Assembly: GCA_965203905.1 (NCBI GenBank)
Contig: CBDBDQ010000005.1
Span: forward strand, 1,984,001 to 2,048,000
Direction of reading: 5' to 3'
Length of the DNA: 64,000 bases
Source of the DNA: Spirochaetia bacterium
GTDB taxonomy: Bacteria; Spirochaetota; Spirochaetia; SZUA-6; Bin103
Part shown: positions 1-64,000 of the stretch, piece by piece
Layout of the letters: each line of letters starts with the position of its first letter
Position numbering within the stretch: position 1 is the stretch's first letter
Position numbers and translations under genes: made by a program
The notes under the pieces: model-generated
Told to the model about the DNA's origin: nothing
Databases searched by the model: none
What the model saw: the letters and a program-made list of their open reading frames with translations, nothing else

Positions 1-873
1 ATCGACGAGCTGCTGGCGGTGGAGGATCCCGACTTCACCGTCTACAATGGGGGCGCCTCCCTGGGCTCCGCCTTCGTGGCGTTCAACCAGAATCCGGACA
101 CCATGGACCCGTTGGTCTACAGCTGGTTCAGCCAGACCAGGTTCCGCCAGGCGATGAGCTCGGTGCTCAACCGCGACCGTATCGCCAGCCAGGTGTACCG
201 CGGGCTGGCCGAGCCGGCGCTGCACTTCTTCGCCCGCGCCAACCCCTATTTCGACGAGTCGATCCGGCAGCGCTTCGACTACAACCCCGACCGCGCGCGC
301 GAGCTGCTGGCCGAGATCGGCATCCGTCCCAACGCCGACGGGCTGATGGAGGATGCCGACGGCAACCACATCGAGTTCAACATCCACGTCGGCGCCGAGA
401 ACAACGTCGGGGTGGACATCATGAACATCTTCGCCGACGAGCTGAAGCAGGTCGGCATCACCGGCAACGTACGCCCGATCGACTTCCAGAAGCTGGTGCA
501 GATGCTGACCAGCACCTACGACTGGCACGTGGCCACCGCCTCGCTGGGCTCCAACTACTGGCCCGAGGGGGGCAGCAACGTGTGGCAGTCGAAGGGCAAC
601 TTCCACCTCTGGCACCCGCTGCAGGAGGAGCCCTACACCGAGTGGGAGGCGCGCGTCGACCACCTGTACAACGATGGCCGCTTCACCATCGACAAGGAGA
701 AGGCGAAGGTGATCTACGACGAGTACCAGCAACTCCTCCTTGACCAGGTCCCGATGACCTACATCGTGTACCCGCTTGCTTTCCGAGCGGTACGCAACAA
801 GTGGGGGAACGTGTTCTACGACACCTTGAACGGCCTCGACTCAACGTATCTCTACCTGCTCGACGCCGAATAA
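1..873 (+). CDS. oppA: Peptide/oligosaccharide ABC transporter substrate-binding protein (SBP family 5), 5'-truncated by window edge
   Basis: Frame open from base 1 (IDELLAVEDP...); FNQNP..WFS..FRQAM and YNPDRARELL motifs; directly upstream of permeases and ATPases. Confidence 0.9.
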   Translation: MDELLAVEDPDFTVYNGGASLGSAFVAFNQNPDTMDPLVYSWFSQTRFRQAMSSVLNRDRIASQVYRGLAEPALHFFARANPYFDESIRQRFDYNPDRARELLAEIGIRPNADGLMEDADGNHIEFNIHVGAENNVGVDIMNIFADELKQVGITGNVRPIDFQKLVQMLTSTYDWHVATASLGSNYWPEGGSNVWQSKGNFHLWHPLQEEPYTEWEARVDHLYNDGRFTIDKEKAKVIYDEYQQLLLDQVPMTYIVYPLAFRAVRNKWGNVFYDTLNGLDSTYLYLLDAE

Positions 874-898
874 CGGCGGACGTGCGGAGGCGGCGGCG

Positions 899-2002
899 AT
901 GAGTCGGGCCGCGACCCGGCCGGCGGCGGCGCACCCCGGTCGGGGCGGGACGCTCCCGCGCCGGTCCCCGATCGGCCGCCGCCTCCCGCTGCTGTACTTC
1001 CTGGCCACGCGGCTGGCGTCGATGGTGGCCATCCTGCTGGTGCTGGGCCTGGCGGTGTTCGGGCTGATGAAGCTGGCCCCCAGCGACATGGTGGAGAACT
1101 ACGTCCGCGCCCAGATGCTGGTCTCCGCCGACCGGCAGGCGGACAACGTCTACACCGAGGAGCAGATCGCCGCCGCCAGGGCGCGGCTCGGCCTCGACCT
1201 GCCGTTCTATGCCCAGTATGCGCGCTGGCTCTACCAGGTGGTGGTGGAACGTGACCTGGGCCGATCGCTGATTTCGCGCGCGCCGATCCTGTTCCTGATT
1301 CAGTCGCGCATGGTCAATTCCCTGGTCCTGAACCTGATCTCGCTGGTATTCCTGACGCTGCTGTCATTTGCAACCGGCCTCTACTTTTCCTCGAAGGCGG
1401 GCACCAGGGTGGATCTGGCGGCGACCTTCACGGCGCTGCTGCTGCACGCCTTTCCCGGCATCCTGCTGCTGATCCTGCTGCAACTGTTTGCCGCCGTAAG
1501 CGGCTGGTTTCCGATCACCGCCTATCCCGATTTCCCGTTCCGAGAGGCGCCGCTGCCGTTCTCGTTCAGCTACCTGCACCACATCGCGCTGCCGCTGTTC
1601 GCCGCGTTCCTGGGCGGCGTGGGCGGCACCATGCGCTACATCCGCGCCACCATGCTCGATCAGCTCGGCCAGCCATGGGTGACCGCGTTGCGCTCGCGCG
1701 GCATCAGTGAACGGCGGATCTACGTGGTGCACGCCTTCCGCAACACCCTCAATCCCTATATCACCAGCAGCGCCGACCTGTTCGCGGGACTGTTCTCGGG
1801 GTCGCTGATCCTGGAGATCATCTTCTCCTATCCGGGCATCGGACGGCTGATGTACGAGGCGGTGCGCCAGGAGGACATCAACCTGGTGCTGGCCAACATC
1901 ATGTTCATCAGTTTTCTGATCCTGCTGGGCATGATCGCGGCCGACGTGCTGCTGGCGCTGGTCGACCCGCGCATCCGTTATTCCGGCAGCGGTGATGGCT
2001 GA
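899..2002 (+). CDS. oppB: ABC transporter permease, OppB/DppB family
   Basis: LGLDLPFYAQYARWL, DLGRSL, EAA-like loop (TALRSRGISERRI..HAFRN), C-terminal DPRIRY; start uncertain. Confidence 0.92.
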   Translation: MSRAATRPAAAHPGRGGTLPRRSPIGRRLPLLYFLATRLASMVAILLVLGLAVFGLMKLAPSDMVENYVRAQMLVSADRQADNVYTEEQIAAARARLGLDLPFYAQYARWLYQVVVERDLGRSLISRAPILFLIQSRMVNSLVLNLISLVFLTLLSFATGLYFSSKAGTRVDLAATFTALLLHAFPGILLLILLQLFAAVSGWFPITAYPDFPFREAPLPFSFSYLHHIALPLFAAFLGGVGGTMRYIRATMLDQLGQPWVTALRSRGISERRIYVVHAFRNTLNPYITSSADLFAGLFSGSLILEIIFSYPGIGRLMYEAVRQEDINLVLANIMFISFLILLGMIAADVLLALVDPRIRYSGSGDG

Positions 2003-3158
2003 GGCGGCGGCCCGCGTCGGGCGCGGCACGGTGCTGTGGCAGCGGTTGCGCGCGCGGCCGGTGGCGGCCGCGTCGGTGCTGGTGCTGGCGTTGCTGTACG
2101 GGGCCATGCTGCTGGCGGAGTTCCTGGCACCCTACGCGCCCACCACGGTGTTCCGCTTCCACACCCACCAGCCGTCGACGCTCGGTTTCTACTCGCGTGA
2201 GCTGGGGTTCGGACCGCAGGTGCAGCATCGCGTCCTGGTCGACGAGGTGACCCGACGCTACGCGCGCATTCGTGGCCAGCACTACCGGGTGCGGCTGTTC
2301 GTACGCGGCGAACCGTACCGGTTGTGGGGCCTGGTGCCGCTGCGGGTGCACCTGTTCGGCACCACGGCGCCGTACGTGGACGCGGAGGGCGCAACCGTGC
2401 ACGCGCCGGCGGGAACCGATCCCTGGCAGGGCACCGGCCAGGCGTATCCGGTGTTCCTGCTGGGATCCGATCACCTGGGCCGCGACATCTTCTCGCGCAT
2501 CCTGTACGGCTCGCGCATCTCCCTGACCATCGGCTTCATCGGCATCTCTATCTCGCTGAGCCTGGCGATCATCCTCGGCGGGCTGGCTGGTTATTACGGC
2601 GGGGCGGTGGACTGGACCATCATGCGTCTGGCCGAGTTGTTCATACTGATTCCGGGCCTCTACCTGATCCTGTTCCTGCGCTCCATCCTGTCCTACGAGT
2701 GGGACTCCGGGCAGTCGTTCGTGGTGATTACCGCCATCCTGTCGTTCGTCAGTTGGCCCGGTACCGCGCGCCTGATTCGCGGCATGGTACACAGCATCAA
2801 GACCGAGGACTTCGTGGCGGCCGCCCAGCTGCAGGGTATTCCGGCGCTGGCAATCATCGTCACCCAGATCATCCCGCAGATGGCGTCGATCCTGATCGTA
2901 AGCGTCGCGCTGGGCATCCCCGGCTTCATCCTCGGGGAAACGGTTCTCTCCTACCTGGGCCTGGGGATCACCGATCCGGCGGTGAGCTGGGGCTCGATGC
3001 TGAACCGCAACGTCACCCAGCTCAGCAACCTGCGCAGCTTCCCGTGGTTCCTCTACCCCGGCGTGGCGCTGATTCTGGTGACGCTGGCGTTCAACTTCCT
3101 CGGCGACCTGCTGCGCGACCTGTTCGATCCCTACCACCAGGAGCGGGCCCGTGGTTGA
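1995..3158 (+). CDS. oppC: ABC transporter permease, OppC/DppC family
   Basis: LLGSDHLGRDIFSRILYGSRISL, ETVLSYLGLG, NFLGDLLRDLFDP; overlaps oppB stop. Confidence 0.93.
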   Translation: MAEAAARVGRGTVLWQRLRARPVAAASVLVLALLYGAMLLAEFLAPYAPTTVFRFHTHQPSTLGFYSRELGFGPQVQHRVLVDEVTRRYARIRGQHYRVRLFVRGEPYRLWGLVPLRVHLFGTTAPYVDAEGATVHAPAGTDPWQGTGQAYPVFLLGSDHLGRDIFSRILYGSRISLTIGFIGISISLSLAIILGGLAGYYGGAVDWTIMRLAELFILIPGLYLILFLRSILSYEWDSGQSFVVITAILSFVSWPGTARLIRGMVHSIKTEDFVAAAQLQGIPALAIIVTQIIPQMASILIVSVALGIPGFILGETVLSYLGLGITDPAVSWGSMLNRNVTQLSNLRSFPWFLYPGVALILVTLAFNFLGDLLRDLFDPYHQERARG

Positions 3159-4341
3159 GCTGGGTTTCGGTCCGCCCTACGAGGTGGTCGGGCTGACGGT
3201 GACGTTTGCTACCGAGCGCGGGCCATTGTACGCGGTGCGGGGCGTCGACCTGGAGATCCACGCCGGCACCGTGGTCGGCCTGGTGGGCGAAAGCGGCTCG
3301 GGCAAGAGCGTGACCGCGCAGGCGCTGTTGCGGCTGCTGCCGCCCCATGCCCGGGTGACGGCGCCGCGGCTGCGCTTCCGCGGCGCGGACGTCGTGACCA
3401 TGCCGCCCGCGGAGTTGCAGCGGCTGCGCGGGGGCCGGGTGGGGATGATCTTCCAGGAGCCGGCGCGCTCGTTCGATCCGATCTACTCGATCGAGCGCTC
3501 GCTGGCCGAGACCCTGCACACGCATCGTCCCGAGCTCGATCCCGAGGCGCTGCACGCGCGCTCGGTGGCGCTGCTGCAGGAGGTGGGCATCGCCGAGGCG
3601 GAGCGCCGCCTGGCCAGCTTCCCGCACCAGTTCTCCGGCGGCATGCTGCAGCGGGTGATGATCGCCCACGCCCTGGCCGCCGACCCGGAGGTGCTGATCG
3701 CCGACGAGCCCACCACCGCGCTCGACGTCACGGTGCAGGCGCAGGTGGTGGATCTGCTGCTGCGGCTGCGCGCCGCACGCCGGCTGGCGATCCTGTTCAT
3801 CAGCCACGACCTGGCCCTGGTCGGCCAGATCGCCGACCGCCTGGTGGTGATGTACGGCGGCCTGGTGATGGAGCAGGGCCCCGCGGCCGCGGTCCTGCAC
3901 ACGCCGCGGCACCCCTACACGCGCGCCCTGCTCGAAGCCCACCTGCCGCTCGGCGTGCACTACACCGAGCAGCCGCTGCACGCCATTCCCGGCAACGTGC
4001 CCGATCCGCTGCACCCGGAGCCCGGCTGCCCGTTCGCGCCGCGCTGCGCGCTGGCGGAGGCGCGCTGCAGCCGCGCCATACCGCCGCTGGTCGCCGAGCC
4101 TGCGGCCGTAGCGGGCGCGGACGAACGCGCGGCCGCCGCCGCGGATCCCGCACCGGTGAGTGCCGCCTTGCAGGTCGCGAACGCGGGTAAACCCGCCGCT
4201 CCCGCCGCACACCGGGATCCGGTGTCCGCCGGCGCGCAGCACCGCGTCCGGGCCGGGGACGCGACCGCGGCCAGCGCGCGCCCCGCCGATTCCATCCATC
4301 ATCGCTGCGTACTGCCGGGAGCGAAGGGAGTCCCATGCTGA
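3151..4341 (+). CDS. oppD: Oligopeptide ABC transporter ATPase
   Basis: Walker A GESGSGKS, FSGGMLQR signature, [12 protein letters not shown]-terminal GCPFAPRC; Ala-rich insertion near C-terminus. Confidence 0.93.
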   Translation: MVELGFGPPYEVVGLTVTFATERGPLYAVRGVDLEIHAGTVVGLVGESGSGKSVTAQALLRLLPPHARVTAPRLRFRGADVVTMPPAELQRLRGGRVGMIFQEPARSFDPIYSIERSLAETLHTHRPELDPEALHARSVALLQEVGIAEAERRLASFPHQFSGGMLQRVMIAHALAADPEVLIADEPTTALDVTVQAQVVDLLLRLRAARRLAILFISHDLALVGQIADRLVVMYGGLVMEQGPAAAVLHTPRHPYTRALLEAHLPLGVHYTEQPLHAIPGNVPDPLHPEPGCPFAPRCALAEARCSRAIPPLVAEPAAVAGADERAAAAADPAPVSAALQVANAGKPAAPAAHRDPVSAGAQHRVRAGDATAASARPADSIHHRCVLPGAKGVPC

Positions 4342-5222
4342 CCCTGGACGCGGTCAGCAAGCGGTTCGCCCTGAAGGCCGGCTACTTCGCCGCGGCCCGG
4401 CGCCACGTATACGCGGTGCGCGAGGTGAGCCTGCGCGTCGCGGCGGGCGAGACCTACGGGCTGGTCGGCGAGTCGGGCAGCGGCAAGACCACGACCGCGC
4501 GCCTGGCGGTGGGCATGTACCGGCCGGACAGCGGTGCCATCACCTATCGCGACCGCGCTGGCGACCTGCATCAGGTCGACCGCTCGGGTGCCCGCGCGCG
4601 GCGCGAGCTGCGCACCCGGCTGGCGTACGTGTTCCAGGACCCGGCGCGCTCCCTCAACCCGCGCATGCGGGTCGAGTCGATCCTGCTCGCCGGCCTGCGC
4701 TACACCGCGAGCTGGCGCGGCCTGGACGACGGCCGCGCCCGGGCCCTGGAAGCCCTGGAGGCGGTGGGGCTGGCCGCGCGCCACCTGAGCCGCCGCCCGC
4801 CCGACTTCTCCGGCGGCCAGCGCCAGCGCGTCGCCATCGCCCGCGCCCTGATCGTCCAGCCCGAGACCATCATCTGCGACGAGATCGTCTCCGCCCTCGA
4901 CGTGTCGATCCGCAGCCAGATCCTCGACCTGCTGCAGCGCCTGCGCCGCGAGCTGGGGCTGACCCTGCTGTTCATCTCCCACGACCTGGCCGTGGTCACC
5001 TACTTCTGCGACCGCGTCGGCGTGATGCAGGGCGGCCGGCTGGTGGAAGAGGCCGGCGCCCGCGAGCTGGTTACCAACCCGCGCCACGACTACACCCGCC
5101 ACCTCTACGCCGCCGTCCCCAGACTCCCGGAACCGTTGGAGATCCGCGGCAACCAGCCCTTGAACGAAAGCCTCATTCGAGGTCTGGAGGACGCCGAGGA
5201 GCGACGTGGCAGGTACGTCTGA
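4335..5222 (+). CDS. oppF: Oligopeptide ABC transporter ATPase (no Cys-rich tail)
   Basis: [35 protein letters not shown]. Confidence 0.92.
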   Translation: MLTLDAVSKRFALKAGYFAAARRHVYAVREVSLRVAAGETYGLVGESGSGKTTTARLAVGMYRPDSGAITYRDRAGDLHQVDRSGARARRELRTRLAYVFQDPARSLNPRMRVESILLAGLRYTASWRGLDDGRARALEALEAVGLAARHLSRRPPDFSGGQRQRVAIARALIVQPETIICDEIVSALDVSIRSQILDLLQRLRRELGLTLLFISHDLAVVTYFCDRVGVMQGGRLVEEAGARELVTNPRHDYTRHLYAAVPRLPEPLEIRGNQPLNESLIRGLEDAEERRGRYV

Positions 5223-5237
5223 ATATCGGGTCTTCAA

Positions 5238-6701
5238 CTACTCCTCCGCTACGCGAATGCGCTCCAGATCGTCGTTGAGCTCGCGCACCACCGCCGGGTT
5301 GTCGCAGTAGCGGTTGTAGACTTCTCCGGGATCGTCGGACATGTGGTAGAGCTGTCCGGGGCTGCCCGGCACCGGCCCGGAGCCGGCGCCGCCGTGGTTG
5401 CCGCGCCACACGTCGCCGGAGTCGTCGCACTCGACGATCAGCTTCCAATTGCCGGCGCGCTCGCTGGAGCGCAGCGAGAACACGCCGAGGCAGGAGTGGT
5501 GGACCAGGTGATCGCGCGCCGGACGCCCGCTCTCCCCGCGCAGCGCGGGCAACAGATCGACGCTGTCCACGGCAACCCCCTCGGGCAGCTCGGCGCCGAC
5601 GATGGCGGCGGCCGTGGCCATCAGGTCCTGGAGTCCCGCCAGCTCGTGGCACCCGCTCCCCGGCTCGATGGTGCCCGGCCAGCGCGCCAGGAACGGCTCG
5701 CGGTGGCCGCCGTCCCAGATGTGTCCCTTGTAGCCGCGCCAGTCGCCGCACGAGCGATGGCCGTAGGTGCGTCCCAGGCAGCCCGGCAGCGCGCCGTTGT
5801 CGCTGGTCACGACCAGCAGGGTGTCCTCAGCCAGCCCCAGCCGCTCCAGCGCATCCATCACCTGGCCCACCATCCAGTCGTACAGCCACACCATGTCGCC
5901 GCGTGGCCCGGCTTCGCTCTTGCCACGCGCAAAATCCGGAACCGCGCTCTCGATGCACGGCTCGTGCGGCGCCGAGGCGGCCAGGTACAGGAAGAACGGG
6001 GTGTCGGGTGAGGCGGCGCGCTGCTCCAGGTACTGGAGCGCCGTGCGGGTGAAGGTCGGATCGACCTCCTTGTGCCGCCAGCCCGGCACCATCAGGCCGT
6101 CACGGCCGCCCGGCTCGATGTCGGCCTTGCGCAGCGAGGGGATGCCCACCATGCGGTCGCCGTCGATGAACCCGTACGGAGGTTGCGCGGTGGCGCAGCC
6201 GGAGGTGCCGAAGAAGCGGTCGAAGCCCAGCTCCAGCGGCCCGCCGGTGATCGGCCTGGCGAAGTCGATCTTGGCTTCCTCGGCGGCCGGCGGAGGTGGG
6301 CTGGGCCACGGCAACTCGCGGTCCAGCAGCGAGAAGCGCTCGCCCTCCCGTACTCCCCAGCCGAGGCCCAGGTGCCACTTGCCGACGCAGGCCGTGTGGT
6401 AGCCGTGCTCGCGCAGCAGCGATGCCAGCGTCGGCCGCTCCGGCTCGATCAGTGGCAACTCGTAGTTGTACAGCACTTCCTCCCTGAGCGCGCTGCGCCA
6501 GCAGTAGCGGCCGGTCAACAGGCCGTAGCGGGTCGGCGTGCAGACCGCGGACGGCGAGTGCATGTCGGTGAAGCGCATCCCCTGGCGCGCCAGGCGGTCC
6601 ATGTTGGGGGTGGGAATCCTGGAGTCGCGGTTGTAGCAGCCCGGATCCCCGTACCCCATGTCGTCGGCAAGGAGGAAAACGATGTTCGGCAAGCGTTTCA
6701 C
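5238..6701 (-). CDS. Arylsulfatase (formylglycine-dependent, Cys-type)
   Basis: PNIVFLLADDMGYGD, CTPTR (CxPxR) followed by LLTGR, GKWHLG, TSDNG. Confidence 0.95.
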   Translation of the reverse strand: MKRLPNIVFLLADDMGYGDPGCYNRDSRIPTPNMDRLARQGMRFTDMHSPSAVCTPTRYGLLTGRYCWRSALREEVLYNYELPLIEPERPTLASLLREHGYHTACVGKWHLGLGWGVREGERFSLLDRELPWPSPPPPAAEEAKIDFARPITGGPLELGFDRFFGTSGCATAQPPYGFIDGDRMVGIPSLRKADIEPGGRDGLMVPGWRHKEVDPTFTRTALQYLEQRAASPDTPFFLYLAASAPHEPCIESAVPDFARGKSEAGPRGDMVWLYDWMVGQVMDALERLGLAEDTLLVVTSDNGALPGCLGRTYGHRSCGDWRGYKGHIWDGGHREPFLARWPGTIEPGSGCHELAGLQDLMATAAAIVGAELPEGVAVDSVDLLPALRGESGRPARDHLVHHSCLGVFSLRSSERAGNWKLIVECDDSGDVWRGNHGGAGSGPVPGSPGQLYHMSDDPGEVYNRYCDNPAVVRELNDDLERIRVAEE

Positions 6702-6709
6702 GATGAAAC
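6695..6709. promoter_or_regulatory. Palindrome GTTTCA-CGA-TGAAAC over the sulfatase start codon (candidate operator)
   Basis: Perfect 6-bp inverted arms with 3-nt spacer, between the TATGAT -10-like box and the GTG start. Confidence 0.4.
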
Positions 6710-6746
6710 ATCATAACGCCAGATCGCGCTCTCGTTGACCGCCGTA

Positions 6747-6775
6747 TTGACATCGTAACTACTGGCCGGTATCCT
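6747..6775 (+). promoter_or_regulatory. sigma70-type promoter of brnTA, probably leaderless
   Basis: TTGACA-N17-TATCCT, 7 nt upstream of GTG at 6783, no SD. Confidence 0.7.
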
Positions 6776-6782
6776 CCATCGG

Positions 6783-7070
6783 GTGCACTTCGAATGGGAT
6801 CAGCGCAAGAATCGCACAAACCAGCGCAAGCACGGAGTCTCATTCGAGGAGGCCTCGGAGGTGTTCGGAGATCCGCTGCATCTGAGCTGGCTGGACGAAC
6901 GGTTCTCAGCCTTCGAGGAACGTTGGGTGACGATCGGGCAGACCGGGAACGGCCTGACGCTTACCGTCGCCAACCTGTTCTTCGACACGAATGGCGAAGG
7001 AATCGTGCGACTGATCTCCGCACGCAGAGCGACACCTCGGGAGCAACGACAATATGAAGAATCGATCTGA
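6783..7070 (+). CDS. brnT: BrnT family ribonuclease toxin
   Basis: FEWD..KN..N..KHGVSFEEA..VF.DP, E.RW.TIG, RLISARRAT..E...YE. Confidence 0.95.
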   Translation: MHFEWDQRKNRTNQRKHGVSFEEASEVFGDPLHLSWLDERFSAFEERWVTIGQTGNGLTLTVANLFFDTNGEGIVRLISARRATPREQRQYEESI

Positions 7071-7281
7071 CTGGGATGACTACGAACTTCCGGAGGAGTA
7101 CGACTTTTCCGGCAAACAGGCGGTACGCGGACGTTTCTACGCGCCGAAGAAGAAATCGGTGACGATCCGTCTGGACGATGATGTGGTGCTCTATTTCAGA
7201 AAACTCGCCGGGATCAAGAAGGTGGGCTACCAGTCACTGATCAACGCCGCACTGCGGGAACGGATGAACCACGGCCGATAA
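7054..7281 (+). CDS. brnA: BrnA antitoxin
   Basis: EEYDFS..RGRF, K.SVTIRLDDDVV.YFR..GYQSLINAALR; overlaps brnT. Confidence 0.93.
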   Translation: MKNRSDWDDYELPEEYDFSGKQAVRGRFYAPKKKSVTIRLDDDVVLYFRKLAGIKKVGYQSLINAALRERMNHGR

Positions 7282-7287
7282 CGCCGA

Positions 7288-7812
7288 CTACGTTACGTGG
7301 AAGGTGGTGGCGTATTGGACCAGCCCGAGCTTGCGGGCGACCGCCACGGACGCCGCGTTGTCCCACGATTTCACGCAGGCGAAGAACGGCTGGCACTCGC
7401 CGACGGCGTCCAGCCAGTCGCCGAACCGGGGCTGGAGCACCGACGCGCTACCCTCTGTCACGGCTACCACGCAAACGCTCTCCGGCAGATCCGGTGCGAA
7501 CCGATACGCCGGACCGTGCCACACCGACTCCACCGGGCGGTGTTCGCCGAGAACGGCGAGGAAGGGCGCCGGGTTCCACTGCTCCGGGTCCAACGAGGCT
7601 GATGCCCGCGCACAGAGGCGCTGCAGCGCGTCGGCGACGTCTCGCGGCACATCGTGGCGAAAACGCCACACGTTGCCCGCATCGGTGCGACCGAGGAACA
7701 GCCGCGGCGCCGGCCGCCCCACGGGTTCATTCGTGACCGTCATCCGCCCTTCGCCGTCCTGTGCGAAGAGCGTCGCGAGGTGCAGGCGCAGCAGCTCCCG
7801 GTGGTCGCGCAT
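7288..7812 (-). pseudogene. GNAT-family acetyltransferase with apparent internal in-frame deletion
   Basis: MRDHRELLRLHLATLF...PAPRLFLGRT..GNVWRFR..GPAY and C-terminal SWDNAASVAVARKLGL, but no R..GxA acetyl-CoA motif between PFFAC and SWDN. Confidence 0.65.
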
Positions 7813-7825
7813 CGACCGGTCCGAT

Positions 7826-9925
7826 CTACAACTCGTACAGACCCTGGAACAGCTCTGCCAGTGCGGGGTCCCGGCCGCGGATGAAGACGGGGATGCGCTG
7901 GAGTGGGGCGGGTGCGGTGATGGTGACGCCGCCCTCGTGCACGTCTTCGCCGCTCCAGGCGTCGCTCCACTCCGCGCCCGCCGGCAGGTAGACGCGGCGC
8001 TCCCGCGCCCGGTAGTCGAGGATCGGCGCCACCAGCAGGTCGGGCCCGAACAGGAACTGGTCCTCCACCTCGGCGGCGCGTTCGTCGTCCTGGAAGTCGA
8101 AGAACAGCGGACGCATCGGCGGGATGCCGCGCTCGGCGGCGACCTGCATCTGGGCCAGCACGTAGGGGCGCAGCCGTTCGCGCAGCATGATGGCGGCGCG
8201 GATATGGGGGTAGGTGTCGCCGCCGATGGTCCACGGTTCGTTGTTGTCGCGGTAGCCGTGGGTGCGGAAGATCGGCGTGAACACCCCGTACTGGTACCAG
8301 CGCACCAACAGCTCGCGGAACTCGTCGTCCTGCACCTGCGGCGTGACGAAGCCGCCGATCTCCGCCGCACCCCAGGGAATCCCCGCCATGGCCAGGTTCA
8401 GCCCCGCCATCAGGTATTCGCGCAGATGGGCGAACGACGAGGCGATGTCGTGCGCCGCCGGTGAGGCGCCGTAGCGCTGCGAGCCGGCCCAGGAGCTGCG
8501 GCAGATGGTCACCACCTCCGGCTCGCCGGCCGCGCGCAGGCCGTCGTACACGTTCTTCTGATGCGCCACCGGGTAGAAGCAGTTGGCCTCGATCCCCGGT
8601 CCGGCGTGGTAGCGCACCTTGTCGTAGTCCGCGATCAGGCTGAGGTCGTCGCACGGGTCGAGCCAGAACGTCTTGATGCCCAGATCCACGTAGTTGCGTT
8701 TCCAGCGCTGCCACAGAAATGGTCCGGCGTCCGGGTGGGTGGGATCGTACTGCAGCGTGCGCCCGCGCGGCCGGTCGGCGGGATGGCGCGGCTGCGTCCC
8801 CGGCGGGTCGCCCGGCCACCACGCCTCGGTGCCGCCAGGCCCCTTCACGTAGAGGCCGCGACGGTGGAGCTCGGCGAAGTTCTCGCTGCTCTCCTCCACC
8901 ATCACCCACGGCGAGATCATGATGCGCGCGCCCAGTTCGTCCATCTCGCGCACCATGGCCACGGGGTCGGGCCAGAACTCCGGGTCGAGCTGCCAGTCGC
9001 CCCAATGGCGCCAGTGGCGGAAGTCGATCACCAGCACCGACAGTGGCAGTCCGAGGCGCTTGAACTCGTGCGCTGCGGCCAGGAACTCTTCCTGGGTCCG
9101 GTAGCGCAGCTTGCACATCCAGAAGCCGGCCGCCCACTCGGGCAGCACCGGCGCGTGCCCGGTGACGCCGGCGTAGTTGCCCATGATGTCGGCGTAGCTG
9201 TCGCCGGCGGTGAGGTAGTAGTCGAGCTGGCGGCAGCCGCGCGACACCCAGCGGGTCATGTTGCCGCCGAATTCGACCCGACCCAGCGACGGGTTGTTCC
9301 ACAGCAGGCCGTAGCCTTCGCTGGAGACCACGAACGGCACCACGTGCTTGCAGTGGCGCTGGTACAGGTCGATCACGCAGCCCTTGAGGTCGAGGCCGCC
9401 GGTGGCGTTGAGCCCCATGCCGTAGAGCCGCTCGCCCGGCCGCGCGGCGAAGTGGTGTTCGGCGTAGTGCAGCCCCTCCTCGCCCTCCGCGGTGCGCGGC
9501 TGGAAGATGCGGGTGCCCGGGTCGTGGCAGCCGACCACGTAGTCGTGCTCCGCCAGAATCGGCACCGGCTCGGCTTCGGCTCCGCCGTCGGTGCCGGGAT
9601 GGCGGAAGAACTCCAGGCTGGCGACCGCGCGCCCGGGAGCCCGGTCGGCGAGCCGCGCCGAGATGCGGCCGTTGCGCACGGTCGCCGCGGCGTCGTCGAT
9701 GGTGACCTCGGCCGCGCCGTCGTCGGCGACCGGCTCGGTAAGCGCCCAGGCGGTGTCGAGGATGCGCGGTCCCACCGTCACCCGGACGCGCAGGCCGTCG
9801 GGTCCCCACGGCACGACGGACAGGAGCTCGACCTGCGGCTCGGCGAAGTTGCTGGCGTTCCACGGCTCGCGGGTGTGGAGCAGGCCCCCGCCCGCGCGCT
9901 TGACCCGTTGTCTTAGCGGCGTCAT
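7826..9925 (-). CDS. Glycoside hydrolase family 31 (alpha-xylosidase-like)
   Basis: GFWMCKLRY.TQEE, WPDP.AMV.E, GIKTFWLD, EIGGF, RWYQYGVFTPIFRTHG, DQFLFGPDLLVAP. Confidence 0.93.
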   Translation of the reverse strand: MTPLRQRVKRAGGGLLHTREPWNASNFAEPQVELLSVVPWGPDGLRVRVTVGPRILDTAWALTEPVADDGAAEVTIDDAAATVRNGRISARLADRAPGRAVASLEFFRHPGTDGGAEAEPVPILAEHDYVVGCHDPGTRIFQPRTAEGEEGLHYAEHHFAARPGERLYGMGLNATGGLDLKGCVIDLYQRHCKHVVPFVVSSEGYGLLWNNPSLGRVEFGGNMTRWVSRGCRQLDYYLTAGDSYADIMGNYAGVTGHAPVLPEWAAGFWMCKLRYRTQEEFLAAAHEFKRLGLPLSVLVIDFRHWRHWGDWQLDPEFWPDPVAMVREMDELGARIMISPWVMVEESSENFAELHRRGLYVKGPGGTEAWWPGDPPGTQPRHPADRPRGRTLQYDPTHPDAGPFLWQRWKRNYVDLGIKTFWLDPCDDLSLIADYDKVRYHAGPGIEANCFYPVAHQKNVYDGLRAAGEPEVVTICRSSWAGSQRYGASPAAHDIASSFAHLREYLMAGLNLAMAGIPWGAAEIGGFVTPQVQDDEFRELLVRWYQYGVFTPIFRTHGYRDNNEPWTIGGDTYPHIRAAIMLRERLRPYVLAQMQVAAERGIPPMRPLFFDFQDDERAAEVEDQFLFGPDLLVAPILDYRARERRVYLPAGAEWSDAWSGEDVHEGGVTITAPAPLQRIPVFIRGRDPALAELFQGLYEL

Positions 9926-10044
9926 GCCGCACGACTATCGGCACGCGCCGGTGGCGTGTCAACGACGCACCGGGGTACGCTGGGGTACGCTGCCGGCTTG
10001 GGAGGATGGCATCCACACCGGATGGAGGTCGCAGAACGCATACG

Positions 10045-10122
10045 ATGAGTCACCACGGTCCGTGACACGGAAGACCACGAAAACGAGGCATGGGGCAGTG
10101 CACGGTGGCCGCCGTTTTCGGG
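10045..10122 (+). repeat. Dispersed leader repeat, copy 1 (ATGAG.CA.CACGGTC..CCGTGACACG...)
   Basis: Aligns by eye over ~80 bp with 50288-50366 and over ~30 bp with 60811-60840. Confidence 0.75.
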
Positions 10123-11183
10123 ACAGGCCGATCGAGGTCATCGCCGAGGTTACCGTAGCCGCCGGCCCCAGTGCGGCGCACCGGGCGTGGCCGTCGCTGG
10201 AGCGCACGGCCGAAGGCCACCTGGTGGTTGCCTACAAGGCCGGCCCCGACCACCACCAGACCGACGACGGGGTGCTGTGGGTGGCTCGCTCGGAGGACGG
10301 CGGGCTGACGTGGCCGTTCCGGCGGCCGGTGGTCGCGGATCCGGGATGGGACGTGTTCACCCATCACGGCCTGACGCGCCTGCGCGACGGCAGCCTGCTG
10401 CTACACCGCGTGCGCGGCCGGCACCTGGGCGCGGACGAAGCCGGCGCCGCGGGTGCGGGTGCTTTCTTCGCGCGCGGCGCCTTCCTCCGTTCGCAGGACG
10501 GCGGCCGCACCTGGCTGCCGCACGGTGCGGACCTCCAGATGCCGTTCGTCAGCGCCACCGGCCGGGGCTTCTGCTACGGGAAGGTACAGGAGCTGACCGG
10601 CGGCCGGCTCATCGTACCGTTCTACGGCATGCCTGCCGAGAGCACCGACGAGCGGCAACGGGTGCTGGCCATCGTCCGCTCGGACGACGGGGGCCGCTCC
10701 TGGCGTGAGCACGCGTTCATATCGGCGAATCCGTCGTCGCCCCTGCGGCCGAGCGAGACCGACCTGCTGCGGCTGGGGGACGGCCGGCTGCTGGCCGTGG
10801 CGCGCGCCAACGGCAGGCGGTGGCTGTACCGCTCCTGGTCCGCGGACGACGGTCTCACGTGGAGCGAACTGGAGCCCACCGCGATGCCGGGGCAGTCGCC
10901 GGCGCTGCTGGCGCTGGAGTCCGGCGCCATCCTGTGCGCCTACCGCGAACGAACCGAGGCCGGGTTCGGGCTGGGCTGTGCCGTGAGCGGCGACGACGGT
11001 GCGACCTGGCAGATCCTGGACAGCCTGTACGCTGCCGGCAGCGCCGACTGCGCCTACCCGTCGCTGGTGAAGCTCCCCGGCGGCAAGCTCTATTGCGCAT
11101 TCTACACCAGCCCGCAACAGACGGCGGACGGCCCGAACACCGAGATCCGCGGACTCGTCATCGCCGACCGCACGGCGGCGTAG
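10098..11183 (+). CDS. Sialidase-like / BNR (Asp-box) repeat beta-propeller protein; start uncertain
   Basis: Five Asp-boxes (SEDGGLTW, SQDGGRTW, SDDGGRSW, SADDGLTW, SGDDGATW), ETDLLRLGDGRLL, DCAYPSLV. Confidence 0.85.
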   Translation: MHGGRRFRDRPIEVIAEVTVAAGPSAAHRAWPSLERTAEGHLVVAYKAGPDHHQTDDGVLWVARSEDGGLTWPFRRPVVADPGWDVFTHHGLTRLRDGSLLLHRVRGRHLGADEAGAAGAGAFFARGAFLRSQDGGRTWLPHGADLQMPFVSATGRGFCYGKVQELTGGRLIVPFYGMPAESTDERQRVLAIVRSDDGGRSWREHAFISANPSSPLRPSETDLLRLGDGRLLAVARANGRRWLYRSWSADDGLTWSELEPTAMPGQSPALLALESGAILCAYRERTEAGFGLGCAVSGDDGATWQILDSLYAAGSADCAYPSLVKLPGGKLYCAFYTSPQQTADGPNTEIRGLVIADRTAA

Positions 11184-11186
11184 TCG
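11144..11186 (+). repeat. Direct repeat, left copy (3' end of sialidase-like gene)
   Basis: 40/43 identity to 13190-13232. Confidence 0.9.
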
Positions 11187-11256
11187 CGATGTGACTCCAC
11201 CTGGTCCGTTGATCCTGAGGGTCAAATCTTCAATACTGTCAAAGGACGGAGACACG

Positions 11257-12471
11257 ATGATTACTGAACTCTCAATCGAGGGCTTCAAGAGCTTTGGTTC
11301 GCCGGCGGAGACCATCGAGTTGGATCCGCTCAACTTCGTCGTTGGAGCCAACGCATCAGGCAAGAGCAACTTGCTCTACGCGTTGAGGTTTCTGCAAAAC
11401 GCCGTCACTCATGACGTCTCGTATGCTGTCAGTGAGATGGGCGGGAGTGCGGAGGTTCGAAACAAGCGCCTGCGTCAGCGTCATCAGGCACAACCAATTC
11501 GCCTGTCTCTGAAGATAGAAAAGGACTTCAAGTTCACCTTCAGCGAAAACTCGGAACAACAACAGAATCACGGCTATGTTGTGAGGTCCCTTGAGTACAG
11601 TTTAGTGCTCGACTTGAGGAGTGAGGAAACGACTCCGAGAATCGAGATTGAGTCGCTAAGCGCCCAGGTTGAACGCGACGGAGAGTTGACCAAAGAGGGT
11701 TTGAAAAGAAACGAAGACACGGTTGTGGTCACGAATCATAGAAACAAAGAAGGGTCACAGACAATCTCAGTGCCGGAACAGGAACCGACTCGACTTGCGT
11801 TGGTGGGTGTTGGCTTTTTCTCCTTTCCGGCGACAATTCTTAGAGAGGAAATAAGAGGATGGAGGTTCCACCATTTCGTCCCGAGCGTCGCTCGACAACC
11901 ATACCGGGACGAGCCCGACGCCAGTCTCGGCCCGGCAGGCGAGAAGCTCGCGACTATTCTGCACAGGATGAGCGCGGATGAGCGAGCTTCGATTGCCCAC
12001 GGACTGAGAGCAGTAGTGCCTGGGCTCAAGGACGTCAAGACGACAAAGCTGCCGATCGAAGACACGCTGGCGTTTCAGATAGTCGAAGACAAACTGAAGG
12101 CTGCTATCAATCCTGCCTCGGTCTCCGACGGTACGGTCAGGTTGCTTTCCTTGATGGTTGTCACAACTTGGAGCGTGAGAAATTCATCTCTGATCACGAT
12201 TGAGGAGCCGGAAAATGGAGTGCATCCTCACTTGGCAGAGTATCTCGTGGACATCCTAAAATCCGCATCTGAGCATAGTCAGGTTGTCGTTACCACACAC
12301 GCCCCGGATTTGCTTGATCACCTAGAGCCGAATGAGGTGATTCTGTGCGACAAAGAGGACGGATTCACCAAGCTCAGAAAGGCATCAAGCGTCTCAGAAA
12401 TCGAGCAGTTCCGTAAGCACTTTAGCCTCGGTGAGTTGTGGTCACAAGGGGCAGTCGGAGCCGTGCCGTGA
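11257..12471 (+). CDS. ABC-class AAA ATPase (AAA_21/OLD-like), putative defence ATPase
   Basis: ITELSIEGFKSF, Walker A GANASGKS, VSDGT signature, Walker B IEEPENGVHP, TTHAP, C-terminal SLGELW; more A/T-rich than flanks. Confidence 0.9.
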   Translation: MITELSIEGFKSFGSPAETIELDPLNFVVGANASGKSNLLYALRFLQNAVTHDVSYAVSEMGGSAEVRNKRLRQRHQAQPIRLSLKIEKDFKFTFSENSEQQQNHGYVVRSLEYSLVLDLRSEETTPRIEIESLSAQVERDGELTKEGLKRNEDTVVVTNHRNKEGSQTISVPEQEPTRLALVGVGFFSFPATILREEIRGWRFHHFVPSVARQPYRDEPDASLGPAGEKLATILHRMSADERASIAHGLRAVVPGLKDVKTTKLPIEDTLAFQIVEDKLKAAINPASVSDGTVRLLSLMVVTTWSVRNSSLITIEEPENGVHPHLAEYLVDILKSASEHSQVVVTTHAPDLLDHLEPNEVILCDKEDGFTKLRKASSVSEIEQFRKHFSLGELWSQGAVGAVP

Positions 12472-13055
12472 CCATCGGTGTGGGAGTAGAGGGAGCCTCC
12501 GAGCGCACATTCTGGACGAAGGTATTGCCCAAGAACTTTACCGGTGTGCGCTTCGATGTTCGCAACCTGAAGAGCAAGGAGAGTCTCATACGTGCGACGC
12601 CTCGGTTGCTGGACGCTTTTCGTAGCCTGCACTATACAGCAGGTTTCATCTTGCTGGACCGCCATCGAGATCCTTGCACCACGGCAGTGCTTCGCCACTT
12701 TGACGACTTGATTCAAGTGGAGGCTCGAAAGCCGGAGGATGCACGCTACTTGTTCATTTGCGTGGCGGTCAAGGGGCTCGAGGCGTGGTACCTCGCAGAC
12801 CCTTCGGCTATCAATACGTTGCTACCGAGAGCCGGCTACGTAGCGCCGAACGAGACTGCGATGTTGAACCCTAAGGAAAAACTGAAGGCGCTATGGAAGA
12901 AGCAATTCGGAAAGAACTCTGCGCCCAACAAAATCGGCTTTGCACAGATGATGGCGCCGCGGTTTGATCCGGAGGAGGGCACAAAGCGATCGGCGTCATT
13001 CGATTACTTCTGGAGTCGTATGGCCGCCGCTTCAAAAGCCTCAAGCGGGCCATAG
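12468..13055 (+). CDS. DUF4276-like (TOPRIM-like) partner of the ATPase
   Basis: GTGA overlap with ATPase stop; VEGASE, LLD, LEAWYLAD, NPKE.L and RSASF motifs. Confidence 0.8.
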   Translation: MTIGVGVEGASERTFWTKVLPKNFTGVRFDVRNLKSKESLIRATPRLLDAFRSLHYTAGFILLDRHRDPCTTAVLRHFDDLIQVEARKPEDARYLFICVAVKGLEAWYLADPSAINTLLPRAGYVAPNETAMLNPKEKLKALWKKQFGKNSAPNKIGFAQMMAPRFDPEEGTKRSASFDYFWSRMAAASKASSGP

Positions 13056-13059
13056 TTGC

Positions 13060-13232
13060 GCGCACAGCCAGGCGCCGGTCGGCTACGGCGCCGAGCACAA
13101 TTCGCTCCTCTGCCTCCGTCCAGGTGCCGCGGGACTCGCTCAGGGCTGTGCCGACGGTTGGTCGCTGCCCGTCGACACCGCGCAGGCCGGATCCGCGGGC
13201 TCGTCATGGCCGACCGCACGGCGACGTAGTCG
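13060..13232 (+). pseudogene. Decayed duplicate of the 3' end of the sialidase-like gene
   Basis: Last 43 bp 40/43 identical to 11144-11186; upstream part translates SQAP...SLLC...GLAQGCADGW versus GQSP...AILC...GFGLGCAVSGDDGATW. Confidence 0.7.
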
Positions 13233-13238
13233 GGTTCT

Positions 13239-14252
13239 TCAACTCGCCTGCGGGCAGGGATCTGCATCTACGGGGTAGGTGCGATAGCTTACGCTCGACC
13301 GGAAGTTGCTCAGGAGGTCGGCGGCAAGTTCCGTTGCCCGGTTACGGAGTCTCACGGCAGCAGTGCGCAGGGTGTGCGCCGCCGATGCTCTGCCGTCCAC
13401 CCTTCCGAAGGAGGAGGTGCCGACCGCGCCGTGGGTCAGGACAGCGTCCGTTTCCGCGGCGCCGGCCAGGGTGATGGCCCCGCCGTTGAGGGACAGGGCG
13501 TTGGCGGGGATGTCGTACCCGTCGCCGTCCCGGTCTTCCGGTCGCACGGTGTAGCAGAAGCCGATGGACCTCTCCGGGTCGGTTTCCCAGGGTGCGGCGG
13601 GAAGGAAGCTCGCCCGCCGCGTCTCGGTGCCGATGATCAGCACCAGTTGCGGTACACCGGTCACCCTCACGGCTCGGTCGAACGCCAATGTGACCACGAT
13701 GCGGTCGTCGCGACGGTAGGTTCGGCCACGCGAGGGGTGGTGGTGGATGATGTCGTAGATCCGGGGAGCGGTAACGCGGCTGCCGTCCACCTTACGCCCG
13801 GCGTCGGCAGGCACCGGGGCGCTGGCGATCTCCGTGAAGGTGGTTCCGGCGCGGTCCTTGACGGTCCCCTCGTTGAGCGACAGCGCGTTGGCGGGGACGC
13901 TGATCCCGTCGCCGTCACGGTCCTCCGCGCCGACCGTGTAGGCGAACCGCAGGTCGCGACCGTCGAAGGAGATGGAGTGGGCCTGCGCGAGCCGGATGTG
14001 ATCCCCGACGCTGAGCGCCAATTCCGCCCGGCCCTCGTACCACTCGATGGCTCGATCGAACCGCACGGTCACCTCGATCTTCTCGCTGAGTTCGTACGTG
14101 TCCCCTTGCGCCGGGCTGTCGGCGAAGGAGACAGCCTCGACCGTCGGCGCATCAGCAGTGGATTGGGCCTCCGCGCAGCCTGCCCCCAGTCCGGTCACGC
14201 CGATGAACACCGACAGCAATGCGTACCAGGGCCGGCCGCGACTTCGCTCCAT
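13239..14252 (-). CDS. Secreted lipoprotein with two tandem Ig-like/Ca-binding repeats
   Basis: Hydrophobic signal ending GLGAGC; repeated unit TY....I.VT..FDRA..G...L.L.(V/I)G...R.A...F.YTV..EDRDGDG..(V/I)PANALSLN.G. Confidence 0.75.
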   Translation of the reverse strand: MERSRGRPWYALLSVFIGVTGLGAGCAEAQSTADAPTVEAVSFADSPAQGDTYELSEKIEVTVRFDRAIEWYEGRAELALSVGDHIRLAQAHSISFDGRDLRFAYTVGAEDRDGDGISVPANALSLNEGTVKDRAGTTFTEIASAPVPADAGRKVDGSRVTAPRIYDIIHHHPSRGRTYRRDDRIVVTLAFDRAVRVTGVPQLVLIIGTETRRASFLPAAPWETDPERSIGFCYTVRPEDRDGDGYDIPANALSLNGGAITLAGAAETDAVLTHGAVGTSSFGRVDGRASAAHTLRTAAVRLRNRATELAADLLSNFRSSVSYRTYPVDADPCPQAS

Positions 14253-14392
14253 GGCGGACAGATTACCGCCCCCGGTTCACAAGTCAAACCTGCATGATCG
14301 GCGCGCCACTCCCCCCGACGACATGAAACGCGGACGACGTGTCGGCGCGGAGTCTCAAGCGTTTCGGAGGCGTGTCGTGGCATCCTCAAGGG

Positions 14393-14587
14393 GGCGGAAG
14401 CGAGCACCGTCGTCGTAGCTCTTTTCGGTGGCGGGAGACGACTCCCTTCCCCGTTGTCAAACTGGCGCTGCGCGCTGGGCATCGAGCCCCGAACCGTACC
14501 CGGCCTGTGGCCGTGGACGAGCAGCAAATCGAACCCCGCTTGGAAGGCGGGTGTTTCCTGCACCCGGCGCGCTCGCCCGCTTCCGCC
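14393..14587 (+). ncRNA. Candidate IS110 bridge/guide-like structured RNA
   Basis: Closed by 10-bp stem GGCGGAAGCG/CGCTTCCGCC; internal hairpins (CACCG/CGGTG, GGGAG/CTCCC, CGGCC/GGCCG, CCCGC/GCGGG); lies just upstream of the transposase RBS. Confidence 0.55.
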
Positions 14588-14605
14588 GTCAAGGAGGGTA
14601 AGCTG

Positions 14606-15892
14606 ATGAGTTACACCACTGTCGACAGCGACAGCGACACCTTGTGCACCGATGACATGCACGTGGTGTGTGCCCGCGCTGCCGGCCTCGACGTGCACAA
14701 GATGCACGTCACCGCCACGGTGCGGCTGTGCGAGGCCGGTAGCGGACCGGCGCGCACGGCCACCCGGAGTTCAGCGCGCTGCCGGAGGGCCTGCGCGCGA
14801 TGACCGAGTGGCTGCGCGGACACGGCGTCGCCGCAGCGTCCATGGAAGGCACCGGGGTCTACTGGAAGGCGCCGTTGGAGGCGCTCGAAGACGCGGGCAT
14901 CCAGGCCGATCTGCACCATGCCCAGCAGGTCAAGCAGATCCGCGGGAAGAAGACGGATGTCAACGACAGCCTGTGGCTGGCGCGCATCTGCCAGTTTGGT
15001 CTGGCGTTGCCGAGCTACGTTCCGCCGCGTCTGTTCCGGCAGCTGCGGCAGTTGACCCGTTACCGCCGTAAACTGGTCGACGAGCGCTCACGGGCGCGCA
15101 ACCGGGTCCACAAGACCCTCGACCACGACGGCTTGCGGCTCGGCGGCGTGTTGTGCGACATCTTCGGCGTCAACGGGCGGCGCATCCTCGACGGGTTGGT
15201 TGCTGGGCACTCGCCGCGTTACATCCTGGCCAATCTGACGCACCACGTGGCCGCCAAGCTGGCGCCGTTGACCCAGGCACTGGCGGCCACGCTCGAGCCG
15301 CTCGCACTGTTTCTGCTGCAGACCCAGATGGAGGCCGTCGACCGCGCCGACAGTGCCCTGGTGGCGCTGGACGAGCGCATCCGCACCGTACTGGCCGATT
15401 ACCAGCGCGCCCTGCGGCTGCTGCAAACGATTCCAGGTATCGATTACGGCAGTGCCTGCACCATCCTGGCCGAGATCGGGCCGGACCTGGGGGCGTTCCG
15501 CAAAGCGTGTTCTATCGGCCCCTGGGCCGGCGTGGCCCCGGGCAACAACAGCAGCGCCGGCAAACGTCGCTCCGGGCGCGCGCGGAAAAGGCAATCCGAC
15601 GCTGCGCGCCACGCTGGCCGAGTGCGCCCATGGGGCGGTGCGGACCAAGAGTTCGCAGTTCTACGGCCATCACCGGATGTTGGCCGGGCGCGTCGGCTAC
15701 AAAAGGGCCATCCTCGCCAGTGCCCACAAGCTGTTGCGAGTAATCCACGCCGTGCTGCGCGACGATCGACCGTACATCGATCCGGACATCGACTACGAAA
15801 AGCTGGTCGTCGAGCGCAACGCGCCGCGCTGGATGCGCATGCTCGCACGGCACGGCTTCCTCGCCGAAGCGCAAGCAGCAGCGCGCGGCTAA
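14606..15892 (+). pseudogene. IS110-family DEDD transposase/recombinase with two frameshifts
   Basis: GLDVHK, MEGTGVYWK, KKTDVNDS, TIPGI, PGNNSSAGK, GN..LR..L.ECA; frameshifts near 14766 (missing G) and 15588 (extra A); SD AAGGAGG upstream. Confidence 0.92.
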
Positions 15893-16259
15893 AACGCACG
15901 GTTCCGTATCACGCGGCGCCGTGACGGGCCATAGCACGGGGCTGCCCGCACCGCCAAGCCGATCTGGAACCGCACCTGCCCATGCCCAAGGGCCGCCAAC
16001 CCGCGGTCACGCTCCCCGTGCGCCCAAAGCACCGGCGCGTTTCACAGCAAGAGCTCGGAGGGTAGCTCGACATGGGCTTGCCGACCGTCGAGGTAGAGGA
16101 CACCCAACTGCTGGGAATACGCGGGTGATGCCAGTAGCAAGAGAAGGGTCAGTCTAGTGATCACGATTACTTCTCCGCAAGGAAATGAGCACCAATACAA
16201 AGTAGAAAGTGATCAATACAAGATGTAAAACAGGCCATATCCGGGTCAGCAGGAAGTCG

Positions 16260-17675
16260 CTATCCCACCTTCTCTGCAACTTCCCCACTGACGTCCCCAC
16301 GGACAACGGGATACGGACCCGGTGTTAATGACGATCCGTCCGACCAGTTCTCCGCCCTGCCTTCCAGGTGTCGCGCCATCCGCGATCTGAGTTCGGCCAA
16401 GGTTTCAGCGTGCGCGTCCGCTCCGGAAAGCTCGGCCGTTTCCTGCGGATCCGACTCCAGGTCGAACAGCTGCTCGGCTCCGGTAACGGGGTTCCAGATG
16501 TACTTCCACCGGGAACTGGTCAGTGACTGGTAGCAGTTCTGCGGATGGTAACAGGGCGCGTGTTCGTGATGGTAGTACTCACGCCACTCCGCGGACTCGC
16601 CCACGACCAGTGGCAGCGTGCTCCTTCCTTCGACCGCACGCGGCGTCTCCAGTCCAGCCAGGTCCAGAAACGTCGGCATGATGTCCTCCCAGCCAACGAC
16701 GGCATCGAGTTCGAGGTTGCGCTCCCCACCGTGACCATGTGGCAGCCGGAGGATCATCGGTACGCGGGCGCTCGCCTCGTACGCGTAGGTCTTTCGCCAG
16801 AGGTTGTGGTCCCCCAGCATTTCACCGTGGTCGGAGGTAAAGCAGACGGCGGTGTCACTCATCTGTCCCGACCCCCCCAGGTATTCCGTCAGCCGACCGA
16901 TCTGTACGTCGAGGTAGGCGAGGTAGGCGAAGTACCCGGCGCGTGCGCGCTGGTTGAGGTGATCCGAAATCTTGCCCCGCCAGGCGTTCACATCCAGCGG
17001 ATATCGAGCTTCCTCCGCATGTACTGCGGCCCAGTCGCCGACAACGGGAGGCGGCATCCCACGGTCGATGAACATGTCGAAGAAGTCGCGTGGTGGACAC
17101 CACGGTGGATGCGGACCGTTGAAGGAGAGGCAGAGGAAAAAAGGCCGCGTGGGATCGCGCTTGTCGAGTCGGTCGATGGCCTGGCTGACGAGCCAGGTTT
17201 CTTCCATCTGTGTTTCCGGAAGGTGGTTCGGACGGGACATCCACGAGTTCGGGTGAACGCCATGAGCGTACTTCGCACGAGGGTGTCGGGTCTGACCCTC
17301 GATCCACTCCTCGTAGTCCTGAGGCGTGATGAGCTGCTCGAAACCGAGATGGGCGCGGCGCGGGTGGAAATGGGTCTTCCCGACATTGATGGTCTGGTAG
17401 CCGCCGCGGGAGAGCTCTCCGGCCAGGGTCTGCTCGTACGGCCAGGGAAGGTTGTCCCGGTACCCGAGAAACCCGGTCCCGTTCGGTGTGAGACCGGTCA
17501 TCAGACAGCGACGGGCCGGCACGCACGACGGAGACGGTGTGTACCCGTTGACGAAGGTAACGCCCTCGGCCGAGATGCTGTCGAGGTGAGGTGTTTCGGC
17601 AACGGGATGACCCAGGCGGCCGAGGCAGTCGCCGCGCCAGTGGTCGGTCAGGATGAGGATAATGTTAGGAGGCAT
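16260..17675 (-). CDS. Sulfatase (Cys-type, arylsulfatase/choline-sulfatase-like)
   Basis: PNIILILTDHWR.D, CVPAR (CxPxR), GKTHF, TSDHGEMLGDH. Confidence 0.93.
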   Translation of the reverse strand: MPPNIILILTDHWRGDCLGRLGHPVAETPHLDSISAEGVTFVNGYTPSPSCVPARRCLMTGLTPNGTGFLGYRDNLPWPYEQTLAGELSRGGYQTINVGKTHFHPRRAHLGFEQLITPQDYEEWIEGQTRHPRAKYAHGVHPNSWMSRPNHLPETQMEETWLVSQAIDRLDKRDPTRPFFLCLSFNGPHPPWCPPRDFFDMFIDRGMPPPVVGDWAAVHAEEARYPLDVNAWRGKISDHLNQRARAGYFAYLAYLDVQIGRLTEYLGGSGQMSDTAVCFTSDHGEMLGDHNLWRKTYAYEASARVPMILRLPHGHGGERNLELDAVVGWEDIMPTFLDLAGLETPRAVEGRSTLPLVVGESAEWREYYHHEHAPCYHPQNCYQSLTSSRWKYIWNPVTGAEQLFDLESDPQETAELSGADAHAETLAELRSRMARHLEGRAENWSDGSSLTPGPYPVVRGDVSGEVAEKVG

Positions 17676-18017
17676 GGAGGGCCCAATAGTCAACAGGCAG
17701 CGAGCAATACATAATTAGGAACTACGTGAGGGCTTCAGGGTGAGAACGACGGGTGATCCCACCGGAACAGGCTCGGCAACAATGGCAACGCGTTTGTCGG
17801 ATGTGTAGATGCCGTCCTGGCGATGGGAATTGTACGGCAGATACGACAGGATTGCCCGTGCTTTCTGCGAGAGCCCACTGACCGAACCGCGCCCCGCCAG
17901 GGCCAGCGAACCACCCAGGGATACACCATCGAGATCGCCAACAGCCTCTGGTCGAATGCTGCGTCCAGAGCCAGTTTCGCCCCTGGTGATGAGTTTCATC
18001 GGCATCGGCAGCTGAAA

Positions 18018-18101
18018 CCATACGCACATACTCGGACTATTTCAAGGAGACGTGCACCTCTTCGACCCTCTGGAGTTCCTTGCCGAGCTCACCCAGAATC
18101 C
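18018..18101 (+). pseudogene. Possible IS91-family (Y2) transposase fragment
   Basis: Translates ...YSDYFKE / VHLFDPLEFLAELTQ.P, resembling the 'PLEFLA.L..HIP' segment of IS91-like transposases (recalled motif). Confidence 0.45.
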
Positions 18102-18142
18102 CGTGCAGAATCTCTCCTCTCCAGCTTGACCCCGGAGGAGAG

Positions 18143-20590
18143 TCAGCTCCGGATGCGCTCACCGCGTGGGTCGTAAAGCGGCTCCTCCACGACCTTCGCC
18201 CCGCACCGTTCCCCAAACAGCTCCACCGCGACCGAGGTCCCTGGCGTCGCCAAGCGCACGGGCAGGTATCCGTAGGCGATGCTCTCCCGCACCGTGTAGC
18301 CATAGCCTCCGCTCGTCACCCGCCCCACCACGCCATCTCCCGCGCCGGGGTCGAGAATCGGCTCGCCGCCGAGGACGACGTGGCTCGGGTCATCAAGGGT
18401 CAGACAGCAGAGCTTGCGCTCGACGCCGGCTTCCTGGATACGTTCCAGAGCCGTCTTGCCGATGAAGTCGCCCTTCTTGAGCCTGACGGAGAACTTCATC
18501 CCCGCCTCCCAAGGATGATGCACCGCGTCGATGTCCGCGCTCCAGTAGCGGTAGCCCTTCTCGAGACGGAGAGAATCGATGGCCCTGTAGCCCGCCGCCA
18601 CCACACCGAGGGGGACGCCGGCTTCCCAGAGCCTGTCCCAGAGCCTCAGGCCGTACTCCGATGGCGCGTAGAGTTCCCAGCCGAGCTCCCCCACATAGGT
18701 AACCCGGCAGGCGAGCGTCGGCACCTCACCGATGGTCACCGGACGTGCCGTCATGTAGGGGAAGGTGTCGTTCGAGAAGTCGTCGTCGCTGACACTCTGC
18801 ACGAGTTCCCGAGCGCGTGGACCCCAGACGCCAATGGTACAGAGGCTGGCGGTGATGTCCCGTACGTGCACCGAGCCGTCGTCGGGCAGATGGGATCGAA
18901 TCCAAGACCGATCGTGCGGGCCGAAGGCGGTGCCGGTGATGAGCTGAAAACGATCTCCGCCGAGCCGCGTTACGGTAAGGTCGCACTCGATGCCGCCGCG
19001 GCGGTTGAGCATCTGCGTATAGGTGATGGAACCGAAGGGTCGATCCATCTCGTTGGTGGTAATCCTTTGCAGGAAAGAGAGTGCGGCGTAGCCATAGACC
19101 TCGATCTTCGCGAAGGACGTCTCGTCGAAGAGGGCGACACGCTCCCGGGTCGCCTGATGCTCGACGCCGATGGCCGTGGACCAGCAACGCCGCGCCCAGC
19201 CCTTCGGCTCCGGCCAGCGGGCGCCGGCCGGGACGGCCGACGCGGCCGGTTCGTTGGTGACAAACCAGTTCGGCCGCTCCCAACCGTTCTTCTCGCCGAA
19301 GACGGCTCCCAGCGCTTCGAGACGGCCGTAGAGAGGGCTGAGGCGGAGGTTGCGAACGCTTTCGCGCTCCTCGCCCGGGTAGTGGATATCGTAGTACGTC
19401 CGGTAGACCTCGGACGCACGCCCGAGAACGAACCGTCGGCTGGCCGCGTGCCGGCTGAAGCGGCGGATGTCCATCTGCCACATGTCGAGGCTCGGCTCAC
19501 CGGTGACGATCCACTCCGCCAGAGCCTTGCCGACGCCGCCACCGCCGGAAACGCCGTGGGCACAGAAGCCGCACGCGACCCAAAACCCACGCACCTCCGA
19601 CGCCTCTCCCAGAACAAACTCCCCGTCCGGGGTGAACGACTCGAGCCCGTTGACTTTCTTGACCAACTCGGCTTCCTCGAGCAAGGGAAACCGCGACCGT
19701 CCGGCTTCGAGAAGAGGCGCGAAGCGGGAGGCGTCGAAATCTCTCACGGTCGCGTGGGCGCCGGTGGGGATGGAATCCTCGCCGAAAGTCGCGCACTCCC
19801 GCTCGTATCCGCCCAGCACCAAACTGTCTTCGTCCTGGCGCAGGTAGACCAAACGATCGGGGTCGCGAATGTTCGGCAGGGTGACGCCATCGAGCTCCTC
19901 CAGCGCCGTCGTGGCGACGTACTGATGTTGCATGGGTATCAGTGGGATCGACACTCCGAGCAGGCGACCCAGACGCCGCGACCAGATGCCGGTTGCGACT
20001 ACCAGAACGTTCGTCCGGATGCGCCCCTTCGACGTGATCACGGCCCGGACCTTCCCGGCGCTGACATCGACCCCGACCACTGGGGTTTCGGCCTGAAACA
20101 CCACGCCCCGCTTGCGGGCTCGAGCCGCCAGGGCCTGGGCCAGAACCAGCGCCCGCGCCGAGCCATCGGTGGGAACATAGAGAGCGCCGCAGAGATCCTG
20201 CGAGCTCATGAGCGGGAACAGGTGCAAGGCTTCCGCGGCCGTGATCAGTTCCGCCTCGAGCCCGACGGTGCGAGCCCAGCCGGCCTGACGCTTCAATTCC
20301 TCAAGGCGTTCCGTGGACGACGCCAGGCGCAGGCTGCCCACCTGGGAGAACCCGGGCACCCCGTCGATCTCGAGCTCCTTGTAAAGGGAGACGCTGTAGC
20401 GGAGGAGCTGGGTGAGGGTGGCCGACGAGCGCAACTGTCCTACCAGCCCCGGAGCGTGGGAGGTGGTGCCACTACGCAGCGGCCCCCGGTCGAGAACGAT
20501 CAGGTCCCGCCAGCCGAGCTCGGCCAGGTGGTAGGCGATGCTCGACCCGGCGATCCCGGTTCCTACGATGACGGCCCTTGCTTCTTCCAC
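18143..20590 (-). CDS. FAD-dependent oxidoreductase-GcvT fusion (dimethylglycine/sarcosine dehydrogenase family)
   Basis: IVGTGIAGSS.AYHLA.LG, GTT.HAPGL, NGLESFTPDG, GWERPNWF, RVTYVGELGWELY, SLRLEKGY, YDP.GERIR. Confidence 0.95.
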   Translation of the reverse strand: MEEARAVIVGTGIAGSSIAYHLAELGWRDLIVLDRGPLRSGTTSHAPGLVGQLRSSATLTQLLRYSVSLYKELEIDGVPGFSQVGSLRLASSTERLEELKRQAGWARTVGLEAELITAAEALHLFPLMSSQDLCGALYVPTDGSARALVLAQALAARARKRGVVFQAETPVVGVDVSAGKVRAVITSKGRIRTNVLVVATGIWSRRLGRLLGVSIPLIPMQHQYVATTALEELDGVTLPNIRDPDRLVYLRQDEDSLVLGGYERECATFGEDSIPTGAHATVRDFDASRFAPLLEAGRSRFPLLEEAELVKKVNGLESFTPDGEFVLGEASEVRGFWVACGFCAHGVSGGGGVGKALAEWIVTGEPSLDMWQMDIRRFSRHAASRRFVLGRASEVYRTYYDIHYPGEERESVRNLRLSPLYGRLEALGAVFGEKNGWERPNWFVTNEPAASAVPAGARWPEPKGWARRCWSTAIGVEHQATRERVALFDETSFAKIEVYGYAALSFLQRITTNEMDRPFGSITYTQMLNRRGGIECDLTVTRLGGDRFQLITGTAFGPHDRSWIRSHLPDDGSVHVRDITASLCTIGVWGPRARELVQSVSDDDFSNDTFPYMTARPVTIGEVPTLACRVTYVGELGWELYAPSEYGLRLWDRLWEAGVPLGVVAAGYRAIDSLRLEKGYRYWSADIDAVHHPWEAGMKFSVRLKKGDFIGKTALERIQEAGVERKLCCLTLDDPSHVVLGGEPILDPGAGDGVVGRVTSGGYGYTVRESIAYGYLPVRLATPGTSVAVELFGERCGAKVVEEPLYDPRGERIRS

Positions 20591-20624
20591 TCGATGATCC
20601 GGTGTTGCGGTTGGATTCGGAGAA

Positions 20625-20652
20625 TTGTCGATTGTCTATCGTCGCTTGTCGA
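20625..20652. promoter_or_regulatory. Four tandem heptamers (TTGTCGA TTGTCTA TCGTCGC TTGTCGA), candidate operator
   Basis: Direct 7-bp repeats ~35-60 bp upstream of the dehydrogenase start. Confidence 0.5.
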
Positions 20653-20977
20653 TTTAGAAAAGGTGAGGACAAGATTCCTCGAGCCCAACGACGATTCCAA
20701 CCCAGCTCTAGCGAGGGGAGATCCCATGTACGTATTCTCGGTCCTTTACAGCAATTTCTTGCCGCGTTTCGCCGCTAGCCCCTCGGCCCAAGGGCCGCAG
20801 GCCGACAGGGAGGCCCGGGAATTCCTCCGCTTGTAGAACTCGCTCCTAGTAGAAGATGGTTTGACAGAACGAGCGCCAACGGCCCATGATGGTCACACGG
20901 ACGAGCGGCAAACCCGGGACGGGATGTGCCCGGGCGTTCCTCTCACCGAATCTATCTCCGTTCAGAGGAGGATCGTC

Positions 20978-22927
20978 ATGTTCACAGGAGCCATCCCCGG
21001 GCACCGTCCCGGCGTGTTCCATGTGGCAGCTCTGCTGCTGCTTTGCCTGCCCCTGGCCGTCTTCGCAGGCGCCGAAGCGGAGGGGGCTGCGGCCACCACC
21101 GCGGTCTTATTAGATACCTCGATCAAAGAGTCCCCCATGCTGAGCGACATGGTGGAAGCGGGGAAGCTGCCGCCCCTGGCGGAGCGGCTTCCCAACGAGC
21201 CGCTGGTGCTGGAGCCGAACATCGAGATGGGCCAGTACGGCGGCACCCTGCGCGCCGTCTACGGCGGTCCCGCCGAAGGGCACACCTATGCCCGCTACGT
21301 GGTGGACCCGCTGGTGCGCTTCACCGTGGACGGCAGCGACATCGTCACCAACCTGGCCAAGAGCTTCGAGATCACCGACGACGCCCGGGTCTACACCTTC
21401 TACCTGCGCGAGGGGCTGAAGTGGTCCGACGGAGCGCCCCACACCGCGGACGACTTCCTGTTCTACGCCAACGACATCTACCTGAACAAGGAGCTCAACC
21501 CTTCGCCGTTCCGCTGGTTCACCTCCGGCGGCGAGCCGATGAAGATGGAGAAGCTCGGCGACTACGCCATTCGCGTCACCTTTGCCGAGCCATACACCCT
21601 CTTCCTGCGGCAGCTCGCCTTCCGGGGACGCCATTCTTCGGCCATCGCCGCCCCGGCCCACTACCTGAAGCAGTTCCACCCCACCTACACCGATAAGGCC
21701 ACGGTCGACCGGATGGCCAGGCAGGAGGGGCTGGACGCCTGGACCGACCTGTTCGAGGACAGAAACGATTATTGGTACAACTCCGAGCGGCCGGGTACCG
21801 GGGCTTGGCTGATCCTCACCGAGCCGGGGGAACAGTTGATCTCCTTGGAGCGCAACCCCTACTACTGGAAGGTCGATCCCGCGGGCCGTCAGTTGCCCTA
21901 CATCGACAAGGTCGAGATGCAGCTCGTCGAGGACTACGAGCTCATCGTGATCAAGGCGGCCAACGGCGAGATCGACCTGGAGTTCAATGTGCTGGGGCTC
22001 GAGGACTACACCTTCCTCAAAGAGAACGAGAAGAAGGGTGACTACCGGGTGCTGACCTACGACGGCGACCGGGCGGCCCATGTGGCCTTCTGGCCCAACA
22101 TGAGCTACCAGAACGACCCCCGCCTGGGCGAGCTCATGAGCAATTCCAGGTTCAAGGAGGCCCTGTCCCTCGGCATCGACCGCGACGAGCTCAACGAGCT
22201 GTTCTACTACGGTCTGGGTGTGCCCCGCTCCATCACGGCCATCGACTCCGAGCCCACCTACGAGGAAGATGTGGCCAGGATGCACATCGAGTACAACCCC
22301 GAGAAGGCCAACCGGATCCTGGACGAGCTGGGGTTCGACAAGAGGAACGCCAGGGGCATCCGCCTCTTTCCGGACGGCGAGCCGATCTCCTTCGTCATGG
22401 ACTGGGCCACCTCCTGGCCCGTGCACGGCAAGGTGGCCGAGGTGGTCAGCGACTACTGGCGAGACCTGGGTATCGACACCGTGGTCAAGGCCCACGAGCG
22501 CTCGGTCTTCTACGAGCTTAGCTACAGCAACTCCTTTGCGATGTCCGTGTTCCAGTCTCCGGGCACCTCCCTGGTCAACAACTGGTGGATCATACCCTGG
22601 TATCACAACAGCAACGGCTACGGCGTGTGGCACCGGACCGGCGGCGAGGAAGGGGTGGCGCCGCCCGAGGGCAGCCTGGTGCGCAAGGCCATCGACCTCT
22701 ACTATGAGGCCATGGCGGAGCCCGACTTCGACGACATGGTGGCCGGCATCAGGCAGCTCCTGCGCTGGAAGAACGAGAACCTGTGGGGCATCGGAACCGT
22801 GGGGATGCAGCCCAAGATCGGCGTGGCCTCCAACAGGCTGGGCAACGTTCCCGAGAACTCTCCCTCTGGATGGCATCTGGTGACGCCGTCCAACACGCGC
22901 CCCGAGCAGTACTTCATCAGGCAGTAG
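20978..22927 (+). CDS. ABC transporter substrate-binding protein (SBP family 5)
   Basis: SD GAGGAGG; signal peptide; ESPML...VEAGKLPPL.ERLP.EP, LREGLKWSDG.P.TADD, ERNPYYWKVD..GRQLPYID; TTGACA-N18-CATGAT at 20861. Confidence 0.93.
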   Translation: MFTGAIPGHRPGVFHVAALLLLCLPLAVFAGAEAEGAAATTAVLLDTSIKESPMLSDMVEAGKLPPLAERLPNEPLVLEPNIEMGQYGGTLRAVYGGPAEGHTYARYVVDPLVRFTVDGSDIVTNLAKSFEITDDARVYTFYLREGLKWSDGAPHTADDFLFYANDIYLNKELNPSPFRWFTSGGEPMKMEKLGDYAIRVTFAEPYTLFLRQLAFRGRHSSAIAAPAHYLKQFHPTYTDKATVDRMARQEGLDAWTDLFEDRNDYWYNSERPGTGAWLILTEPGEQLISLERNPYYWKVDPAGRQLPYIDKVEMQLVEDYELIVIKAANGEIDLEFNVLGLEDYTFLKENEKKGDYRVLTYDGDRAAHVAFWPNMSYQNDPRLGELMSNSRFKEALSLGIDRDELNELFYYGLGVPRSITAIDSEPTYEEDVARMHIEYNPEKANRILDELGFDKRNARGIRLFPDGEPISFVMDWATSWPVHGKVAEVVSDYWRDLGIDTVVKAHERSVFYELSYSNSFAMSVFQSPGTSLVNNWWIIPWYHNSNGYGVWHRTGGEEGVAPPEGSLVRKAIDLYYEAMAEPDFDDMVAGIRQLLRWKNENLWGIGTVGMQPKIGVASNRLGNVPENSPSGWHLVTPSNTRPEQYFIRQ

Positions 22928-22963
22928 GCTGCCTCGGACGCTGGTGAGCGAGCGCTGATACGC

Positions 22964-23027
22964 ACAGAGCCTTCCCCGCCGGCGGCGTCCCGATGGTCGG
23001 CGCCGTGGCGGCGGGGGAGGGTTTTGT
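22964..23027 (+). terminator. Rho-independent terminator-like hairpin between convergent genes
   Basis: CCTTCCCCGCCG ... CGGCGGGGGAGG followed by GTTTTGTT. Confidence 0.65.
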
Positions 23028-23067
23028 TCCGTGTGCTGCGTGGCGGCGCACGCGAGGAAGACCTTCC

Positions 23068-24207
23068 CTAGGTCGCGTACGGATCCGCCGCGTCCCTCAG
23101 TCCGTCACCGATGAAGTTGAACACCAGGACCGTGACGATCACGAACAACACCGGAAGCATGAGCCAGGGGTGCAGGGCCACCGTACGGACGCTCTGTGCG
23201 TCCTGCAGCAGCACCCCCCAACTGGTCACCGGCGGCTGCAGCCCCAGCCCCAGAAAGCTCAGGGCCGTTTCCCCCAGGATCATGAGGGGAATGCTGATGG
23301 TGATGCTCACGATCAGGTGGCTCATGAAGGAGGGCAGGAGGTGCTTCCAGATGATGCTCATCTCGCTGTTGCCGCACAGACGCGCCGCCAGCACGAAGTC
23401 CTCCTCCCTCAGGGCGAGCAGCTTGCCCCGCACCACACGGGCCAGCATGGTCCAGCCCACCAGCGAGAGAATGACGGTGATGGCGAAGTAGACGCGCAGC
23501 GGCGGCCACTGTGGCGGCAGGGCGGCGCTGAAGGCCATCCACAGCGGGATGGCGGGAAAGGAGCGGATGATCTCGATGATCCGCTGAATGACGGCGTCCA
23601 CGGTGCCGCCGAAGTACCCGGACACGCCGCCGATCAGCAGCCCGAGCAGGAAGCTGACGACCACACCGATGAACCCGATCGATAGCGAGATCCGGGCGCC
23701 GTTGAGGATGCGGGAGAGCATGTCCCGGCCGAGCTGATCGGTTCCAAGGAGAAAGATCACCCCGTCGCCTTCCACTCCGAACAGATGCAGGTCTCCCCGG
23801 TACTGCCCCCAGAACCAGTACTCGTCTCCCCGAACGAAGAGGCGCAGGGGATACATCCTGCTCCGGTCGTCGACATAGGTCCGGCGCAACGTCTCCTCGT
23901 CGATCTGCCGCACCAGGCGGTAGACGAAGGGCCGGACCAATTGACCTTCGTGGAAGATGCGCACTCGCATCGGCGGCACAAAGGCGTACTCCTTGTGGCG
24001 TTCGTGCAGGTCGTAGGGAGCGATGAACTCGGCGAATATCGCCGTCACGTAGAGCAGCACGATGATCAACACGCCCACGACCGCCAGCCTGTGCTTGCGG
24101 AACTTCCACCACATGAGCTGCCACTGCGAGGCGAGGAACCGTCTTTCTTCGAGGTCTTCTCTCTCGGTGACGGCGCTGCGTACACCGTGCTTCGTGGTGC
24201 TGCTCAC
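23068..24207 (-). CDS. ABC transporter permease, OppC/DppC family
   Basis: [51 protein letters not shown]; SD GGAGGGG before GTG. Confidence 0.93.
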   Translation of the reverse strand: MSSTTKHGVRSAVTEREDLEERRFLASQWQLMWWKFRKHRLAVVGVLIIVLLYVTAIFAEFIAPYDLHERHKEYAFVPPMRVRIFHEGQLVRPFVYRLVRQIDEETLRRTYVDDRSRMYPLRLFVRGDEYWFWGQYRGDLHLFGVEGDGVIFLLGTDQLGRDMLSRILNGARISLSIGFIGVVVSFLLGLLIGGVSGYFGGTVDAVIQRIIEIIRSFPAIPLWMAFSAALPPQWPPLRVYFAITVILSLVGWTMLARVVRGKLLALREEDFVLAARLCGNSEMSIIWKHLLPSFMSHLIVSITISIPLMILGETALSFLGLGLQPPVTSWGVLLQDAQSVRTVALHPWLMLPVLFVIVTVLVFNFIGDGLRDAADPYAT

Positions 24208-24224
24208 ACATGCCCCTCCACTCT

Positions 24225-25205
24225 CTAGTACCGAATACGCGGATCGACCCACGCGAGCAGGATGTCCGATACGAGGGTGCCAACAACGGTCAGGATCGCC
24301 AGAAGCATGAGGAAGCTGCAGGCTAGGTACATGTCCTGATTGAGCAACGCACGCAGGAGCAGCGGACCGGTGGTGGGAAGCCCCAGCACAACCGAGGTGA
24401 TCGTAGCGCCTGAAATCAACTCCGGGAGAAGCCATCCGACGGTGCTGACCATTGGATTGATGGCCAGCTTAACCGGGTACTTGAACAAGAGCACGCGCTC
24501 CGTTACCCCTTTGGCTCTGGCGGTTATCACGTACTGCTTCTTGAGCTCATCGAGCAGGTTGCCGCGCATGACCCGGATGTGACCAGCGGTCCCGGCCGTA
24601 CCGACCACTACCACCGGTATCCAGAGGTGTTTCAACAGGTCCCAAACCTTCCCCAGGCTCCACGTAGCCTGGATGTACTCGGGAGAGAACAGTCCTCCGA
24701 CGCTCTGGTTGAAGAAGGCGAAGGCGACGAACATCAGGACGAGGGCCAGGAGGAAGTTGGGGGTGGCGAGACCCAGAAAGCCCAGGGCCGTAAAGAAAAA
24801 GTCGCCCGACGAGTACTGGTGCGTGGCGGAGTAGATGCCGATGGGAATGGCCACGGCATACACGAAGACCAGGCTGAAGCTGGCGACGACGACGGTCAGA
24901 ACGAGCCGGTCGCCGATGAGCTCGGCGACCGGGCGGTTGGCCTCGAAGGACCTGCCCATGTCCCCCTGCACGAAGTTCCAGATCCACCTGAAGTACTGGA
25001 TGTATACGGGCCTGTCCAGTCCGAACCGCCGCTCGAGGTTTGCGATGACCTCTTCGTCGATGGGGTTGCCGCTCATCTCCAGCATGGCGATGTAGGAGGT
25101 GAGGTAGTCGCCCGGCGGCAGCTGGATGAGGACAAAGGAGATGACAGAGATGACCAGGAGCGTTGGAACCATCATCAGGATACGCCACAGAAAATAGCGC
25201 AACAC
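24225..25205 (-). CDS. ABC transporter permease, OppB/DppB family
   Basis: IQLPPGDY, FGLDRP.YIQY, TARAKGV.ER, DPRIRY; SD GGAGG and TTGACA-N17-TAGCCT upstream. Confidence 0.93.
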   Translation of the reverse strand: MLRYFLWRILMMVPTLLVISVISFVLIQLPPGDYLTSYIAMLEMSGNPIDEEVIANLERRFGLDRPVYIQYFRWIWNFVQGDMGRSFEANRPVAELIGDRLVLTVVVASFSLVFVYAVAIPIGIYSATHQYSSGDFFFTALGFLGLATPNFLLALVLMFVAFAFFNQSVGGLFSPEYIQATWSLGKVWDLLKHLWIPVVVVGTAGTAGHIRVMRGNLLDELKKQYVITARAKGVTERVLLFKYPVKLAINPMVSTVGWLLPELISGATITSVVLGLPTTGPLLLRALLNQDMYLACSFLMLLAILTVVGTLVSDILLAWVDPRIRY

Positions 25206-25297
25206 GACAGCCTCCGGTTCCCAGAAAGGGCTTACCCTCCCAGCATTCGAAACGAGGCTACAAGCCTCTGCGCGCTTTGTCAACATCCCGCATTGCC

Positions 25298-25432
25298 TTG
25301 CCTCAAGCTAAATCCACACGAACGGAGTGTGGTGCCTCATCCAAACATCCACACGAACGGCCGCGCCATGATGGGGGCGGAGCGGAAGGCAGTGACGCGG
25401 GAGACGGCGCAGGAGTACCGCCGGAACTCGCG
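25298..25432 (+). mobile_element. Remnant of an IS end plus the first ~20 codons of a transposase
   Basis: Two direct repeats TGCCTCA-N6/7-ATCCACACGAACGG (25299-25325, 25333-25360), then ATG 25368 reading MMGAERKAVTRETAQEYRR, similar to N-termini of integrase-core transposases (recalled). Confidence 0.5.
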
Positions 25433-25457
25433 ATCCATTCGCTCGAGGTGGCCGCGG

Positions 25458-27785
25458 TCAGGCCGGCGCCGCGCGCAGGTGGCGGGGTTCGCCGGGGGCG
25501 AGGGCGAAGGTGATGCGGTGGCCGTCGCGGGTGGTTGGGACGGCACGGCCGGCGGCGTCGACGACCTGCCAGTGCTCGGGCGCGTGCAGCACGGTGCACG
25601 GCGCGGCACACTGCCCTTCCAGCGTGGCCTCGACCAGCTTGCCGTCGCGCCACGCGATTGCCACGGTGACGCCGCCCCGTGCCCGCAGCCCGGACGCGCT
25701 GCCCTCTGGCCACGCGGCCGGCAGGGCGGGCAGCAGATGGATCTCGCCGCGGTAGCTATGCAGCAGCATTTCGATCACCGCCGCGGCGCCGCCGAGGTTG
25801 CCGTCGATCTGGAAGATGCGCGGCGGGTGCAGGTCCAGCAGCGAGTCGGTGGCGAAGTCGGTGATCAGGTGATTCAGGTGTGCCCAGGCATCTTCGGCGC
25901 GGCCCAGCCGCGCGAACAGGCAGGCCGTCCACGCCCGGCTCCAGCCGGTGTGCGCGCCACCGGCCGCCAGCCGCCGCTCCAGGCTCACCTCGGCCGCCCG
26001 CCACAGATCGGGGGTCCGCTCCGGATCCAGCAGATCGCCCGGGTGCAGGCCGATCAGGTGGGAGACGTGCCGGTGCGAGGGCTCGACCTCGTCGAAGTCC
26101 TCGTTCCACTCCTGCAACTGGCCGTGGCGGCCGATCCGCAACTCCGGCAGGCGTCCGGCCAAGTCACGCCAGCGCCGCCGCAGCTCGGGGTCCAGGTCCA
26201 GGATCTCGGCCGACCGGATCGCGTAGCCGAAGGCGGCGCGGGCGAGGATCACGTCCATGGTCGCCGACACGCAGATGCTCACCGGCGGGCCGCCGTCGCC
26301 GACGAACCGGTTCTCCGGTGACTGCGAGGGCACGATCTGCAGTAAGCCGGCGTCGTCTTCGACCAGGTAGTCCTCGTAGAAGGCGGCCACCTCCTTGAAG
26401 AAGGGGTAGGCGCGGGTGCGCAGGAAGGCCGTGTCGCGCCCGTACTCGTAGTGCCACCACAGGTGCTGCGCCAGCCAGGGGGCAGCCCCGATCCACACCG
26501 CCCAGCCGTACGACTCCGGCGTCGAGCGGCCCCAGGCGTCGGTCTGGATCGGGTACCAGACGCCGCGGCAGCCGTACAGGTCCCTGGCCGCCTTGCGCGC
26601 GTGCGGCACCAGCCGTTCGATGTGCTGCAGCAGCGCCTCCACGTAGCGCTGCATGCCGGCCGGCTCGGCGGCCCAGTAGTTCATCTGCAGGTTGACGTCG
26701 TGGTGGTAGTCGCTGTCCCAGGGTGGCTCCAGGTCCTCGTTCCACTTGCCCTGCAGGTTCGCCGGCAGCGTGGCGGTGGCGGAAGAGGCACACAGCAGGT
26801 AGCGCCCGTAGTGGAAGTACAGCAGCGGCAGGCCGGGATCCGGCTGTCCCTCCCGGAGGCGCCGGATGCGCTCGTCGGTCGGCAGGTCGGGCACGCCGGA
26901 CGCCGCGGGCGCCAGGTCGAGCTGCATGCTGCCGTAGTGGCGCTCGTGCTCGCGCACGTGAGCGCGAAACAGGTCATCCCAGGTGCCCGCACCCCACGCG
27001 GATGGCACCTGCAGGCGCCGCGGGCCGCACTCCTCGGCGGCGGTTCGGCCGAAGGCGGACACGCCGATGTCGACCGCGAACACCGCCTCGGTGGCCCCTT
27101 CGCAGAGCAGTCTCCGACCGTCGACGACGCGCACCCGCCCGCCCCGGCACCACGCGTCGCCCTGCACCCGGAAGTCCACCCCGTCGCGAATGCGCCCGGC
27201 CATGGTCAGGCGCGCGCGATCCGTGCCGGCTGCTTCGGCGTCGAAGCTGAGCTCGCAGTCGGCATCGTAGGTGCGGTCGAGCCACGCCAGGCAATCGAAC
27301 GGCAGCCCGTCATGCCGCACCCGTACCAGAATCAGGTCCTCCACCAGGTGGGCGACGTACTGGCGGGTGAACGGCCTTCCCGCGACCAGGTACGACACCG
27401 TCGCACTGGCCGTGTCGAGGTCCAACTCTCTGCGGTAGTGGCCGACGGGGCCGTGGGTGAGGAACTCCAGGTACAGGTCCCCGGCCGGCTGGTACGGGTC
27501 CACCCGCTGCGGCCGGCCGCTGCCGCCGCCACCGCCGAAGGCCTCGCGGGCGGCGTGCGCACCGTCGGCGTAGTTGCCCGCCAGCAGCAGGCGCCGCACT
27601 TCCGGCAGCGCATCCCGGCGCACCTCGTTGTCCCGTTGGCGGTTCACCCCCTTCCACAGGCACTCGTGATTCAGGGCGACGCGTTCCCGCCGGAAGGTGC
27701 CGAGCACCATCGCCGCCAGCCGCCCGGTGCCGATCGGCAGTCCCTCCAACCACTCTCGCGCGGGAGCCTCGTACCACAGCTTCAT
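25458..27785 (-). CDS. Glycoside hydrolase family 95 (alpha-1,2-L-fucosidase-like)
   Basis: LWY..PA.EW.EGLPIG.GRL, FHYGRYLL, PANLQG.WN, NLQMNYW, SPEN, HRHVSHL, FQIDGNLG. Confidence 0.95.
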   Translation of the reverse strand: MKLWYEAPAREWLEGLPIGTGRLAAMVLGTFRRERVALNHECLWKGVNRQRDNEVRRDALPEVRRLLLAGNYADGAHAAREAFGGGGGSGRPQRVDPYQPAGDLYLEFLTHGPVGHYRRELDLDTASATVSYLVAGRPFTRQYVAHLVEDLILVRVRHDGLPFDCLAWLDRTYDADCELSFDAEAAGTDRARLTMAGRIRDGVDFRVQGDAWCRGGRVRVVDGRRLLCEGATEAVFAVDIGVSAFGRTAAEECGPRRLQVPSAWGAGTWDDLFRAHVREHERHYGSMQLDLAPAASGVPDLPTDERIRRLREGQPDPGLPLLYFHYGRYLLCASSATATLPANLQGKWNEDLEPPWDSDYHHDVNLQMNYWAAEPAGMQRYVEALLQHIERLVPHARKAARDLYGCRGVWYPIQTDAWGRSTPESYGWAVWIGAAPWLAQHLWWHYEYGRDTAFLRTRAYPFFKEVAAFYEDYLVEDDAGLLQIVPSQSPENRFVGDGGPPVSICVSATMDVILARAAFGYAIRSAEILDLDPELRRRWRDLAGRLPELRIGRHGQLQEWNEDFDEVEPSHRHVSHLIGLHPGDLLDPERTPDLWRAAEVSLERRLAAGGAHTGWSRAWTACLFARLGRAEDAWAHLNHLITDFATDSLLDLHPPRIFQIDGNLGGAAAVIEMLLHSYRGEIHLLPALPAAWPEGSASGLRARGGVTVAIAWRDGKLVEATLEGQCAAPCTVLHAPEHWQVVDAAGRAVPTTRDGHRITFALAPGEPRHLRAAPA

Positions 27786-27843
27786 TACGCCATTCTGACA
27801 CACTCGCGACCTGCAACCACCAGGTGCGGTATCGTCCGGTCAC

Positions 27844-28959
27844 ATGCGCATCGATCGACTGGACGTGCACTACGTGGTGATGCCGCTCATCTACCCGTGG
27901 CGCACCGCCTACGGCGAGGACGCCGACATCCACTCGGTGCTGGTGAAGCTCTCCAGCGGCGAGCACAGCGCCTGGGCCGAGAGCACGCCGTTCTTCGCCC
28001 CGCACTACCTCAGCGAGTCCGCCGGCTCGGTGTTCTACCACGTCACCGAGGTGTTCGGGCCACACGTGGTCGGCCGCGAATACGACACCGCCGCGGAGAT
28101 CAACGAACGGCTCGGTCCGTTCAAGGGCAACTCGTTCGCCAAGGCCGCGCTCGAGATCGGCTGGTGGAGCCTCGAGAGCCGCATCACCGGAACTCCGCTG
28201 CACCGGCTGCTGGGCGGCGCCACGCGGGACGTGGTCGCCGGGGCCGACTTCGGCATCCAGGATTCGATCGAGATGCTGCTCGGCAACGTCGGCCAGGCAG
28301 TCGCCGCCGGGTTCCCGCGCATCAAGCTCAAGGTGGCCAGGGGATGGGACCTGGAGATGCTGCGCGCGGTCACCTCCAGCTTTCCGGACATGACCTTCCA
28401 CATCGACTGCAACGCCGGCTACACGCTCGACGACCTGCCGTTCTTCCGCGCGGTCGACGAGCTGGGACTGGCGTTCATCGAGCAGCCGCTGCACCACACC
28501 GACATCCTGGATCATGCAGAGCTGGCCGGGCGGATCGGTACCCCGATATGCCTGGACGAGACCATCGTCGACCCGCGCACCGCGGAGCAGGCGATCCGCA
28601 TCGGCGCCTGCCGCTACATCAACATCAAGCCGGCGCGCGTGGGCGGGCTGCAGAGTGCGCTGGCGATCCACGACCTGGCGCGCGATGCCGGCATACCGGT
28701 CTGGATCGGCGGCATGCTGGAGAGCTCGGTCGGCGGCGCCGTCTGCATCGAGCTCGCCACCCTCGACAACGTCACCTACCCGGGCGACCTGTTTCCGTCG
28801 TCCCGTTTCTACCGTCGCGATCTGGCCACGCCGCCGTTGGAATATGCCGCACCCCACACCTTCCGTCCCTTCACCTCCGATCTGCCGGCACCGGACCCGG
28901 AGATGCTGGCCGCGTGGACGCGACGGCACGCGGCCGTGACGGATCCGGCGGAACGCTGA
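27844..28959 (+). CDS. menC: o-succinylbenzoate synthase / N-acylamino acid racemase (enolase superfamily)
   Basis: IKLKV, IDCN, IEQPL, ICLDE, INIKPARVGG, WIGGMLES; no other men genes nearby, so a racemase role is plausible. Confidence 0.85.
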   Translation: MRIDRLDVHYVVMPLIYPWRTAYGEDADIHSVLVKLSSGEHSAWAESTPFFAPHYLSESAGSVFYHVTEVFGPHVVGREYDTAAEINERLGPFKGNSFAKAALEIGWWSLESRITGTPLHRLLGGATRDVVAGADFGIQDSIEMLLGNVGQAVAAGFPRIKLKVARGWDLEMLRAVTSSFPDMTFHIDCNAGYTLDDLPFFRAVDELGLAFIEQPLHHTDILDHAELAGRIGTPICLDETIVDPRTAEQAIRIGACRYINIKPARVGGLQSALAIHDLARDAGIPVWIGGMLESSVGGAVCIELATLDNVTYPGDLFPSSRFYRRDLATPPLEYAAPHTFRPFTSDLPAPDPEMLAAWTRRHAAVTDPAER

Positions 28960-29034
28960 GCGGCGAACCCGGACGCGGCCGGCCTGGCGGGATGATGCAC
29001 GCGCAGGCGCCAACTGTGATACAACAGGCGAAGG

Positions 29035-30000
29035 ATGAATCCGCAGGTCTGGGCCAGGACTCTCATCGATGCCGCGGGTACGGTGATCTACGGCAAGGAG
29101 CAGGTAGTCGAGAAGCTGCTGGTGACGCTGCTGTGCCGCGGGCACGCGCTGCTGGAGGACGTGCCGGGGGTGGGCAAGACGGTGCTGGCGCGCGCCCTCT
29201 CCACCTGCCTGGGCGGTGAGTTCCGCCGCATTCAGTGCACCCCGGACCTGTTGCCGGCGGACGTGCTGGGCGGCTCGGTGTACCACGCCCAGACCGGCCG
29301 CTTCGAGTTCCGGCAGGGGCCGATCGTGACCAACATCCTGCTGGTGGACGAGATCAACCGCGCCACGCCGCGCACCCAGTCGGCGCTGCTGGAAGCAATG
29401 TCCGAGGGCCAGATCAGCGTCGAAGGCGAGACCACGCCGCTGCCCGATCCGTTCTTCATGCTGGCCACCGAGAACCCGGTGGAGTTCGAGGGCACCTTTC
29501 CGCTGCCCGAGGCGCAGCGCGACCGCTTCTTCCTCACCCTGCGCATGGGCTACCCGACGCCGGAGGCGGAGCAGGAGATCCTGCACTCCCAGCGGCGGCT
29601 GACCCATCCGGTGACCGACCTGGTGGCCGCCACCGACCTGGACACGGTACGCCGGCTGCAGCGCGAGGTGGCCGCGGTGCGGGTGGCGGCGGCCATCGAG
29701 GACCTGATCCTGGACCTGGTGGAGCGCACCCGGCATGACGGCCGGCTGGCGTACGGGGCCTCGCCACGCGCCTCGATGGCGTTGTACCAGGGCACCCAGG
29801 CACTGGCCGCCATCCGCGGCAAGAATGCCGGTGGGGCGGAGGAAGTGTGCGAGTTGGCGCCGCCGATCCTGCTCAAGCGGATCGGCGTGAAGCCGGAGCA
29901 GCTCCTGCGCGGGCTGGAGCCGGAGGCGGTGATCGACGGCATCCTGAGCGAGGTGCTGGCCGCCCATTCCCTCGCGCCGCCCGAAGGTGCCACCGGGTGA
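29035..30000 (+). CDS. moxR: MoxR-family AAA+ ATPase (copy 1)
   Basis: LLEDVPGVGKT, RIQCTPDLLPAD, DEINRATPRTQSALLEAM, GTFPLPEAQRDRF, GASPRA. Confidence 0.95.
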   Translation: MNPQVWARTLIDAAGTVIYGKEQVVEKLLVTLLCRGHALLEDVPGVGKTVLARALSTCLGGEFRRIQCTPDLLPADVLGGSVYHAQTGRFEFRQGPIVTNILLVDEINRATPRTQSALLEAMSEGQISVEGETTPLPDPFFMLATENPVEFEGTFPLPEAQRDRFFLTLRMGYPTPEAEQEILHSQRRLTHPVTDLVAATDLDTVRRLQREVAAVRVAAAIEDLILDLVERTRHDGRLAYGASPRASMALYQGTQALAAIRGKNAGGAEEVCELAPPILLKRIGVKPEQLLRGLEPEAVIDGILSEVLAAHSLAPPEGATG

Positions 30001-31220
30001 AGCCACACTTGCGCTGGGGACCCGATGTCGTGGTGCCCCTGCTGCTGCTGCTGATTGTGCTGTTCGCACCGCCGCCCTTGATGCGCATCGTGGCCGCGGC
30101 CCTGCTGCTGATCCGCGCCCTGGCGCTGGGGTACACCCTGGTGGTGCGCGCCGGCGTTAGCGCCAGCCGCGGCGAGCCGCTGGTGCACGCCAACCGCTTC
30201 GCGCCCTTCACCTGCACCTTGACCGTGCGCAACCGCACCCCGCTGCCGATCCACTTTCTCACGGTGGCGGACCGCATCGGCAGCTTCGCGGCACGGCAGC
30301 CGGCGCAGTTCGTGGTCGGCCTCGGGCCCTGGGAGGAGCGCAGCTTCAGCTATGAGCTGGAGGGGCGCGAACGCGGCGAGTTCGAGCTGGGACCGGTCGA
30401 CCTGGTGGGCACCGACGCCTTCGGCTTCTTCCCCTGGCGCGCACAGCTCCCGTGTCACCAGCGGGTGATCGTCTATCCCAACATCTTCGCCCTCGACCTG
30501 CGGCACAAGCGCGGGCTGCCCTCCGGCAGCCTCAAGGTGCTCAACAAGCTCTACGAGGACGTGACCCGCTACCGCTCGCTGCGCGAGTATCAGCCCGGCG
30601 ACGAGCCCAAGCGCATCAACTGGAAGGCCAGCGCGCGCATGGGGGCGCTGTTCTCGATGGAGTACGTGCCGTCGATCTACTTCCCGGTGCTGGTGCTGCT
30701 CAACCTGACCGCCGACGACTACCCGCTGACGCAGCGCGCCCACCTGGTGGAGCGCGCCATCGAAGCCGCCGCCTCGCTGGTGTTCTACTTCGTCGGGATC
30801 GGCCAGGAGGTGGGGCTGGTCACCACCGGCCGCATCGGCCCGGCCGCGGGTGGCGACGATGCCGGCAGTGCGCTTCCCGGTGCCTACACCGTGGAGCCGG
30901 TGCGCGCCGGCTATGCCCACGCCGCCCACCTGCTGGAGCAGTTGGCGCGGGTAAACGCCGTCAGCGGGGAGCACGCCGCCAACTTCGTGGAAGTGGTGCA
31001 GCGCGGTGGCGTGAGCGTCGCCAACGGCACCCGCGTAGCGGTGGTCACCCCTCCGCTGCGGGAGGAGCAGCGCGCCGGGCTGCTGGCGCTGCGCCGGCGC
31101 GGCTACGACGTGGAGGTGTTCCTGGTCAGCACTCACCAGGCGCGCCGGGAGGACCTGGCGGTGCAGGGCCTGACCAGCCACACCGTCGGCGGCTACGGCA
31201 GGGAGCTGGTCCGTGGATGA
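29997..31220 (+). CDS. DUF58-domain protein with N-terminal membrane anchor
   Basis: RG.F.LGPV.L...DAFGFF, VIVYP, LREYQPGD..KRINWKASAR; GTGA overlap with moxR. Confidence 0.9.
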   Translation: MKPHLRWGPDVVVPLLLLLIVLFAPPPLMRIVAAALLLIRALALGYTLVVRAGVSASRGEPLVHANRFAPFTCTLTVRNRTPLPIHFLTVADRIGSFAARQPAQFVVGLGPWEERSFSYELEGRERGEFELGPVDLVGTDAFGFFPWRAQLPCHQRVIVYPNIFALDLRHKRGLPSGSLKVLNKLYEDVTRYRSLREYQPGDEPKRINWKASARMGALFSMEYVPSIYFPVLVLLNLTADDYPLTQRAHLVERAIEAAASLVFYFVGIGQEVGLVTTGRIGPAAGGDDAGSALPGAYTVEPVRAGYAHAAHLLEQLARVNAVSGEHAANFVEVVQRGGVSVANGTRVAVVTPPLREEQRAGLLALRRRGYDVEVFLVSTHQARREDLAVQGLTSHTVGGYGRELVRG

Positions 31221-32769
31221 GCGCCGGCTGGCGGTCTACCGCGCCGCCATCCATCCCGCCCTGGCGCTGGCCATCCCGTTCCTGTTCCTGGTGCTGCTGG
31301 ATCGCCTGCTGCGCCTGCTGGTGCTGGACCTGGTGCTGGCACCCAATCCGCCGGGCACGGTGTTCGTTTTGTTGTTGACCGGCGGAGCGCAGGCGGCGGT
31401 GGCCAACGCGCTGAAGAAGGAAAAGGTGGGCAGTGCGCTGCCGCGCATGCGCGAGCTGCTGGTGATCCTGATCCTGGCAACGGTGGTGTTCATGACCACC
31501 CGCGGTTACCTGTTCGCGGGCGACCTGGTGCCGGCCAAGGCGGAGGTGATCTACGCCCTGGTGCTGGTGCTGATCATGTGGTTCGCCAGCTTCGGCCTGC
31601 ACCGCTCCTTCCGCGAGCGCGAGGTTTTCTTGAGTCTCCTCATCGGCAAGGAGGGGCAGCAGTTGCGCACCGCGGTGCGTTCCTACTCGGCGGAAGCCAC
31701 CGAGTCGGTGGCCCGCATGCGCCAGGTGAAGCGGGTGGTGATCTGGTTTCAGGCCCTGATCCTGCTGGCGCTGTTCGTGGCGCTGCTCGGCGGACGCGAG
31801 ATCGGCACCGGCCTGCTGCTGCTGGTGCTGCTGCACCTGGCGCTGGGCCTCACCTATACCGCGGTGCTGAACGGCTACCTTGAGGAGCAGGGCTACTTCG
31901 GGGGCGGCTTCGTGCTGGTGCCGGGGTTGCGCCGCCGCCGGGTAGGCGCCGCGCTGCTGTTCGTGGCGCTGGCGGCGCTGGTCACCTGGCCGCTGGTGGG
32001 CGCCGAGCCGCCGCTGCCGGCCAGCTACCTGGGGGCGTTCTTCGCCTGGCTCAACGACCTGATGACGCCGGACAAGCCGCTGGAGGTGCGCCAGACGGAG
32101 CTGCGTTCGAGCAATTCGGAGCCGCTGGCGGAGCGCGAGCGTGACACGTCGCAGCTGATGGGTGACGCGCAGGAACAGTCGGACCTGGCGGCGCGCCTGT
32201 TCCAGGCGTTCCTGATTACGGTGCTGATCGCCCTGGGCCTGGGACTGGTCGTGTTCCTGGTGCGGCCGCTGTTCTCGCGCGACCTGGGCGAGATGCTGCG
32301 CGGGTTTTCCCTCGCGGGGCTGCTGCGCGGCTTAGCCCGCGGGCTGTCGCAGGCCCTGGACACGGCGCTGGCCGGGTTGCGGCGCATGCTGGCGGCGCCG
32401 CGCGACGTGGCGGGGCGGCTCGCCGCCACGGTCACCAGGGCGGCCCGCGAGCGGCGCCGGCAGGCGCGGGCGCGGCGTGCGGTGCGCCACCGCCTGCGCC
32501 ACGGCGCGCATGGCGCCGCGGTGCGCGGGTTCGTGCGCCTGATACGCTGGGGCGAGCGCTCGGGGGTCCCGTTTCGGCGCAGCGTGGCGCCCCTCGACTA
32601 CGTGCGCGCGCTGGGCGCGCGGTTGCCCGAGCGGCGTGCCGAGCTGGAGGCGGTGGGCGTCCTGTTCGAGGAGCTGGTGTACTCGGCGCACGGCGACGCC
32701 GGCGAGCGCAGCACCCGCTTCCAGGGACAGGTACGCGAGTTGCTGCGGCGGCGTTCCGGTACGGCGTGA
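31213..32769 (+). CDS. Polytopic membrane protein with DUF4129-like C-terminal domain
   Basis: Many hydrophobic segments; C-terminal G.PFRRSVAPLDY...LFEELVYS; no transglutaminase motif recognised. Confidence 0.75.
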   Translation: MDERRLAVYRAAIHPALALAIPFLFLVLLDRLLRLLVLDLVLAPNPPGTVFVLLLTGGAQAAVANALKKEKVGSALPRMRELLVILILATVVFMTTRGYLFAGDLVPAKAEVIYALVLVLIMWFASFGLHRSFREREVFLSLLIGKEGQQLRTAVRSYSAEATESVARMRQVKRVVIWFQALILLALFVALLGGREIGTGLLLLVLLHLALGLTYTAVLNGYLEEQGYFGGGFVLVPGLRRRRVGAALLFVALAALVTWPLVGAEPPLPASYLGAFFAWLNDLMTPDKPLEVRQTELRSSNSEPLAERERDTSQLMGDAQEQSDLAARLFQAFLITVLIALGLGLVVFLVRPLFSRDLGEMLRGFSLAGLLRGLARGLSQALDTALAGLRRMLAAPRDVAGRLAATVTRAARERRRQARARRAVRHRLRHGAHGAAVRGFVRLIRWGERSGVPFRRSVAPLDYVRALGARLPERRAELEAVGVLFEELVYSAHGDAGERSTRFQGQVRELLRRRSGTA

Positions 32770-32800
32770 CGATGCGGCGCAGCGGAGGAGATGAAGCAGC

Positions 32801-33757
32801 GTGACGGTGGCACAGTGGGCGGAACGGGTGATGGACGCGGTACGGGCGGCGTTCTTCGGCAAGGACGAGGTCACGGAGAAGGTCCTGGTCGCACTCCTGT
32901 GCCGCGGCCACGTGCTGATCGAGGACGTCCCGGGGGTGGGCAAGACGGTGCTGGCGCGGGCGCTGGCCAACACCGTCGGCGGCATGTTCAAGCAGGTGCA
33001 GTGCACCCCCGACCTGCTGCCCGCGGACGTGCTGGGGGTGTCGATCTACAACCCGCAGAGCGGGGAGTTCGTGTTCCGGGAGGGACCGATCATCACCAAT
33101 ATCCTGCTGGTGGACGAGATCAACCGCGCCACTCCCCGCACCCAGTCGGCGCTGCTGGAGGCGATGGCCGAGGGGCAGGTGAGCGTGGAGGGCAACAGCC
33201 GGCCGCTGCCCAACCCGTTCTTCCTGATCGCCACCGAGAGTCCCGGCGACGCCGAGGGCACGTTTCCGCTGCCGGAAGTGCAGAAGGACCGCTTCTTCAT
33301 GACGGTGTCGATCGGCTACCCCGACCGCGAGGCGGAGCGGGCGGTGATGGGCATAGGCCGCGAAGCGAGCCACCCGCTGACCCGCATCCGGCCGATCGCG
33401 AGCCTCGACACCCTGATCCAGATGCAGCAGCAGGTGTTGCAGGTGCACGTGGACGATTCGCTGCGTGCCTACATCCTGGCGCTGGTGGGCGCCACCCGCA
33501 GCGATCGCCGCCTGGCCCTTGGCGTGTCGCCGCGCGGATCGCTGGCGCTGTACAAGGCAGCGCAGGCCCTTGCCGCGTTGCGCGGCCGCGACTACGTCAC
33601 CCCGGAGGATATCCAGGAGGTCGCCTACCCGGTGCTGCGCAAGCGCATCATCCTCAAGGCGGAGGGTCAGGCGCAGCGGGCCAGCGAGAGCGACTTCATC
33701 GCCGGCATCGTCGACGCCGTCGGGGTGCCGCCCCTGAGCGACGCGCTGAGCGGATAG
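32801..33757 (+). CDS. moxR: MoxR-family AAA+ ATPase (copy 2)
   Basis: LIEDVPGVGKT, DEINRATPRTQSALLEAM, GVSPRG, GRDYVTPEDI. Confidence 0.95.
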   Translation: MTVAQWAERVMDAVRAAFFGKDEVTEKVLVALLCRGHVLIEDVPGVGKTVLARALANTVGGMFKQVQCTPDLLPADVLGVSIYNPQSGEFVFREGPIITNILLVDEINRATPRTQSALLEAMAEGQVSVEGNSRPLPNPFFLIATESPGDAEGTFPLPEVQKDRFFMTVSIGYPDREAERAVMGIGREASHPLTRIRPIASLDTLIQMQQQVLQVHVDDSLRAYILALVGATRSDRRLALGVSPRGSLALYKAAQALAALRGRDYVTPEDIQEVAYPVLRKRIILKAEGQAQRASESDFIAGIVDAVGVPPLSDALSG

Positions 33758-33760
33758 CCC

Positions 33761-35332
33761 TCAGGACGCCATCCGCTCCAGCCGCACGCGCAGACCGAAC
33801 ACTTCCTGAAACAGATCTGCCTTGCGCTCCAGCGCCAGTATCTTGAGGGCCAGGTTGCCGCCGTAGCTGCAGCGCAGGGTCACCTCATCCTCGGTCTTCT
33901 CCACCTCCAACTCGCGTACCCGAGCCTGGTGGCTGCGATCCAGCGCATCCGCCACCCGCAGCAACGCCGCCAGCTTGTTCACTACGATGCGGTCGGCGCG
34001 GGAGAGGCTCATGTAGGAGACGTGGGAGGGTGACGGCAGGGCGCGGCGGTGATAGCGGACCACGTTGGCGACCACCGTCCGGTCGCGCCCGTCGAGGCCG
34101 AAGATCTCGGAGTTGCTCACGATGTAGTGGCCATGCTTGTGGTGGCCGCTGGCACGGATCACCATGCCGATGTCGTGCAGGATGGCGCTCACCTCCAGCA
34201 GCAGGCGGCTGGACGCGTCGAGACCGTGCTCCTCCTGCAGCGCATCGAACAGGCGGCACGCCAGCAGCGCGACGTGACGTGCGTGCAGTTCGTCGAAGCG
34301 GTAGCGCTTGCCGAGGCTGATGGCGTTGGCGGTCACCTGGGCGCGCAGCTCGTCCGGAGCGCGGGCGCTGGGTGCGGCGCCGTCACGGATCAGCAGTCCT
34401 TCGCGGATGCTCACGCGCGCGACGATCACCTCGTCGGCGGCGGTCAGGTTCAGGAACGAGCGGTACATCAGGAGACTTGGCACCAGCAGCTCGGCGTCGC
34501 TGTAGGAGATCTGCAGGTCGCGCACCACGTCGGCCACCGGCTTGGCGATGGCACCTTCGATGAAGCGGTCGAAGTCGGCGCGGCTGAGGCGGGAGATGGG
34601 ACCGGCGCCGGGGCCGCCGGCGGTCTCGGCGGGGATGCTCACGTCGCTGCCGATGGCGATGAAGGTGCCGACTCGCGCCAACTGCAGGTCCTTCTGCACC
34701 GTGGACAGGGTGGGGCGCATCGACTCTTCGACGATCTCGCGGGGCGGGGCATCCACGCTCGGGGCGAGCTGCAGCGGCCGCCCCATGCGCACGGTGCCCA
34801 CCTTGAGGGTACGCAGCGCCGAGATGTGGCCACGCCGGACCAGGATCAGGGTGGTGTGACCGCCGCCAACCTCCACGATCAGGGAGGTGGCGCGCAGCAA
34901 CGCCGGCAGCTCGGCGCTGACCGCCTGGCGCACCGCCAGGTAGGTGAGCTGGCTCTCCTCCACCTCGCCGACCACGTCGATCCGCAGGCCGGTGCGCAGC
35001 GCTACGCGATCGACGAAGGTGTCGCCGTTGCGTGCCTCGCGCAGGGCGCTGGTGCCGATCACCAGGGTGTCCGCCGGCGCGATGCGCCAGCCGGCGAGCA
35101 GCTCGCAGAAGCCGCCCAGCACCTGCACGCCACGGGTCAGGGTAGCGCGTCCGATGCGACCGGAGGAGAATACGTCGCGGCCCAGCGGAACCGGTTTCAC
35201 CGCCCGGTCCACCACGGCCCACGTGCCATCGGGGTGGCGGTCGACGATCATCAGCCGAAACGAGCTGGAGCCCACGTCCAGCACCGCGGTCAGGCGCCCG
35301 CTGCCTCCGGCCTCGGCCGCCGCCGCCGTCAT
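33761..35332 (-). CDS. ppx: Exopolyphosphatase Ppx/GppA family with C-terminal HD domain
   Basis: VLDVGSSSFRL, TSALREARN, EESQLTY, EVGGG.T, LHDIG, HHKHG.YI, LRVADALDRSH; ATGA overlap with ROK gene. Confidence 0.93.
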   Translation of the reverse strand: MTAAAAEAGGSGRLTAVLDVGSSSFRLMIVDRHPDGTWAVVDRAVKPVPLGRDVFSSGRIGRATLTRGVQVLGGFCELLAGWRIAPADTLVIGTSALREARNGDTFVDRVALRTGLRIDVVGEVEESQLTYLAVRQAVSAELPALLRATSLIVEVGGGHTTLILVRRGHISALRTLKVGTVRMGRPLQLAPSVDAPPREIVEESMRPTLSTVQKDLQLARVGTFIAIGSDVSIPAETAGGPGAGPISRLSRADFDRFIEGAIAKPVADVVRDLQISYSDAELLVPSLLMYRSFLNLTAADEVIVARVSIREGLLIRDGAAPSARAPDELRAQVTANAISLGKRYRFDELHARHVALLACRLFDALQEEHGLDASSRLLLEVSAILHDIGMVIRASGHHKHGHYIVSNSEIFGLDGRDRTVVANVVRYHRRALPSPSHVSYMSLSRADRIVVNKLAALLRVADALDRSHQARVRELEVEKTEDEVTLRCSYGGNLALKILALERKADLFQEVFGLRVRLERMAS

Positions 35333-36306
35333 GCGGTCTCTCCCAGCATCTCCCGCAACGCGCCGATGGCGCCGTGGATGGCAGCCGCGTGGCCGAGCTG
35401 CGCAGGCACCGCGTGGACCCCGCGCGCCGGTGCCTCCAGCGCGTGCCGGTGCAGCGAGCGGTCCACCTGCTTCACGAAGCGGCCCCCCAGCTTCTCCACC
35501 AGGCCGCCGCCCAGCACCACCACGTCGGGGCTGAGCAGGTTGACGCAGTTGGCGATGCCGATGCCGAGATAATGGGCCGCCTGGTCCACCACAGCGCACA
35601 CGGCCGGCTCGCCGGCGGCGACGGCGCGCGCAATCACCCCGCTCTTGACCGCCTTCAACCTGGTCCCGGCGGCGGCGCGCACCGTGGGTGCCTGACCGAC
35701 GTTGGCCAGCATCACCAGCTCGCGTGCCATGGCGCTGCGGCTGGCATACGCCTCCAGGCAACCGCGCTGGCCGCAGCCGCACAGCGCGCCGCCGTCATGG
35801 ACGATGATATGGCCGATCTCGCCGGCGGTGCCGTTGGCGCCGCGGAACACCTGCCCGTCCACCACCAGGCCGCCGCCGATGCCGGTGCCGCAGAAGACGC
35901 CCAGCACGTGGTGATGGCCGCGCGCGGCGCCAGCCAGGTATTCGCCGTAGGTACCCATGTTGACGTCGTTGTCGAGGAATACCGGCACCCCCAGGCTATC
36001 CTCGATATACCGGCGCAGCGGGTAGTTGCGCATGCCGAGGTTGGGGGCGAACTGGATTACCCCCGCCTTCCAGTCGAGGGGGCCGGGCGCACCGATGCCG
36101 ACGCCTCGGAGCGCCTTGGCGGTGGTTCCGGCGCTCTTGAGAGCGGCCTGGACGGCGCGCACCAGACTGGCCGCCACCGTGTCACCGCTGGTGCCGGCGC
36201 GCGAGCTGAGGCGGGCCTCGCCGACGGTGCGTCCAGCGCGCGTCAGCACCGCCGCCGCGATCTTGGTCCCGCCCAGGTCCAGTCCCGCGTACAGCTCCCG
36301 TTCCAT
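35329..36306 (-). CDS. ROK-family sugar kinase (glucokinase-like)
   Basis: GLDLGGTKI, GIGAPG, NDVN, GTGIGGG, GEIGH, CGCGQRGCLEAYAS. Confidence 0.93.
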   Translation of the reverse strand: MERELYAGLDLGGTKIAAAVLTRAGRTVGEARLSSRAGTSGDTVAASLVRAVQAALKSAGTTAKALRGVGIGAPGPLDWKAGVIQFAPNLGMRNYPLRRYIEDSLGVPVFLDNDVNMGTYGEYLAGAARGHHHVLGVFCGTGIGGGLVVDGQVFRGANGTAGEIGHIIVHDGGALCGCGQRGCLEAYASRSAMARELVMLANVGQAPTVRAAAGTRLKAVKSGVIARAVAAGEPAVCAVVDQAAHYLGIGIANCVNLLSPDVVVLGGGLVEKLGGRFVKQVDRSLHRHALEAPARGVHAVPAQLGHAAAIHGAIGALREMLGETA

Positions 36307-36432
36307 CTGCCCTCCTCGCCGGCGGCCGCCTGCCTCGACGAGGCCTGGTCGAGGTCAGGGCATCGTCCGCTTCCGCAATTACATACGCTGCCGCTCAGCG
36401 GGTCAACGCAGCGGCTTCTGGAACCGGTTCGC

Positions 36433-37824
36433 TTACCCGCCGCTCCCGGCTGCATCCGGGGCCGGGCGCTGGCACATTCCCTCGCTGAAGACCGAGCCCT
36501 GCCCGCATTCGGCTCCTGCCGCGCGCAAGGCGGCGATGACCGCCGGATCGTGAGCGAGATCCAATGGAGTACGGCCGCGCAGGTCGGTTGCATTCACCTC
36601 CGCGCCATGCTCCGCCAGGGCCGTGATGATGGCCGGATTCTCGTTGCGTGCAGCCGCGCTGTGCAGCGGAGTCCGCCCCCCCTCATTGCGCGCTTCGAGG
36701 TCGGCGCCGGCCGCCACCAGCGCTGCGATGATGGCCGGATTGTAGTGAATCGCAGCGGCTGTGTGGAGCGGAGTGCCGCCCAGCCGACCACGCGCGTGCA
36801 GATCGGCGCCGGCCGCCACGAGGGCCGTTACGATAGCCGGGTTCTCGGCATAGGCGCCGGCGGTATGCAGTGGCGTAACGCCCACATCGTTGCGTGCTTC
36901 CAGGTCTGCACCGGCTTCCGCCAGGGCGAAGATGATGGCCGGCTCCTGGTTGCGGAACGCCGCCGTGTGCAGCGGAGTACCGCCGAGCACCCGGTGGCGC
37001 GCCTCAAGGTCGGCGCCGGCCGCCACCAGCGCCGCGATGATGGCCGGGTTGTAGTTGAACGTGGCCGCGCTGTGCAACGGGGTAGCGCCGTGATAGTTCG
37101 GGGTCTCGAGGTCCGAGCCGGCCTCGGTGAGGGCCGTGACGATAGCTGGATGGTCACTGTAACGAGCCGCCCAGTGAAGCGGGGTGCCGCCGTAATAGTG
37201 GCGCGCGTAGAGGTCGGCGCCGGCTTCTATGAGTGCCCTGACGATGGCGGGTCGGTCATTGTAGCGAGCCGCCCAGTGGAGGGGAGTCACGCCGTCCTCT
37301 CCATCGATGTGGCGGGCGTCAAGGTTGGCGCCGGCGTCGGCCAGGGCCGTAATGACGGCAGGGCTGTCGCTGTAGCGAGCCGCACTGTGCAGCGGAGTGC
37401 CGCCGTCCCGGTAGCGGGCGTGAAGGTCGGCACCGGCGGCTGCCAGGGCGGTGACGACGGCCGGGTTGTCGTTGTAGCGAGCCGCCCAGTGGAGCGCGGT
37501 GGCGCCTTCCTTCTGGCGCGCGTCGAGGTCGGCGCCGGCCGCCACCAGGGCGTTCACGACGGCAGCGTCATCGGCGTAGCGGGCGGCCCAGTGGAGCGCG
37601 GTATTGCCGTCTTGGTCGCGTGCCCGCACGTCTGCGCCGAGGCGTATGCAGTCGGCCACCCGCCCCGCCCGTGCCGAGGCGAAGAACGCCTGGGTATGCA
37701 ACTCGTCACAATCGCGTTTCGGGGTTGCCAGGGTACAGCCCGCTGCCATCAGGACGACGGCAAGCAGCGAGCCCAGGACTGATCCGTGCGTTGTTCGGGA
37801 CCGGCAACGGGACAGTTTCTGCAT
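36433..37824 (-). CDS. Secreted ankyrin-repeat lipoprotein
   Basis: About eleven G.TPLH.AA....NPAII.AL..AGADL.AR repeats; lipobox MAAGC; promoter TTGACG-N17-TAGTCT 7 nt before ATG 37824. Confidence 0.93.
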   Translation of the reverse strand: MQKLSRCRSRTTHGSVLGSLLAVVLMAAGCTLATPKRDCDELHTQAFFASARAGRVADCIRLGADVRARDQDGNTALHWAARYADDAAVVNALVAAGADLDARQKEGATALHWAARYNDNPAVVTALAAAGADLHARYRDGGTPLHSAARYSDSPAVITALADAGANLDARHIDGEDGVTPLHWAARYNDRPAIVRALIEAGADLYARHYYGGTPLHWAARYSDHPAIVTALTEAGSDLETPNYHGATPLHSAATFNYNPAIIAALVAAGADLEARHRVLGGTPLHTAAFRNQEPAIIFALAEAGADLEARNDVGVTPLHTAGAYAENPAIVTALVAAGADLHARGRLGGTPLHTAAAIHYNPAIIAALVAAGADLEARNEGGRTPLHSAAARNENPAIITALAEHGAEVNATDLRGRTPLDLAHDPAVIAALRAAGAECGQGSVFSEGMCQRPAPDAAGSGG

Positions 37825-37929
37825 TGATTCAAGACTACTTGTTTTCAATGTAGTCGTCAAGCAACTGCGCCACAGGTGCGGGCAGTTGCCGCGGCCCTCA
37901 GCGCCCATTCGGTCGCCTTGTTCTGCCTC

Positions 37930-39804
37930 CTACAGCGAATCTTCACGTGCCGAATCCGGTGCCGCGGACTGTTCCAGAAACCTCCCGTGGATGCGCGCCA
38001 GCTTCCGATACATGAGAGCAGCTTCGTCCGCCGGCGCCGCGTTCTGGACTCCCGGGTGGCAGCTGCCGTCGGTGAACACCGAGTTCCCGCCGCACACGGC
38101 TCCCGCGGCCCGCAAGGCGGCGATAACGGCGGGGTTCTGTGCGAAGTCGAGCGCAGTACGGTCGATGCTGTCGCGTGCATTCACGTCCATGTTGGTAGCG
38201 ATGAGTGCGGCCACGATCGGCAGGCGTTCGTTGAGCATGGTGGCTCTGTGCAGCGCGCTGCGGCCGTAACTGTCCTGCGCGTCCACGTCGGTTCCTACTG
38301 TCTTCAGGGCGTGCACGATGGCGGCGATCACCGGTGCCGACCGTTCGCCGTATTGGGCGTCGCGGTATTCCGCCGCGCTGTGCAGCGGGGTTCCGCCGTA
38401 GTCGTTGCGCGCGTTCACGTCCGCCCCCGCCTGCGCCAGCGTCACGATGACCGCCGGATTCCGGCTCAGCGCGGCGGCCACGTGGAGCGGCGTGCCGCCA
38501 TAGTTGCTGCGCGCCTCGAGCGCGGCACCGGCATCGACCAGGGCACCGCTGACGGCCGGATTGAAGTTGAACCCGGCTGCGCTGTGGAGTGGCGTAAGGC
38601 CCCCGTTGTTGCGCGCCTCGAGTTCCGCTCCCGCGTTCACCAGCACCAGAATCGTGCCCGGATTAGGGGTGAAGACAGCGGCCGCATGGAGCGGAGTTCC
38701 ACCCTCCTCGTGACGCGCGTCGAGGTCCGCTCCGGCCGCCACGAGGACTGCGACCACGGCCGGGATGCGGTTGAATGCAGCGGCACTGTGGAGGGGAGTG
38801 AACTCCTCGAAATTGAGCGCTTCCAGCTCTGCTCCCGCATCCAACAGGGTCCTGATGACCTCCGGGTTAGGGTTGAACGCGGCCCCGAGATGCAGTGGGG
38901 AACCACCCAGCCGGTGCTTGGCCTGAAGCTCCGATCCGGCCTCCAGGAGGGCTTCGATGACTGCCGGATTTTCGGTATATTGAGCAGCTCGATGCAACGG
39001 GGTCTCACCGAAGTTGTCCCTTGCATGTACCTCTGCCCCGGCCTCCGCAAGCAGGTCGACGATGGCTGGATTGGAATTGTTTCGAGCCGCCCAATGCAGC
39101 GCGGTACGGCGCGAGTGGGTGCGCGCGTGCACGTCCGCGCCCGCGGCCAGCAACGACTCGGTGATCGCCGCGTTGTCATTGTTCGCCGCACCGTGCAGTG
39201 GCTCGGCGCCGTCGACGTTGCGGGCCCGCAGGTCGGCGCCGGCATCCAGCAGGGTGGCGATGACGAGCGGATCGCCGGTGACGGACGCCGCGAAGTGCAG
39301 CGGCGCATTGCGGCGAGCATCGCGCGCATTCGCATCCGCCCCTGCCCACAGGCAGTCGATCACCCGTTCGCGCGTCGCGGTCGCGAAGAAGGCGCCGGTA
39401 TTCCAGTCCTCGCAGTCGGTTACCGGGACCACGATGACGACGGTCAGCGTGGCTCGGTCGCCGTCGACATCCTCCGCCCGGTAGCGAAGGCGGTAGGTGC
39501 CGGGGGTGGTCGCCATACCGCTGAGCGTGCGCGTGTCGGCGGCGAACGCGAGCCCGGGAGGCGGTTGTTCGAGGCTGTAGGTAAGCGGCTCCTCGCCACC
39601 GGAGGCTGCGGGCAGGATGAGGGAGACCGGCTGCCCCACCTTGAAGGTGAACTCCGCGGCCGTTTCCGCAAAGCCGGGCGCGGTGTCGGGCGGCAACGGC
39701 GTCGACCGCCTGCAGCCGACCGTGGCCGTGACGAGTACGGCGCAGAGGCCGTAGAGTAGCAACTTGCCGGGTAGGCTGATAGGCTTCACGATCGATCTTT
39801 TCAT
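37930..39804 (-). CDS. Secreted ankyrin-repeat lipoprotein with N-terminal Ig-like (He_PIG-like) domain
   Basis: Lipobox TVGC; LPAASGGEEPLTYSL...PPGLAF....RTLSG..T..GTY; about eleven ankyrin repeats. Confidence 0.93.
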   Translation of the reverse strand: MKRSIVKPISLPGKLLLYGLCAVLVTATVGCRRSTPLPPDTAPGFAETAAEFTFKVGQPVSLILPAASGGEEPLTYSLEQPPPGLAFAADTRTLSGMATTPGTYRLRYRAEDVDGDRATLTVVIVVPVTDCEDWNTGAFFATATRERVIDCLWAGADANARDARRNAPLHFAASVTGDPLVIATLLDAGADLRARNVDGAEPLHGAANNDNAAITESLLAAGADVHARTHSRRTALHWAARNNSNPAIVDLLAEAGAEVHARDNFGETPLHRAAQYTENPAVIEALLEAGSELQAKHRLGGSPLHLGAAFNPNPEVIRTLLDAGAELEALNFEEFTPLHSAAAFNRIPAVVAVLVAAGADLDARHEEGGTPLHAAAVFTPNPGTILVLVNAGAELEARNNGGLTPLHSAAGFNFNPAVSGALVDAGAALEARSNYGGTPLHVAAALSRNPAVIVTLAQAGADVNARNDYGGTPLHSAAEYRDAQYGERSAPVIAAIVHALKTVGTDVDAQDSYGRSALHRATMLNERLPIVAALIATNMDVNARDSIDRTALDFAQNPAVIAALRAAGAVCGGNSVFTDGSCHPGVQNAAPADEAALMYRKLARIHGRFLEQSAAPDSAREDSL

Positions 39805-39885
39805 CAGGCCGTCAGGCTACATGAGACAAACAGGATAGATCAACGCTCCCGCTTCGGTGCGCGTCTTGCGGGGTTGGAGGGACAG

Positions 39886-42033
39886 GTGAACGTGGCGGAT
39901 CGTCCGGGCGGCGCGAACGGGTCCGGTGACAGCACCCTGCTGGACCGGGAGTTGAGCTGGGTGGAGTTCAACCGGCGCGTCCTCGGTCAGGCACTGCGCC
40001 CAGAGGTGCCGCTGCTGGAACGGCTGCGCTTCCTGAGCATCGTCAGCTCCAACTTCGACGAGTTCTTCATGGTGCGGGTGGCGGCGCTCAAACGCGGCAT
40101 GACCGCCGCGGCGGCCGATCGGCAGCGCTTCGCGCGGCTGGCGGCCGCCGCGCACTCGGTGGTCGAGCTGCAGTATCGGACGTTGCGCGCCGAGATCCTG
40201 CCGCAACTGCAGGCTGCCGGCGTCCGCATCGTCCCGGCCGCCGCGCTCGATGCGGAGCAGCAGCGTGCCGCCGCCGCCGACTTTCGCTATCGGATCTTTC
40301 CCGCGCTTGCCTCCACCCGGCTGGCGGACGGGGCGGCGGCCGTGGCTGGTCTGCGCCTGCACCTCGCCTTCCGCCTGGAGCGGGAGCCGGCCGCCGCCGC
40401 GGACCTGGCGGGCGCCCCGGTGCCCCCCGTGGCCCCCGTGTCCCCCGAGGAGGATGAGCCGCCGGTGGCGCAGGTGGCGGTCCCCAGCGGCCTGGAGCGC
40501 CTGCGTCCCATTCCCGGCGCCCGCGGTGAGGAGTGCTTTCTGCTGCTCGAGGAGTCGATCGTCCTGCACCGCGACCAGCTGTTTCCGGGGTACCGGGTGG
40601 CCGACCATGCGCTGTTCCGGGTTACCCGCGATGCCGACCTGGAGGTTGACGAGGCGACCGACGAGGACTTCATCGAGGCGATGGCGGCGGTCCTGGTCGG
40701 GCGCCGTTCCAGCGGCGTGGTACGGCTGGAAGTCGATTCGGCTTCGGCCGCGATGCGTGCACTGCTCGGCACCCGCCTGGGAATGGCCGAAGATGACGTG
40801 TACGCCGTCTCGCCGCTCGACCTCACCGGCCTCAAGGCGTTGCTCGACAGCGGCCGCAAAGAGCTGTGTTATCCGGCCTGGCATCCGCTGCCGGCGCCGG
40901 CGCTGGCAGATGCCGTGCCGTGGGAGGTGCTGTCGCGGCGCGACGTGCTGCTGCACCATCCCTACGAGACCTTCGACCATGTCCTCGGCCTGTTGCAGGC
41001 GGCGGCCCAGGACGAGGCGGTGCTGGCGATCAAGATGACGCTCTACCGCACCTCCGGTGATTCGCCGGTGGTGCGGGCCCTGGAACGGGCGGCGGCCAAC
41101 GGCAAGCAGGTAACCGTGCTGGTGGAGCTCAAGGCGCGCTTCGACGAGCAGCAGAATATCGACTGGGCCACCCGCCTGGAGCGCGCCGGAGCGATCGTCG
41201 TGTTCGGCATCGCGCGCCTCAAGGTGCACGCCAAGGCGTTGCTCATCGTGCGCCGCGAGCCGGCCGGCGTGCGCACCTACGTCCACCTCGGCACCGGCAA
41301 CTACAACGACACCACCGCGCGCCTCTACACCGACCTGGGGCTGCTCACCGCGCGCGAGGAGATCGCGCACGAGGCGACCTTGTTCTTCAACGCCATCACC
41401 GGGTATTCGTCGGAAACGCGCTTCCAGCGCCTGGCGATGGCACCGACCACCCTCAAGCGCACGCTCCTTGCCTACATCGAGCGGGAGGCGGCCCGCTCCG
41501 ACGGCGGCGGTCTGGTCATGGCGAAGCTGAACTCGCTCTCGGACCAGGAGGTGATCGCCGCGCTCTACGCCGCCTCGCGGGCCGGGGTCAGCGTGCTGCT
41601 CAACGTCCGCGGCGTATGCCTGCTGCGGCCCCGGGTTCCGGGCCTCAGCGAGAACATCCGCGTGGTCAGCATCGTCGACCGCTTCCTGGAGCACAGCCGC
41701 ATCATCTACTTCCGCAACGGTGGCGCCGAACAGGTGTACCTGGCCAGCGCCGACTGGATGCCGCGCAACCTGGAGCGCCGGGTGGAACTGATGTTTCCGG
41801 TGGAGCAGCCCGATCTGCGCCGGCGCCTGGTCAAGATCCTGGAGCTGTACTTCGCCGACAACTGTCACTCCTACGAGTTGCAGCCGGATGGTCGGTACCG
41901 GCAGCGGCGGCCGGGGACGCGGGCCGCAGTCCACGCCCAGGAGGCGCTGCAGCGGCAGGCGCGGGCCGCGGAACGGAAACGGGTCGGCCCGGAGGCGCGC
42001 GAGTTCACGGTACGCCGCCGGCCTCCCGCCTAG
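39886..42033 (+). CDS. ppk1: Polyphosphate kinase 1
   Basis: RELSW.EFN.RVL, NFDEFFMVRVA, LLHHPY, IKMTLYRT, ELKARFDE, KVHAK, TGNYN, RFLEHSR, SADWMPRN; SD GGAGG. Confidence 0.96.
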   Translation: MNVADRPGGANGSGDSTLLDRELSWVEFNRRVLGQALRPEVPLLERLRFLSIVSSNFDEFFMVRVAALKRGMTAAAADRQRFARLAAAAHSVVELQYRTLRAEILPQLQAAGVRIVPAAALDAEQQRAAAADFRYRIFPALASTRLADGAAAVAGLRLHLAFRLEREPAAAADLAGAPVPPVAPVSPEEDEPPVAQVAVPSGLERLRPIPGARGEECFLLLEESIVLHRDQLFPGYRVADHALFRVTRDADLEVDEATDEDFIEAMAAVLVGRRSSGVVRLEVDSASAAMRALLGTRLGMAEDDVYAVSPLDLTGLKALLDSGRKELCYPAWHPLPAPALADAVPWEVLSRRDVLLHHPYETFDHVLGLLQAAAQDEAVLAIKMTLYRTSGDSPVVRALERAAANGKQVTVLVELKARFDEQQNIDWATRLERAGAIVVFGIARLKVHAKALLIVRREPAGVRTYVHLGTGNYNDTTARLYTDLGLLTAREEIAHEATLFFNAITGYSSETRFQRLAMAPTTLKRTLLAYIEREAARSDGGGLVMAKLNSLSDQEVIAALYAASRAGVSVLLNVRGVCLLRPRVPGLSENIRVVSIVDRFLEHSRIIYFRNGGAEQVYLASADWMPRNLERRVELMFPVEQPDLRRRLVKILELYFADNCHSYELQPDGRYRQRRPGTRAAVHAQEALQRQARAAERKRVGPEAREFTVRRRPPA

Positions 42034-42045
42034 TCACGGGAGCCG

Positions 42046-43221
42046 TCAGCCGCTGGTGGTCATGATCCGGTGGTAGATGTCGGCGGCCTGCAGCACCTGG
42101 TCGCAGTCGACCCACTCGACCGCGGCGTGCGCCTGATCGATGCTGCCGGGCCCGAGCACGATCGCGGGGATGCCGGCGGCGCTCAGCTTGGCGGCATCGG
42201 TCCCGTACGGCTCGCCGCCGACGCTCGCACGGCCGGTGGTCGCCCGCACGGCAGCGCTGGCGTTGACCACGATAGCGGCATCGGCCGGCGTCTCCATCGG
42301 CTCGATCGACAGATCCTCGATAATGTCGACGGCGCTTCCAGGATGCGCTGCAGCGACCCGTGCAGCGATGCCGCGGTACGGGTCCAGCACGCTTCCGAAG
42401 TCCTCGCTCGGCAGCACCCGGCGGTCGAGCTCGAAGCGGCAGTGGGCCGGCACGAAGTTCACCTGCAACCCGCCCTGGATGGTACCGATGTTGTGCGTCG
42501 GAGCGCCGGTGACGCCGTCATCGCGGCCGGCGAACCCGCCCGCCACCTCTTCGTCGAAGGCGGTGATCAGCCGTGCCGCGGCGCCGATCGCGTTCACCCC
42601 CAGGTGCGGCTTGGAACTGTGCGCGGCAGTGCCGTGAACCTCGACCACCGCCCGCACCACCCCCTTGTGCGCGCGCACGATGCGCAGCTCGGTCGGCTCT
42701 GCCACCACCGCCCCGACGATCCTGGTGCCGCGGGCGGTCAGCGAATCGGCGAGCGCGGCAGCGCCCCGCATGCGGTACTCCTCGTCCACCACCCCCGCGT
42801 ACATCACGCTGACCGGTGGCGGCTCCCCGGAGCGGACGATGCGCAGCATGGCGTGCAGCATCGCCACCCCGCCGGCCTTGGTGTCGCTGGCGCCGCGGCC
42901 AAACACCTTGCCGTCGCGCAGAGCGGGCTGGAACGGATCTATCGTCATGCCCTCGGCCGTGGCGGTATCCATGTGGCACTCGAACAGGACGGCCCGGCTC
43001 GGATCGCGTCCCGGCAGCGTGGCGACCAGGTTGGGCCGACCCGGCAGCGCCTCCCAGCGCTCGCACGCGATCCCGGCGGCGGCGAAGAACCGGGTCAGGT
43101 ACTCCAGCATGCCACGCTCACCGTCGCTCCCGCCCGGCAGGTCCGGGTTGACGCTCGGGATCGCCACCACCTCCTGAAGCGTCGCAAGGATCGGTTCGGT
43201 GCTGCGTTCGTAAGCGCTCAT
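42046..43221 (-). CDS. M20-family metallo-amidohydrolase (ArgE/DapE-like)
   Basis: IPSVNP, GRPNLVA, HMDT, GRGASDTKAG, VDEE, AEPT, G.AAHSS.P..GVNAI, GTDA, GPGSIDQAH. Confidence 0.92.
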   Translation of the reverse strand: MSAYERSTEPILATLQEVVAIPSVNPDLPGGSDGERGMLEYLTRFFAAAGIACERWEALPGRPNLVATLPGRDPSRAVLFECHMDTATAEGMTIDPFQPALRDGKVFGRGASDTKAGGVAMLHAMLRIVRSGEPPPVSVMYAGVVDEEYRMRGAAALADSLTARGTRIVGAVVAEPTELRIVRAHKGVVRAVVEVHGTAAHSSKPHLGVNAIGAAARLITAFDEEVAGGFAGRDDGVTGAPTHNIGTIQGGLQVNFVPAHCRFELDRRVLPSEDFGSVLDPYRGIAARVAAAHPGSAVDIIEDLSIEPMETPADAAIVVNASAAVRATTGRASVGGEPYGTDAAKLSAAGIPAIVLGPGSIDQAHAAVEWVDCDQVLQAADIYHRIMTTSG

Positions 43222-44635
43222 GGCGGGGGATTGTGGCATGCCAGGGCGTGGCCGTCGCGGTCGGTCACCAGCTCCGGCATGGTACGGCTGCAGGCGTCGA
43301 CCCGGTACCGGCAGCGCGGGTGGAAGGGGCAGCCCGACGGTGGGTTGACCGGCGACGGCACGTCGCCCTGGGCACCGCCGCCGGCCAGCGGCAGGTCGGG
43401 ATCCGCCACCGGGACCGAGGCCATCAGGGAGATGGTGTAGGGATGGCGTGGCTGCTCGGTGATATCCTCGGCGTCGCCGAGTTCCACGATCTTGCCGAGG
43501 TACATCACCGCGACGCGGTCGGCGATATAGCGCACCACCGCCAGGTCGTGGGCGATGAACAGGTAGGTCAGACCCAGCTCTTCCTGCAGCTCCAGCAGCA
43601 GGTTGAGGATCTGCGCCTGAATCGAAACGTCGAGCGCGGAGACCGGTTCGTCGGCGATCACCACCGACGGCGCCAGGGCCAGCGCGCGGGCGATGCCGAT
43701 GCGTTGGCGCTGGCCGCCCGAGAACTCGTGCGGGTAGCGCTGGGCCGAGGAGCGCGGCAGCCCGACGCGATCCAGCAGGCGGCGCACGTGGAGCTCCAGG
43801 TCGGGGCCGGCGTGGGTGCCGAACTCGCGCGGTCCCTCGGCGATCAGGTCGTGCACCAGCATGCGCGGGTTGAGCGACGCCCAGGGATCCTGAAACACCA
43901 TCTGCAGTCGCCGCCGCGCCTGCTTGAGTGCCGCCCGCGGCATCGCCAGGAGGTCGGAAGAGGCCGCACGGCGATCGGCCGCCGCCCGCAGACGCTGCTC
44001 GCGGGCGCGCAGCGCACGCAGCTCGCGCCAGCCCGCTCCCGCCCGGGCGGCCCGCTCCCGCACCGTCTCGGCCTGGGCGTCCAGGGTCGTCACGGCCCGC
44101 ACCAGCTCCGGGTTCGGTTCCAGGTACACGCGTCCGCCCTGCGGCTGGTAGAGGCGTAGCAGGGAGCGCCCCAACGTGGTCTTGCCGCACCCCGACTCCC
44201 CCACCAGGCCGAGCGTCTCGCCGCCCCGCAGTTGCAACGACACATCGTCCACGGCGCGCACCATCAGCCGGCGGACGTTGAACGCTCCGGTCTTCACCGG
44301 GAACCAGGTGCGCAGCCGGCGCACGTCCAGCACCGCGGGCGCCGGCTGCCGGGCGCCGCTCCCGGAGTCGCGGCGCCGCTCCTCCCCGGCGCCGGTCGCC
44401 GGCGCCGGCCGACCGGCCTCCGGCCTGCGCTCGCGCTTTTCCGGTCCGCGCCCGGTATCGCGCGGCGGCTGCCCCGGCCGCGGGCGTGCGTCCGGGGCGC
44501 CCTCGGCCCGCGGCCGCCCCCGCCGCCGGCGGCGGCGCCGGCCGCGCCCACCCCCGTCCGGCTTCCTTGCCGGTGGGCCCGCGCCACGGTCCTCTCGCCG
44601 GTTCCGGTTCCCTCGGCGCGCCGCCTCGCCTCCTC

Positions 44636-44639
<4 letters not shown>
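43218..44639 (-). CDS. oppF: Oligopeptide ABC transporter ATPase with long Arg/Gly/Pro-rich N-terminal extension
   Basis: [40 protein letters not shown]; ATG overlaps upstream stop. Confidence 0.9.
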
Positions 44640-45700
<1,061 letters not shown>

Positions 45701-45789
45701 CGGGGGACGCTCGTCGGCCTCCCGTGTCAACTGCGGCGGCAACCGCGACAGCCGGGTTCGCGACTGCCGCACGGCGGGCGCTCGACGTA

Positions 45790-47307
45790 TCAATGCCGAC
45801 TCCTCGGATCGACCGCGTCGCGCACCCCGTCGCCGACGAAGTTCCACGCCATGATGGCGATGAAGATGCAGACGCCGGGTATCAGGATCCAGGGGAAGTC
45901 CTGGACCACCCGGTAGCTGCGCGACGCCGACAGCATCAGCCCCCAGCTCGACTGCGGCTCGGTGATGCCCAGGCCCAGGAAGCTCAACGCCGATTCGCCC
46001 AGGATGAATCCGGGGATGGTCAGGGTCACCTGCACGATCACGAACGAGAACGTGTTGGGCAGCACGTGGCGGCGGATGATCTTGAACGGCCCCAGGCCGA
46101 GAGAGCGCGCGCTCAGCACGTAGTCCTCCGAGCGCAGCGACAGCGTCATGCCGCGCACGATGCGGGCCAGCGATCCCCAGATCACGAACGACACGATCAG
46201 GATGATCAGGAAGTACACCTGCACGCTGTTCAGGGTGGGCGGAAAAGTGCCGCGCAGGACCAGCAGCAGGTAGAACGACGGGAACGAGAGCAACACCTCG
46301 GTGAAGCGCATCAGCAGGTTGTCGGCGGTGCCGCCGAAGTAGCCTGCCGCGCCGCCGATCAGCAGTCCCATCACCAGGGTGATCGCGGCCCCCACCAGGC
46401 CCACGGTCAGCGACACGCGCGCGCCGTGCAGGAGGCGCGAGAGCAGGTCGCGGCCGGTGTGGTCGGTGCCGAGCGGAAAGAAGCCGCCGGTAGGCGAGGC
46501 AAGCAGGTGGATGCGCGCCGTGAACAGCCCCAGGAACCGGTAGGGGACGCCGCGCGCGAACAACCCCACGAAGTTCTTGTTGCCCTTGGCCACGATCAGC
46601 TCCAGGGTCTCCGGCGCAGCGCCGGCCTGGTGCAGCCGCACGCGGCGTTGCAGGTCGCGGCGCGGGTCGCGCTCCACCTCCTCGATCAGCGCCCGCAGTT
46701 CGCCGAGCCGCGGGTCGCTGTCGGCGAGTCGGTAGTGCCGCTGCAGCGCCTGCAGCGACGCGCGGCTGCGCGCCGCAGGGTCCTCCTGCAGCGCAACCGA
46801 ACGCAGCTCGGCGCGCCCGGCGGCCCGTTCCTGGGAGATGACCCGCAGGGTACGCCGCGGTACCCGGCCGTAGGTGCGCAGCGCCTGGTTGACGATGTGC
46901 ATCTCGTACACGAACGGGCGCACCACCAGGCGGCCGCCGTCCAGGTAGCTGAAGCGGATCCCGGTCGGCGGCTGATACGACTTGGTCTTGTCGGTCCACC
47001 GCATGGTGGCCGGTGCCAGCGGGTCGGCCAACAGGGCCAGCGCGTACAGCACGATCAGCACGCTGCCGCCGATGCGGCCCAGGCGGTGCTGCTTGAACCG
47101 CCGCCAGTACACCTCCAGCAGCGACTCGGTGTGCTCGGCCGCCGCCGCAGGGCTCGCCGCCTCGGCTGCGCCCGCCGTGGGCTCACCGCCGTCCCGCTGC
47201 CGTACGTCGGCGGGCCGCCGGCCGCCGGCCCGCCGGCCACCGTCGTGCGCTTCCCGGGCCGCGCCCCGCCCTGCACTCCGGGCAGCGGAGCCGCCGCGCC
47301 TGTTCAT
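45790..47307 (-). CDS. oppC: ABC transporter permease OppC family with N-terminal extension and large extracytoplasmic insertion
   Basis: [45 protein letters not shown]; ATGA overlap with oppB. Confidence 0.9.
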
Positions 47308-48284
47308 GTCACCCGGATCCTGGGATCGGTGACTGCCAGCAGGATGTCGGCCAGCAGGTTGCCGATCATCAGCAGCACCACCCCGTACACGACGCTGCCC
47401 GACACCAGGAAGGAGTCCTGGCTGAGCGTTGCCGTCAGAATCAGCTTGCCCAGGCCGGGCCAGCCGGTGACGATCTCCACCAGGGCCGCGCCGCTCAGGA
47501 TCTCGCCGATGTTGAAGCCCAGTATGGTGATCATCGGGTTGACCGCGTTGCGCAGCGCGTGCTTCAGCAGCACCACGCGTTCGGACAGCCCCTTGGCACG
47601 CGCGGTGGTGGTGTACTGCTGGCCCAGGACCTCCAGCATGCTGCCACGCATGATGCGGGTCAGCCCGGCGGTAATGGCGGTGGAGATCACCAGCGCCGGC
47701 ACCACCAGGTGCTTGGCCAGGTCCCAGGTCTTGCCCAACAGGCTCATTTCGGGATGGTCGATCGAGGTCATGCCGCCGATCGGCAGCCAGCTCCCGGTGG
47801 AGGCGATCAGGAACAACAGCAGCGACGCCAGGAAGAAGTTGGGAATCGACAGCCCGAAAAACGCCAACACGGCGATCGACTGGTCCTGCCAGCGGTACTG
47901 GCGGGCGGCGGCGATGATGCCGGCCGGCACCGAGAACCCCCACGCCAGCAGCAGCGCCACCACCGACAGCAGCAGCGTGTTGGCGGCGCGCTGCGAGACC
48001 AGCACGAACACCGGCGCCTTGAAGGTCTGGGAGAAGCCGAAGTCGCCCTGCGCGGCGTTCCACAGGTAGCGTCCGAACTGCACGTACCACGGCTGGTCGA
48101 GGCCGAAGTTGGCACGGAACCGCTCCAGGTCCTCGGCGCGGATGTCCGGGTTGAGCGCGTACTCGGTGTACACGTCGCCGGGCGCGAGCTGGATCAGCCA
48201 GAAGGCGATGGCCAGCGTCACGGCCAGGATCGGCACGACGTTCAGCAGCCGGCGGATGACCAGCCGCAGCAGCGACAGGCTCAT
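47304..48284 (-). CDS. oppB: ABC transporter permease OppB family
   Basis: LAPGD, FGLDQP, TARAKGLSER...KHALRNA, DPRIR. Confidence 0.94.
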   Translation of the reverse strand: MSLSLLRLVIRRLLNVVPILAVTLAIAFWLIQLAPGDVYTEYALNPDIRAEDLERFRANFGLDQPWYVQFGRYLWNAAQGDFGFSQTFKAPVFVLVSQRAANTLLLSVVALLLAWGFSVPAGIIAAARQYRWQDQSIAVLAFFGLSIPNFFLASLLLFLIASTGSWLPIGGMTSIDHPEMSLLGKTWDLAKHLVVPALVISTAITAGLTRIMRGSMLEVLGQQYTTTARAKGLSERVVLLKHALRNAVNPMITILGFNIGEILSGAALVEIVTGWPGLGKLILTATLSQDSFLVSGSVVYGVVLLMIGNLLADILLAVTDPRIRVT

Positions 48285-48295
48285 GCAGTGCTCAA

Positions 48296-48341
48296 GAGTC
48301 CGGGAGTGCGCGAAGAGTCCGGGAACGCGGTCCCGGACTCT
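48296..48341. repeat. Intergenic REP-like hairpin between oppA and oppB
   Basis: AGAGTCCGGGA twice in direct orientation, plus inverted copy TCCCGGACTCT forming an 11-bp stem. Confidence 0.6.
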
Positions 48342-48357
48342 CCTGCCGTGAGTCGGC

Positions 48358-50145
48358 CTACTTTATGAACAGCCGGTCGGCGAGCCCCCTCATACCGTAG
48401 CCGTGGAGCGGGTGCGGCTTGATGTTGCCGATCGTGTTGCGGACGGCGGTCATCGACGCCGGCGCGAAGGTGTACGCCCACGGCACTTCCTCGATCCACA
48501 GCTCCTGCAGCTTGCGGTAGCCGCGGATGCGCTGCTCCTCGTCGGTGGTCAGGTTGGCCTCGTCCCAGGCAGCGTCCACCGCCGCCTCCCAGTCGCGGCG
48601 CGGCGACTCCTGGTTGGGCTCGATCATGTGCAGGGAGCCGCGCGACGGGTACACGTTGGCGCCGCCCACCGGATCCACCGAGCCGGTCAGGCCGATCAGG
48701 ATCATCTGCCAGTCGTAGGAGGCGACCAGACGGGTGACCAGCTCGTTGAACGCTTCCGGCTTGAAGGTGACGTCGACCCCTACCGCCTTCGCCTCCTGGC
48801 TGAACAGCTCGCCGATCTGCTCGCGCACGTCGTTGCCGGAGTTGGTGTTCAGGATCAGCTCGATCTTGTTGCCGTCCGGGTCCTCGCGCACGCCGTCGCC
48901 GTCGCGGTCGGTGTAGCCGATCGCGTCGAGCAGCTCCTTGGCGCTCTGCGGGTCGTACTTGAAGGCGGCGTCGGCGGCGCCCTCCCAGTAGTAGGGGGAC
49001 ACGGTCCACACGAACGAGTATTGCGGGTAGCCGAAGCCGAAGGCGATGTTGTTGATGATGGTCTGGCGGTCGATCAGGTGCGCCATCGCCTGGCGGAACG
49101 ACTTGTTGGACAGCCAGGTGAGCGCCGGCGGCTCGATCCCGCCGTCCTCCTCGCCCTCGATCGGGTTCTGGTTGAAGGTGATGAACTGGGTGCTGGAGGC
49201 GGGGCCGACGTTGTAGATCAGGAAGTTGTCGGACTCCTGCCTGTCGACCAGGGCGCCGTAGTCCTTGCCGCGCAGCCCGAAGGCGTCGCTCTCACCGGCG
49301 ATGAAGCGGGCCAGGCCGGTTTCGAGATCCTCGACGAACTCGATCACGAACTCGTCCAGGTAGGGAAGCTGCTGCCCCCACTCGTCCTGCTCGTAGTAGT
49401 TGGGGTTGGGCACCATCACCACCCGCTCGCTCGGCACGTACTCGCCGATCAGGAACGGGCCGTTGCCGACGATGGTGCTCACGTCGGTGTCCACGCCCCA
49501 GAACGAGTTGACCGCGGCGGCACCCTCCGCCTCGATCAGCGGCTCGAAGATGTGGCGCGGCATCGGCCCGATCGAGGCGATCTCGAAGATGCCGGCGTAC
49601 ACCGACGGCAGCACGACGCGGTAGGTCAGGTCGTCGATCAGCTCGAACTCCGCGAGCTCGCCGCCGACGTTCAGGGCGTCGCGGGTGCTGGTCTCCACCG
49701 CTTCGTTCTTGTAGATCTCGTTGACGCTCCACACGACCTCGTCCGCGGTGATAGGGTCGCCGTCGGACCACACCAGGCCGCTGCGCAGGTGGAGCGTTAT
49801 CGTCTTCTGGTCCTCGGAGATCTCCCAGCGCTCGGCCAGGCCCGGCTCCCACTCCAGGGTGAGCTGGCTGCGCCGCACCACGCCGGCGAACATGCGATCG
49901 GTGATGTCGGTGGTCGAGGTCTCCTTGGCGACCACCGGGTTGAAGGTCTTGGCGTCGGAGATGTTGTTCACCACGAACCGGCCGCCGTGGCGGCCGCGCT
50001 CCCATGCGGAGTGATCGACCGGCTCCAGCATGTCGATCGGGCTCATCTCCTCCGCTTCGGCCAGCGGTTCGATCTCCACCTCGGGGCCGGCCCAGGCGCC
50101 AATGGCGGCAACGCCGGCAATCAGAACGGCGACGACTTTCTTCAT
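48358..50145 (-). CDS. oppA: Peptide ABC transporter substrate-binding protein (SBP family 5)
   Basis: SD GGAGG; signal MKKVVAVLIAGVAAIGAWA; LRSGL.WSDG.PITADEV, QQLPYLD, FNQNP, FRQAM; same subfamily motifs as 1-873. Confidence 0.94.
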   Translation of the reverse strand: MKKVVAVLIAGVAAIGAWAGPEVEIEPLAEAEEMSPIDMLEPVDHSAWERGRHGGRFVVNNISDAKTFNPVVAKETSTTDITDRMFAGVVRRSQLTLEWEPGLAERWEISEDQKTITLHLRSGLVWSDGDPITADEVVWSVNEIYKNEAVETSTRDALNVGGELAEFELIDDLTYRVVLPSVYAGIFEIASIGPMPRHIFEPLIEAEGAAAVNSFWGVDTDVSTIVGNGPFLIGEYVPSERVVMVPNPNYYEQDEWGQQLPYLDEFVIEFVEDLETGLARFIAGESDAFGLRGKDYGALVDRQESDNFLIYNVGPASSTQFITFNQNPIEGEEDGGIEPPALTWLSNKSFRQAMAHLIDRQTIINNIAFGFGYPQYSFVWTVSPYYWEGAADAAFKYDPQSAKELLDAIGYTDRDGDGVREDPDGNKIELILNTNSGNDVREQIGELFSQEAKAVGVDVTFKPEAFNELVTRLVASYDWQMILIGLTGSVDPVGGANVYPSRGSLHMIEPNQESPRRDWEAAVDAAWDEANLTTDEEQRIRGYRKLQELWIEEVPWAYTFAPASMTAVRNTIGNIKPHPLHGYGMRGLADRLFIK

Positions 50146-50253
50146 GGGAACCTCCAACGAACGTGAGTGTCCCGTAATGGTACCGCATGCCTGTTGCGCT
50201 GTCTTGCTTGTGCGCGCAATCGCGTAATCAGTTCGTTTCGAAACGGCCCGTCA

Positions 50254-50281
50254 TTGACGTACCTGCTGGGGACGGTACCTT
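50254..50281 (+). promoter_or_regulatory. sigma70-type promoter of histidine kinase, probably leaderless; palindrome CGTTTCGAAACG just upstream (50234-50245)
   Basis: TTGACG-N16-TACCTT, 6 nt before ATG 50288. Confidence 0.55.
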
Positions 50282-50287
50282 CACTCC

Positions 50288-51382
50288 ATGAGCCAGCACG
50301 GTCACTCCGTGACACGGAAGACTACAAGAACCGCGCAAGGAGTACACGGTGGCCGCCATGTTCGGATCAGCACATCGGTCAGGGACCTGATCACCGGCGC
50401 GGTGGCGTGTGTGGTCCTGGTCTATTTCTTTGCCCGTATCGAGCTGGTCGAACTGGTTTTCGACTGGACCCGGCAGCATGAAGACTGGGATCTCGACGAG
50501 ATCCTCGCCGGCGTGCCCGCGCTGGCCGTGGTGGCTGCCTGGTTTGCGGCTCGGCGGCGCCGCGAGGCGCTACGGCTGAGCGTCCACCTGGAGCATAACG
50601 TGGCCCAACTCCAGGAGGAGGTTCGCCGGCGCCGCGAGTTGCAGGAGCAGCTCCGCGAAGCGTACAAGGTTGCCGCCGTGGGCACCGTCGCCGGCGGCCT
50701 CGCGCACGAGCTGAACGACGTCCTGCAACCGATCGTCACGCTGTCGCAACTCCACGCCGAGCGGCCGGAGACTCCCGCAGAGGTGCGTAGCGGCATGCGG
50801 CACATCCAGGACGCTGCCGAACGGGGACGTGAAATCGTCAAGCATTCGCTCTCCTTCACCACCGGCGGAACGCGCGACACCGAGCAGGTGGTCCCCGCCC
50901 GCTGGCTTGCCGGCTTCGTGGCGCGGGCCCGAAAGCAGGCCGGCGAGGTGACGATCGCCACCCGGTTCGGTACCGACGCGGGTTCGGTGCGGGTGAATTC
51001 CGGCGAGCTGGAGCACGTCATGGACAACCTGCTCCGCAATGCCGTCGAGGCGATGCAGCAGCGTGGGACCGTAACCGTCGTCCTCGACACCTGCACCCTG
51101 AACGCCCAAGCCGCGCTCGCGCAGGGGCTGACGGTCGGCGAGTTCTTTCGAATAGACGTGACCGACGAGGGTCCCGGCATGGCCGACGAAGTGCGGCGCC
51201 ACGTATTCGATCCGTTCTTTACCACCAAGGGTGGTGCCACCAAGGGCGGCGGCGACGGAACGGGGCTGGGGCTCGCCGTCGTGTATCGGCTGGTGCGCGG
51301 CTGGGAGGGCAACATCTCCGTGCACTCCGAGCCCGGCGCCGGCGCCACCTTCAGCGTCCTGATTCCCCGGCTTGGCGCGTAG
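50288..51382 (+). CDS. Membrane sensor histidine kinase
   Basis: Two TM segments; H-box GGLAHELND, N-box NLLRNAVEAM, DEGPGM, FDPFFTTK, GTGLGL. Confidence 0.93.
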   Translation: MSQHGHSVTRKTTRTAQGVHGGRHVRISTSVRDLITGAVACVVLVYFFARIELVELVFDWTRQHEDWDLDEILAGVPALAVVAAWFAARRRREALRLSVHLEHNVAQLQEEVRRRRELQEQLREAYKVAAVGTVAGGLAHELNDVLQPIVTLSQLHAERPETPAEVRSGMRHIQDAAERGREIVKHSLSFTTGGTRDTEQVVPARWLAGFVARARKQAGEVTIATRFGTDAGSVRVNSGELEHVMDNLLRNAVEAMQQRGTVTVVLDTCTLNAQAALAQGLTVGEFFRIDVTDEGPGMADEVRRHVFDPFFTTKGGATKGGGDGTGLGLAVVYRLVRGWEGNISVHSEPGAGATFSVLIPRLGA

Positions 51383-51387
51383 CAGCC

Positions 51388-51759
51388 GTGGCGACGGTTC
51401 TCGTGGCTGACGATGCGGCCGCGGTACGCTACGCCCTGAGCGCGCTGTTGCGGGGCGCCGGCTACCGGGTGATCGAAGCGGACGGCGGCGTGGCGGCCGT
51501 GCGTGCCGCGGCGACCGCGATGCCGGACCTCGTCGTGGCCGACCTGCACCTGCCGGGCCTGCCGGCCGAACGGCTCATCGAGCAGCTGAAGGCAACGTGT
51601 CCCGGCACCAGGTTCATCGGGCTGTCCGGCGGCGGCATGCACCAGGACCCCGAATCGGCGCTGCGCCTGGCCACCGCCGCCGGCGCCGATGGCGCCCTGC
51701 AGAAACCGGTCTCGAACGACTCCCTGCTGGCCGAGGTGCGAGCCCTGCTGAAACGCTGA
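51388..51759 (+). CDS. Single-domain response regulator (receiver only)
   Basis: VLVADD, PDLVVADLHLPG, LSG, LQKP. Confidence 0.9.
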   Translation: MATVLVADDAAAVRYALSALLRGAGYRVIEADGGVAAVRAAATAMPDLVVADLHLPGLPAERLIEQLKATCPGTRFIGLSGGGMHQDPESALRLATAAGADGALQKPVSNDSLLAEVRALLKR

Positions 51760-51822
51760 CACGGGCCCCGCGCAGGGGCAGGCCTGCGCCCGGCGGGCCG
51801 CCCGCGGCGGCGTCCCGGCCGC

Positions 51823-53127
51823 TCAGACCAGGTGCATGCGCAGCCAGTCCACCACCTCCGGGCGAGCCGCGGCGAGATTGTGCTCTTCCAACGGGTCGGC
51901 GTCGCGGTCGAACAGGAGCGGCCCGCGGTTCGGGTCGAGCACCAGCTTGTAGCGGCCGTCGGTGGCGAGCCGCCAGCCGGCCAGGCCGGCCACCGCGGCC
52001 GGGCGGTGCCGGTCGCGGCGTGCTGCCAGCAGCGGCCGCAGCGACACGGCGTCCATCGCCGGCAGCGGCTGCGCCGCGGCATAGTCCACGAAGGTGGCGG
52101 CGAGGTCGTGCAGGCTCACCAGGGCGTTCGAGGTCAGACCGCCCGCACAACCCGGGCCGGCGGCGATCAGCGGAATACGCACCGCCGCCTCGTGCCAGGT
52201 GCTCTTGCCCCAGCGGCCATGGTCGCCGAGCATCTCGCCATGGTCGGAGGTGTAAACCACCAGGGTATGCTCCAGCTCGCCGCGCGCCGCCACCGCCTCC
52301 AGCAACCGCCCGCACCAGGTATCGATGTTCTCGATCATGGCTGCGTAGTTCCGGCGCGCCCGCAGCAGGTCGTCGCGATCGCGGTGTTCGTTGGCGTGTG
52401 GCATGGGGAACTCGATTCCCTCCCAGCGGGCGCGCATGTCCGCAGTGACGTCGAACGGGTCGTGCGGGCCAAGGAAGTTCACCTGCAGGAACCAGGGCGT
52501 CGTGCGCGGCAGTTCCGCCAGCACCTGCAGCGCGTTGCCCGCGACCCAGTTGTCGCCGTAGGCATCGTCCGGCAGCGCCGTAGTGTACGCTCCCAGGTGC
52601 TCCCGGCGCGCGGCGTGCTCCTGCAGGTAGCGCCGCGCCAGGCCGCGCTCGTGGAGCATCTTCAGGTAGGGGCCGCGCGGCGCGCCGGCGGCACGGTAGG
52701 AGTTGCTGCCGTCCAGCTTGCCCTCGCTGTCGATGCCGTCGGTGAAGCCCCACTCGTGCAGCAGCCGCGAGCCATCCAGCTCCCACCACAGGTTGGCCGG
52801 GTCGCTGCCGTCCTTGTGCAGGTCGAACTTGCCCACACCCGCCACGCGATAGCCGGCGGCCCGCAGTGCCTGGTAGAAGGTGGGTTGATCAAGTGGATAG
52901 TTGTTGCTGTTGCCCGCCACCCCGCAGTGGGCGTAGTGGCGCCCCGAGGCCAGCGACGCCCGTGACGGCGCGCACAGCGGCGAGGTGCAGTAGGCGCGCT
53001 GAAACGAGACCCCGCGCGCCGCCAGCCGCTGCAGCGTCGGGGTGCGCAACGGCAGGTCGCCGCCGGCCAGCCAGTCGGCACGGTGCTGATCCGGGATCAG
53101 CAGCAACAGGTTGGGCTTCCGCGTCAA
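51823..53127 (-). CDS. Sulfatase (choline-sulfatase-like, Cys-type)
   Basis: PNLLLLIPDQHRAD, CAPSR (CxPxR), GKFDLH, GPHDP, TSDHGEMLGDH. Confidence 0.92.
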   Translation of the reverse strand: MTRKPNLLLLIPDQHRADWLAGGDLPLRTPTLQRLAARGVSFQRAYCTSPLCAPSRASLASGRHYAHCGVAGNSNNYPLDQPTFYQALRAAGYRVAGVGKFDLHKDGSDPANLWWELDGSRLLHEWGFTDGIDSEGKLDGSNSYRAAGAPRGPYLKMLHERGLARRYLQEHAARREHLGAYTTALPDDAYGDNWVAGNALQVLAELPRTTPWFLQVNFLGPHDPFDVTADMRARWEGIEFPMPHANEHRDRDDLLRARRNYAAMIENIDTWCGRLLEAVAARGELEHTLVVYTSDHGEMLGDHGRWGKSTWHEAAVRIPLIAAGPGCAGGLTSNALVSLHDLAATFVDYAAAQPLPAMDAVSLRPLLAARRDRHRPAAVAGLAGWRLATDGRYKLVLDPNRGPLLFDRDADPLEEHNLAAARPEVVDWLRMHLV

Positions 53128-53130
53128 CGG

Positions 53131-53598
53131 TTACTTCTCCTCCGACACGGAGAGCAGCTCCGCCGGCGTCCGCTCCGGGGACGCGAACGGATCGATCACC
53201 CGTACCCTACCGAACATCTGGCCATGCTGGAGATCCTCCGTGAGCAGCACCCGGCAATCGCTGCTCCGGGCAGCCGCGACGATCAGCGCGTCCCACCACG
53301 ACAGCGAGTAGCGATCCTGCAGAGCCCAGGCAGTTTTTATCAGGGTCAGGTCGATGGCGAGCGGGCTCCAGGACGCAAGGAGGTCGACTATGTCGCGTGC
53401 TTCCTGCGGCTCGAGGTTCGGCCGCAACTTGCGGGTAAGCGTGGAGTACAGCTCCTGCAGGACCTGAAAGCTCAGCCGCCCGGCGCGAAGTTCCACGATA
53501 CAGGTAATCCAATCTTCAGCACGTGCCTGCTTGCTGGCGTCCGCGGCATCGTGGCGGTAGACGAGTACGTTGGTGTCAACGAAGACTGGCCCGGTCAT
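53131..53598 (-). CDS. vapC: PIN-domain toxin (VapC-like)
   Basis: FVDTNVLVY, SFQVLQE, SWWDALIVAAA, LLTEDLQHG. Confidence 0.92.
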   Translation of the reverse strand: MTGPVFVDTNVLVYRHDAADASKQARAEDWITCIVELRAGRLSFQVLQELYSTLTRKLRPNLEPQEARDIVDLLASWSPLAIDLTLIKTAWALQDRYSLSWWDALIVAAARSSDCRVLLTEDLQHGQMFGRVRVIDPFASPERTPAELLSVSEEK

Positions 53599-53818
53599 GC
53601 AGCTCCTCGCGGGTCGGCTTGCGGCCGTCGACCCACTGAAACCTGCGCGGCTTTATCGCCAGATAGCGTGCCATTGCTGCCTCGTACTCATCATCCTGAC
53701 GCCGTAGGCTCTCGAGAAGGTCGGCCAGCCAGGCAGACACACTGAGATCGGCCTTGGCTGCCTCCACGCGCAGCCATCGAGCGGTGTCTTCGGGCAACGA
53801 AACGGTTACATTCTTCAT
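53576..53818 (-). CDS. Ribbon-helix-helix antitoxin (VapB-like)
   Basis: MKNVTVSL.E..ARW.RV.AA....SVS, C-terminal TREELHDR; overlaps PIN gene. Confidence 0.88.
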   Translation of the reverse strand: MKNVTVSLPEDTARWLRVEAAKADLSVSAWLADLLESLRRQDDEYEAAMARYLAIKPRRFQWVDGRKPTREELHDRASLR

Positions 53819-53824
53819 GACGCG

Positions 53825-53853
53825 AAAATAGTGTAGCACGAACATCGTGTCAA
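53825..53853 (-). promoter_or_regulatory. sigma70 promoter of the TA operon with palindromic operator in the spacer
   Basis: TTGACA-N17-TATTTT, 6 nt before ATG; CACGA-ACA-TCGTG at 53837-53849. Confidence 0.7.
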
Positions 53854-53892
53854 CGCACCGCGTCGGCTGATCCACGCTATATTGAGTCTGGC

Positions 53893-54171
53893 GTGGCAGC
53901 GAACAATCGGCAGACGGCTCATCCGGTCGTCAATCTCGTGGTATGGCTGACCGCGATCGGGTTGATGGCGACGGTCGCGGCAGTGACCGGCGGGCGCCTG
54001 GTGGCGGTGGTGGGCGCGCTGCTCGCTGCCGACACGCCGCTGGTGGGCCGCATCGCGGTGGCGCTGGGCATGGGCGTGATCGCGCTGCTGCTGCTGTTGT
54101 TCTTCGTCTGGCTGGTCGCGACCCTGGTGCGCAACGCCGCCGCGCACGTGATACGCGGCCGCAAGCCCTGA
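53893..54171 (+). CDS. Small two-TM membrane protein, function unknown
   Basis: Two long hydrophobic segments; TATATT 9 nt upstream of GTG. Confidence 0.6.
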   Translation: MAANNRQTAHPVVNLVVWLTAIGLMATVAAVTGGRLVAVVGALLAADTPLVGRIAVALGMGVIALLLLLFFVWLVATLVRNAAAHVIRGRKP

Positions 54172-54210
54172 GCTGCCCGCACACGGCCGCATCCGCGACG
54201 TTCCCGGCAC

Positions 54211-55476
54211 TCAGGCGGTAGATTCGTCGTCCAGTTCCAGCTTGATCACCAGCACCTCGTCGGTGATCTCGTTCACCGGCAGGTCGCATATCCGCAGACA
54301 GGGGCGCGCCGTCCAGCGCCAGGGGATCACGTCCACCGCCCACGCCAGCTCGCGGCCGTCGTTGAGCAGGGTGACCGAGCGCGGTTCCTCGGCGAACCCG
54401 TTCAGCACCGCGCCGCCGGTCTGCAGGTCGTGCGGGCAGTGCACGTAGATGGTGTTGCCGCGTCGCGTGAGCAGCAGCTCATCGTAACGGAACAGGGTGT
54501 CTCCCGAGGCCCCCGCGGCGGTGCGCTGCACCAGGTAGGTACAGGGCACGGTGCCGTCGAACGCCTCCCGCACCCGGCCGTACCAGGCGCCGATGCGGCG
54601 CAGCGCCGCCACGCACTCGGCGGGGAAGGTGCCGTCCGCCTTCGGTCCCACGTTGAGCAGGTAGTTGCCGCCCATCGCCAGAATCCGGTCCACGCTCTGC
54701 ATCAGGAACTTGTGCGCGTAGTAGTCCTCGCCCTCGCGGTAGCCCCAGCTCTCGCGGCCCAGCGACTGCACCGCCTCGGTGGGACTGGTGAAGGCTGCAC
54801 CCTCCGGCACGTGCCGCTCCGGGGTCGAGTAGTCGCCGGGGGCGGGCCCGCGGTCGTTGATCAAGGCGTCGGGCTGCAATTCGCGGATCATCCGGTTCAG
54901 CTCGGGGGCGTCGAACTCGGCCACGTTGATGTCCCAGAAGAACTCGCCCAGCCTGCCGTAGTTGGTGAGCAGCTCGCGTACCTGGTTGGCCACGAACTCC
55001 AGGTACTTCTCCTCGTCCGGGGCGTCGCCCGGGCGCGGGCCGAGCATTTCGTGGTGGCGGCCCAGGTTGGGATAGTTGGGATGATGCCAGTCGGGCAGCG
55101 AGTAGTAGAAGCCGAGCCCGACGCCGCGGCGGTGGCACGCCTCCGCCACCATGCCGATGATGTCCTTGCCGTAGGGGGTGCGCATCACGTTGTAGTCGGT
55201 GTGGGCGGTGTCCCACAGGCAGAAGCCGTCGTGGTGCTTGGTGGTGATGCACAGGTGCTCCATGCCCGCCTCCTGCAGCACGTCGAGCCAGGCGTCGGGA
55301 TCGAACTGCCGGGGATCGAACTCGTGCACCAGCTTCTCGTAGTCGCGGCGGCGCATGTCGCCGCGCCACAGCACCTGCTCCTGCCACGCCGGGATGGCGT
55401 ACAGCCCCCAATGGATGAACATCCCGAACCGCTTGCGAAAGAACCAGTCGCGGCCGTCGCCGAACGGTTTGATCAC
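54211..55476 (-). CDS. Alpha-L-fucosidase, glycoside hydrolase family 29
   Basis: WF...RFGMFIHWGLY, TTKHHDGFCLW, YYSL.DW, FFWD, LINDR, GGNYLLNVGP. Confidence 0.95.
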   Translation of the reverse strand: MIKPFGDGRDWFFRKRFGMFIHWGLYAIPAWQEQVLWRGDMRRRDYEKLVHEFDPRQFDPDAWLDVLQEAGMEHLCITTKHHDGFCLWDTAHTDYNVMRTPYGKDIIGMVAEACHRRGVGLGFYYSLPDWHHPNYPNLGRHHEMLGPRPGDAPDEEKYLEFVANQVRELLTNYGRLGEFFWDINVAEFDAPELNRMIRELQPDALINDRGPAPGDYSTPERHVPEGAAFTSPTEAVQSLGRESWGYREGEDYYAHKFLMQSVDRILAMGGNYLLNVGPKADGTFPAECVAALRRIGAWYGRVREAFDGTVPCTYLVQRTAAGASGDTLFRYDELLLTRRGNTIYVHCPHDLQTGGAVLNGFAEEPRSVTLLNDGRELAWAVDVIPWRWTARPCLRICDLPVNEITDEVLVIKLELDDESTA

Positions 55477-56051
55477 GCCTCTCCTCCTTGTGCCTGAACG
55501 GCCGGCGCCGCCGAGAGCCGCTGGTGGACCTCCTGCCAGCGCGCGGCGTGGCTGTCATGGGTCAGTTCCGGCTCGAAGCCGAGCTTCAGATAGGTCCGGA
55601 TCGCCGGCAGGCGCCAGTCGTCGGTGCTGAGCGTGGTCGCCGGCCAGCCTTCCCGGCGAGCGTACCACAGCACGGCGCTGCACACCTGCCGCCCCAGGCC
55701 GCGTCCCTGGTGGGCGGGCGTCACCGCCACCCAGCCCAGCTCGGAGCGCGGCTCGACTGCCGTGGGCGGCACGGTGCAGGCGGTGGCGACGGCGCGTTCG
55801 CCGCACAGAACCAGGTAGGTGCCCGCCGCCAGCACCGGCCGCTCGCCGGTCAGCAGCGTGTGCGCCCGCTGCTCGTCCCAGGTGCCGAGCTGTCCGTTGG
55901 CGGCGAGCACCGCGATCCAATCGGCCGTGTCCCGCTGCGCCAGCGTCGCCAGGGTATGGCCGGACGGCAGCCGCACCGGCGCCAGGGCGGCATAGGCCCG
56001 GAACTGCATGCGGAGCTGCGGCAGCTTCCGCTCGGGAGTCTCAGAAGTCAT
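55473..56051 (-). CDS. GNAT-family N-acetyltransferase
   Basis: LGWVAVTPAHQGRGLGR, TDDWRLPAIRTYLKLGF. Confidence 0.9.
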   Translation of the reverse strand: MTSETPERKLPQLRMQFRAYAALAPVRLPSGHTLATLAQRDTADWIAVLAANGQLGTWDEQRAHTLLTGERPVLAAGTYLVLCGERAVATACTVPPTAVEPRSELGWVAVTPAHQGRGLGRQVCSAVLWYARREGWPATTLSTDDWRLPAIRTYLKLGFEPELTHDSHAARWQEVHQRLSAAPAVQAQGGEA

Positions 56052-57063
56052 TGCGGACCCGTACCGGGCGTCCGCTGCGCAGCGACTCCCAGCAGGCCAG
56101 CCCGGTGGCAACCACCCGCGCACCGTCGCGCACCCCGACCCACGGCGTCTGTCCGTGCCGTATGCACTCCGCCATGTGCGCCATCATCACCAGCATCTCC
56201 TGGTGATGGCCCAGCGGCAGCTTGCTGGAGAAGGTCACCTCCGAGGAGCGCGCCGGCAGGTAGCCCGCGCCGTCCACCCGCTTGCGGGCGTTGCGGATGA
56301 CGCCGCGGGTGCCGTACACGGTGAGCTCGTTCATCGCCACCTCGGGCGGCTCCACCACGCCGAGGAAGGCGGCGACGCGACCGATCCTGCCGCTGGCGAA
56401 GCGCACGTTGATGACGAAGTTGTCCTCCTGGGGGTAATCCGGCGCCAGACCGCTGCGCTGCCCGTAGCAGTGCACCTCCTCGATGTCACCCATGAACCAG
56501 CGCAGCAGGTCGATCGGGTGGCAGCCCCCGCCGAGGATCAGGTCCTGCGGCATCTGCAGCCGCCACGGCGAGTAGTCGTACACCGGCCGCAGGTCGTGGA
56601 TGTAGTGCGACTCGGCCAGGTACAGTTCGCCGATCTCGCCGGCGTCGCAGGCGCGCTTGGCTTCCATGAAGTCGAGCCGGGCGCGCATCGACTGGGTCAC
56701 CAGCAGCACCCGGCCGCTGCGGTCAACCGCCGCCACCACCTGCTCCACCTCCTCCATGGTGTAGACCATCGACTTGGTCACCATCACGTGCTTGCCGGCG
56801 TCGATGGCGGCCAGGATCTGAGCCGCGTGCAGCGGTCCTGGGGTGTAGATGCCGATCACGTCCAGCTCCGGACGCGCCACCAACTCGGCAAAGTCGGTGG
56901 TGACGAACGGTACCTCGTAACGCTCCGCGGCCTCCCGCGCCCGCGCTCCGTCGCTGTCGCACACCGCCGTCACGCGCATGGGCAGGTGGCTGCCCGCCGG
57001 CGTGTTGGCCTGCAGCAGGGTAGTGCCGTGGCCGAGACCCGCCACGCCAAGCTTCAATTCCAT
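56041..57063 (-). CDS. Gfo/Idh/MocA-family oxidoreductase
   Basis: LGVAGLG, AVCD, TP..LHA, AGKHVMVTKSM, GEIGEL, GCHPIDLLRW. Confidence 0.92.
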   Translation of the reverse strand: MELKLGVAGLGHGTTLLQANTPAGSHLPMRVTAVCDSDGARAREAAERYEVPFVTTDFAELVARPELDVIGIYTPGPLHAAQILAAIDAGKHVMVTKSMVYTMEEVEQVVAAVDRSGRVLLVTQSMRARLDFMEAKRACDAGEIGELYLAESHYIHDLRPVYDYSPWRLQMPQDLILGGGCHPIDLLRWFMGDIEEVHCYGQRSGLAPDYPQEDNFVINVRFASGRIGRVAAFLGVVEPPEVAMNELTVYGTRGVIRNARKRVDGAGYLPARSSEVTFSSKLPLGHHQEMLVMMAHMAECIRHGQTPWVGVRDGARVVATGLACWESLRSGRPVRVRNDF

Positions 57064-57175
57064 GATTCACGATCCTCCCGCGCGTATTGTAGGGGCAGAG
57101 CGGCAACGCACCAACTCACGAAAATGGGCTATGAATAGCGTCCAACGACGCGCAACGGGGCGCGGGGGAGGTCAC

Positions 57176-58138
57176 ATGGGCGGCACGGCGGGCGGCGAAA
57201 CCATACAGCGGGTGGCGGTCATCGGCGCGGGTCTGATGGGCCACGGCATCGCCCTGGAGTTCGCGGTGGCGGGCCGCCGGGTGGCGATTACCGATGCCTC
57301 CGCCGCGTCCCTGGAGCAGGGTCTGGACAACCTGCGTAGCGGCGCGCAGACCCTGGCGCAGCTCGGCCTGGCGCCGCCCGCCGCCTGCGCCACGGCGCCG
57401 GAGCGCGTCACCGCCCACGCCGCGTTGCACGAAGCGGTGGCCGGTGCCGACCTGGTGATCGAGGCGGTAAGCGAGGAGCTGCCGCTGAAGCAGCGCATCT
57501 TCGCCGAGCTGGACGCCGCCTGCGGCGCCGGCGTGGTGCTGGCGAGCAACACCTCCACCTTCATGCCCAGCGCCCTCGCCGCCGGTACCCGCCACCCCCA
57601 GCGGATTCTCGTGGCCCACTACTTCAACCCGCCGCACCTGCTGCCGGTGGTGGAACTGGTGCCCCACGCGGACACCGACCCTGCCGTCATGGCGCGGATG
57701 CGGGATCTGTACCTGGCGCTCGGCAAGCGCCCGGTGGTGCTGCAGCGGGAGATCGCGGGGTTCATCGCCAACCGGCTGCAGCACGCGCTGCTGCGCGAGG
57801 CGGTGGCATTGGTGGAAGCGGGGGTGGCCAGCGCCGCGGAGGTCGACGCGGCGGTGAGCGGCAGCTTCGGCCGGCGGCTGGCGGTGGCGGGACCGTTCGA
57901 GGTCTCCGACCTGGCCGGGCTGGACGTGATCGCCGCCATCGCCCGCGAGCTGTGGCCCGAGCTTGCCGCCGGCACCACCGTGGCCGAGCTGCTGGCGCGT
58001 CCGGCCGCGGCCGGCGACTACGGCGCCAAGAGCGGCCGTGGCTTCGGCGACTGGCCCCGTGCCAAGGTGGATGCGGCGAAACAGCGTATCGCCACCGCCC
58101 TGGCCGCGACCGCCGCACTCCCCCGTGGCGGGCAGTAG
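57176..58138 (+). CDS. 3-hydroxyacyl-CoA dehydrogenase family protein
   Basis: GAGLMGHGIA, IEAVSE.L.LK, LASNTS, HYFNPPHLLPVVE, GFIANRLQ, GAKSGRGF; SD GGAGG. Confidence 0.93.
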   Translation: MGGTAGGETIQRVAVIGAGLMGHGIALEFAVAGRRVAITDASAASLEQGLDNLRSGAQTLAQLGLAPPAACATAPERVTAHAALHEAVAGADLVIEAVSEELPLKQRIFAELDAACGAGVVLASNTSTFMPSALAAGTRHPQRILVAHYFNPPHLLPVVELVPHADTDPAVMARMRDLYLALGKRPVVLQREIAGFIANRLQHALLREAVALVEAGVASAAEVDAAVSGSFGRRLAVAGPFEVSDLAGLDVIAAIARELWPELAAGTTVAELLARPAAAGDYGAKSGRGFGDWPRAKVDAAKQRIATALAATAALPRGGQ

Positions 58139-58168
58139 GGGTTCGATACCGTCGCGGCCGAGACGCCG

Positions 58169-59014
58169 ATGACCGACCTGCTGCTCTCGGTGGTAGAGCA
58201 CCGTGTCTGTGATCACTACCAGCCAAAGCTACGCGCCGCTCTCGGCTGCGTGGATGCCGGCCTGCTCTGGGATGAATCGGACCCGAACCCTGTCGGTGCC
58301 ATCGTGCTGCACCTGCTGGCCCACCTGCGGGGCGTGACGAGGATGCTGTCGACCGGTAGTGCAAGGTCCGAGCCGCTCGAGGAGTTGTTTCCGGAAACCG
58401 GACAGCCGCCGGACGAACTGGTGGCCGAGCTGACCGCGGCCAGCCGCGACTTCCGAGCCGCGATCATCGCGTGTCGTCAGCGACAGTCGCTACCGGACGA
58501 CGTGACGGTGCAACGGATCCTGCACCTGATGGAGCATCTTGGCTACCACACCGGTCAAGTCGTGTACGCGATCCGAGCCAAGACCGGGCGTGAGTTCCGG
58601 TTCGCGCAGACCGGCCTCGACGAAGCCGCCCAGCGCCGGCTGGTCGAGCACGACCGCCTCATCGCCACTAAGGAAGAACGCTTCGACAAGGTCAAGGAGA
58701 TAGTCCGGGAAGATCTCGAAGGGCACTTTGGCGCCCTGTTTGCATTCGACCCTATCGTTGTCCATCCAGCAGTTGACGAGTTTGGGGATGGCGACGGAGA
58801 GGTCTACCTGCGCATCCTGATCATCTTCGATGGCGACCAGGATCAGCTCGATCCCGATTGGACATCCGGCTTGATCCCGCGCATTCGCCCGAGCTTGTTT
58901 GATGTCGGAGTAGAAGAATACCCGGTCCCGTCGTTCATCAAGAGAACCGAGTGGCAGAGCATGCTACCCAAGTGGCGTCGTTTGCACCCGGAAGTCCCCC
59001 TTGAGACCGGCTGA
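58169..59014 (+). CDS. Fusion of a DinB/YfiT-like domain and an uncharacterised HEPN-partner domain
   Basis: N-half: NPVG.IVLHL..HL and EHLGYHTGQ (DinB-type His motifs); C-terminal ~110 aa clearly paralogous to 60965-61258. Confidence 0.75.
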   Translation: MTDLLLSVVEHRVCDHYQPKLRAALGCVDAGLLWDESDPNPVGAIVLHLLAHLRGVTRMLSTGSARSEPLEELFPETGQPPDELVAELTAASRDFRAAIIACRQRQSLPDDVTVQRILHLMEHLGYHTGQVVYAIRAKTGREFRFAQTGLDEAAQRRLVEHDRLIATKEERFDKVKEIVREDLEGHFGALFAFDPIVVHPAVDEFGDGDGEVYLRILIIFDGDQDQLDPDWTSGLIPRIRPSLFDVGVEEYPVPSFIKRTEWQSMLPKWRRLHPEVPLETG

Positions 59015-59210
59015 CTTCATCGCCACGGCGCGCATCATGCAAAAGGAGCGACATGACGCTGACTACGACCCCGATGCTGCCTTCTTCAAGTCCGCGGTGA
59101 TCGCAAGCATCGCCCACGCGGAAGCCGCGATTAAGCGCTTCGCCCTTGCTCCGCTGTAGGATCGGCGCGCATTCGCGGTATACGTGTTGCTGGATCTCAG
59201 ACCCAACTGA
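59001..59210 (+). pseudogene. HEPN-domain gene remnant (large internal deletion plus in-frame TAG)
   Basis: Reads LRPADFIATAR-IMQKERHDADYDP...AIKRF...*DRRAFAVYVLL, collinear with the start and end of 61290-61778; TAG at 59157. Confidence 0.85.
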
Positions 59211-59283
59211 TAGTTACTCGATGCGGCCGCGCCGGCCGGAGTGCGTCCGGAGCCGGCGTCGTACGGCCGGATACGCTGGGGCG

Positions 59284-60087
59284 CTACAGGCGGTCCTCGG
59301 CGCGGTCGGCGGGTTCGAAGCCCAGCACGGCGCGCGTGTGCTCGGCGTCCAGCCAGCGGTAGCGGTTGCCAGACACGGCATAGAAGATGTCGAAGCGCAT
59401 TTCGGGCGGCGCGTTTACCGCCAGCTCGGCCACGGTCGCGACGTCGCGCTGGCTGCACCAGAGCGCCGAGCCGGCCGCGCCCTGAGGGGCGTCCGCCTTG
59501 TTCACGCCGCCGATGCGCAGGCACAGGCACGACAGGCCGTGGCCGTCGGCGTAGGCACGGCACAGGCCCTCGCCCCACACCTTGCTCGCCGAGTAGGGCT
59601 CGGTGGGGCGTACCGCATCGCGGTGGGTCACTTGGTGGAAGTCGGCGGGCACGGCGTCGAAGCGCGCCTCGCGGATCGCCTTGTAGGGCTCATCGAACTG
59701 GTAGCCCCAGTCGGTCATCACCGTGCTGGCGTAGACGATGCGCCGCACCCCCTGGCTCCGGCACGCCTCCAGCACGTTGTATCCGCCCACCACGTTGCTG
59801 TGCACGATGGCCGCGAACGGCGCCGATGGATCGGGCACCGCACCCATGTGCACCACCACCTCGGCTCCCGCGAACGCCTGCTCCACGGCCGCCAGGTCGC
59901 CCAGGTCGGCGCGCGCGTAGCGCTCCGGCGGGCAACTGAGAGGCTTCTCCGTGGCCACCCGCTCCGACCGCTCGTAACGCCGGCTGCTCCCGGTCACCTC
60001 GTAGCGCTCCGGCTGCGCCGCCAGGTGCGCGTACACCACGTCTCCGATCAACCCGGTCACTCCGGTCACGTGTACCTTCAACGGCAT
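59284..60087 (-). CDS. NAD-dependent epimerase/dehydratase (uronate dehydrogenase-like extended SDR)
   Basis: VTGVTGLIG, VVHMGA, YNVLEAC, YSASKVWGE, LRIG, WCSQRD. Confidence 0.9.
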   Translation of the reverse strand: MPLKVHVTGVTGLIGDVVYAHLAAQPERYEVTGSSRRYERSERVATEKPLSCPPERYARADLGDLAAVEQAFAGAEVVVHMGAVPDPSAPFAAIVHSNVVGGYNVLEACRSQGVRRIVYASTVMTDWGYQFDEPYKAIREARFDAVPADFHQVTHRDAVRPTEPYSASKVWGEGLCRAYADGHGLSCLCLRIGGVNKADAPQGAAGSALWCSQRDVATVAELAVNAPPEMRFDIFYAVSGNRYRWLDAEHTRAVLGFEPADRAEDRL

Positions 60088-60218
60088 GCTCGTCGGTCAA
60101 CCTCCTGCACCGTCCGATTATACCCGGGAATGCCCGGAACGGTTGGGGCGCGGCCCAGGCCCGCCAAGCCCGGCGCAGGCGTTGCGGCACTCAGCGAGGC
60201 AGCTCTGCCAGCAATTGC

Positions 60219-60473
60219 CCAATTTGGGTAGTGGGTTTGAATTCCCCGCCTCTTGTGCAGGCCCAGCGGCCCTGGCTTGGGCTTCAGCTATAGATCACCT
60301 CGTAGGCCGTCCAATGCCGGCCGGCAACGCCAGCCGCCACGTCGCCAGCGGTTCGGCGAACTTTTTTCACCCTTTCGGGGTCAGTCGTAGGTGAGAATAA
60401 GAGGTGAGATTGACCTTTTTCCAAAACCTGCCACGATGTGTCGTGATAGTGGCTGACCCACTACCCCAATTTG
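60219..60473. mobile_element. ~255-bp non-coding element with imperfect terminal inverted repeats (MITE/REP-like)
   Basis: CCAATTTGGGTAGTGGGT (60219-60236) versus ACCCACTACCCCAATTTG (60456-60473): 16/18 inverted match; lower-GC interior. Confidence 0.6.
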
Positions 60474-60477
60474 CTCG

Positions 60478-60790
60478 TCAGTGGATCTCGTCGTCGGCGC
60501 CGTCGGCTGCTACCGCCACGTCGCCCTGCAGGGTGATGGGCGTGGGGTGGCGGGAAGCACACAGATAGGATAGGCGGTGTCCTGGCCGTCACCATGTGGC
60601 CTATCGCGGTCTCGGCGGCCAAGTACTGCTCTGTCGCGGCGGGCTGCCGGCCCTCGGTCGCGTCGAGCCGCCGCCACCAGCTCCGGGGTGAGCTCGGTGG
60701 GCGGGGAGCCCGGGCACGCAGGTCACGTGTACCTTCCATGGCATGCTGGTCCAAACCTCCGGATTCGTTGAAGCGTGGCGCCGGTCCCGG
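60478..60790 (-). pseudogene. Chimeric decayed duplicate: 5' end of the epimerase gene fused to the 3' third of the SDR gene
   Basis: 60478-60728 aligns with 61791-62044; 60721-60760 aligns with 60064-60105 including ATG and SD; junction GGTCACGT is shared by all three loci. Confidence 0.85.
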
Positions 60791-60810
60791 CTTCGGTGCT
60801 ATCTTCGGGG

Positions 60811-60840
60811 ATGAGTCAGCACGGTCACACCGTGACACGC
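60811..60840 (+). repeat. Dispersed leader repeat, copy 3
   Basis: ATGAGTCAGCACGGTCACACCGTGACACG, 27/29 identical to the start of 50288; preceded by TGC-TATCTT. Confidence 0.75.
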
Positions 60841-60964
60841 GAGACGATGCAGATCGATACACGGGCATCGCCTGCGGGCCCGGTATCCTCGGACCAAGGG
60901 TCACGGTGTCGGCTGCAGTAGGGCGTAAGAGTGCGGTTCGCATGAAACGCCCATTGGGGAGACG

Positions 60965-61258
60965 ATGACACAACAGCAGTCATTCGAGAAGGTCAAGGAG
61001 ATCGTAAAGGAAGACCTCGAGGGGCACTTCAAGGACAAATTCGTGTTTGATCCGATCGTCGTAGAGCCTGCGGTGGACGAATTCGGAGATGGTACGGGCG
61101 AGACTTACCTCAATGTCCTGATCGTCTTTGACGGCAATCAAGACGATCTCGATCCGGAGTGGACCTCGGGGTTGATCGGGCGTGTATCCGACAAACTGAT
61201 CGCCGCGGACATCCAGGAATTTCCGTGTCCTTCCTTTATCAAGAAGTCGGAGTGGTAG
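60965..61258 (+). CDS. Uncharacterised small acidic protein upstream of HEPN gene (putative antitoxin/partner)
   Basis: SD GGGGAG; FDPIVV.PAVDEFGDG.GE.YL..LI.FDG.QD.LDP.WTSGLI conserved with the paralog; may be C-terminally truncated (TAG where paralog has CAG). Confidence 0.8.
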   Translation: MTQQQSFEKVKEIVKEDLEGHFKDKFVFDPIVVEPAVDEFGDGTGETYLNVLIVFDGNQDDLDPEWTSGLIGRVSDKLIAADIQEFPCPSFIKKSEW

Positions 61259-61289
61259 TCCAGAATCGTCTGACCTCGGATATCGAGCG

Positions 61290-61778
61290 TTGACGGCGAC
61301 GGACTACATCGCCACCGCTCGGGACTTGGCAGGTGCCAATAGCGCGGCGAAACCACGGGAAACCAACTTGCGGCGCGCGGTCAGCACCACTTACTACGCG
61401 ATATTTCACTGTATGGCAGCGTTTGGAGCTGATCTGCTCGCGGGAGACTTGACTGCCGATCGCAACAACTCAGCGTGGCGTCAAGCCTACCGAGCGCTGG
61501 ACCACGGAAACGCGAAGACGCGATGCGAGAGTGCCGAGATTGCACGATTCCCCGTGGCCATTCGGAATCTCGCCAAGTCTTTCATCGCCCTGCAGAAGAA
61601 ACGGCATTATGCTGACTACGACCCGGCGACAACTTACAATGGTAAGTCGATTTCCAAATCGGCGGTCATTCAAGACATCCGTAACGCTGAGACTGTCATC
61701 AGGCACGTTGGAAGTGTTTCCAAGAGGGATCTGCGCGCTTTCGCTATCTTCGTGTTACTGAAGCACAGAAAGGACTGA
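61290..61778 (+). CDS. HEPN-domain protein (putative RNase toxin)
   Basis: LRRAVSTTYYAIFH and LQKKRHYADYD motifs typical of HEPN-fold proteins. Confidence 0.8.
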   Translation: MTATDYIATARDLAGANSAAKPRETNLRRAVSTTYYAIFHCMAAFGADLLAGDLTADRNNSAWRQAYRALDHGNAKTRCESAEIARFPVAIRNLAKSFIALQKKRHYADYDPATTYNGKSISKSAVIQDIRNAETVIRHVGSVSKRDLRAFAIFVLLKHRKD

Positions 61779-61790
61779 TTCGGGCGTGGT

Positions 61791-62594
61791 TTAGTAGCGG
61801 ATCTCGCTGGCGGCGCCGCCGGCGGCTACCACCACGTCACCCTGCAGGGCGACGGAGCGCGGGGAGGCGAGGAAACATACCAGCCAGGCGACATCCTGGG
61901 CGGTCACCATGCGCCCGATCGCGGTTTCCGCGGCCAGGTCCTGCTCGATCTCCGCGTCCGGCCGACTCTCCGCTGCCGCGCGCCGGGCTACCAGTTCCGG
62001 GGTGAGCTCGGTGCGCGTGGAGCCGGGGTGAACGCAGGTCACGTTGATGCCGTAGGGCCCCAGCTCGGTGGCGAGATTCCTCGTGAGCGCCACCACGCCG
62101 GCGTTGCGGATGCTGCCGATGATGGAGCCCGCGCGCCGCGCCGCCAGGCCGGCGACGTTGATGATGCGCCCCCAGCCGCGCTGTCGCATGAACCGGGCGG
62201 CTTCCCGCGCACAGCGCAGGTAGCCCAGCACCTTCACGTCCAGCGCCTGCTCGAACTGGTCGGCGGTCAGGTCCTCCAGCCCCGGGTTGGGCGCCAGCCA
62301 CGCCACCGGGGCCGCGCAGTTGACCAGTATGTCGACGCCGCCCAGCTCCTCCGCGGCGCGCTGCATCAAGGCGCGCACCGAGGCATCGTCGGTGGTGTCC
62401 GCCGGCACCGCTACGACCCTGTGGTGGCGCGAGGCTCCGCCCAATTGCGTCGCGGCCTGCTCCAGCGGCTCGCGCCCGCGCGCGGCGATCACCACCGCCA
62501 CTCCGGCCCCTGCCAACTCGGCAGCCACGGCCCGTCCGATGCCGCGGCTGCCCCCGGTCACCACTGCCGTACGCCCCCGCAATTCCAGATCCAT
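61791..62594 (-). CDS. Short-chain dehydrogenase/reductase
   Basis: MDLEL.G..AVVTGGSRGIG, VDILVNCA, WGRIINV, GINVTCVHPG; YxxxK replaced by SIRNA. Confidence 0.92.
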   Translation of the reverse strand: MDLELRGRTAVVTGGSRGIGRAVAAELAGAGVAVVIAARGREPLEQAATQLGGASRHHRVVAVPADTTDDASVRALMQRAAEELGGVDILVNCAAPVAWLAPNPGLEDLTADQFEQALDVKVLGYLRCAREAARFMRQRGWGRIINVAGLAARRAGSIIGSIRNAGVVALTRNLATELGPYGINVTCVHPGSTRTELTPELVARRAAAESRPDAEIEQDLAAETAIGRMVTAQDVAWLVCFLASPRSVALQGDVVVAAGGAASEIRY

Positions 62595-62730
62595 CCCGAC
62601 TCCTCCCGTGCACACGGCCCGTGCCGTGCTCGCCGGGAGGTTACCAGCCGTGGACGGCCATTCGCCACCCGCAGGACCCGTCTGGTGCCGGGGATTTGAG
62701 ACCGGCGCAAAGACGGGTTAGGGTGACGCA

Positions 62731-64000
62731 ATGGCCACACGCAGGCTGCCGCTCGGCATCCAGAACTTCCGCGAGCTGCGCGAGCTGGACTGCTACTACG
62801 TGGACAAGACCGCCTACGTCAAACGGCTGCTGGACCAGGGCAAGTACTACTTCCTGTCGCGCCCGCGGCGGTTCGGGAAGAGCCTGTTCCTGGACACGCT
62901 GAAGGAGCTGTTCGAGGGCAGCGAGGAGCTGTTCGCGGGCTTGTACATCCACGAGCGCTGGACCTGGTCGGATCGGCATCCGGTGGTGCGGCTGAGCTTC
63001 GGCGGCCGCCACTTCGCGGCGCCCGGCGATCTGGGCGCCAACCTGGCGGCGCAGTTGGATGACATCGAAGTCGAGGCGGGCGTGAGTCCCCGCTACCAGA
63101 CTGCGCCGGAGCGGTTCGGATACCTGATCCGGACCCTGCACCGGCAAACCGGGCAGCGGGTGGTGGTGCTGGTCGACGAGTACGACAAGCCGATCCTGGA
63201 CGCGCTGGAGAATCAGGAATTGGCGGGCGCCAACCGCGACTTCCTGCGCGGCCTGTACGGGGTGATCAAGGACAGCGACGCGCACGTGCGGTTCGCGTTC
63301 CTCACCGGCATCAGCAAGTTCTCCAAGGTGAGTCTGACCGACATCACGCTGGACCTGCGCTACTCGTCGATCTGCGGCTACACGGAACATGACCTGGACA
63401 CGGTGTTCGGTCCGGAACTGGCCGGACTGGACAGGGACCAGGTGCGGGAGTGGTACAACGGCTATCGCTGGCGCGGCGACGAGAGGGTGTACAACCCCTA
63501 CGACGTGCTGCTGCTGCTCGACAGCCGCGAATTCGCGGCCCATTGGTTCGAGACCGGGACGCCGGCGTTCCTGGTCAAAAAGCTGTTCGAGCGCCGGGTG
63601 TCGTCGGTGTCACTCGACGAGATGGTGAGCACGGAGAGACTGCTGTCGGCGTTCGACGTGGAGCACGTCGGCACGGAGGCGCTGTTGTTCCAGACCGGCT
63701 ACCTGACGATCACCGGAGAGGAACGGCTGGGAGGCAAGACGCTGTATCGGCTTGGCTATCCGAACCGGGAGGTGCGCGAGAGCCTGAACGAACAACTGCT
63801 GCTGCACCTGGTGCAGGATACCGACCGGCAAACGGCGAACAGCGTGCGCCTGGCGCGGCTGCTGGAGGCGCACGACTGCGCCGGGCTGAAGGAGCTGTTC
63901 CACGCGTTCTACGCGAGCATCCCGTATCAATGGTACACGAACAACGACATTGCCGAGTACGAGGGCTTCTATGCCAGCGTGTTCTACTCCTACTTCGCGG
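62731..64000 (+). CDS. AAA-ATPase-like protein of the family usually fused to a C-terminal PD-(D/E)XK nuclease; 3'-truncated by window edge
   Basis: Absent from the ORF track (no stop in window); LPLGIQNF, YYVDKT, LSRPRRFGKSL, VLVDEYDKP, WYNGY, VYNP, WFETGTP, FQTGYLTI, YPNREV, YEGFYASVFY; TTGAGA-N17-TAGGGT 6 nt upstream. Confidence 0.93.
   Translation, partial: MATRRLPLGIQNFRELRELDCYYVDKTAYVKRLLDQGKYYFLSRPRRFGKSLFLDTLKELFEGSEELFAGLYIHERWTWSDRHPVVRLSFGGRHFAAPGDLGANLAAQLDDIEVEAGVSPRYQTAPERFGYLIRTLHRQTGQRVVVLVDEYDKPILDALENQELAGANRDFLRGLYGVIKDSDAHVRFAFLTGISKFSKVSLTDITLDLRYSSICGYTEHDLDTVFGPELAGLDRDQVREWYNGYRWRGDERVYNPYDVLLLLDSREFAAHWFETGTPAFLVKKLFERRVSSVSLDEMVSTERLLSAFDVEHVGTEALLFQTGYLTITGEERLGGKTLYRLGYPNREVRESLNEQLLLHLVQDTDRQTANSVRLARLLEAHDCAGLKELFHAFYASIPYQWYTNNDIAEYEGFYASVFYSYFA

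Follow-up and report, generated by a model that had tools for sequence, protein, structure and literature searches.

A new class of programmable recombinases is built on bridge and seek RNAs. To our knowledge, the rules by which these RNAs operate come from a handful of elements, namely IS621, IS622, ISCro4, ISEc11 and ISEc21. In the sections of the literature drawn on here, the seekRNAs of the IS1111 group are described as carrying their top-strand match 5' of their bottom-strand match, with the order reversed in IS110-type RNAs (PMC11187229), and many IS1111 bridge RNAs as holding their donor nucleotides in a multiloop (PMC11208160). The same sections give the sub-terminal inverted repeats of IS1111 elements as 7-17 bp (PMC11208160) and usually 11-13 bp (PMC11187229). 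Here we report an insertion sequence of the IS110/IS1111 family at positions 14286-16050 of the window (the whole 64,000-nucleotide stretch analysed), one of three copies in its genome, whose left end probably encodes a bridge/seek RNA that reads both target and donor.

The element ends were placed using the three genomic copies, about 40 related element types and contigs of other metagenomes. Besides the window copy, this genome contains two more, which match the window at 95% identity over 14285-16054 and 14283-16049, and similarity among the copies begins at 14285. In homologs, 20 of 22 full-length matches to the left end begin there as well, and contigs of the metagenome runs X2 and X4 cease to follow the window's flanking sequence at 14285 and 14284. 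Ends were also mapped by aligning copy against copy in 12 multi-copy families. All 11 families that were readable in this way end in (x)AAAC... on the left and ...CA[CT][AG]GCAA(A) on the right, and the same end motifs were seen in a separate comparison of the twelfth, a Pseudomonadales family. Head-to-tail copies, present at five loci, have the junction ..CACAG-CAAA-C... A core AA(A) is common to both junctions in the mapped families, in keeping with the broad IS110 family, whose insertion is site-specific and leaves a short core at both junctions but creates no long duplication of the target. The window copy, read on the + strand, extends from the left core AA (14286-14287) to the right core AA (16049-16050). 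It is preceded by the left target flank GTC (14283-14285), which is copied in the bottom-strand guide of the RNA, and followed by the right target flank GAGCT (16051-16055), which is complementary to the top-strand guide and lies outside the element, as the three genomic copies differ there. When both flanks were searched in 40 relatives, no adjoining pair of left and right flank that would represent the empty site was found; the left flank matched a repeated protein-coding domain and the right flank gave only short matches.

Between a left non-coding end of 320 nt and a right one of 158 nt lies a transposase pseudogene (14606-15892, + strand; DEDD_Tnp_IS110 and Transposase_20) interrupted by two frameshifts, one at a G-run near 14765 and one at an A-run near 15586-15589. 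Contigs of run X1 have the same letters as the window in this gene, those of X2 and X4 carry an additional G behind 14765, and those of X4 also have one base fewer at 15586/15589. Both other genomic copies contain an intact 428-aa ORF for a DEDD/IS110 transposase (Pfam: DEDD_Tnp_IS110, 1.5e-23; Transposase_20, 9.3e-19), which combines the DEDD (RuvC-like) N-terminal domain with the C-terminal Tnp domain by which the IS110 family is broadly defined in ISfinder. The window copy is dead, and because its ends look intact it might still be moved in trans by the two intact copies. The protein matches IS621 and ISCro4 over residues 49-169 only (E ~1e-10), and the closest annotated relatives from plasmids, which share 36-40% identity with it, bear no label more specific than "IS110 family transposase". 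Members of the clade, with transposases at least about 50% identical, are hosted by Vicinamibacterales, Bryobacterales, Binatia and several proteobacterial MAGs. Neither the end motifs nor the guide-like motif were found in any of 23 metagenome relatives at 37-46% identity, which indicates that these features stop at about 50% identity.

The left non-coding end encodes a structured RNA, as the original prediction had proposed, and its helices are documented by compensatory changes. The putative bridge/seek RNA (14393-14587, + strand, ~195 nt) is closed by the 10-bp stem already recognized in that prediction, P1, in which 14393-14402 pairs with 14578-14587. The consensus comprises 35 pairs, and in 19 both partners have changed; 94.8% of cells are paired as against 84.9% in shuffles, none of 500 shuffles reaches the observed value, and sliding the helix partners by 1-3 columns lowers the paired cells to 40-50%. 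Invariant G-U pairs are compatible with the + strand only. Inside P1, helix Pa joins CGUCG (14411-14415, within GTCGTCG) to UGGCG (14463-14467), with all five pairs formed in 100% of cells and three changed on both sides; in distant families CGUCG/UGACG is replaced by GGACG/UGUCC. Hairpin P2 (14426-14453), seen in the window fold and in local folds of distinct RNAs, forms the target-binding loop's distal stem, and in most families the local folds show Pa and P2 separated by loop sides of ~10 and ~9 nt. Helix P3 (14470-14479 with 14563-14572) encloses the donor multiloop; its four central pairs, the ones scored, are all changed on both sides, and the full 10 bp form in the window fold. Within it are hairpin P4 (14495-14519; 10 pairs, five changed on both sides) and hairpin P5 (14534-14551), which is present as a consensus helix and in the window fold and is followed by the U-rich, terminator-like UGUUUCCU. 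Rfam, searched in E-value mode over 14000-16400, returned no family and only a chance miRNA match (E 0.6), and with nhmmer the RNA was located in no more than 5 of 80 metagenome loci. Contigs from one metatranscriptome run, X22, cover only 14861-16016 and bits of flank, with none in 14330-14845; contigs cannot show RNA ends, and these speak neither for nor against the RNA.

The two sides of the target-binding loop match the two target flanks. On the 5' side, the top-strand target guide AGCUCUU plus UU (14417-14425) pairs with the core AA and GAGCT (16049-16055), whereas on the 3' side the bottom-strand guide GUCAAAC (14456-14462) reads in the same sense as the left flank GTC, the core AA and the element's first 2 nt. 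Family relatedness swamped the raw mutual information calculated between columns of the RNA and positions at the junctions, and run lengths at cognate versus non-cognate sites were used instead. Over 69 sites, the stretch in which the bottom-strand guide and the DNA are identical beyond the A-run has a mean length of 2.83 at cognate against 0.64 at non-cognate sites, and over 63 sites the top-strand guide continues into the flank with a mean run of 2.02 Watson-Crick pairs against 1.06, contrasts that overstate independence, since the homologs are related to each other. The length of the A-run in the bottom-strand guide equals that of the site in 68 of 69 cases. At least four top-strand pairs beyond CAA are formed at 12 of 63 cognate sites and in 1.5% of non-cognate combinations. 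The register of this guide is identical in the window, the L061 family and the Pseudomonadales family; it is weak in several families, with only 0-1 nt paired beyond CAA at 33 of the 63 sites, and the right flank of L003, another copy in the same genome, does not fit it. The RNA covaries with both target strands, strongly through the bottom-strand guide and moderately through the top-strand guide.

These observations change the meaning of the stretch GTCGTCG-T-AGCTCTT (14409-14423), which the original prediction had read as a terminal hairpin loop and donor-recognition guide, both halves pairing with one strand of a circle junction AAGAGCT/CGACGAC that shares a CG. Both 7-mers are where that reading places them in the window copy, CGACGAC at 14316-14322 and AAGAGCT at 16049-16055, and CGACGAC recurs in the two other genomic copies. 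However, the element in fact begins at 14286, which puts CGACGAC 30 nt inside it and not at the junction; this 7-mer also varies among homologs (CGACGTC, CGACCGC or CGAGCTC) whereas GTCGTCG is invariant in the close ones; for the left half, two outcomes named beforehand as counting against the prediction, ends that fall elsewhere and a loop that does not covary with them, are what we observed. The word itself is common, occurring 30 times in the window against 25 expected, a count reached in 18 of 100 shuffles, while AAGAGCT is rarer (6 occurrences, 3.5 expected) and sits exactly on the right junction. The CACCG/CGGTG hairpin that would present the loop is not upheld by the 18-sequence alignment, in which 66.7% of its cells are paired, none of its pairs has changed in both partners and all of 500 shuffles match this result. 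The fourth pair of the hairpin forms in 2 of the 10 sequences that have letters there, the two intact genomic copies read CACAG, and the hairpin is missing from the minimum-energy fold of the window RNA. Half of the proposed guide survives in another role: AGCTCTT does read DNA, but it pairs with the core and the flanking target outside the element, whereas GTCGTCG is a strand of helix Pa. Because GTCGTCG is a helix strand, CGACGAC is internal and AGCTCTT reads the target, the predicted circle junction, which is also at odds with the head-to-tail copies, and the predicted empty site ...CCACTCCCCC-CG-GAGGGTAG... were both wrong. We attach next to no probability to a loop that reads both element ends.

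Two further explanations were considered. One would have the site chosen by GUCAAAC and the core only, with the U-rich side of the loop pairing the A-rich core and the match of AGCUCUU to the right flank being coincidental or minor. Such a scheme would suit the many sites that pair just 0-1 nt beyond CAA, as well as the Paracoccaceae (L053, L041) and Thalassobaculaceae (L074-77) elements, which are almost without right-flank specificity and in which this segment is little beyond a U-run. We nevertheless consider it unlikely, given that each of four guides of unrelated sequence fits its own right flank: AGCUCUU/AAGAGCT in the window and GUCUU/AAGAC in L061 and L069 do so in one register, UCCGCAU/ATGCGGG in the same register at 8 of the 11 Pseudomonadales sites listed, and AAUUAC/GTAATT in L009 and L024 with the register shifted by 4. 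The excess of cognate sites with at least four pairs and the rarity of AAGAGCT in the window point the same way. A regulatory origin of the conserved structure, as a leader of the transposase mRNA, with the flank matches arising from a protein-based site preference, would be in line with scans that found no sigma-70-like promoter in the left end or at a head-to-tail junction, and with the resemblance of P5 and its U-rich tail to a terminator or attenuator. Against this, the RNA tracks the flank base by base, in the length of the A-run and in T, G and A variants before it, as RNA-DNA pairing predicts and protein recognition does not; moreover, the same logic has been established experimentally in relatives, according to the sections cited of PMC11208160 and PMC11187229. 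The leader explanation appears very improbable to us, and a guide RNA that reads both target strands is the interpretation we retain.

The same RNA also carries a match to the donor. In the multiloop, the donor (right-end) guide CAGCAAA (14522-14528) copies, in the same sense, the right end CAGC, the core AA and the left end's first base, and RNA and DNA agree in the 2 nt that precede GCAA in 19 of 19 distinct combinations (CA, CG, TG or TA); all three guides, this one and the two target guides, covary with their DNA. For the second donor guide that would be expected, a complement of the core and left end, exact antisense matches of at least 6 nt were sought in 38 element types, and none was found at a consistent RNA position. 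Segment D (UGUUUCC, 14552-14558), tried in this role, can pair with AAAC in close families and shows no covariation. A different segment of the multiloop, segment E (GCCCCGAA, 14486-14493), has the same sense as an inner box of the left end (CCCCCCGAC, 14311-14319), and the 2 nt after the C-run are common to both in 20 of 22 distinct combinations, which represent five dinucleotide classes. Segment E was also compared with the GGGG box of the right non-coding end, and this pairing was rejected as too weak (2.68 mismatches out of 10 in cognate against 3.16 in non-cognate combinations), the resemblance being striking in the L048 and L098 families only.

Sub-terminal inverted repeats accompany the long left non-coding end, a combination that had been correctly anticipated. 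The left arm (TGAAACGCG, 14324-14332) lies 38 nt inside the left terminus and the right arm (CGCGTTTCA, 16036-16044) 6 nt from the right core. In the window alone this 9-bp pair is one of 31 inverted-repeat pairs within the 1.8 kb; in 20 of 24 element types the pair at the same positions is the longest inverted repeat, its sequence covaries between the ends, and it is exact over 6-10 bp, with the left arm 36-41 nt inside the terminus and the right arm 4-6 nt from the core. The L048 family has a gapped inverted repeat of ~34 columns. Local alignment of the reverse-complemented right end with the left end did not exceed shuffles in 10 of 11 families. A degenerate palindrome near the left terminus (14296-14311), read by eye from the alignment and unscored, appears perfect in some homologs with both arms changed (GATCGGC..GCCGATC; GAGGGGC..GCCCCTC).

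By analogy with the published work on IS621, ISEc11 and ISEc21, the RNA would be made and bound by the transposase, and would direct the circle junction ...CACAGC-AA-ACCTGC... into sites like ..GTC-AA-GAGCT... In this model, P1 encloses two DNA-reading regions: a target-binding internal loop between helix Pa and hairpin P2, where the stretch flagged originally supplies GTCGTCG as one strand of Pa and, after it, the top-strand target guide, and a multiloop (P3, P4, P5) that marks the donor through CAGCAAA, its copy of the right end and core. It is conceivable, though rather doubtful, that the clade stands between the IS110 and IS1111 groups as a hybrid lineage and divides its donor recognition, CAGCAAA reading the right-end crossover and segment E the internal box CCCCGNN. 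This box adjoins the left inverted repeat, which is displaced inwards, and lies ~25-33 nt away from the crossover. If split recognition were real, segment E would add to the RNA-DNA contacts a third class that the IS621 model does not contain; alternatively, its match to the inner box could be a relic of two left ends, one nested in the other.

For annotation, the analysis corrects the element's termini and identifies the guide bases. As this clade shows, the order of the guides, top-bottom or bottom-top, is not tied to whether the RNA gene lies upstream or downstream, and the clade offers some 45 natural RNA variants, their targets mapped, from which design rules could be derived.

Among the described systems, the element resembles the IS1111 group (ISEc11, ISPa11, ISKpn4; Siddiquee et al. 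2024, PMC11187229; Durrant et al. 2024, PMC11208160), as characterized in the cited sections of these papers, in the placement of the top-strand complement AGCUCUU (14417-14423) 5' of the bottom-strand GUCAAAC (14456-14462), in the overlap of the two target matches at the insertion point, in donor-reading nucleotides that lie in a multiloop, and in sub-terminal inverted repeats that covary between the ends, with the right arm a few bases from the end. According to the same sections, it differs in that its RNA (14393-14587) is upstream of the transposase gene (from 14606) whereas the IS1111 RNA is downstream, in a left arm 36-41 nt inside the terminus as compared with ~7 in IS1111, and in a repeat of 9 bp in the window as compared with the 11-13 bp quoted; the right side, with 4-6 nt to the core, fits the IS1111 extension of ~3 bp. 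With the IS110 group (IS621; ISEc21 seekRNA) it shares a recombinase of DEDD/RuvC-like and Tnp domains, an RNA encoded in a long left non-coding end, an internal target-binding loop in which two guides overlap on a 2-nt core, and a guide that runs on into the partner DNA, resembling the handshake bases (PMC11208158). In IS621-like elements, however, the passages cited place the bottom-strand guide 5' and the top-strand guide 3' (PMC11208160, PMC11187229), the reverse of the order found here, and IS621 has only 2-3-bp repeats. ISMtsp17, an IS1111 relative with an upstream non-coding region, is reported to show the same unusual combination with IS1111-type features, and repeat-bearing elements of a deep IS110 branch are also listed as exceptions, both compared by description only, as given in part of PMC11187229. 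With guide order, repeats and multiloop like those of IS1111, yet an upstream RNA like that of IS110, the element is a variant of a known system.

The window carries an element of the IS110 family. A genome-wide search with 14250-16120 returned three places in the whole genome, the window copy and two others (L002 and L003), which match it with 95% identity over query bases 36-1805 and 34-1800 (window 14285-16054 and 14283-16049). End-by-end alignment shows that the likeness among the three copies begins at CAAACCTGCATG (14285) and ceases past ...TTTCACAGCA (16049); the five further bases AGAGC are common by chance to the window copy and L002, where L003 reads TCAGAG. A scan of species-representative genomes yielded 77 loci, and the left-end alignment starts at the first query base (14285) in 20 of 22 full-length matches, and at bases 2 and 9 in the others. 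When ends were read copy against copy within 12 multi-copy families, similarity in the 11 readable ones extended from (x)AAAC... to ...CA[CT][AG]GCAA(A), between unrelated flanks, and a separate comparison gave the same end motifs for the twelfth, a Pseudomonadales family. In contigs assembled from two sequencing runs the match to the element begins at 14285 (X2) and 14284 (X4), beyond which other flanks follow. Because the bases common to the junctions are AA(A), these alignments place the element at 14286-16050, with the AA core at 14286-87 and 16049-50. The ends of the original prediction, 14316 and 16057 joined through a shared CG, find no support, CGACGAC at 14316-22 being 30 nt inside the element. 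An empty site was not found in 40 relatives.

Copies are joined head to tail, as ..CACAG-CAAA-C.., at five loci (L007, L055, L060, L067, L080); this is the junction expected of a circle, and L007 also carries extra partial copies. At the right junction of L003 (3260-3275, contig C3 of the same genome) the sequence is GCAT-CAGAG, not GCAA-GAG, so that either the second core base has changed or two bases have been inserted, and the flank suits the top-strand guide poorly. By eye, a palindrome 10 nt in from the left terminus (14296-14311) is degenerate in the window copy and perfect in homologs, with both arms changed in L008 (GATCGGC..GCCGATC) and L006 (GAGGGGC..GCCCCTC). In a Pseudomonadales MAG all 11 copies (L030-L039, L054) are inserted into the same host repeat, ..G[GT]TGA / element / (A)T[GC]CGGGCTAG; there the element seems to have a repeat of the genome as its target, which is frequent among IS1111-type elements.

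The guides were examined on 84 RNA copies (45 distinct RNAs) collected by nhmmer, whose junctions were located. On the 3' side of the target-binding Pa/P2 loop, GUUGUCAAAC reads in the sense of the left junction. In 69 distinct RNA/left-junction pairs, identity continues past the A-run for 2.83 nt on average, against 0.64 nt when RNAs are set against the sites of other families; the A-run is equally long in RNA and DNA in 68 of these pairs, and the element's first bases (AAAC, AAAAC, AAAAGC, AAAT) co-change in the two molecules, as does the base preceding the A-run (C, T, G or A). Since the latter base varies by site and is tracked by the RNA, it is part of the target.

The 5' side of the same loop, UAGCUCUUUU in the window, is complementary to the core and right flank. 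At 63 sites the Watson-Crick run beyond CAA has a mean of 2.02 for cognate and 1.06 for non-cognate combinations, and at least four pairs beyond CAA form at 12 of the 63 cognate sites versus 1.5% of non-cognate ones. Unrelated right-flank guides match in one register, namely AGCUCUU/AAGAGCT in the window, GUCUU/AAGAC in L061 and L069, and UCCGCAU/ATGCGGG at 8 of the 11 Pseudomonadales sites listed; the AAUUAC/GTAATT match of L009 and L024 is in a register shifted by 4. Only 0-1 nt pair beyond CAA at 33 of the 63 sites, and L003 likewise misfits its right-flank guide. The multiloop formed by P3, P4 and P5, the donor-reading region, holds GAGCAGCAAAU, of the same sense as the right end, and in all 19 distinct combinations RNA and DNA have the same two bases (CA, CG, TG or TA) before the invariant GCAA. 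A segment complementary to the core and left end, corresponding to the IS621 model's second donor guide, was found at no consistent RNA position.

The segment GTCGTCG-T-AGCTCTT (14409-14423) had been read as a donor loop complementary to both ends of the element, a reading refuted on that prediction's own terms. Its second half stands as a true guide: AGCTCTT is complementary to the core and right flank and thus guides the right half of the target, its match AAGAGCT comprising the core AA and five flank bases. In the window there are only 6 occurrences of AAGAGCT, and 30 of CGACGAC. The first half, GTCGTCG, is no guide and holds the Pa strand CGUCG.

RNAalifold was applied to 18 representatives of region 14390-14590 and gave a consensus of 35 pairs; in 19, both sides have changed. 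In an independent count 94.8% of cells pair, as compared with 84.9% in shuffles (0 of 500 equal the observed value), and sliding the partners by 1-3 columns leaves only 40-50% pairing. On the + strand, the consensus comprises the closing stem P1 (14393-14402 with 14578-14587), which the original prediction had correctly drawn, Pa (14411-14415 with 14463-14467), P3 (14470-79 with 14563-72), P4 (14495-14519) and P5 (14534-51); local folds of most families add the P2 hairpin (14426-53). In Pa, the helix on which the finding turns, CGUCG pairs with UG[A/G]CG just 3' of GUCAAAC, all cells (100%) are paired, three of the five pairs carry double changes (in 7, 3 and 6 sequences), and both strands co-change in distant families, e.g. 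GGACG/UGUCC. Only the + strand fits the invariant G-U pair in Pa and the G-U pairs in P5. In general terms the proposal that the left end holds a guide RNA was right, and the original observation as a whole is partly confirmed; the hairpin CACCG/CGGTG drawn with it pairs in 66.7% of cells with no double change, 500 of 500 shuffles do as well, and it is broken in both intact copies of the same genome.

The locus matched no family in an Rfam search, and scans of the left end and head-to-tail junction found no sigma-70-like promoter. Contigs of a single metatranscriptome lie over the transposase gene and right end only. P5 followed by UGUUUCCU (14535-14561) scores as intrinsic-terminator-like, with a tail that is not U-rich in distant families; if used, this site could give a shorter form of the predicted RNA.

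Segment E of the multiloop (GCCCCGAA, 14486-93) and a left-end box just outside the left repeat arm (CCCCCCGAC, 14311-19) share the same C-run and next dinucleotide, in agreement in 20 of 22 distinct combinations and five dinucleotide classes (GA, GG, GT, GC, TG). As each class may be one clade, the independent events probably number about four, and over 10 nt cognate combinations (3.16 mismatches) are barely better than non-cognate ones (3.68). The agreement is a lead; it may mark a third contact between RNA and DNA or be the remnant of a nested left end. A conserved right non-coding stretch (15925-15955, GGCCATAG.CGGGGCTGCCCGCACCGCC) can fold into a small GGGG/CCCC hairpin; complementarity of its GGGG box to segment E is weak overall and stands out in just two families, L048 and L098.

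Both other genomic copies carry an intact 428-aa ORF matching DEDD_Tnp_IS110 (1.5e-23) and Transposase_20 (9.3e-19). In the window the same protein is split over three frames (14606-14803, the frame of 14800-15924, and 15353-15892), with breaks at a G-run near 14765 and an A-run near 15586-89. The window's letters at these breaks recur in contigs from X1, a run that probably represents the source sample, whereas contigs of X2 and X4 have a frame-restoring G inserted behind 14765 and those of X4 a frame-restoring one-base loss at 15586 or 15589; the window copy is thus a pseudogene version among intact relatives. Its RNA differs from those of the two intact copies at helix positions 14403, 14408, 14465 and 14544-45, giving an A-C mismatch in P1, U-G for U-A in Pa and one additional base in the loop of P5, differences that fit a copy released from selection.

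The element is flanked by a 337-aa ORF (13239-14252, -) and a sulfatase gene (16260-17693, -; Pfam Sulfatase, 3.5e-47). The former is without a Pfam match, partial paralogs of its DNA are numerous in relatives, and its start codon lies 34 nt away from the left terminus of the element. The insertion may separate this ORF from upstream signals.

The element is a variant of known IS110/IS1111 guide-RNA systems. According to Siddiquee et al. (PMC11187229), the bottom-strand match precedes the top-strand match in the IS110-type ISEc21, as it does in IS621-like bridge RNAs, and the order is reversed in the IS1111 type; IS1111 elements there have sub-terminal repeats of 11-13 bp, terminal extensions of 7 bp and 3 bp, and a downstream non-coding region, with a few exceptions having it upstream, e.g. 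ISMtsp17. Durrant et al. (PMC11208160) place donor-binding bases in a multiloop for many IS1111 bridge RNAs. The present clade resembles IS1111 in the order of its guides, in having its donor site in a multiloop and in a sub-terminal repeat that covaries. For 20 of the 24 element types the longest inverted repeat falls at the same pair of positions; among its variants are TGAAACGC, TGAAACAG, TGTAAGTT, TGTAACT, CATGAAACAC and TGAAAT. Unlike IS1111, its RNA lies upstream of the transposase gene, and its left repeat arm is 36-41 nt inside the terminus; the right arm is 4-6 nt from the core. The protein match to IS621 and ISCro4 is confined to residues 49-169, and among annotated plasmid relatives the nearest (36-40% identity) carry no label beyond 'IS110 family transposase'. 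End and guide motifs were missing in all 23 examined relatives at 37-46% identity, and nhmmer found the RNA in only 5 of 80 metagenome loci. The interest of the element, a moderate one, is that RNA-gene position and guide order are uncoupled in it.
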